From the NCBI GenBank assembly GCA_002269645.1, contig NIVC01001343.1, forward strand, positions 245,956 through 309,955: a stretch of 64,000 nt of DNA, read 5' to 3'. This DNA comes from Macrostomum lignano (lineage: Eukaryota). Positions 1-64,000 of this stretch are shown one piece after another (positions within the stretch are counted from its first letter, which is position 1; each line of letters starts with the position of its first letter). The notes beneath the pieces are model-generated. The model made no database searches, was not told the DNA's origin, and saw only the letters and a list, made by a program, of their open reading frames with translations. The translations under genes were made by a program, and so were the position numbers.

Positions 1-690
1 TAGTGACAGGTGTGTTCACTCATCATAGTGAAAGGTGTGCTCACTCATCATAGTGAAAGGTGTATTCACTCATCATTGTGACAGGTGTTTTGCTCACTCA
101 TCATAGTGACAGGTGTTTTGCTCACTCATAATAGTGACAGGTGTTTTGTTCACTCATCACTGTGACAGGTGTTTTGCTCACTAATCATTGTGACAGGTGT
201 TTTGCTCACTCATCATTGTGACAGGTGTTTTGCTCACTCATCATAGTGACAGGTGTTTTGCTCACTCATAATAGTGACAGGTGTTTTGTTCACTCATCAC
301 TGTGACAGGTGTTTTGCTCACTAATCATTGTGACAGGTGTTTTGCTCACTCATCATTGTGACAGGTGTTTTGCTCACTCATCATAGTGACAGGTGTTTTG
401 CTCACTCATCATAGTGACAGGTGTTTTGTTCACTCATCACTGTGACAGGTGTTTTGCTCACTCATCATAGTGAAAGGTGTGTTCACTCATCATTGTGACA
501 GGTGTTTTGCTCACTCATTATAGTGACAGGCGTTTTGCTCACTCATTATAGTGACAGGTGTTTTGTTCACTCATCATTGTGACGGGTGTTTTGTTCACTC
601 ATCACTGTGACAGGTGTTTTGCTCCCTCATCATTGTGACGGGTGTTTTGCTCACTCATCATTGTGACGGGTGTTTTGCTCACTCACTCAT
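1..690. repeat. About 30-bp minisatellite (tgacaggtgttttgctcactcatcatag)
   Basis: Direct tandem copies in a KIF28 intron. Confidence 0.95.
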
Positions 691-758
691 CAAAGTTTAA
701 TTCACAAAATTCAAACTGAATTATAATCTCATCGAGAATTCTAATTCACAAAGCTCAC

Positions 759-8575
<7,817 letters not shown>

Positions 8576-10134
8576 CGTAATTTTACTGACAGATTTTTTG
8601 GCTGAAAAAGTAATAAGCGATGTTCTTGAAGCATTAATTTGATGGTGATCAGCGATTAACTAATGCTTGTCTTAGAAAAAAGTCATGTAACGACTGACTG
8701 ATGTCGTTATATGTAGAGTTATAATCTTATTAGAAAAGAAGTAACACTCTACGTTATGTTGTCGAGAGTCGAGACTTAGAGATTAGTCTACGAAACGAAC
8801 GTTTCGTACAATGTCAGATAATTAGTACATTTGTATGTAAAGACAAAAAGCTTTTAAACTTACCACAAAGTGTATTTATTGCTTCTACCAACAAAACTAT
8901 ATTTGACCCGAGCTCATAAAAGTTATTTTACTGAGCACTATAATGATAAACCTGTGTTAAATCATATGACCATATAGTTATAAAATATTCTGAAACGTAG
9001 AAAAAACAGAACTATTGAACGAGACTAAATTCGTGCATCAACCTTTTTAGTATTTGTGTTAAAGTTTGCTGTAATTGTACAATGAAACAGTTAAAATTTC
9101 TTAAAGTTTTAAAATAAATTATATAAAAAAACTAATTTTACTGGAAAACATCGTCAACAAAATTTTGTTTCTCTGCGTCAGTTTTAATATTGAGTCAGTA
9201 GCAATTTTAAACGCGGTCTTTTGGACCCATTTTTAGAAAGTCTACCAACTGAATGAGAGCTTATTTATTCGGCACCGGCGTGCTGGATATTCTATAGGAA
9301 GTAAGAAATGTATTTTTCGCCTAGTTATTTTGCTTTAGAAATTGTAAAAGCTCTCAATATGCGCTATTTTCATCAAAATCATAGCCTCGATTTAGCTAAT
9401 TTTGATCTAATCATATCCATTCCATACCGAACAGCTTCAATGAAGTTCAGTCATAAACAGAAATTTTCTAAAATTGTTACTTAAAACAGTTTTTTGGGGG
9501 TAAGATAACCGCTTACTTGTATTTCATGCAATAAGGCGAGAATTGTATATAAATGAAATAATTATCTTTCTGATTGTAACTTGTAACTTGTAAGTATTGT
9601 GTTCAAGTAAAAGTATTGTTTTCTTGAGGCAATTTATTTAAATGCTACTTTCGTTGGTTTATATTATCATGTCTTTAGCTAAGGCTAAAAAATCACATGC
9701 ACATATATTTTCTTAAGTTGAAGAAACGCAAGTTATCTATGAATTTTTAGTTTATCATCAATATCTAAGTATTTTTAAAATATCACCTGTGTGAAAAGAA
9801 ACATATCTTTTAATTGTTGCAATTTTTACTTTCAAAACTTTTAGATACTTTATTGCATGACAACTACTACGATTTGGATTTAATTAAGTTTACTGGACCT
9901 TGTGAAGCTGTCATATATAGAAAGCCACAATTTTCTCTTACACAAATGAATTACTTAATAATTTGTGTCTATAATTTGTATATATTATTTGAAATCCTAA
10001 TTGGCTAGATTGTAACTTTTATACAATTATAGAAAAAACTAACTATTAGCATTTAAACTAGAGAGGATCTATAGATTTTTTCTGAAATAAAAATTAAATC
10101 ATCCATTTTTTTCAGTAGAAAATATCCAACACTC

Positions 10135-13100
10135 ATGTCCACTGCAACAACCGACACAACCCAGACGCCGAAGACTCGCGTCCTTAGCAACCGCTACCGC
10201 GTGGTTCGCCAAATTGGCAAAGGCGCTTTCGGCACGGTGCACCTTGTTGAAGATTTGCGCAGCTCGGAAGAGAAATTCAAAGTGCTGAAAGAAGTTCAAA
10301 TTGGTGAAGTTGACCCGGATGAAACTCTGGAAGTTGTGCACGAGGCCAAGCTGCTTGGAAAGCTTGATCACTCAGCTATTCTGAAGTTTTACAATTGTTT
10401 TATGGGTAGGTTGGCTCATTAAGTATTTGTTTTCCTTTAAAAACAACTTTTCCCTGAAAAAAGATTGGGATTCCTCGTGGCAGTAAATTTTACAAACCGG
10501 TGACCTTGAAATCGGGATTCCCGTTGGGCAATCTTATAAGTAGGATTTCCTCGCCATTCAGTAGCATGGAAAGTGAGATTTTTTCATTTGATGACATCAT
10601 GGGTGGACTTTTCCATTAAGTGACCTTGAAAGTGAGGATTCTCTTTTGAGTGAAATTAAAAGTAGCTAAGGATGGATTTTCGCTGTGTCCCTGAAAGTAC
10701 GAGCTAGGATTTCCCGCTAAGTGACCTTGAAAGTACGATTTTCCGTCGAGCGACCTTGGAGTCAGGAATTCCGTTGCGCGACCTTAAAAGTAGGATTCCC
10801 CGTTGAGCGACCTTGAAAGTAAAGGCTTTCCAGTAAAGTTGACCTTAAAAGTAGAATTTTCCGGTAACCGACCTTGAAAGAATATAGGATTTCCTATTAA
10901 GCGACCTTGAAAGTAGGATGGTTTTCACTTGTGTGACCTTGAAAGAAATTTCCGCTTAATTACGTTGAAAATGATTCCGCCTTAAGTGACCTTGAAAGTA
11001 GAATTTGACTGTCCACTTGTGGCCTCCGATTTTTATTGATTCTTTTTTCGACAAAAACAACGCAGAGCCGCCGTCGTTTTGCATCGTGACCGAGTACTGC
11101 GACGAAGGCGACCTGGACCAGTGCATCAGCCGTCTGAAACAGGCAGGACACAACCTACCGGTGCAAACCACCATCCGATGGTTCATCCAAATCCTACTAG
11201 GCGTTGACTATTTGCACGGTCGACGAATTTTGCACAGAGATTTGAAAACTAAAAACATATTTTTGAAAAGTGGCACAGTGAAAATTGGCGACTTTGGCAT
11301 CTCGAGGGTGCTGATGAGCAACTCCGATATGGCGTCAACTTTTCTTGGCACGCCGTACTTTATGAGTCCGGAACTGCTCAAGCATGAGGGTGAGCTGGGG
11401 AGATCTGCGGCGTGCCATCTACTTCCCCATTCATTCTCTATTCTTACCTCTATTCTTTCTCTATTCTCACCTCCATACATTCTCTATTCTCACCTCCATT
11501 CATTTTCTATTCTCGCCTCCATACATTCTCTATTCCCACTCCCATTCATTCTCTATTCTCACTCCCATTCATTCTCTATTCTCACTCCCATTCATTCTCT
11601 ATTCTCACTCCCATTCATTCTCTATTCTCACTCCCATTCATTCTCTATTCTCACTCCCATTCATTCCCTATTCTCACTCCCATTCATTCTCTATTCTCAC
11701 TCCCATACATTATCTATTCCCACCTCCATTAATTCTCTATTCTCACCCCATTCATTCTCTATTCCCACTCCCATTCATTCTATTCTCACCCCATTCATTC
11801 TCTATTCCCACTCCCATTCATTCTATTCTCACCTCTATTCATTCTCTATTCTCCCCTCCATTAATTCTCTATTCTCACTCCCATTCATTCTCTATTCTCA
11901 CTCCCATTCATTCTCTATTCTCACCCCCATTCATTCTCTTTTCTCACCTCCATTCATTCTCCATTCTCATCCCATTCATTCTCTATTCTCACCTCCATTC
12001 ATTCTCTACTCTCACCCAAATTCATTCTCTATTCCCACCCGCCCCGACCTGTTCCAGGCTACAACGCCAAAAGCGACATTTGGAGTGTCGGCTGCATTCT
12101 ATACGAGATGTGCGCCCTGGAGCACGCATTCAAAGGCGCTGGTCTGATGGGGATTCTGTTCAGCATCTGTGGCAACCCCTGCCCGGTGATCCCAGACCGC
12201 TACCCTCCCGAGCTGCAGGCGGTTCTGGAGAAGATGCTAGCCAAAGATCCGCAGGACCGACTCAGCGCCAGAGAGGTGCTCAAAGAGCCGTTCATACGCG
12301 AGCAGATGCAGAGCCTGCGCGAGGCTGTTGAGTCTCAGAGCGGTGGCAACCGGCAGCAACAGCTGCTGATGGAGGAGACAATCAACGAAGCCGAAAGCAA
12401 AAACCTACTATCCGTGCTGCAGGAGAAACCAACGCTCAACAGTCTGGAGTTCGAATCCCGAGCGATGGCGGCGGCCGCAGCGGCTGCCGCTGAAGTCACT
12501 CTGAAGCCCAACAGCGACACGGTACGGCAGAAGGTCAAGGGACCCGGCCAGGCCGGTGGAGACTTCAATGCCCTCAGCCCGCACCAGAAGATGCTGTTGC
12601 GAAAGCAACGCGAGGCAGACGACCGCGCCAGAGAGCTGGCCACACAGGCCGCCGAGACGAGCCGTAGAAACGCCGAGCTGGCTAAGAAGTTCGGCAATCG
12701 GACTTTTCGACCGAGCGGCAGCGAAGGCAGAACGGCGTTTCCTCAGCCGCAAGACGACCTGCCAGTGCGGAACCAACGCTTCTTGGAGGAGCAGCAGCAG
12801 CAGAGGCAACAGCAGAAGCACACCGCTTGGGAGTCGCATGACTACGAGCCTCGCCACAATGAAGGTCGCCGAGATTCTGAAGAAGACTATTACGGCAATG
12901 ACGGGGATGACAGCGACGAGGAAGACGATCTGGTGCCGGCCAGTCTGGCTCGACGGCAGCCGACTCGGCCAACTGCCGTGGCTTCAAGCAGAGACGAGCG
13001 GCCCATCACGCCGATGAAAATTGACCTCTATCAGCAGATGAATAGGGCTGGCAGTTTTAAAGAGGCCGCCATGGAGAATGAAGAGCTGGCTGACACCTAC

Positions 13101-14484
13101 TATCAGGTGCTGGACTAATTTTGATTTTAGTCACTTTATATAGCATAGCATAGAATAGCATAGAACTTTATAGCGTAGAATTATTGGTGATAAGTCATAG
13201 AGATATGAAATCGACACTCCCCAAAAAACGGGGCCCGGGGGAACATCAAAATTTTTAGAAAATCGGCAGAAAATTTTCGATAGTTTCCAAATATGTACAG
13301 GACCTGTCACGACTGTCTTAGTCATTTTTTAGTTCATCTGCACTTGTCTCTGTTTACTCTATTTCTCTCGAGTCTCCGTATCTGTCTGGTTCAGTCTTGT
13401 TATTTTTCTCTCTCTCTATCCATCGCTGCCTTCTGATTGGCTCTTCAATCTCGCCTCCTTGTCTTATCTAGAAAGGAGGGGTGGAGTGCGCGATTGAGGA
13501 AAGAGACGAGATTGAAGAGCCAATCAGAAGGCAGCGAGGGATAGAGAGAAAAAATAACAAGACTGAACTAGAAGACAGAGAGGGAGAGATAACAGAGTCA
13601 GCAGAAACAAATGCATATGAACTAAGAAATGTCTAAGAAAGTCGATTAGATAGCAATAACAAGATTAAACTGGACAGAGAGGGAGAGGGATAAGAAAAGG
13701 AGGGGTGGAGTGCGCGATTAAGGAAAGAGGCGAGATTGAACCATTTCAAACCATTCTGACAAAAAATTCTAACAAATTAAAAGAAACTGATGTCATTTAA
13801 TAGTGTCAAATTTCAAAACAAAATGACATTTAATTTTTTTATCTAATCGGCAATGAAAAAGTAAAAAAATTCTTACATCTACATCTTTTACATTTACATT
13901 TGATTTCATTTTATTTACATCTTTTACATGAGGTTATACATGTAGCTACAGTCAGGTCTACCTGGTTTCAGGATGGAAAATTTAGCATATTGATGAGTGT
14001 ACACTTTCGACAATGTAACTAGTCCACAAACATTGATTGCGAACCGCCTCCATTGTCCCAAAAACAGGCCATGGCCGATTTCGAAGACGACTTCGACGAC
14101 TACGAAGACGACGACGAAGACAACGTCCAGGTGACGCTGAAATTCGCTAAGGAGCTGGACGGTGCACTCGGCAGCGGTGGCCTCGGCGGCACCCGCGGCG
14201 GCCGGCTTGAAAGAACCTTCGAGAACCGGACAGACGTCGCCACCGAGCGGGTGTTTGGCCGGGAGGGTCGGGAGACGATGCTGCAGAAGCTGCGGGATCA
14301 GTGCCGGCATGCCGCTGAGCTCAACGGCTTCAGCTACGATGAGGTGTACAGCTTCCTCAAAAAGAATTTGGACGCGTCCTACTCGGTGAAGTCGCAGGGT
14401 CTGCAGAGACTCACTGGCAATCAGATGTCGGCTGCGTTTCCTTTTGAGCAGCTGGTGTTTCTGGAGTCCGTTGACTCTGCGTGA
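10135..14484 (+). CDS. NEK11: NIMA-related kinase NEK11-like, about 686 aa
   Basis: Exons 10135-10405, 11066-11389, 12058-13106 and about 14068-14484 (alternative acceptor 14023). Motifs: GKGAFG, KVLKEV, WFIQILLGVDYLH, HRDLKTKN, DFG, GTPYFMSPE, KSDIWS. Acidic tail after TYYQ and C-terminal EQLVFLE match the NEK11 layout. Confidence 0.88.
10490..11000. repeat. Degenerate about 40-bp tandem repeat with core gtgaccttgaaagt
   Basis: About 11 degenerate copies in NEK11 intron 1. Confidence 0.8.
11405..12035. repeat. 23-bp minisatellite (cattcattctctattctcactcc)
   Basis: Fills NEK11 intron 2. Confidence 0.95.
13310..13644. mobile_element. Foldback/MITE-like element in NEK11 intron 3
   Basis: Imperfect inverted arms of about 145 bp (13310-13457 and 13503-13644) with a short spacer. 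The spacer region is repeated at about 13696-13740. Confidence 0.65.
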
Positions 14485-14640
14485 GAGTGAAACTGCGGGC
14501 TTGTGCTGACATGCATAACTGCGAGTCTTCTGCTGCCGCATCCATCACACCTGCACTGGGCTGTGCGGCTCTTCACTGCCTACTGCTTCATGTTTGATAA
14601 TGTACTCATTTTGCTAATCTGCTTTTAGTTTTAGTTCTGA

Positions 14641-14900
<260 letters not shown>

Positions 14901-15901
14901 AATCAGTCGCCTTCAACCGGAGTCTTCATTCCTCTCTGTGCCTTGAAATTTGCTCCGACAGCACAGAACCAGTTTTCTTACTGTTTTTGTGTGTCTCCAA
15001 GGATTTCAGAATACTAGCTGTTTCACAATTTCCTTTCATTGGCACCAACTTTTTTATTGTTTTTAGCAAGCAATCAGTTCACATGCTGATAGTAGTGTAA
15101 ATTGTGTTTGTTTTAATACTTGATATGTATCGAAAGTTGATTAGCCAGTTAGACGGACAACACGGATAATCCCGATATTAAACCGTTTGATGTGCCTCTG
15201 AACATTGTCATAAAGACTGTTTTGTTTTGTTATAGAAATGGTCTCCAGTGTCAAGTTTTAAGTGCAGTATACCATGCGACGCCATCTATATCTATATTTA
15301 CCAGAATGAGATAAGTTAAAAGTGCACTGAACTGCCGTTAACTGTTTGTAATAATTTTGAATATAATTTGCAAACGAATCAACCATTTTTCCATTGCTAC
15401 TTGTCAAACTCAAGTGTTTGATTTAAACGCATTCATAAAAGTGTTATAAATATAACAAAATCGTCATCTTTCCGGTCCAAAAAGTCGTTCGACTGTAAAT
15501 TATTGTAACTCATTAAAGAGACCTAAAATATAAGCAAATTTACTTATTTACCTTTGTGAAGTGTAAATTTGTTTTTGATTGATTAAGCAGTGAACCAATA
15601 AAGTGTCTGTAGGGCTAGAGTTAGAATTAAAATAAAATTAAATTAAAGTACAGGTAAGCAGATGAAAAACAATTAAAGCCTGAATGTTACGCATTGGGTC
15701 ATACATTTTTTTAAATTTTCACTGCCAGAGCTCTTCCGATCTAGCAGTATGTACATGTATGTATGTATATGTACCTGCTACTTAAACTGCTTATACTAAC
15801 TACCTAATAAATCGTACAATTTTTATAGTATCAACAGACAAAATGTGATAAATTACCAGCATATGTCTGTGTTAGCGAGCGACAGCCCATCGCTCTTGCA
15901 G

Positions 15902-18741
15902 TCACGATGAGGCACTCAGGAAGCTGTGCCCCAGCAGCTCCGCGGTGTCCGCTCGCTTCCTCGGGTCATAGTCTACGCACCTGAGGTAGAAGTCCTTCAG
16001 GCCGGCTGAGAACCCGTCCGCAATCCGAGGCATCTCCTGCTTCATCAATCTTCGAATGTTAATACTTTCACTTGGCTTGTCCCCATCAGGAGGCTGCATG
16101 GCCGTCATCTCATACACGGTGCAGCCGAAGGCCCACACGTCGGTCTTGGCTGAGTACGGAAGTGATTGGACTTCTATGTCGAACAGCTCCGGAGCCATGA
16201 AGTAGGTGGTGCCTTTTGGACCGAAGCCTGTGCTCAGACCGCTGCTCTTCCCGACCTCCTTGGCCAAACCGAAGTCGATCAGCTTGATGACGCCCTCGTT
16301 GGTGAGCATCACGTTGTTGCAGTTTATATCCCGGTGCAAGATGGCGCCCTCCAGATTGCAGTGCAGGAAGTTCAGACCTGAGCAGATCTGCAGATAAAGT
16401 TGCAACTATTAATTTTGGATGCCAACACACTGATCCCACACTGATCCCTCACCGATTCCACACTGATCCCAGGCTGATCCCACACTGATCCCACACTAAT
16501 CCCATACTGATCCCACACCGATCCCACACTAATCTCACACTGATCTCACACTGATCCCACCCATGCCAGGCAATGCCACAGAACCCAGAGACGCACCTGT
16601 CTGGAGAAGTCCCTGACCCCGGACTCCTTGAACGGCTTGTTCTGACGCTGCATCAGCTCAAAGAGGCTGTGACCCGAGACCAGCTCGGTGAAGATGTACA
16701 GCCCATCCGACTTCTGCTCGCACTTGAGGAACTGCACAATGTTGGGATGTGAAATTCGCTTGAGGATCTCAACTCCCCGCTTCTCCATCAGAATTATCTT
16801 CAGTTTCCCTGCAGCTTGCCTCGCATGGCTCAGTGGTAATTTTTTGACAGCCACCGTCTGGTTGCGGTCTGTGAGAGCCTTGTACACCTTGCCGAATCCA
16901 CCACGGCCGATGAGCTGCTTCTTGTTGTCCTGCCGGATGAAGTCCCAGTCGGTGAAGTTGGGGTCCAGCTGCTTCCTGACGCTGAAAATATGAGGTGAAG
17001 GAATTCGTTAAATTTTGTGTGGCTTGGGGCTTTCTGAGTACTTTGGAGTCACTCAGCCTTCTGCATCACCACCCTTCTGCGTCCCCACCATTCTGTGCCA
17101 CCATATTTTAAGCGCGGACTCACCGAGTCTCCTCAGGCGGTTCCACCTCGGATGCCGAAGTCGGTCCAGGCGGCGGCTCGACGCGGTCCCGAGCTCGCGG
17201 GCGGGGACGCGGAGCTGCAGCTCTGTGGGGGCGAATGAGGGGCGTACCTGAGTACGATGACTTAAATGACTTAAAGAGTAGAATGAAAGTATAACGATCT
17301 TTAAGCTACTCAAAACTCAGGCTGCTGACAAATTAAATGCTTTGTAGAAGTTCTCAGTCAGGACTCACCCAGCTGAGGCGGCAGTCGGCGCTGAGCTGCC
17401 AGCGGGAGGCCAAGAGGCTTCGAGCCGCCGCTGCGTGGAGGAAATCCAGGCCTGCTTTGCTGACCGGTCTGTGTAGCACCGCCGACTCTCAACAGCATCA
17501 GCCGGTGTTCTGCCCCACATGTTCTTCAAGCTGAACATTTCGGCTCCGATTTGGTCAAAAATGAACTGAAGAGAGTCTACTGGCTGATGCTGAGCGGCCC
17601 AATGGACGACCGTGTCACAGCACCAATAGTCAGGAACTGTGAGACAGTCGCTGCCGAGCTCCTTCACCAGCCACTTCAGATTTGAATTGTCAGAATTCAT
17701 AGCAGCAAAATGAAATGTTGTAAAACCCCCTTCTACCTTCAGCCGAAAGCACTCAGTTCCGATCTGTCTCTTGATCCACTCCAGCGACTCGACGCCCTGA
17801 TGTATAGCGGTCAAATGGACGGCCGTGCTACCGTATCTGTCAGGAACTGTGAGACAGTCGCTGTCGAGCTCCTTCACCAGCCACTCCAAATTTGAACCTT
17901 CAGACTTCTGAGCAGCAAAATGAAATGATGCTGTACCACTGTTTGACTTTAGCCGAAAGCAGTCTGTTCCGATCTGTCTCTTGATCCACTCCAGTGACTC
18001 GATGCCCTGATGCTTCGTGGCAAAATGAACGGCCGTGTCACCGTCTCTGTCAGGAACTGTGAGACAGGCGCTGCCGAGCTCCTTCACCAGCCACTTCAGA
18101 TTTGAATTGTCAGACTTCTGAGCAGCAATGTGAAATGCTGTTCTATCACTCTTTGTCTTTAGCCGAAAGCAGTCAGTTCCAATCTGTCTCTTGATCTACT
18201 CCAGTGACTCGATGCCCTGATGCTGAGCGGCCAAATGGACCGCCATGTTACCGGCTTTGTCAGGAACTGTGAGACAGTCGCTGCCGAGCTCCTTCACCAG
18301 CCATTTCAGACAAGAGTTGCTTTTTCTGTTCCCAGCGGCAAAGTGAGCGACTCTCTTTCCACATCTATCGACAATTCTCAAGCAACCTCTGCCTCCCTTC
18401 TCTTTAACCAGCTTCATCCAAGTTTCGTCCTGATGCTGGGCTGCCAAGTGCACTGGAGTCTCACCCCTACCATTTCTTAATTTCAGACATCCGGGTCCGA
18501 ATCTGTCAATCAGTAGCTCCAGGCACGACAATCTCACCGGCTTGCAGGCCACGTGATGGACCAGCGGCATTTTGCGAAGCTCTTCAAAAGGAAAGTCTTG
18601 CTTGTCGAACCCGCCCACCTCCAGCTCGATGTTGCTGCCGACCTCACCGCACAGGAGCTGCAGCTCCTCGCTGTCTCCAGCCTCCAGTGTCGCTCTCAGC
18701 TTCCGCTCCATCTCCATGGATACACTCCAAGCGTTCCCCAT
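15902..18741 (-). pseudogene. Ankyrin-repeat + protein kinase gene, copy A (about 10 ANK repeats, Pro-rich linker, STE/MAP3K-like kinase); in-frame TAG at 18196-18198
   Basis: Exons 17369-18741, 17124-17222, 16597-16981, 15902-16387 splice in frame (781 codons). Kinase motifs GRGGFG, VAVK, HRDINCNN, DFG, APE. TGG>TAG at a Trp position of the repeat; the frame stays open on both sides. Pseudogene status is uncertain. Confidence 0.8.
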
Positions 18742-19739
18742 GCTGGCTTCTCCTAGCAGCGCTTCTCTGCCGATCTGCTGTCTGCCGCAGCTGTTCCACA
18801 CGGCTTCAAACTGAGTGCTTTGCTCTTCTTCAAGCGAATTTGCCTGCCAGCTCAGCAGCAGCAGCAAAAGTCCCGTTGTCACGGACTGAAATCTCTGAGC
18901 TCTCCCTGTGCAGAGAAATTTGTTTAAATGGACTGAGGCCGATTCTCTTCTCTGACCCAGCGGCTGTGTTTGAGGCCTGATTGGGTGCCAGGGGGTCCGG
19001 CAGCTGCTCTGCTCAGCGGGGTGAGAGATGCAGGAGCAGTGAGATGCTGCGAGCTCTGCTGAGTTAAACAATGAGAGCTGACTGTGGCTGCGTGCTCGGC
19101 ATAGCAAGTGCATTGTCAGTGGGCAGGGGTGAAGGGGCGGCAGCTGAGACACGAGGGGAGAGATGGAGAGGGGAGGTAGGGCAGGGCTGAGGCCTTGATT
19201 CAAGCAGAGTTCTGTGATTATTTTTAATTTAGTTTGCAGATGAGATGCATGGCAAATATTTTGCTGAAAATGCTTGACTCAGGATTTTTCTGTTGCTGAA
19301 TTCAAATGAATGGAAAATTCCGCTTGGGTTTGCCACTGACACTTTACATCAGTATCTAACATGTGACATCAGTATCTAACAGGTTTCCGGGCTCTTCTGC
19401 TAATATTTTCTGTAATTTTCGTTTGAATTTGATTGTAAAATTTCCAATTCCCGAGTTAGACAAAGCGAAATAAATATTGCAGGAGTAATGGCAATTCAAG
19501 TAATAAATATTAGAGGAAAGGAGGACAGGAGTAAAAAGCACTCGCAAAAAGAGCTGGAGGCAGGTGTAAAAGTAAATCAATTTTAAGCAATTAAAAAAAT
19601 TAAAACAATTCAACAATACAAATGAAAAATGATTACTAATACAAATTTTAGAGGTGTAAAAAACTGTTTACGCGCTACAGTGCAAAGAGGAATATGGGGT
19701 GATTAGCCAAACAAATAATATAAGTGGGGTATTTTTCAT

Positions 19740-20906
19740 TGTAGTCAGTATGAGTCTTGAAAGAGGCAATGTTTGGGAAGCTGGGAGGAGGCCTATATCC
19801 CCAGCGAGGTCCTGAGATCAATATTTCAAGTTATTCATGGCTCTTCTGAGTTTGGTGGTAGCAGGGACTCTATGGTCGGCGGCCTGCTCCAATCTTTGAG
19901 GTCAAAGCTATGGAACCCTTTTGTGACTTTTTTATGCCATATTTTAACCAGGATCCATATTCCCTCTTTAAACCTGGGCATCTTGCTGGAATCATGCAGT
20001 AAGTAGCTGATTTTAGTGTACTTAGGCGCATCAAGGGAAATCCTGAGCGTCCGGTTTTGGAGGACCTGAAGTTAATTATGAAGTATGTAATGCCGCTCTC
20101 AATGTAAGACCCGTGAATCAGTCTGAGCGCAAGTTAAGTTGGGCGATCCTGGTACTCCGAGCGATCCTTCTTATTGAGTTGAGCCTGGGCATTGTGATGC
20201 CAGCCGTTCTGGATAAAGTTGAGTACATCTAGGAAGACAGCAGAATCAAAGTATTGGATGTCTTCCTGACCAGGTTTGATGGACGGCTTATCAAGACCTG
20301 TGATGTGCGTGATTTCCTTTAAACTTAAAGAGACAGGCTTGCTTTTCGCTGGATTGATAGTGATGCAAACGTCACCCAGCCATTTTTTCTATGTGATGAA
20401 GCAGCCATTGAGTCTCTATCGAGCTGACAAGCACAATGAAGAGGAGTCGAGACAACACCCCACCTTGAGAGGAACGCCAGCAGCCGACTTGAAGGCTTCG
20501 CTGACAGCTCCACCTACCTGAATTCGAATTCCCTGTCGTCAAGGTAACTGGAAACTATATTCTGACCAATGTTGTGAGGAATGTCACATTCGAGAATCCT
20601 TTGCCTAAGATAGCTATTAGCTGCATGCCAGACGCCATCAAAGACACATAATGACGTAAATGGTATAGTTTTTAAGCCTGGAGTATATCCAGCACATCAT
20701 CTGAGAGTCGCAACATGTTGTCGAATGTACAACTGGTCTGCATTGATTATTCCTTTGTTTTCAATTATGATTAGCAGATTTCTTGCAATTACCTTTTCAT
20801 AGAGTTTACACAGGCAAGAGGCTAAACTAATTGGTCTGTAGCTAATTATGTCAGTAGTAGGATCATTGCGCCCACGGTCATAACCTACCAGCACCTCCAC
20901 TGACAA
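19740..20906 (-). mobile_element. Degenerate non-LTR retrotransposon (LINE) reverse transcriptase remnant
   Basis: Frameshifted RT motifs: YRPISLASCLCKLYEKVI (about 20780-20845), AGVP/QGGVLSRLLFIV (about 20433-20480) and post-RT LQVLQNRTLRISLDAPKYTKI (about 19990-20072). Confidence 0.8.
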
Positions 20907-21490
20907 ACTGAGCTACAGAATCCTTAATATTCTTAGTTCAAATGGGAATTACACACAAAATTATTGCACTGAAATTGCACTGTGCGCCTAATCACATTTG
21001 ATTTCAATTCATTGTCATTCATTGCAAGTTAAAAATACGGGTGCTATTTGAGCTGACAGCATACGAACTTAAGAATGCAATAAAAACTATGACTCGTGCT
21101 TTCGACTTCTTAGAAATCTGCCTCCCAGAGTGCTCAAAGCCGAGGCAGCTGAGCATTGCAGCTGCTGTGAAACCAGGATGTGAAATATTTCTGAATTAAA
21201 TGAAAAATTCGTGGAAACACGAGCTATGCTGTTTAGTAGAAGACATGATTACATGATTGAATCATTGAGTAGACAGTTCTGTACCGAATCACTCTGAGCA
21301 AAAGGTTTATATGCCAAAAAAATTAAATAATTGTATTTTAATGGCCATAAATAGGCCAACAGAGATTCAACAGAGATTCAATAATCAAATTGTAATCTTA
21401 AGCCCATGAATGAAGCTCAGAGTTAAGATTCTAATCTTAGAAGCACAGCTCATCCTATAATAGTACAGCAATTACAGCAATACACAGCCA

Positions 21491-21835
21491 TGACATCAGT
21501 ATCTAACAGGTGACATCAGTATCTAACAGGTGACATCAGTATCTAACAGGTGACATCAGTATCTAATAGGTGACATCAGTATCTAACAGGTGACATCAGT
21601 ATCTAACAGGTGACATCAGTATCTAACAGGTGACATCAGTATCTAACAGGTGACATCAGTATCTAACAGGTGACATCAGTATCTAACAGGTGACATCAGT
21701 ATCTAACAGGTGACATCAGTATCTAACAGGTGACATCAGTATCTAACAGGTGACATCAGTATCTAACAGGTGACATCAGTATCTAACAGGTGACATCAGT
21801 ATCTAACAGGTGACATCAGTATCTAACAGGTCACA
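21491..21835. repeat. 20-bp minisatellite (tgacatcagtatctaacagg)
   Basis: About 17 near-perfect copies; two further copies at 19347-19384. Confidence 0.95.
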
Positions 21836-21974
21836 TCTGTGACAGAAGTTTAACAGACACGTCATGAAGTCAGACTTTGAGACTGAGACGGCATCCTCGA
21901 ACAGATTTCTGAGAATGACAAAAGACAAACTGAGCAAATTTGGGGTTCGACTTTAGAGCCTTGCATTGAAGTAA

Positions 21975-22975
21975 TTGACCCTTAACCTCTCAGCAATTCC
22001 CGCATGACCTTTGATCTCTCAGCAATTCCCGCATGACATTTGATCTCTCAGCAATTCCCGCATGACCTTTGATCTCTCAGCAATTCCCGCATGACCTTTG
22101 ATCTCTCAGCAATTCCCCCATGACCTTTGATCTCTCAGCAATTCCCCCATGACCTTTGACCTCTCAGCAATTCCCCCATGACCTTTGATCTCTCAGCAAT
22201 TCCCCCATGACCTTTGACCTCTCAGCAATTCCTGCATGACCTTTGATCTCTCAGCAATTCCCCCATGACCTTTGATCTCTCAGCAATTCCCCCATGATCT
22301 TTGACCTCTCAGCAATTCCCGCATGACCCTAAAACTCTCAGCAATTCCCGCATGACCCTTAAACTCTCAGCAATTCCCGCATGACCTTTGATCTCTCAGC
22401 AATTCCCGCATGACCCTAAAACTCTCAGCAATTCCCCCATTGACCTTTGATCTCTCAGCAATTCCCCCATGACTTTTGATCTCTCAGCAATTCCCGCATG
22501 ACCTTTGAACTCTCAGCAATTCCCCCATGACCTTTGATCTCTCAGAAATTCCCCCATGACTTTTGATCTCTTAGCAATTCCCCCCTGACCTTTGATCTCT
22601 CAGCAATTCCCCCATGACTTTTGATCTCTCAGCAATTCCCGCATGACCTTTGAACTCTCAGCAATTCCCCCATGACCTTTGATCTCTCAGAAATTCCCCC
22701 ATGACTTTTGATCTCTCAGAAATTCCCCCATGACTTTTGATCTCTCAGCAATTCCCGCATGACCTTTGATCTCTCAGCAATTCCCGCATGACCTTTGATC
22801 TCTCAGCAATTCCCTAATGACCTTTGATCTCTCAGAAATTCCCCCCTGACCTTTGATCTCTCAGCAATTCCCGCATGACCTTTGATCTCTCAGCAATTCC
22901 CGCATGACCTTTGACCTCTCAGCAATTCCCGCATGACCTTTGATCTCTCAGCAATTCCCGCATGACCCTTGACCT
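21975..22975. repeat. About 28-bp minisatellite (gacctttgatctctcagcaattcccgcat)
   Basis: Tandem copies. Confidence 0.95.
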
Positions 22976-23034
22976 TTATGTTGTCACAAAGCGTTTTTGA
23001 AATTTCTTGAGAATCTTTGAAACTTTCTGGTAAT

Positions 23035-23992
23035 TGGTGACAATCCTGTCTGTGTTGGTGACAATCCTGTCTGTGATGGTGACGATCCTGTCTGTGATGG
23101 TGACGATCCTGTCTGTGATGGTGACAATCCTGTCTGTGATGGTGACAATCCTGTCTGTGATGGTGACAATCCTGTCTGTGATGGTGACAATCCTGTCTGT
23201 GATGGTGTATTTAGGCAGTAAGGCATATTTCATGCATATTTCATTTGCAGCAAATGTATGGCTAAACTGCCAATAACATTTGTCTAGAAAAAAATTTATG
23301 GGCAAAAAATCACTAATGAAGCAGCTAAAAAATAGAATTTCATTCCTTAAGCATGGAAGAGAGAAAGATGGGAGGAGGGAAAGAGGGAAAAGGGAAGAGG
23401 AGAAGAGGATACGGGAGAAGAACAAACAGCGGAAGAAGCAACAGCAAAAAACAAAGCAGCAACAGCGGAGAAGCAAAGCAGCAACAGCGGAGAAGCAAAG
23501 CAGCAACAGCGGAGAAGCAAAGCAGCAACAGCGGAGAAGCAAAGCAGCAACAGCGGAGAAGCAAAGCAGCAACAGCGGAGAAGCAAAGCAGCAACAGCGG
23601 AGAAGCAAAGCAGCAACAGCGGAGAAGCAAAGCAGCAACAGCGGAGAAGCAAAGCAGCAACAGCGGAGAAGCAAAGCAGCAACAGCGGAGAAGCAAAGCA
23701 GCAACAGCGGAGAAGCAAAGCAGCAACAGCAGAGAAACAAAGCAGCAACAGCGGAGAAGCAAAGCAGCAACAGCAGAGAAACAAAGCAGCAACAGCGGAG
23801 AAGCAAAGCAGCAACAGCGGAGAAGCAAAGCAGCAACAGCAGAGAAACAAAGCAGCAACAGCGGAGAAGCAAAGCAGCAACAGCAGAGAAACAAAGCAGC
23901 AACAGCAGAGAAACAAAGCAGCAACAGCAGAGAAACAAAGCAGCAACAGCAGAGAAACAAAGCAGCAACAGCAGAGAAACAAAGCAGCAACT
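23035..23992. repeat. 21-bp array (ggtgacaatcctgtctgtgat) 23035-23205 and 22-bp array (agcaaagcagcaacagcggaga) 23440-23992
   Basis: Tandem copies; they explain several spurious ORFs. Confidence 0.95.
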
Positions 23993-24001
23993 GAAACACA
24001 C

Positions 24002-24322
24002 CTGGCATAACAACCGACCTTCCTTGTTGCCGAAGCTGACATCCGGCACATCAACGCATTTCTGCTCAACGCACTGCTCAATGATGGCCTGTTGCTCTTC
24101 TCCATCAACATCAATGTCTTTGTACTTTTGCTTTTGAACAATCAGATCGACATAAGCGCTAATGAGTTTAGTGATGGAATCGGCTTCGGAAATCTTATAG
24201 CCGTGATTGCTCTGTCAGAGTAGCCGCCAAAATCCAGAGTGAGTCCGTGAACAGTGGCTGCCCATTTCTTCACAGACGTGAGCGGCCATTTCTTTAGAAT
24301 TTGTTTGGTCTTCTGGTCTACG
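24002..24322 (-). pseudogene. Orphan talin-like FERM F3 exon with frameshift
   Basis: VDQKTKQILKKWPLTSVKKWAATVHGLTLDFGGYSD, then in a shifted frame ISEADSITKLISAYVDLIVQKQKYKDIDVDGEEQQAIIEQCV. This parallels the recalled talin F3 sequence VDEKTKEVIQEWSLTNIKRWAASPKSFTLDFGDY...EGEQIAQLIAGYIDIILKKKK. AG acceptor and a plausible GT donor flank it. Confidence 0.75.
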
Positions 24323-24377
24323 CTGCAGACTCAGTGCTTGGATACGCCGAATTAGCGGGGCACGAGTTTGTTCTCAG

Positions 24378-24871
24378 ATGTCAGTTTCTCCCGAGGGGAT
24401 GAGCACACAGATAGAGTTGAGTCCGGGAGTTCAGAACGACATTCTCAAAGCCCTGGCCTGCACCAGAGAGCCCTGGCCTGCATCAGAGAGCCCTGGCTGC
24501 TCAATCGCTACCTGCTCTACACGCTCGATGACGGGAAAATCTGCAGACAAGACGCCGCTCTGGTCGTATCGAGCGTGGCCTCGAACCCTATGGGCTTGCA
24601 GATCATGTGGGAATTTCTCAGAGACAGCTGGTCAAGCATCCAGGCACGGCAGGTTGGCATTTTCTCCTTGGCCAGGTACGCCTCCAGCTTGGGCGGCTTC
24701 AACTCGCCAGAGAGGCTTCGCGAGATCCGGGAGTTCCTGGCCGCCAACTCGAACAGCCTGGCCAGCGCTGTCCGCGCATTCGGCAACGCATTGGAGTCGG
24801 TGAGGAACAATGTCCGGTGGATGACAGACTGCTTGCCAGCCGTTATGGACTGGCTGGATTTGCAGTCCTAG
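24378..24871 (+). pseudogene. Orphan terminal exon of an M1 aminopeptidase (aminopeptidase N-like, ERAP1_C domain), frameshifted
   Basis: ILKALACTREPW / LLNRYL...VASNPMGLQIMWEFLRDSW...ALESVRNNVRWM. A 20-bp tandem duplication at about 24451-24496 shifts the frame. No catalytic HEXXH exons were seen upstream in the window. Confidence 0.75.
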
Positions 24872-25444
24872 TGCTGTGCGAGTGCTGACTGGAAGATTGA
24901 GTGCACAATGGCACGTTTTATTTGCTCCTCACGTAAAATAATCCTGAATACAGTACTTACCAACATCTTGCAGTTCGTTTTGTACCATATTGTATGCCAG
25001 AACTTAAACAAAATTTAGCTAACATGTCTAACAGGAGACTCCCATGTCTAACAGGAGACTCCCATGTCTAACAGGACACCACAATATCTAACAGCGCGAG
25101 TGTGCATTCAGTTTAAAACCGTACTCTGCTACCCAGAGTAGTCTCAAAAGTGTTTTTCCACCAAATCCGGTCCAAACAAAAGCAGAAATGCGGTTTTATT
25201 CTCATTTTCCTGCTCAAAACAGCGGCGCCCCGCTGAGGTGGCTGAGCAGCCCTCATGCCCCGCCATTGTCTCAGTTCAATGAAATGCGAAGCCACTGCAA
25301 ACACTTATTTATGTACATTGCACAGTGCACTGAGTGAGCACAGACTCAAGTGTCTGCCAGCATTATTGATGCAGCATCAGCTGTTCAAAAGAGATGTACA
25401 AAAGAGAAAAGAAATGATGCTGCGAAATATTGAAATATGAAATG

Positions 25445-25742
25445 GGACACTGCGGGTCACGGCAAGTCAGGACACAGCGGGTCACGGCAAGTCAGGACAC
25501 AGCGGGTCACGGCAAGTCAGGACACAGCGGGTCACGGCAAGTCAGGACACAGCGGGTCACGGCAAGTCAGGACACAGCGGGTCACGGCAAGTCAGGACAC
25601 AGCGGGTCACGGCAAGTCAGGACACAACGGGTCACGGCAAGTCAGGACACAACGGGTCACGGCAAGTCAGGACACAGCGGGTCACGGCAAGTCAGGACAC
25701 AGCGGGTCACGGCAAGTCAGGACACAGCGGGTCACGGCAAGC
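25445..25742. repeat. 25-bp minisatellite (gggtcacggcaagtcaggacacagc)
   Basis: Tandem copies. Confidence 0.95.
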
Positions 25743-26271
25743 CAAACGGTGTCTTTATATTTAACTGAGAACTCTTGAGTAAGCACAGGACTTCCTGCTC
25801 CAACAGTTGCTAATAAAAAGTCAGCCCAAAAATCAAATATCAGAGATATTTGATTCTCTGATATACAAGAGATATACAAAAATCAGAGCCGGAAAAAGCG
25901 CCAAACCGGTGGCTGAAAATGTGAAAAGTTCTCGGAAACAGAAAATCTGGAGTAGGCATTGAGCAGTCTGAGCAAATTGGGGAAATTGTGATTGGCTTTG
26001 TGCCAGAGTTTCAAAATCAACATTGATCAGCTTAAAACTGAAATGGCACTCGAGTCAGCACAAAAATGTCTTATTAATTGAAGGGAGCGACCGGTTAACC
26101 AAACCCGCAGTCAAATAAATAAAATTTTAATTCCGAATCGCAGCCGAATAAACAAAATTATGATTGGATAATTAATCTGGGCAACGAGTAGCAGCAGGAT
26201 GATCGATAGACAAAACGATAAAAATTCTAATCTAAGCAGTTCGAACAAACAAAGCAGTCGGATAAAAAAAG

Positions 26272-26400
26272 GGCAATCGGATGAACAAAAACGGCAATCG
26301 GATGAACAAAAACGGCAATCGGATGAACAAAAACGGCAATCGGATGAACAAAAACGGCAATCGGATGAACAAAAACGGCAATCGGATAAACAAAAACAGA
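26272..26400. repeat. 21-bp minisatellite (ggcaatcggatgaacaaaaac)
   Basis: Tandem copies just 3' of ANK-kinase B. Confidence 0.9.
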
Positions 26401-26469
26401 CAACGTCGGCAAGCAACACCGACCACTTCAAGAGCCGCTCCGCTCCCTCACAGCCCGTCGCTCTCGCAG

Positions 26470-29400
26470 TCATGATGAGGCACTCAGGAAGCTGTGCCGC
26501 AGCAGCTCCGCGGTGTCCGCTCGCTTTTCAGGGTCATAGTCTACGCACCTGAGGTAGAAGTCCTTCAGGCCGGCTGAGAACCCGTCCGCAATCCGAGGCA
26601 TCGCCCGCCCTCCGCACCTCACGATGCCGATCCGGAACTGCTGAACGTTCGCGTCAGGAGGCTCCATAGCCGTCAGCTCATACACGGTGCAGCCGAAGGC
26701 CCACACGTCGGTCTTGGCTGAGTACGGAATCAAGTTTTCCTCGCCCATGAACAGCTCGGGCGCCATGAAGTAGGGAGTGCCTTTGGGATCGACGCCTGTG
26801 CTCAGGCCGCAGGTGTCGACGATCTCCTTAGCGAGGCCGAAGTCGATTAGCTTGATGACGCCCTCGTTGTTGAGCATCATATTTGAGCTCTTGATGTCAC
26901 GGTGCAAGATGGCGCCCTGCGGCTGGCAGTGCAGGAAGTTCAGGCCTGAGCAGATCTGCAGGGGAGCAGTTTTAAGCAGTCATAAAATTGCATTTATTCA
27001 TTCTGGATCCCTCCCACACTGACCTGATGATTGATCCCACACTCATCCCACACTAATCCCACACTCATCCCGCACTGATCCCACGCTGATCCCACACTCG
27101 TCTGACATTGATCCCACACTGATCCCACACTGATCCCACACTGATCCGACACTGATACCACACTGATCCCACACTGATCCCACACTGATCCCACACTGAT
27201 CCCACACTAATCTCACACTGATCTCACACTGATCCCACCCATGCCAGGCAATGCCACAGAACCCAGAGACGCACCTGTCTGGAGAAGTCCCTGACCCCGG
27301 ACTCCTTGAACGGCTTGTTCTGACGCTGCATCAGCTCAAAGAGGCTGTGACCCGAGACCAGCTCGGTGAAGATGTACAGCCCATCCGACTTCTGCTCGCA
27401 CTTGAGGAACTGCAGAATGTTGGGATGCGAGAGTCGCTTGAGGATCTCAACTCCCCGCTTCTCCATCTCGACGGCTTTCTGCAGCTTCCCCGATTGGCCG
27501 GTGCCGCTCAGGGGCAGCACCTTGACAGCCACCGTCTGGTTGCGGTCTGTGAGGGCCTTGTACACCTCACTGAATCCACCACGACCGATGAGCTGCTTCT
27601 GGTTGTCCTGCAGGATGAAGTTCCAGTCGGTGAAGCTTGGGTCCAGCTGATTCTTTGTGCTGAAAACACGAGGTGAAGGACTTCGATAAATTTTGTTTTG
27701 CTTGGGGCTTTCTGAGTACTTTGGAGTCACTCAGCCTTTGCGTCACCACCCTTCTGCTTCAACACTCGGTCTTTGCTGAGTACGGAATCGAGTTGCCCTT
27801 CCCCATGAGCATCTCGGGCGCCATGAAGTGCCAGGTGCCTTCTGGCTGGTTGCCTGCGCTCAGGCTGCAGGTGTTGAAGAGTTCACAAACTGCCGCCTCA
27901 TAATCTCTCACCGAGTCTCCTCAGGCAGTCCGACCGCAGTCGGCCCAGGCGGCTGGACGCTCTCCCGAGCTTGTGGGCGGGGACGCAGAGCTGCAGCGCT
28001 GTAGGAAGAGTTTTACGAGTGAGCTCGTTAAACATGTCTGGGTCGCCAAGACGGCACTTAAACTCTGCTAATGCTTCATGTGAAAGAAGCCTTTGCAGAT
28101 TGAGCTTTGGGTGGCGCTATGGGGACATTGGGGCGCGATTGGGAGATTGCGGCGCCATGAAGACATTGGAGGCTCTCAAATTATTTAAGTGCCGATATTT
28201 TTAACATCAAACGAAGTAAAATTCCTGCTACGAGTAAAATCGGAGAGTTTGAAACTTTGGAGAGTTTGATGGCACTTGAACTCACTGATGCTTTGTGTTA
28301 AAAAACTGCAGATTGAGCTGTGGGTGGGGGGGGGGTTGGGGGCCCCATGAAAAGATTGGGGGCGCTTTGGGGAGATTGGAGGCCCCATGAGGAGGTTGGG
28401 GCGCCATGAGCAGCTGCCCTGACTAATTCGTGACGCCCTCGCTTGACTGCGGCGCTGTTGAAAATTTCAGGGCGCCGATCATCAAAACGCAATGAACTTT
28501 CGTCAAATAACATTTTCAGTATTTTTAATATCAGGCAGCAGCTCTCAGTCAGGACTCACCCAGCTGAGGCGGCAGTCGGCGCTGAGCTGCCAGCGGGAGG
28601 CCGAGAGGCTTCGAGCCGTCGCTGCGTGGAAATCCAGGCCCGCTTTGCTGACTGGTCTGTGCGGCACCGATCGCTCTCAACAACATCAACCGGTGTTTCG
28701 CCCCTATTGTTCTTCAGGCTGAACATTTCGACTCCGATTTGTTCAAAAATGAACTGAAGAGAGTCGACTGGCTGACGCTCAGCGGCCAAATGGACGGCCG
28801 TGTTACCGTCTTTGTCAGGAACTGTGAGACAGTCGCTGCCGAGCTCCTTCACCAGCCACTTCAGATTTGAATTGTCAGAATTCTGAGCAGCAAAGTGAGA
28901 TGCTGTTCTATCACACTTTGTCTTCAGCCGAAAGCAGTCAGTTCCGATCAGTCTCTTGATCCACTCTAGCGACTCGACGCCCTGATGTATAGCGGTAAAA
29001 TGGACGGCCGTGTCACCGTCTTCGTTCGGAACTGTGAGACAGTCGCTACCGAGCTTCTTCACCAGCCACTCCAGATTTGAATTGTCAGACTTCTGAGCAG
29101 CAAAGTGAAATGCTGTTTCATCACACCAACCATTCAGTCGAAAGGAGTCAGTTCCGATATGTCTCTTGATCAACTCCAGCGACTCGATGCCCTGATGCTG
29201 AGCGGCCAAATGGACGGCCGTGTCACCGTATTCGTTGGGAACTGTGAGACAGTCGCTGCCGACTTCCTTCACCAGCCACTTTAGACAAGAGTTGCTTTTT
29301 CTGTTCATAGCAGCGAAGTGAGCGACTGTGTGTGCCGATCCATCGGCAAATCCCAAGCAGTCTCTGGCTCCCTTCTCTTTAACCAGCTCCATCCAAGTTT

Positions 29401-29698
29401 CGTCCTGATGCAGGGCTGCTAGGTGCACTGGAGTCTCACCCCTACCATTTCCATGTGTCAGACAGCCGGGTCCGAATCTGTCAATCAGCAGCTCCAGGCA
29501 CGACAATCTCACCGGCTTGCAGGCCACGTGATGGACCAGCGGCATTTTAAGAAGCTCTTTAAAGGGATATTCTTGCGTGTCAAACCCTGCCACCTCCAGC
29601 TCGATGTTGCTGCCGACCTCACCGCACAGTCGCTGCAGCTCCTCGCTGTCTCCAGCCTCCAGCGCCGCTCTCAGCTTCCGCTCCATCTCTGTTGCCAT
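26470..29698 (-). CDS. Ankyrin-repeat + protein kinase gene, copy B (about 8 ANK repeats, linker, STE/MAP3K-like kinase), about 698 aa, intact
   Basis: Exons 28560-29698, 27912-27998, 27275-27659, 26470-26955 are phase-consistent. The last two exons have the same lengths as in copy A (385 and 486 nt). Motifs GRGGFS, VAVK, HRDIKSSN, DFG, GTPYFMAPE. Confidence 0.88.
27010..27240. repeat. 11-bp repeat (cacactgatcc) in the last intron of copy B; a shorter homologous array lies at 16430-16560 in copy A
   Basis: Same unit at the same intron position in both paralogs, with different copy number. Confidence 0.9.
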
Positions 29699-32600
29699 GG
29701 CTACACTGCTTCTCCTAGCAGCGCTTCTCTGCCGATCTGCTGTCTGCCGCAGCTGTTCCACACGGCTTCAAGCTGAGTGCTTTGCTCTTCTTCAAGCGAA
29801 TTTGCCTGCCAGCTCAGCAGCAGCAGCAAAAGTCCCGCTGTCACGGACTGAAACCTCTGAGCTCTCCCTGTGCAGAGAAATTTGTTTAAATGGACTGAGG
29901 CCGATTCTTTCCTCTGACCCAGCGGCTGTGTTTGAGGCTTGATTGGGTGCCAGGGGGTCGGCAGCTGCTCTGCCCAGCGGGTGAGAGATGCAGGAGCAGT
30001 GAGATGCTGCGAGCTCTGCTGAGTTAAACAATGAGAGCTGACTGTGGCTGCGTGCTCACGGCATGGCAGGTGCAAACTGTTTTTTAAATATGGTATGGTC
30101 ATCTTTTGACAAATACAGTAGAATGCAGTAGGTATGAGAGAAGAGAGGAGAATATTGGGTATGTATTGCAGACTGCAATGCTACTTAAATAGGCTTTAAT
30201 GCTAGCACAAACTTACAGCTGGCTCGTATAGCCATGGGTTGTTAATCATGAGCAACTGTAGTAGGACACCGGACGACCGCTGATTGTGAAATGCATGATC
30301 GAGGTGGGAATTAGGTTACTATTTTTAAACACTAAAATTGACCATATTTCGCCTTAAACGTGCAGCAACAGTTTTGGCTTAGGCAAGGACTTTTTAATAG
30401 TCTTGTATTGTGAAGCAAGTGGTTAATCTGATAGAACTCCTTGAGCAAACATTTCTAGAGCTTTTTTTTGACAGAAAACTACTATTTTGAACGGTACAAT
30501 TCAGCAACTGATTATTTACATGTACGAGCATGCTCTTCTGGCAGATAATTTTTACTCATGCATACTTAATTAGATGACATCATTTAAATAAAATAATTTC
30601 TAATTCTACCTTTCCATCCTGGACAAAAATTGATTTTACGCCTTCTTACACTTGGTCGTAGTCAATCCCATTCTTCTTCCTACCGACGATCCCGAGTGAG
30701 GCTTCATCGAAGATCGGGCCAGCTTCAACACAATCGGTTCACCTGACGAAACAGAAAAATTCTGCAGAGCATCGGAGGCCCATCGCGAAACCTTAGCCGA
30801 ATACCCGATGTAACGCTCCAATGCACATGAAGAATGTCCAAGAAAACGTGCAATGTCGGCCCTTGACAAGCCGGAATCTTAATGGGTAGTAGCTGTAGCT
30901 TACGTCTTACAGAGACTTAGTTAATACGTAGACATCAGAAGTAGCTAGGTAGGTAGACAGTCCGTAAGACTACGACAACAACATTCTTCAAAATGTGGAC
31001 ACCCAGGACCTGGTTTAATTTGCAGGTACCCACACTTACCAGCTCGAATGCTGTCTTCTTTGTGGATAGGCCTAGCTACACGACAAAAAGAGTTGAACTT
31101 TTGTGCAGTCTTGGGGGTCGGTCGGTGGTGACGCGTGGCGTGGTGGCACTTCGTTGAAGGTCCCGAAGGTCGCCTGTATGTCTACAGACTACAGGTCAAC
31201 CTAGAGGGTCGCCATCGTCTATTTCATTCACCGATTTATGTCTAATGACTGAATGCTGCATGCAGAAGGGGATTCTTCCATTTCAGTTTTGGGAACGCAG
31301 CCGCGTCTCTGAGACGCCGATCGGGTGCTTTTGTTGAAGGTCCCGACGGTCGCCGCCGATGCTCCAGACGGTGATGAAGGAGACCCTGGTGCCTGGGATG
31401 CTGAGAACAAAGGCCTCTACGACAGATGGACCCAGATTATTGAGCCAATATGGATTCATCATAAAGGTTTATACAGTGTAGTGTTGGTTGTCCTTGCCAC
31501 CAGTGTCTTCGACAAGAATCGCTGAATATCTAGACGATGCTGACGTCGGATAACTTTGAAAGTTATTTCGTTGCATAGAAATGGCGGAAAATTTTTATCC
31601 CATATGGTGGACTTTTATGAAAATCAGTAACTCGGTTTGCGAGCTATTGAGAAATGGGTCGTGTGCATTTGTAATACACCCCCCGTGGTCTTTCCCATGG
31701 GAAAAAATAGCGCGGTATTTCTACTGTTAAGTCCACATGTACCCTTGGCTTGAAAACAGTGCACCTTCTTGGTACTCGTAGCTACATGTACACCAAAACT
31801 TCTCGTCCACGCTGTCAGCGGTTCAATGTTGCTGCAGCTGATTGTCGAATGTGAGTCGATGTGAAAGTTCACCACTACCACCTTACAACCCAAACGCCCT
31901 CAACCATGGAAATTGCAGTCACATAATTTCCAAATAATTGCATGGTACACTCACAAGGAGAGCAAAATTATGCAGGTAGCTAAAATATGCAAAACACAAA
32001 GAAATTGCATTGAACTTCCCTCAGCTGTTAACCAAAACATTTTTGCTATTCTTCTGTGATGCAGGACAAATATTAGATTTTTTATTTGCAGATTACTTGA
32101 AAGATAGTCTTGTTAAAATAGAAAGGTTTTTCGAGTTTACCAATTGCTTTTACTAGAATCATAAGTAAAACAAGAAAACATATTTAAAACATGATAACGT
32201 TGCATCGAGAGTACTAAAAATGAAATTAATTGCACAGGTTTTCAAATTGAAATTTTTAAGCATTTTAGAACCTCTTCACTGCCATAGAAAATCTAGATTA
32301 CAATTTTAAAATTCGAATTACAAAGACTAAGGCCATCCATTGGACTCTTACCAAAGTTTAAAATATGTAAAATCAAATCAATTTTTAAAAGGCACACGGA
32401 GTCTATCGTTTGACTGAGTGGAGTGGGTTGTTTGCACTGTGAACATTTTCTGTTGCTATTTATAGAAACAAAATAAAAGTACATTCTCAGGCTGGCCAAT
32501 CAGAACTGGACTGGTGAAAAGTACAATTAAATCTATGGCACAAATTAAAAATCAAGGGTAGTAATGTAAATTCTTTAAACTTGAAAGCTTTTTTTCAGTG

Positions 32601-33315
32601 CAAATATAAACATTTATTTATATAAAGGCAGCTAGTATTCATTGCACATGAAATATTACAGATATTCTAAGTACTTTTGGGAATGGACTGAAGTTTGTAA
32701 ACGGGTCTATGGATTATTAGTGTTATATTTAATAGAAAATTTTACGAGCGTAAATTATTAATTACGAGTAAGTATGGCTATAATCGACAACACATGGACT
32801 TTAGCTTTTCTGTTGGAGATAACCATAGGATTTGCATAAGACTAAAATCTGCTAGAATAGCTAACAGACAGTCAGAAATAGAAATACAGAGAACAACTGA
32901 AGCTACTACTGCAAGCTCGGATAAAGTTAGTAGTATATAAGTAAGTAGGATTATTTCACTAGGATTTTATGAATTGGTATTAAGGGAAAACTCTTCAGTG
33001 AGTCCCTCGCCGCGTGTGAAATTAAAAAATAAATTTCTCAAGTAATTGACTACAAATCGATAAGTGGTCTGGTTTTTTTAATAGCAGCTGCTTTTAGTAG
33101 AAAGTGAAAATCTCTTTCATTGCAGACAAGAGCTGAGAAGCAGAAAAATGTCAGATAGAAAATCATTCGTTAAAACAAAAAATTTCCATAAATTACAGTA
33201 GAAATAGAAATAAAGATAAAAGATGTATGAACTGGTTTGACAGAACACATACTAAGTCATTGTCAACAAACGGTGGTTGCCATGGTAACGCCCTCGCCGC
33301 CGGCATTGACGAAAC

Positions 33316-52288
<18,973 letters not shown>

Positions 52289-53443
52289 TTTGCTGCTATC
52301 TCGGGCCCTCTGATTTGCGGCTAAATCTATTAATTTAAGCTTGGTTATAAAATTGACTAGTTGTCATGGTTCATTGCTCTCTGAAAGTTTCGAATACAAA
52401 CCATTAAGCCTTTAATAATGTTTTGTTGATTAAAATACAGCGATAATTATAAATGTAAAATAAAAGAACGACAGGACCTGTTATACTTGATATACGTAAG
52501 TTAATAAAGTTTGAAGGAATAATTTTAATTAGGTTAACTAAAAACAGTGCTGCCCATAATATTTTTTGTTAAATTGGAGTCCGCTTTTGCAATTCACTTT
52601 GCTAATATGATAATATTATGAGTGTAGTAGATACTTAATTATTGTGATAAAATGCGCCAATGGAAATTTCTGTTTTATTTATGACTAACTTGAAAAATTT
52701 GGTAAGATATATTTTACAAAATAGATTAGTTTTAAATCTTATACAATTTCGCCAGCATAAATCAAGTTGTAAACCTGATATTTGATTGTTTCGAAGGATT
52801 ATATAAATACTTATGATACTCGTATTTAAATTTTGAAATGAAAACGATAAAAACAAGTTGCTGCTTTGCTTGGATGAATACAGTGCAATATTTTATTCTA
52901 TAAAACATAAAAATGGCAGATTGCCAACAAAACGAATCACATCAAATATAAATATACGTAATACCGGCAAAACCACTAAATTCTGGTTAACACTAAGCCT
53001 TGAATTTTTTAGGAAACAGGCTTGAACCCCTGTGTAGGCTTTTAGACAGGTTCTTTTTTTATAAGAAATTAAAGTAAAGTATACTTAAGTTTTAAATGGA
53101 ATGCCGAAAAGAATTGAGCAGCGATTGTTAAATTTGCGCGAAACCAGCTCAAACACTAGTAGGGTTCAAAGTAGCAAATTTAAAAGTTCTGAAACTGCAC
53201 GACTTGTATATTGAATCAAAAAACATTTAGAAATATAATTAAAATCTACTCTTTTACAGACATGTCTAAAATATTTTAATTATTTTGTTAAACTACGATA
53301 AGTGTCATCGACACAAATAATTAAATTTAAGAAATATCCAAGAAATCTGCTTTAAGTCTTCGAATTTTACCTTTGAAAGTTCACTGAAAAAATCTCAAAA
53401 GATGTTATAGGTTGCAGCCAAAACAAAGCTCACAACAAGCAGA

Positions 53444-56400
53444 ATGATAAAGTCATGCTTTAATATAGTGCTTGTTTTGAACATCGTACTAATTGTTCAT
53501 TTTGCCAGTGCCGATATTTACCTGCATAATCCAAGGTAAGGCACAAGACAAATTCTAATGAAAGCATCAAGTTTACTTGTTTAATAAATATCTTAAATTC
53601 TAAGATTTTTTTAAAATACAGTAAATTAAACCAGAAAATATCATTATTTAAGTTAAATACATTTACATAGTATGCATACAAATTAAAAGTTCAATATTTC
53701 ATACTTTTTATTGAAAAGTATTAGTTTAATCACCTAAACATCCACATTCAGGGGCAGCAACAATCGTTTGGATGAGGCCGGCCGTGCGCGCAATACGGCA
53801 ACGAGGTTGTTTGACTCGCAGAACAACAACCGAGGCGGTTACAATGTTGGCAGCCTTTACTACTATACAGGTGCTGAATTAATGAATTTATTGCAGAGGG
53901 AGAGAGAGAAGTAGAGAGGTTTAACAAAAAACTTTGGTATTAACTTCTTTTTGTGCAACTTCGTGCTCCAAAAATTTTAAGGACAGCCAGAACTTTCATG
54001 GGACGTGATTTCATTTTCTTAGTCCTCACTTTTCTCAAAACGTTAAGCGTTTGCTTAACGATGTCTCAATACCTTATTGTCATGCAGGCTCCATCCTTCC
54101 CATCGAGTGGACCAATCAGCACTCATGCGGCGACATCAACAGCCACTGCGAAATTGTGCTGCAATACGCCTGCGGCGACGATATTCGAGACGGCACCACA
54201 ACGAATCGAATTCCGGCTGACAGAAGCCGGTGCCTCGACAACAACTGCCAGACCGATCCAACCTACGGCCTTCAAGAGTCGTACGAGCACTACTTGATGT
54301 GCACACGGAGGCAGCGAAACGGCGGCTTGTACACCGCGGACCAGAGGCTTCGCGGCGACACCGCCAGGTTCACCCGTCAGAACCCCGGCGGGACTCAGTA
54401 CGGCTACGAGTGCCCCGAGGAGCGGGACTATTATCCCTACTGGCACCACAGCCCCTGGCGGGACATCGCCATCCTGACCAACGATCCCACCAGATGCAGT
54501 TTCTACAAAACCGAGAGCGCCAACGTCAAGGATCGATTCGAATGTCGCTTGCCAGTAGAACAGCTGGAATCGAACCGAGGACTAACACTGCCTAGCAACG
54601 AGTCCGAATGCATGAAACTTCCCGGCGCCAAGTGGACCCGACAACCGGCTTGGGGCATCGACTCGCCAGTTTGTCGAACAGCGGAAACCACCAGAGACAA
54701 TCACCTTGGCAACACGGCCCAGGGCAAGGCTGTGATGTTCAACTGGACAGTGCCAGACCATCTGGCTGGTGAGAAATGCGTGCTTCGAGTTCGGTACAAT
54801 ATTTCTACCGGAGACTACGATCGTTGGTCAACATTCGCTGAGCACAACAACGGGGGTCCTGTCGAGTTTTATAAAAAGTTCGGCTTCGCTAGCAAGGCTG
54901 CTGCCGATGCCAGAGGATTCAAGCTGGTTAATAATCCCCAGGTGCAGCTGTTTGGCGACTCCAGCAAGTTCAAATTGCAGTTGAATATTAATACAGCACA
55001 GTTTGGCAGGGTGTTTCAGGTGAGTAAGGAGTCAATTACCTTGGCATTTGGTAGATTCTGCTAGACACTCCCTACAACTCTCCTTATCTACCTCTCACCC
55101 CTCTCTCTCGTTATCTCCATGTAATCCACTTTGCCTGTGCGCCTCGTCTATTCCCCCAGTGTTAAATGAGCGGTGATAATCAGTAGCGTAACTCTGCTAC
55201 CATAGACAAACCAACGAGATGGATAGACATGGCTAGTGGAGATAACTCATTATCTCCGGCGGAGATAAGGCGTTATATTCGGGTCGCACATGCCGTGGAT
55301 TACATACAAAGAATCGCCTGATACTATCAGGCGATTCTTGTTTATCTCACCCTCAGAGATCGTTATCTCCATCTCAACCCCCCTCTCTCTCTCTCATTAT
55401 CTCCCTTTCACCCCTCAGAGATCGTTATCTCCCTCTCATCCCCTCTCTCACTGTCTCTCTCCCTCTCTCTCACCCCTTTCTCTCATTGTCTCCCTCTCAC
55501 CCCTCTCTCATTATCTCCCTCTCAACTACTCTCTCATTCTCACTCTCACCCCTTTCTCTCATTGTCTCCCTCTCACCCCTCTCTCACTATCTCCCTCTCA
55601 CCCCTCTCTCACTATCTCCCTCTCACCCCTCTCTCATTATCTCCCTCTCACCCTCCTCTCTTATTATCTCCCTCTCAACTACTCTTTCATTCTCACTCTC
55701 ACCCCTTTATCCCATTGTCTCCCTCTCACTTACTCTTTGTATCCCTCTAAACCCTATCGCGAAATCTCCATCTCCATCTCTCTCTTTTTCTCTGTCCCTT
55801 TCTCGCTCTTTCTCCCACCCCATCAGACCTCTCTAACCCAGCCGTTTTTAAACACCACACGCCGCCGCCATCCCGCAGGACCGATCCCACGTCTTCCACG
55901 TGCGAGCCCGGCCCTCCTCGATCCCGTCAAGCGCCGAGATTCTCAACCTGAACGTGCGCGGCAAACGCGGCAATATTGTGCAAGTCTATCCAGCCGTCGA
56001 GTACGACTTTGTCCCCCACCTGACCCACGCCAAGCCTGGCAGCTATGTGCATCCTCAGTGGACCGGATCCAACACCAACCCAGCGAATAACGATGGCCAA
56101 GGTCTCGCGGGTACAGACAGATCCAACATGCTGCCGCTGCATGATCTAGCCGCCAATATTCCGGACACAAACTATTCTCAAGGTCGCAATTGGACTCTGA
56201 ACAATGGAATTGGAGATTGGCCATTGAGCGATTTGACTAACCTGGCTCTGCTTAGTCCTCAGCCTCAGCTGGGCGGTTCTATGCAACTTCTAAACGATGC
56301 CGGGACCTACTTCGATCTGGGAGCCCGTCGCGTGACCAATGCCGGCAGCTGGTCGTTTGTCTGCACTAGGAATAATAATTTCAGCAACCGCAGTCACAAA

Positions 56401-57868
56401 GGTCGATTGGTGTGCTCCAGTGATCGGTCGGATACGCACGTGGTTGATGGACAGGCTTACACGTTCAAGGTTTGCGTTTGCTGTTTAGGGGATTTGGGAT
56501 GTTAGAGAGATGTTAGACAGATTTATGTCAGATGTTACACAAATTTGTGTCAGATGTTAGACAGATTTGTGTCAGATGCTGTAACAGATTTGTGTCAGAT
56601 GTTAGACAGATTTGTGTCAGATGTTAGACATATTTGTGTCAGATGTTAGACAGATTTGTGTCAGATGTTAGACATATTTGTGTCAGATGTTAGACAGATT
56701 TGTGTCAGATGTTAGACATATTTGTGTCAGATGTTAGACATATTTGTGTCAGATGCTAGACAGATTTGTGTCAGATGTTGGACACATTTGTGTATGATGT
56801 TAGACAAATTTGTGTCAGATATTAGACAGATTTGTGTCAGATGTTGGACAAGATTTGTGTCATGTCAGACAAGATTGTGTAACATCTGACGCAACATTAA
56901 CATCCGAACAAGACTGTCGGATAGCTAGAGTCCCAAGCACAAAGAGTCACATATCCATACCTGTTCAGCATATGACAGCTTAATCAACCCCCCCACCCCA
57001 CATTCGATCAGGTGACAGACGGCACGAAGACCTTGGCCGAGGTGACGGTTCCGGCTGGAGCCTTCAGCTCCCTACGCTACCTGCAGCTTCGTGTGACGCC
57101 ACACAGCGCCAAGGCGGCGAAGACGGACTCCGACAGCGTGTACGGCGACACCTGGTTCACCGACCTGCTGCGCATTGACGTCGACGGACAGGCGGGCGAA
57201 GCTTTCGCGACACCTCTTCTAGTTTCCATGGTAACCAACGATGGAGCCGATCCGACCGAGGGGCACGATGTGCAGGTGAGAAGCTGTGGATAACCGATTT
57301 TATGAAATTATATGTGGTTTTGGAGCCAACTTTACACTGGGGCTCGTGGCTTAGTGGTTACAAGGCGTCGTTCTTTAACGCTAGAAGTCCCGGGTTCGAT
57401 TCCTGGGTATGACCAAAATTGCGTGATATATTAGATACCTTCGTTCTCTTTCTTAGAAAGACACGAGTTCGAATCCCGACATCATCAAAAAATGCCTCGT
57501 ATAAAATAAAAAGTTTATACGAGCCTACTTTAGAAAATATATAAAGGCTTTGTTAAACATATAATTACACCTCATGCTCAAAGGTCTACCGCATGGAGAC
57601 TGAATTCTCAAGCGCAGTCAGCCATCACGGCCCGCTGAAGTCGGCCGAAGCCACTCGCGTAGAATTTCGAGTCGACCGTCCGGGAGTCTACGCGGCTCGC
57701 GGCTTCGCCAACGCGCCGTTCGGATTCGTGGGTCTGATTGTCGGCCTGCTGGTGGCGGCGCTTCTGATCTCACTAATCGTGGCGGGCATCATTGTGCACC
57801 GGAGAAATCCGGAGTTCTTTGCCGAGAAGCTGCGATTTGTGCAGCGATCTACGCAGAGCAAAGTCTAG
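53444..57868 (+). CDS. DD3-3-like single-pass membrane protein (signal peptide, large ectodomain, C-terminal TM), about 760 aa
   Basis: Exons 53444-53535, 53752-53870, 54088-55019, 55879-56469, 57012-57275, 57584-57868 splice in frame. Motifs ADIYLHNPRGSNNRL, LFDSQNNNRGGY, IEWTNQHSCG, GYECPEERDYYPYWH, LNLNVRGKRGNIVQVYPAVEYDF, FVCTRNNNFSNRSHKG match the recalled Dictyostelium DD3-3 family. TM segment FVGLIVGLLVAALLISLIVAGIIV. Confidence 0.85.
56500..56890. repeat. 22-bp minisatellite (agatttgtgtcagatgttagac)
   Basis: Located in DD3-3 intron 4. A CT-rich degenerate repeat at 55370-55730 lies in intron 3. Confidence 0.9.
57339..57480 (+). mobile_element. tRNA-derived SINE head(s) in a DD3-3 intron
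   Basis: A-box tggcttagtgg and B-box ggttcgattcc, with a second B-box gagttcgaatcc downstream. The acceptor stem does not pair, so it is not called a tRNA. Confidence 0.5.
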
Positions 57869-58689
57869 CTACGTGAAGGAAAAATTTCACTTGATTATTA
57901 TCACTTTCGATACATATCGGCCAAAATCATAGCAAAGACAGTAAAAAAGCAATGAAATTTTTCAATTCATTATTATTACTTTCGATACATATCGACAAAA
58001 ATTGCAGCAAAGGCTATAATAGCTACGATTCTTATTAATACTTTCGATACATATCGGCCAAATATTAAAAGATTATACATGTCAGCTGCAAATATTTTTG
58101 AGCGAATATTATAATACTTTCGATACATATCGGCCAAGATCGTAGCAATAAAAGTCCATTGCAAAAATTTTTAATTGATAATTTTTTTTCGATACATGTC
58201 GGCCAGAATTGTGATTTGATTTCTTGTATTACCGATCTCGATCTTCAGCATTCCAGCGTTTTTAATATATTGATCTGATCGCGTAAATAACTGTTATTAC
58301 ATGCACAAATGTTTTTTTATGTTTCTCAATCGCATTATTAATTCCAGGATTAATATCTATTTTTGTTATAAATTCTTTTTTCAATCGTGTACTTTTAATA
58401 AAACAAGCGCGACATGTTTCTGCAATCACAAGAATGCCTGTAAAACAGCACTTAGCCGCGCAAGAAAAATTCGGCTTAAACTTGAGCTATACTTAATATT
58501 GCTCATAGAGATAAGCAGGCCACATTTTTTCTCACAAGGCAGTGAACTATTTGATAATAAATAAGTTACTTGGCTCTGCGGGCCACATGACACGCATAAC
58601 TAAAATTGTTACCGAAGTGCCATATAACATGTCCTCTCTATTAAAAAACCTTTCTAGTCGAAAGGACTCGATACATTCAGCATGTCCTA

Positions 58690-59560
58690 TATATTATATT
58701 ATTAAACGAGGATGGGAAGCCAGGGCCCCCGCGGTTCAGCCTAAGTAGGGCTTTGCCGCTGGATCTGTCTGTGGGCCATACTACCAGGGGCATATAGCCC
58801 GAGAGGCCACGCTTGGGTCCAGGTCTCAAGGCCTGGAAACTATATAAATCCTTCAGGCTTTCTAGGGCAGAAAGGCTTTTTGCCCTAGACAACCGTTGGA
58901 TTTGTATTCCTTCTTGATTTGAAGAACGGGCCAAGAATTGGGGCTACTTAGTCCATAGCGTCTTAGTCCATAGCTCAAGGCGGTGTTTTAGTCCATAGCT
59001 CAAGGCGGTGTCTTAGTCCATAGCTCAAGGCGGTGTCTTAGTCCATAGCTCAAGGCGGTGTCTTAGTCCATAGCTCAAGCCTATGGACTAAGACACCGCC
59101 AACCCACAGTGGAATCAGGGACAGTGCTGGACCGAGTCCACCCAAGCCACCCCTAACGATAAGACCCGAGTGTGCACGCGAAAAATTTTGAAAAAGCGGT
59201 CCGAAAGTGGGGAGACCCCAAAGTCTACGGAAATAGTGCTTTATATTGGAGAGTCTGGCCGAGCAGCTTAGTCTGGCGAGCCTCAAGGCTTTTTCGCTAT
59301 CCAGCTCTATAAAAAGGCCAGTCCAAGGGGTTGGACAGGGGCACAAATTGGAGCAAGAGGAACCCGGACTCAGCCGGTGTTCCCCGATTCGGGACGAACT
59401 CATTACCCAGGACTCCAATCCAATGTCAGAGATGAGAGCCGCGAGACACAAAAGCAGGGAACATCCAGAGGAGACAGCAGGGTGGACCAAGGCTATAGAG
59501 CGCTCTCACCGAGGCGAGATTGGCAACTCCTACTGCAAGAAATAATTTTGATGAATTCAA
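58690..59560 (-). mobile_element. Possible degenerate non-LTR retroelement 3' fragment
   Basis: GC-richer island. The minus-strand ORF contains YFRRLWGLP...GGLG..., reminiscent of the post-RT region of R2/NeSL-type elements. It ends in a TAA-rich tail near 58690. Weak evidence. Confidence 0.3.
58947..59100. repeat. 25-bp tandem array ending in an inverted copy (20-bp perfect hairpin)
   Basis: Unit gtcttagtccatagctcaaggcggt; arms at 59054-59073 and 59081-59100. Confidence 0.9.
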
Positions 59561-60095
59561 TTTATTTATCTATCCTGAATTTCCGGAGTTTCCGTAGTTC
59601 CTAAAAATAATACTAGTCGTACAAATAAAACAATACTGATTTTGCCCAACACTTCGATTTGTGACATCGGTCCCACAACCGGCGCTGACGTCAATATTCT
59701 GCCTATTCCGCTGACTTCTGCACGCTCACACAGGGTGCACAGCCGCTCTGACTTTCTAATCGCCAGACATGTACACTTTCTGTGCCTTACATATAGAATT
59801 TTCAAGATCGAAGTATACTTTATATAATTAACTTGTATTTTAAAAATCGCGCTGCTAATATTAAAGCCGGAAAATAATCACGTAAAATAAAACTATAAAC
59901 AAAACAGCTGTTAAATTATTTTTTTCAGATTAATTAGTCTTTAAAAAAGGGAAGAAAATGCGGCAAGCCAACTCGCGTAATTAATTTATATTTATCAATT
60001 CATATGCATTACTTTAAGGCATCGATTTAAACGCGAATTTGCTACTTATAGTAGTTATCTCAAATTATGACTACTTTCTAAACATATGGGTAGAG

Positions 60096-61230
60096 TCAAG
60101 AGGAGCTCCACTGCGGCCCGCCGCCGGCATAATTGCCGGTGATCTCTGCGCCAGAAAAGTCCATGCCGGGATTCTCGTATTGGAATCGTTGGAGAGTCAG
60201 CTTCTTCTCCATCTGGTCGCGCTGGAGTGGATCGGGCTCGAACTCAGGCTGACCTACTAGTAGGCAGGGCCAGCAGCTCTGCACAGGATCGGGCGATGCT
60301 TTGGCGAGCACAATTTGAAGCAGACGACGGTCAGCGAGAGTCCAAGAGCTCTCGTCTGGTCTGACTGACTTAGGTAGATCGCCTGACAGAAGTGACTGAC
60401 CACCTGTGTGAATTGCGATTTGAGCAATGGGATTGGGAACTACAAGATTTCAGGTTGTCATTTTTAGCTCTCTGCTTAGATTACCTTCTCAAACCGACCT
60501 GTCTATGTAGTTTAGCAAGCTGTCTAATTTGTCTACCAAACTGTCTACTTTGTCTACCAAGTTGTCTACTTTGTCTACCAAGCCGTCTACTTTGTCTACC
60601 AAACTGTCTACTTTGTCTACCAAACTGTCTACTTTGTCTACCAAGTTGTCTACTTTGTCTACCAAGTTGTCTACTTTGTCTACCAAACTGTCTACTTTGT
60701 CTACCAAGTTGTCTACTTTGTCTACCAAACTGTCTACTTTGTCTACCAAGTTGTCTACTTTGTCTACCAAGTTGTCTACTTTGTCTACCAAACTGTCTAC
60801 TTTGTCTACCAAACTGTTTACTTTGTCTACTAAACTGTCTACTTTGTCTACCAAGTTGTCTTGTTTGCCTATCAGGTTGTCTACTTTGACTACGAATCTA
60901 TGTACTTTATCTATTAAACTCTACTAACTACCTCTCCGGAAACCTTCATTTTTTCTACCAACTTGTCTACTTTTCTTTGAACTGTCAGTTTTTTAGGCCT
61001 ATACCTGTCTATCTTTTCCATCTACTATAGTTTCACAGCAACTTAGTCAACATTCACCTACCAGCCAGGGAAACTCGCAGATTATTCACGCCTATTTTGC
61101 ACACAACCTGAGTGCCTCGGGTGCCTTCTGGCACTTGCAGTTCGATGTACACCTCGTCTAATGTCTGCCACCATCTGCCGCCAGGAAAATTGACACAGAC
61201 CTCGCCGCTGCGTTCGTCAAAGTGGGCCAT
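60096..61230 (-). CDS. NUDCD2: NudC domain-containing protein 2 (CS/p23 co-chaperone), 158 aa
   Basis: Exons 61062-61230 and 60096-60403. MAHFDERSG...WWQTLDEVYIELQVPEGTR...KKLTLQRFQYENPGMDFSGAEITGNYAGGGP matches recalled NUDCD2. Confidence 0.92.
60510..60970. repeat. 21-bp minisatellite (ctactttgtctaccaaactgt)
   Basis: Located in the NUDCD2 intron. Confidence 0.95.
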
Positions 61231-61379
61231 GAATAATAGAATTTGCAGGAGCAGTGTGTACTTTTTAATCCAAGTATGCAGAACACAACAATGATCGAGT
61301 TTTGTCGTAGACATGCCATCAAACACTTAGGTGTATTTTGGTGGCAAAATTGAAGATGATCAAGAGATTGATTGGAAGC

Positions 61380-62030
61380 ACCCACCACCCCATAGTACCA
61401 CCTCAAGCACTCGTGGCCACAGAGCACCAGCCGAAAGCACGAACCACCCAATAGTACCACCTAAAGCACTTGTGGCCACAGAGCACCCGCCAAAAGCACC
61501 CACCACCCCACAGCACCACCCGCCAAAAGCACCCACCACCCCACAGCACTCGCCACACCACCCCACAGCACTCGCCACCCCACAGTACTTGCCAACCCAC
61601 AGCACTCGCCACCCCATAACAACCACCACCCCATAGCACCAACCACCCCACAGCAATCGCCACCCCACAGCACTCGCTATTCCATAAAAACCACTACACC
61701 ATAGCACCCACCACCACAGCACTCGCCACCCCACAGCACACGCCACCCCACAACAACCACCACCCCAAAGCACCCACCACCCCACAGCACTCGCCACCCC
61801 ACAGCACACGCCACCCCACAACAACCACCACCCCAAAGCACCCACCACCCACAGCACTCGCCACCCCACAGCACTCGCTACCCTACAGCACCCGACCCCA
61901 CAACACCCACCACCCTGCACTCGCCACCTCACGGCACCCGCCACCCCACGGCACCCGCCACCCAGCAGCACCCACCGCCAAAGCACTTGCAAATAGCACC
62001 CACCACTCCACACCACAGCAAACACCTTGT
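61380..62030. repeat. About 20-bp C/A-rich degenerate minisatellite (cacccaccaccccacagcac)
   Basis: Immediately upstream of NUDCD2. Confidence 0.9.
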
Positions 62031-63398
62031 CCACGAGTAAACCTTTTCTACAAGGGTGGCTAAATGTAATGAAACTGCATATATCTAAATACTTTTACAT
62101 CTCTTCGATGGAACAGTAATAAAAACAAAGAAATAAGACGCATATTTCTAATTCACGCATAAAATTGCAATGTATACTCGTGTATATAGTGATAATTACG
62201 CTCGTAATCAATATTGAACCGATCTTTAAGTTTTTCAAATGAAACTTTTTATTAATTATAATCATAAGCAATATACAGAAAAACACAAGCAAAGCAAACA
62301 GGAATAACTTGATGATAGTAAGCTAGCAGCGCATTTTATTTATATTAAATTTATAAATGTATATTATATCAATAATTTAAGATCCCAAGAACCTCGCAAA
62401 ATACCTTCATATCCTAAAGACTTCCCATCTGTCACAATCCCCATCCGTCACGGTCCTCATAACCACAATTCCAATGCGTCACGATCCCCATCCATAAAAA
62501 TCCCCAACGCTTCATACCCCCCCAAATGTTCTTAACGACAGTACACAAATAAAAATAATTATTGTTAATGCGATTTTAAAAGAGCTTGCATTGCAAAAAA
62601 CCTTTGGGGGAATGTAAAAAAAACTCGGGCAATTAACAAAACAATCACCTAATTGAGCTGGCAGTTTAACTGATTAGCAAATAATGCGCAGTTGATAACT
62701 AGGACAAAAACTTGAACAAATCATAGGACAGATAAGCGAGACAGACCAATATTCTATAGTTAAGTCTTCTTATTACTCATTTTGTTATAAATTTGATCGA
62801 TAATTACTCGTATATGATAATTGACACATCAATTTGAAGTTGGCATTCAAATGCAGTTTCACTGAAGCACTTTCGAATTCGAAAGCAAGCAAGCAAATTT
62901 TTGCTCGTTCAAGTTTATTGAAAGCTATTGTCTTTCCAAGAAATACTACCGGACTCCGTATTAATGCTTTCCAAACCCCTTTAATACCTTTTCAACTTTG
63001 AATCTGTCGCAGTGAGTGAAATTCGTCAAACACAGACGCTCAGAATTTGACTTATGGGATAGGTAAAACCTTTTTGTCTATGGCAGAAAGCTGAGCAAAG
63101 TGACATCATTCTGAGAAATAATTGAACTGTGTCTGTAACGGCCTGCCTCTCTGCCTCTTGTCACAATGCTACGAGTAGTAACTTACGATTTTTAAAACTA
63201 GAATTGATTTTCACTTCCATAAATAATTCTTTGTTAGTTGTGAGTTGACCTTCATTTCTTCGTCGAAAATTTTCTAAAAAAACTTCATTTAGGATTCCTG
63301 GCAAGTCCAGAAGATGAGAGGAGCGAACTGGATTAAACTATTATTGTTTTGTTCTTTCAAGTAAAAAAATCATTGTTGACATAAGGTCACTCTCGGTT

Positions 63399-63809
63399 TT
63401 AGTCTGCCTGGCTTGATGCTGTCAAGACTCGAACCCGGTGCTCGCTAATAAGATGTCGAACTGTTGGGGCAGCAGCAGCAGCAGCATCAGAAGCACTGCC
63501 AGACTGTTGAACCAAACCAACTGGACCTTTCTCACAGTCGGCGCAGATCAAATATCGCAACCCGTCAACAGTGTTAGTGAAGCCAATATTTTCAAACTGC
63601 ATCATGTCGAGTACGCACCACCATTGACCTGGACAAGATTCTAAAGGAAAATCTGACGGCTTGCTAGCCTGTTTGGCGTGCATTGCCGGCAGCTGGTGAG
63701 TCTCTTCTGATGGACAGATTGTTGCTACGCCCGCCTGCAAAATCAAACTGCCGCAGTATTGACAGGCAAGATTGTGAGGGTTTGTTGAGTCAGCTGGTGC
63801 TGATGACAT
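63399..63809 (-). CDS. RABIF: Mss4/RABIF Rab nucleotide-release factor/chaperone, 136 aa, single exon
   Basis: Zn-binding CQYC...CADC, plus [18 protein letters not shown] and [16 protein letters not shown] taken at 63809; the longer ORF start lies in an upstream repeat. Confidence 0.9.
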
Positions 63810-63884
63810 TGTGGCCACTGCTGCTGAAAAAGAAGTGAAATCAGCATAACTTTTATACTCTAAAATAGAAGTTGAGACTGTTGT

Positions 63885-64000
63885 GACTCTGTGTAGCCAT
63901 ACTCTAACCCCAGTGACTCTCTGAGTAGCCATACTCTAACCCCAGTGACTCTCTGAGTAGCCATACTCTAACCCCAGTGACTCTCTGAGTAGCTATACTC
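63885..64000. repeat. 32-bp minisatellite (gccatactctaaccccagtgactctctgagta)
   Basis: Upstream of RABIF; runs off the window end. Confidence 0.9.

What the first reader, a model, noticed from the sequence alone, without database searches (positions are those of the whole stretch)
27759..27884. Orphan third kinase activation-segment variant embedded in intron 2 of copy B
On the minus (sense) strand the intron reads ELFNTCSLSAGNQPEGTWHFMAPEMLMGKGNSIPYSAKTEC*. This is homologous to the real segments EIVDTCGLSTGVDPKGTPYFMAPELFMGEENLIPYSAKTDVW (B) and EVGKSSGLSTGFGPKGTTYFMAPELFDIEVQSLPYSAKTDVW (A), but matches neither. The equivalent intron of copy A lacks it, although the downstream intron sequence (gcagaagggtggtga) is shared. 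It covers almost exactly the variable activation loop to alphaF segment. It could be a templated insertion from another paralog or a donor cassette for gene conversion (inference). It is not in the ORF track.
Basis: seen in the sequence. Interest (0 to 1): 0.72.

Follow-up and report, generated by a model that had tools for sequence, protein, structure and literature searches.

The report
Decaying kinase-exon fragment copied into intron
A 119-base piece of a kinase exon was copied long ago into an upstream intron of a flatworm ankyrin-kinase gene, probably during repair of a DNA break, and has drifted as non-coding DNA in nine gene copies since, so it is a molecular fossil rather than a working part.

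Summary
Window 27762-27880 (minus strand), in intron 2 of Macrostomum lignano gene BOX15_Mlig024086g1 (copy B), copies exon-4 nucleotides 134-253, which encode the kinase activation segment.

It is neither an orphan nor a one-off. Its sequence type is the normal activation segment of another paralog lineage (UniProt models P0005/P0015, 90% aa identity; copy B's own exon gives 60%). In P0005 that gene sits in the B position of a syntenic duplicate of this tandem array.

The same insertion, with the same 5' junction, occurs in nine gene copies on six contigs. Copy A and two others keep the empty site.

Copy B has the most complete version. The other eight share a 1-nt insertion, a 30-nt deletion and a 13-47-unit 16-nt minisatellite. 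Substitutions fall 4:3:4 over codon positions, against 4:4:14 in the real exons.

The 24-nt filler ahead of the fragment holds a 12-nt inverted copy of the gene's own exon-1 end (p about 0.005).

Best reading: one old, complex templated insertion at a repaired break, now decaying neutrally. I found no conversion tract from it, no 5' homology flank, no RNA family and no unusual fold. Low interest.

The family itself is strongly mosaic around two hypervariable islands, and that is the more interesting by-product.

The parts
27762..27880 (-). Core of the intronic cassette: a direct-orientation copy of exon-4 nt 134-253 (activation loop, P+1 loop, APE motif to the start of alphaF), with a 1-nt deletion near its 3' end.
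   Evidence: 81% nt identity to B exon 4, 89% to P0008-type exon 4; 90% aa identity to C-type P0005/P0015.
27759..27761 (-). TGA that ends the cassette's kinase-frame ORF. It lies at the 3' junction.
27881..27905 (-). About 24-25 nt of 'filler' between the exon-2 donor (GGTGAG) and the cassette. It is absent from empty-site introns and shared by all nine cassette-bearing copies.
27889..27900 (-). 12-nt core of the filler (TGAGGCGGCAGT). It is the exact reverse complement of the 3' end of exon 1 of the same gene.
   Evidence: a match this long occurs in 79/20000 shuffles and in 97/20000 real 25-mers
28565..28576 (-). Putative template of the filler core: ACTGCCGCCTCA, 5 nt before the exon-1 donor and 670 nt upstream of the insertion. 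It is conserved at the equivalent place in eight of the family's gene copies in hand besides copy B.
27660..27911 (-). Intron 2 of copy B (GT...AG), which hosts the insertion.
   Evidence: spliced model = P0002
27912..27998 (-). Exon 2 of copy B (linker). The insertion begins 6 nt after its donor G, and the donor is preserved.
26703..26822 (-). The functional counterpart in copy B exon 4 (EIVDTCGLSTGVDPKGTPYFMAPELFMGEENLIPYSAKTD).
17084..17118 (-). Empty site in intron 2 of copy A: about 35 nt stand where B has about 147 nt.
27742..27757 (-). Single unit of the 16-nt minisatellite (GCAGAAGGGTGGTGAC) directly 3' of the cassette. It is expanded to 13-47 units in the other eight cassette-bearing introns.
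27864..27873 (-). Acceptor-like ACCTGCAG|C inside the cassette (AG = 27865-27866). It resembles the family's real intron-3 acceptors, and if used it would read the cassette in frame from exon 2 to the TGA.
   Evidence: Frame worked out. Inference only; no transcript evidence.

Best explanation
The feature is the relic of one old, complex templated insertion (an insertion with a small deletion) made when a break just 3' of the exon-2 splice donor was repaired.

What was inserted. About 145 nt replaced some 17-38 nt of intron. The patch has two parts:
(i) about 24 nt of filler, whose core is a 12-nt inverted copy of the gene's own exon-1 end;
(ii) a 119-nt direct copy of the middle of exon 4, carrying the 'C-type' activation segment.

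Likely donor. It was either a neighbouring C-type paralog or the host lineage's own exon 4 at a time when that exon was C-type. Segment types in this family are old and are reshuffled among paralogs.

What happened next. The splice donor survived, so the insertion was harmless. It was then carried along as the gene family expanded, or was spread by unequal exchange, into at least nine gene copies. It has since decayed as ordinary intron DNA. Copy B happens to retain the fullest version. It does nothing today.

Shown: the homology, the single shared junction, the empty sites, the C-type affinity, the lesions, and the flat codon-position spectrum.
Inferred: the repair mechanism, the identity of the donor, and the absence of function.
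For: Homology and position.

Source type. The fragment is 90% aa identical to P0005/P0015 (36/40). Using the other copies to infer the ancestral cassette gives 23/24 identity over the shared part.

Synteny. P0005 is a fused model. Its 'linker' matches the B-A intergenic region (window 24002-24088 and 20464-20535), and its second gene matches copy A at 91%. So a C-type gene sits in the B position of a syntenic duplicate array.

Single event. All nine copies have an identical junction, GGTGAG + filler + cassette. Empty sites remain in copy A, the P0008 gene and L005 gene 1.

Neutral decay.
- A 1-nt insertion and a 30-nt deletion are shared by eight copies.
- Three copies have a 6-nt duplication, and L009 has a 5-nt deletion.
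- The minisatellite has 13-47 units in those copies against 1 in B.
- Substitutions fall 4:3:4 by codon position, against 4:4:14 for the same codons in the host genes' real exons.
- Variable columns are about 12% in the cassette, about 12% in the filler and about 11% in exon 2 (my count on the alignment).

Patchwork templates. The filler holds a 12-nt inverted copy of the exon-1 end, p about 0.004-0.005.

Fit to the known class. Templated insertions are copies of other genomic DNA pasted at breaks, about 10 bp to over 1 kb (PMC12214859). Alt-EJ/SD-MMEJ leaves direct or inverted repeat motifs (PMC7407515).

Other points. There are no transposon termini, no Rfam match, and folding is no better than shuffles, z=+0.48. 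The annotated mRNA product excludes the cassette.
Against: - I could not obtain the donor's DNA, so source identity rests on protein models from an older assembly.
- Junction microhomology is not clear.
- The 9-nt inverted repeat that brackets the B cassette may be coincidental, because its 3' arm aligns with a minisatellite unit in the other copies.
- The 12-nt filler match is 11/12 in the other eight copies.
- The family exchanges segments, so the nine copies may owe their cassette partly to conversion or unequal crossing-over rather than simple descent.
- Absence of function is inferred from sequence decay only. I examined no expression data, and the cassette has a good acceptor-like site.
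Confidence: 0.78

Rival explanations
1. Silent donor cassette. The intronic copy is kept as a template from which the variable activation segment of exon 4, in this or other paralogs, is rewritten by gene conversion. This would diversify kinase specificity, in the manner of pseudo-V genes or pilS/VSG/vls cassettes.
For: The cassette overlaps the hypervariable island of exon 4. The family is clearly mosaic, with island types discordant with their flanks, and P0008 has a recombinant island that is C-type at the 5' end and V-type at the 3' end. A C-type exon exists that is 90% identical to the cassette.
Against: - There is no conserved 5' flank to anchor conversion. The 28-nt 3' flank is deleted in eight of nine copies.
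- Frameshift and indels have accumulated, and the codon spectrum is 4:3:4.
- There is only one cassette per gene, and all are of one type.
- None of the seven complete host genes shows a C-type patch in exon 4.
- C-type exons have Ile2, Glu29 and Asp40, not the cassette's Leu2, Lys29 and Glu40.
- Ordinary exon-to-exon conversion among tandem paralogs explains the mosaicism.
Confidence: 0.04
2. Cryptic, poison or alternative exon. The cassette's ACCTGCAG|C acceptor is used in some transcripts, reading in frame from exon 2 into the cassette and stopping at TGA 27759-27761. This would give an ankyrin-only truncated protein or an NMD target that tunes expression.
For: The acceptor-like site closely matches real intron-3 acceptors of the family (CCACCTGCAG|A), is retained in all nine copies, and is in phase with exon 2 (frame). 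One old MAKER model (P0030) reads part of the cassette and minisatellite as coding.
Against: - No family-type donor (GTGAG/GTGCG) follows the cassette. The best candidates are GTGACT and GTGTTG.
- The TGCAG is simply the Cys-Ser codons of the C-type source.
- Downstream sequence differs completely among copies (30-nt deletion, minisatellite), so any product is not conserved.
- P0030 has exon 1 and exon 2 out of frame and is a poor model.
- The annotated product of copy B skips the cassette.
Confidence: 0.08
3. Gene-fragment capture by a mobile element (Pack-TE, Helitron-like or similar), or a leftover of a larger unequal-crossover rearrangement between tandem paralogs.
For: The genome is rich in repeats and transposons: the window gives 46 tandem-repeat rows, and a retroelement pol gene lies in L011. 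Tandem arrays of the family exist.
Against: - No terminal inverted repeats or target-site duplication flank the 145 nt. The only bracketing repeat is a 9-mer, partly inside the cassette.
- The unit was found only in intron 2 of this family, within about 320 kb examined.
- The filler derives from the same gene.
- Both intron flanks are collinear with the empty-site introns, which a crossover product would not be.
Confidence: 0.05
4. Assembly artefact (a chimeric long-read consensus).
For: The family is repetitive, and the older ML2 assembly gives frameshifted models.
Against: Nine diverged copies on six different contigs share the junction.
Confidence: 0.01

Closest known systems
Templated (copy-paste) insertions at repaired double-strand breaks, including complex alt-EJ/SD-MMEJ or MMBIR-type patchwork insertions ('filler DNA')
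   Same: The inserted DNA is a copy of sequence elsewhere in the genome. Its size (about 145 nt) is inside the reported ~10 bp to >1 kb range (PMC12214859). A small deletion at the site accompanies it. It is a patchwork of at least two templates, one of them inverted. It has no transposon hallmarks.
   Different: It is seen only as an old, fixed germline event inherited by nine paralogs, so the mechanism is inferred. Junction microhomologies are not clear. The donor is a coding exon of the same gene family, possibly the same gene.
Silent gene-conversion donor cassettes (chicken Ig pseudo-V, Neisseria pilS, Borrelia vls, trypanosome VSG)
   Same: It is a promoterless partial copy of a hypervariable coding segment, lying in cis to an expressed copy, in a family that shows mosaic segment ancestry.
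   Different: It is a single cassette of one type, it has no 5' homology flank, it is decaying by frameshift and deletion, and no conversion tract can be traced to it.
Tandem exon duplication / mutually exclusive exons
   Same: It is a second copy of exon-derived sequence inside an intron of the same gene.
   Different: It is an internal exon fragment without the exon's own splice sites, and it lies two introns upstream of the parent exon, ahead of the kinase N-lobe exon.
RIPK4/ANKK1-like ankyrin-repeat kinases (for the host gene only)
   Same: The host gene combines a protein-kinase domain with ankyrin repeats.
   Different: Here the ankyrin repeats are N-terminal to the kinase. The family is a Macrostomum-specific expansion: outside M. 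lignano, the best hits are at most 35% identical over the kinase domain. I did not test orthology.

Membership tests
Templated insertion at a repaired DNA break | The inserted sequence is a copy of DNA present elsewhere in the genome | tested here: met
   119 nt equal exon-4 nt 134-253. Identity is 89% nt to P0008-type exons and 90% aa to C-type P0005/P0015.
Templated insertion at a repaired DNA break | Size about 10 bp to >1 kb (PMC12214859) | tested here: met
   About 145 nt in total.
Templated insertion at a repaired DNA break | An empty site exists in relatives, and the flanks are collinear | tested here: met
   Copy A, the P0008 gene and L005 gene 1 align on both sides and lack the insertion.
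Templated insertion at a repaired DNA break | Patchwork of several templates, or a direct/inverted repeat motif at the junctions (SD-MMEJ signature, PMC7407515) | tested here: inconclusive
   A 12-nt inverted copy of the exon-1 end lies in the filler, p about 0.005. The 9-nt inverted repeat at the cassette ends is possibly coincidental. No clear microhomology is visible after this much divergence.
Templated insertion at a repaired DNA break | No transposon termini or target-site duplication | tested here: met
Silent gene-conversion donor cassette | Conserved homology on both sides of the variable segment | tested here: not met
   Homology starts at exon-4 nt 134, inside the variable island. 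The 28-nt 3' flank survives only in B and is deleted in eight of nine copies.
Silent gene-conversion donor cassette | Expressed copies show tracts derived from the cassette | tested here: not met
   Exon 4 of the seven complete host genes (B, P0007, P0123, P0003, P0001, P0121, P0124) is V- or F-type with no C-type patch. C-type exons lack the cassette-specific residues. The sample is limited to the loci I could fetch.
Silent gene-conversion donor cassette | The cassette is maintained: open frame and coding-like substitution pattern | tested here: not met
   Frameshift and indels are present, and changes by codon position are 4:3:4 against 4:4:14 in the real exons.
Duplicated / mutually exclusive exon | A whole exon with its own splice sites, adjacent to its parent | tested here: not met
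   It is an internal fragment. The true exon continues on both sides where the cassette does not, and the cassette lies two introns upstream.
Poison / cryptic exon | Usable acceptor and donor, and inclusion seen in transcripts | tested here: inconclusive
   The acceptor-like site is good and is in phase. No family-type donor follows it. Transcript evidence cannot be tested with these tools.
Transposon-carried gene fragment | Terminal repeats or TSD, and copies at unrelated loci | tested here: not met
   No termini were found. Within about 320 kb of fetched sequence, the unit occurs only in intron 2 of this family. I did not search the whole genome.

The most novel reading that the evidence does not exclude
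The Macrostomum ankyrin-kinase family runs a segmental gene-conversion system that shuffles two short hypervariable islands of the substrate-binding surface (activation/P+1 loop and the alphaF-alphaG region) among paralogs. On this reading, intronic partial copies such as this one are, or once were, silent donors in that system, and copy B's intact version is still able to donate.
Probability: 0.04. Interest if true: 0.8.

Novelty: new member of a known kind. Interest (0 to 1): 0.27.

Why it matters
By itself it matters little. It is a clean, datable example of a patchwork templated insertion fixed in an animal germline and then multiplied by gene-family expansion. It shows that an apparently 'orphan' coding-like ORF in an intron can be a fossil of another paralog's exon.

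It has two practical uses:
- Annotation. At least one public model (P0030) wrongly reads the cassette as coding.
- History of the family. The shared junction and the nested indels make good rare-genomic-change markers.

The family context may matter more. Paralogs are 97-100% identical across most of the kinase domain yet fall into deeply divergent types at two short islands on the substrate-binding face. That pattern suggests concerted evolution with selection for, or exchange of, specificity-determining segments.

Tried and rejected
- Searching the 41-aa peptide in the 5.8-billion-protein collection found nothing. This negative is uninformative: P0005 shares more than 20 five-residue words with the query, so the index misses short queries.
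- Attempts to get DNA of the C-type source all failed. P0015 is not on record, no annotated Mlig_3_7 protein matches either half of P0005, and the members of 90% clusters are all V- or F-type. All 12 contig look-ups were then used.
- The whole-exon duplication idea was rejected, because homology is internal to the exon.
- The transposon-capture idea was rejected, because there are no termini.
- The structured-RNA idea was rejected, with no Rfam hit and z=+0.48.
- The 9-nt inverted repeat bracketing the cassette looked at first like a snap-back signature. I downgraded it once the nine-copy alignment showed that its 3' arm aligns with a minisatellite unit.
- dN/dS in the activation segment is only modestly raised (median 0.62 against 0.39). 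A few pairs exceed 1 but rest on very small counts, so I make no claim of positive selection.
- I did not use P0030's apparent inclusion of the cassette as evidence of exonisation, because that model has upstream exons out of frame.

Full report
**What is there.** It matches the true activation segments of copy B (E=7e-14) and copy A (E=1.5e-8) within the window. At nucleotide level it is 80-81% identical to copy B's exon 4 over 120 nt.

The window comes from the flatworm Macrostomum lignano. Splicing four exons (29698-28560, 27998-27912, 27659-27275, 26955-26470, all GT-AG) gives a 698-aa protein with ankyrin repeats and a protein-kinase domain. This protein is 100% identical to the annotated BOX15_Mlig024086g1. 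The fragment therefore lies in intron 2 (27660-27911) and is excluded from the annotated product.

Strict homology runs from 27880 to 27762 and corresponds to exon-4 nucleotides 134-253 of 486. On both sides the real exons continue (…IKLIDFGLAKE and DVWAFGCTVYE…) where the intron copy does not. It is an internal exon fragment, not a duplicated exon.

Copy A's intron 2 aligns on both sides and has about 35 nt where B has about 147.

**It is not an orphan type.** Among the roughly 35 M. lignano paralogs returned by the protein search, two UniProt models from the older ML2 assembly, P0005 and P0015, carry EIFNTCSLSAGNQPKGTWHFMAPEMLMGEGNSIPYSAKTD as their genuine activation segment. That is 36/40 identical to the intron copy, against 24/40 for copy B's own exon.

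The P0008-type exons, which are C-type-like in their 5' half, are 89% identical to the fragment at nucleotide level.

P0005 is a fusion of two tandem genes:
- Its 'linker' matches the intergenic region between copies B and A of this window (24002-24088 and 20464-20535).
- Its second gene matches copy A at 91%.

So a C-type gene occupies the B position in a syntenic duplicate of this same array. I could not obtain DNA for any C-type gene.

**It is not a one-off.** I fetched eleven loci that carry family members. The same unit sits in nine gene copies on six contigs, always directly after the exon-2 donor: GGTGAG, then about 24 nt of non-homologous filler, then the fragment. The nine are copy B, the genes for P0007, P0123, P0003, P0001, P0121 and P0124, and two partial gene copies.

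Copy A, the P0008 gene and L005 gene 1 have exon 2 but an empty site. Five further genes have no recognisable exon 2. One shared junction means one ancestral event.

**It is decaying.** Copy B has the fullest version. The other eight share several lesions:
- a 1-nt insertion, so that APEMLMG becomes APEDAHG;
- a 30-nt deletion that removes NSIPYSAKTE;
- an expansion of the adjacent 16-nt minisatellite to 13-47 units, against one unit in B.

Three copies add a 6-nt duplication, and one adds a 5-nt deletion.

Over the 24 codons shared by five representative copies, the minimum numbers of changes at codon positions 1, 2 and 3 are 4, 3 and 4. The same codons in the real exon 4 of the same host genes give 4, 4 and 14. 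By my count on the alignment, the share of variable columns in the cassette (about 12%) equals that of the adjoining filler (about 12%) and of exon 2 (about 11%).

There is no Rfam match and no unusual folding, z=+0.48.

**How it probably arose.** The filler is not random. Its core, TGAGGCGGCAGT (27889-27900), is the exact reverse complement of the last nucleotides of exon 1 of the same gene (28565-28576), 670 nt upstream. A match of that length occurs in 0.4-0.5% of shuffled or real control 25-mers.

The insertion replaced 17-38 nt of the empty-site sequence, and it has no terminal repeats or target-site duplication.

A patchwork of an inverted local snippet and a 119-nt direct copy of an exon, pasted with a small deletion, is what error-prone break repair or template switching produces. 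Templated insertions are described as copies of other genomic DNA pasted at breaks, about 10 bp to over 1 kb (PMC12214859). SD-MMEJ is described as leaving direct or inverted repeat motifs (PMC7407515).

A perfect 9-nt inverted repeat brackets the B cassette and could be such a motif. However, its 3' arm aligns with a minisatellite unit in the other copies, so I do not rely on it.

The mechanism is inferred. The donor could be a neighbouring C-type paralog, or the host lineage's own exon 4 before that exon's island was replaced.

**Why the second donor is plausible: the family is mosaic.** P0007 is 97-99% identical to P0003 in exon 3 and in the conserved parts of exon 4. In two islands (exon-4 nt 130-225 and 298-363) identity drops to 67% and 61%, and there P0007 resembles copy A instead (84% and 79%).

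Synonymous divergence inside the activation segment reaches 0.85 for pairs whose flanks show 0.30. Segment types are therefore older than their flanks, and they are exchanged or retained independently of them.

**The gene-conversion donor idea.** The evidence I could gather speaks against it:
- The cassette starts inside the variable island, so it has no 5' anchor.
- Its 28-nt 3' anchor is deleted in eight of nine copies.
- It is frameshifted and evolves without coding constraint.
- Each gene has a single cassette, and all are of one type.
- None of the seven complete host genes has any C-type patch in exon 4.
- The C-type exons lack the cassette-specific residues.

The family-wide mosaicism is explained by ordinary exon-to-exon exchange among tandem paralogs.

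**The cryptic-exon idea.** The cassette contains ACCTGCAG|C, which is very like the family's genuine intron-3 acceptors. It is in phase with exon 2 and would run to the TGA at 27759-27761. But no family-type donor follows it, the downstream sequence is not conserved among copies, and the one public model that reads it as coding (P0030) is out of frame upstream. Only transcript data can settle this.

**Verdict.** The 'donor cassette' half is not.

The feature is a new instance of a known kind of event and appears to have no present function. Interest is low. The hypervariable, mosaic islands of the kinase family are the more promising lead.

Noticed in passing
window 26470-26955 (copy B exon 4), 15905-16387 (copy A exon 4), and exon 4 of the genes in L001-L011: Two short hypervariable islands (exon-4 nt ~130-225, the activation/P+1 loop, and nt ~298-363, the alphaF-alphaG region) sit in otherwise 97-100% identical kinase domains. 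They fall into at least three deeply divergent types (V, F, C) whose distribution conflicts with the flanks. For example, P0007 matches P0003 in the flanks but matches copy A in the islands. This suggests concerted evolution together with retention or exchange of specificity segments.
   Followed up: partly
window 20464-20535 and 24002-24088 (minus strand); protein P0005: The UniProt model P0005 (ML2 assembly) fuses a C-type gene, spurious 'exons' that match the B-A intergenic region, and an A-like gene (91% to copy A). A syntenic duplicate of this tandem array therefore exists in which the B-position gene carries the C-type activation segment.
   Followed up: partly
window 17700-18711 (copy A exon 1): Copy A is intact from the end of exon 1 through exon 4. 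Going upstream in that frame, the open frame breaks near 17700-17740, although the ankyrin region (17740-18711) is open in a single frame. This could be a frameshift, an extra intron or an assembly error. I did not find copy A among the annotated proteins returned.
   Followed up: partly
L005 2677-3158: Exon 4 of L005 gene 1 (P0008-like) has a 1-nt deletion that frameshifts the kinase domain at the activation segment, so it is probably a pseudogene.
   Followed up: no
L002 12436-27255 versus L011 12436-13022: Intron 2 of the P0001 gene is about 14.8 kb in L002 but about 0.6 kb in its near-identical counterpart, the P0121 gene in L011. Both loci also carry an upstream fragment consisting only of exon 2, cassette and minisatellite (L002 3569-3771, L011 3963-4165). 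I did not examine the large insertion.
   Followed up: no
window 27757-27765 and 27871-27879: A perfect 9-nt inverted repeat (CTTCAACAC ... GTGTTGAAG on the sense strand) brackets the copy-B cassette almost exactly. About one such repeat is expected by chance in the 650 nt scanned, and the 3' arm aligns with a minisatellite unit in other copies.
   Followed up: yes
window 1-64000; for example 27032-27238 (11-nt unit, intron 3 of B), 26243-26397 (21-nt unit, just 3' of B's stop), 21976-22972, 23433-23991, 25445-25741: The window is crowded with minisatellites: 46 TRF rows with score >=200, mostly with periods of 11-30 nt. Several lie in introns and flanks of the kinase genes. The insertion site itself adjoins a 16-nt minisatellite, so the locus may be prone to breakage.
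   Followed up: no
window 11191-12296 (+ strand): A second, unrelated kinase-like coding region (GTPYFMSPELLKHEGEL; 30-37% identical to copy B exon 4) lies on the opposite strand. It is interrupted by a 23-nt minisatellite at 11425-12040, presumably within an intron.
   Followed up: no
protein P0030 (ML2 model of a P0007-like gene): This public gene model reads part of the intronic cassette and the 16-nt minisatellite as coding sequence (…AKGTWLFTAAEDAHDKRVVTQKGGG…), with exons 1 and 2 out of frame. It is an annotation artefact caused by the cassette.
   Followed up: partly
L011 19926-23864: A 1312-aa ORF with reverse transcriptase, RNase H and integrase domains (an LTR-retrotransposon pol) lies about 6 kb downstream of the P0121 kinase gene.
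   Followed up: no
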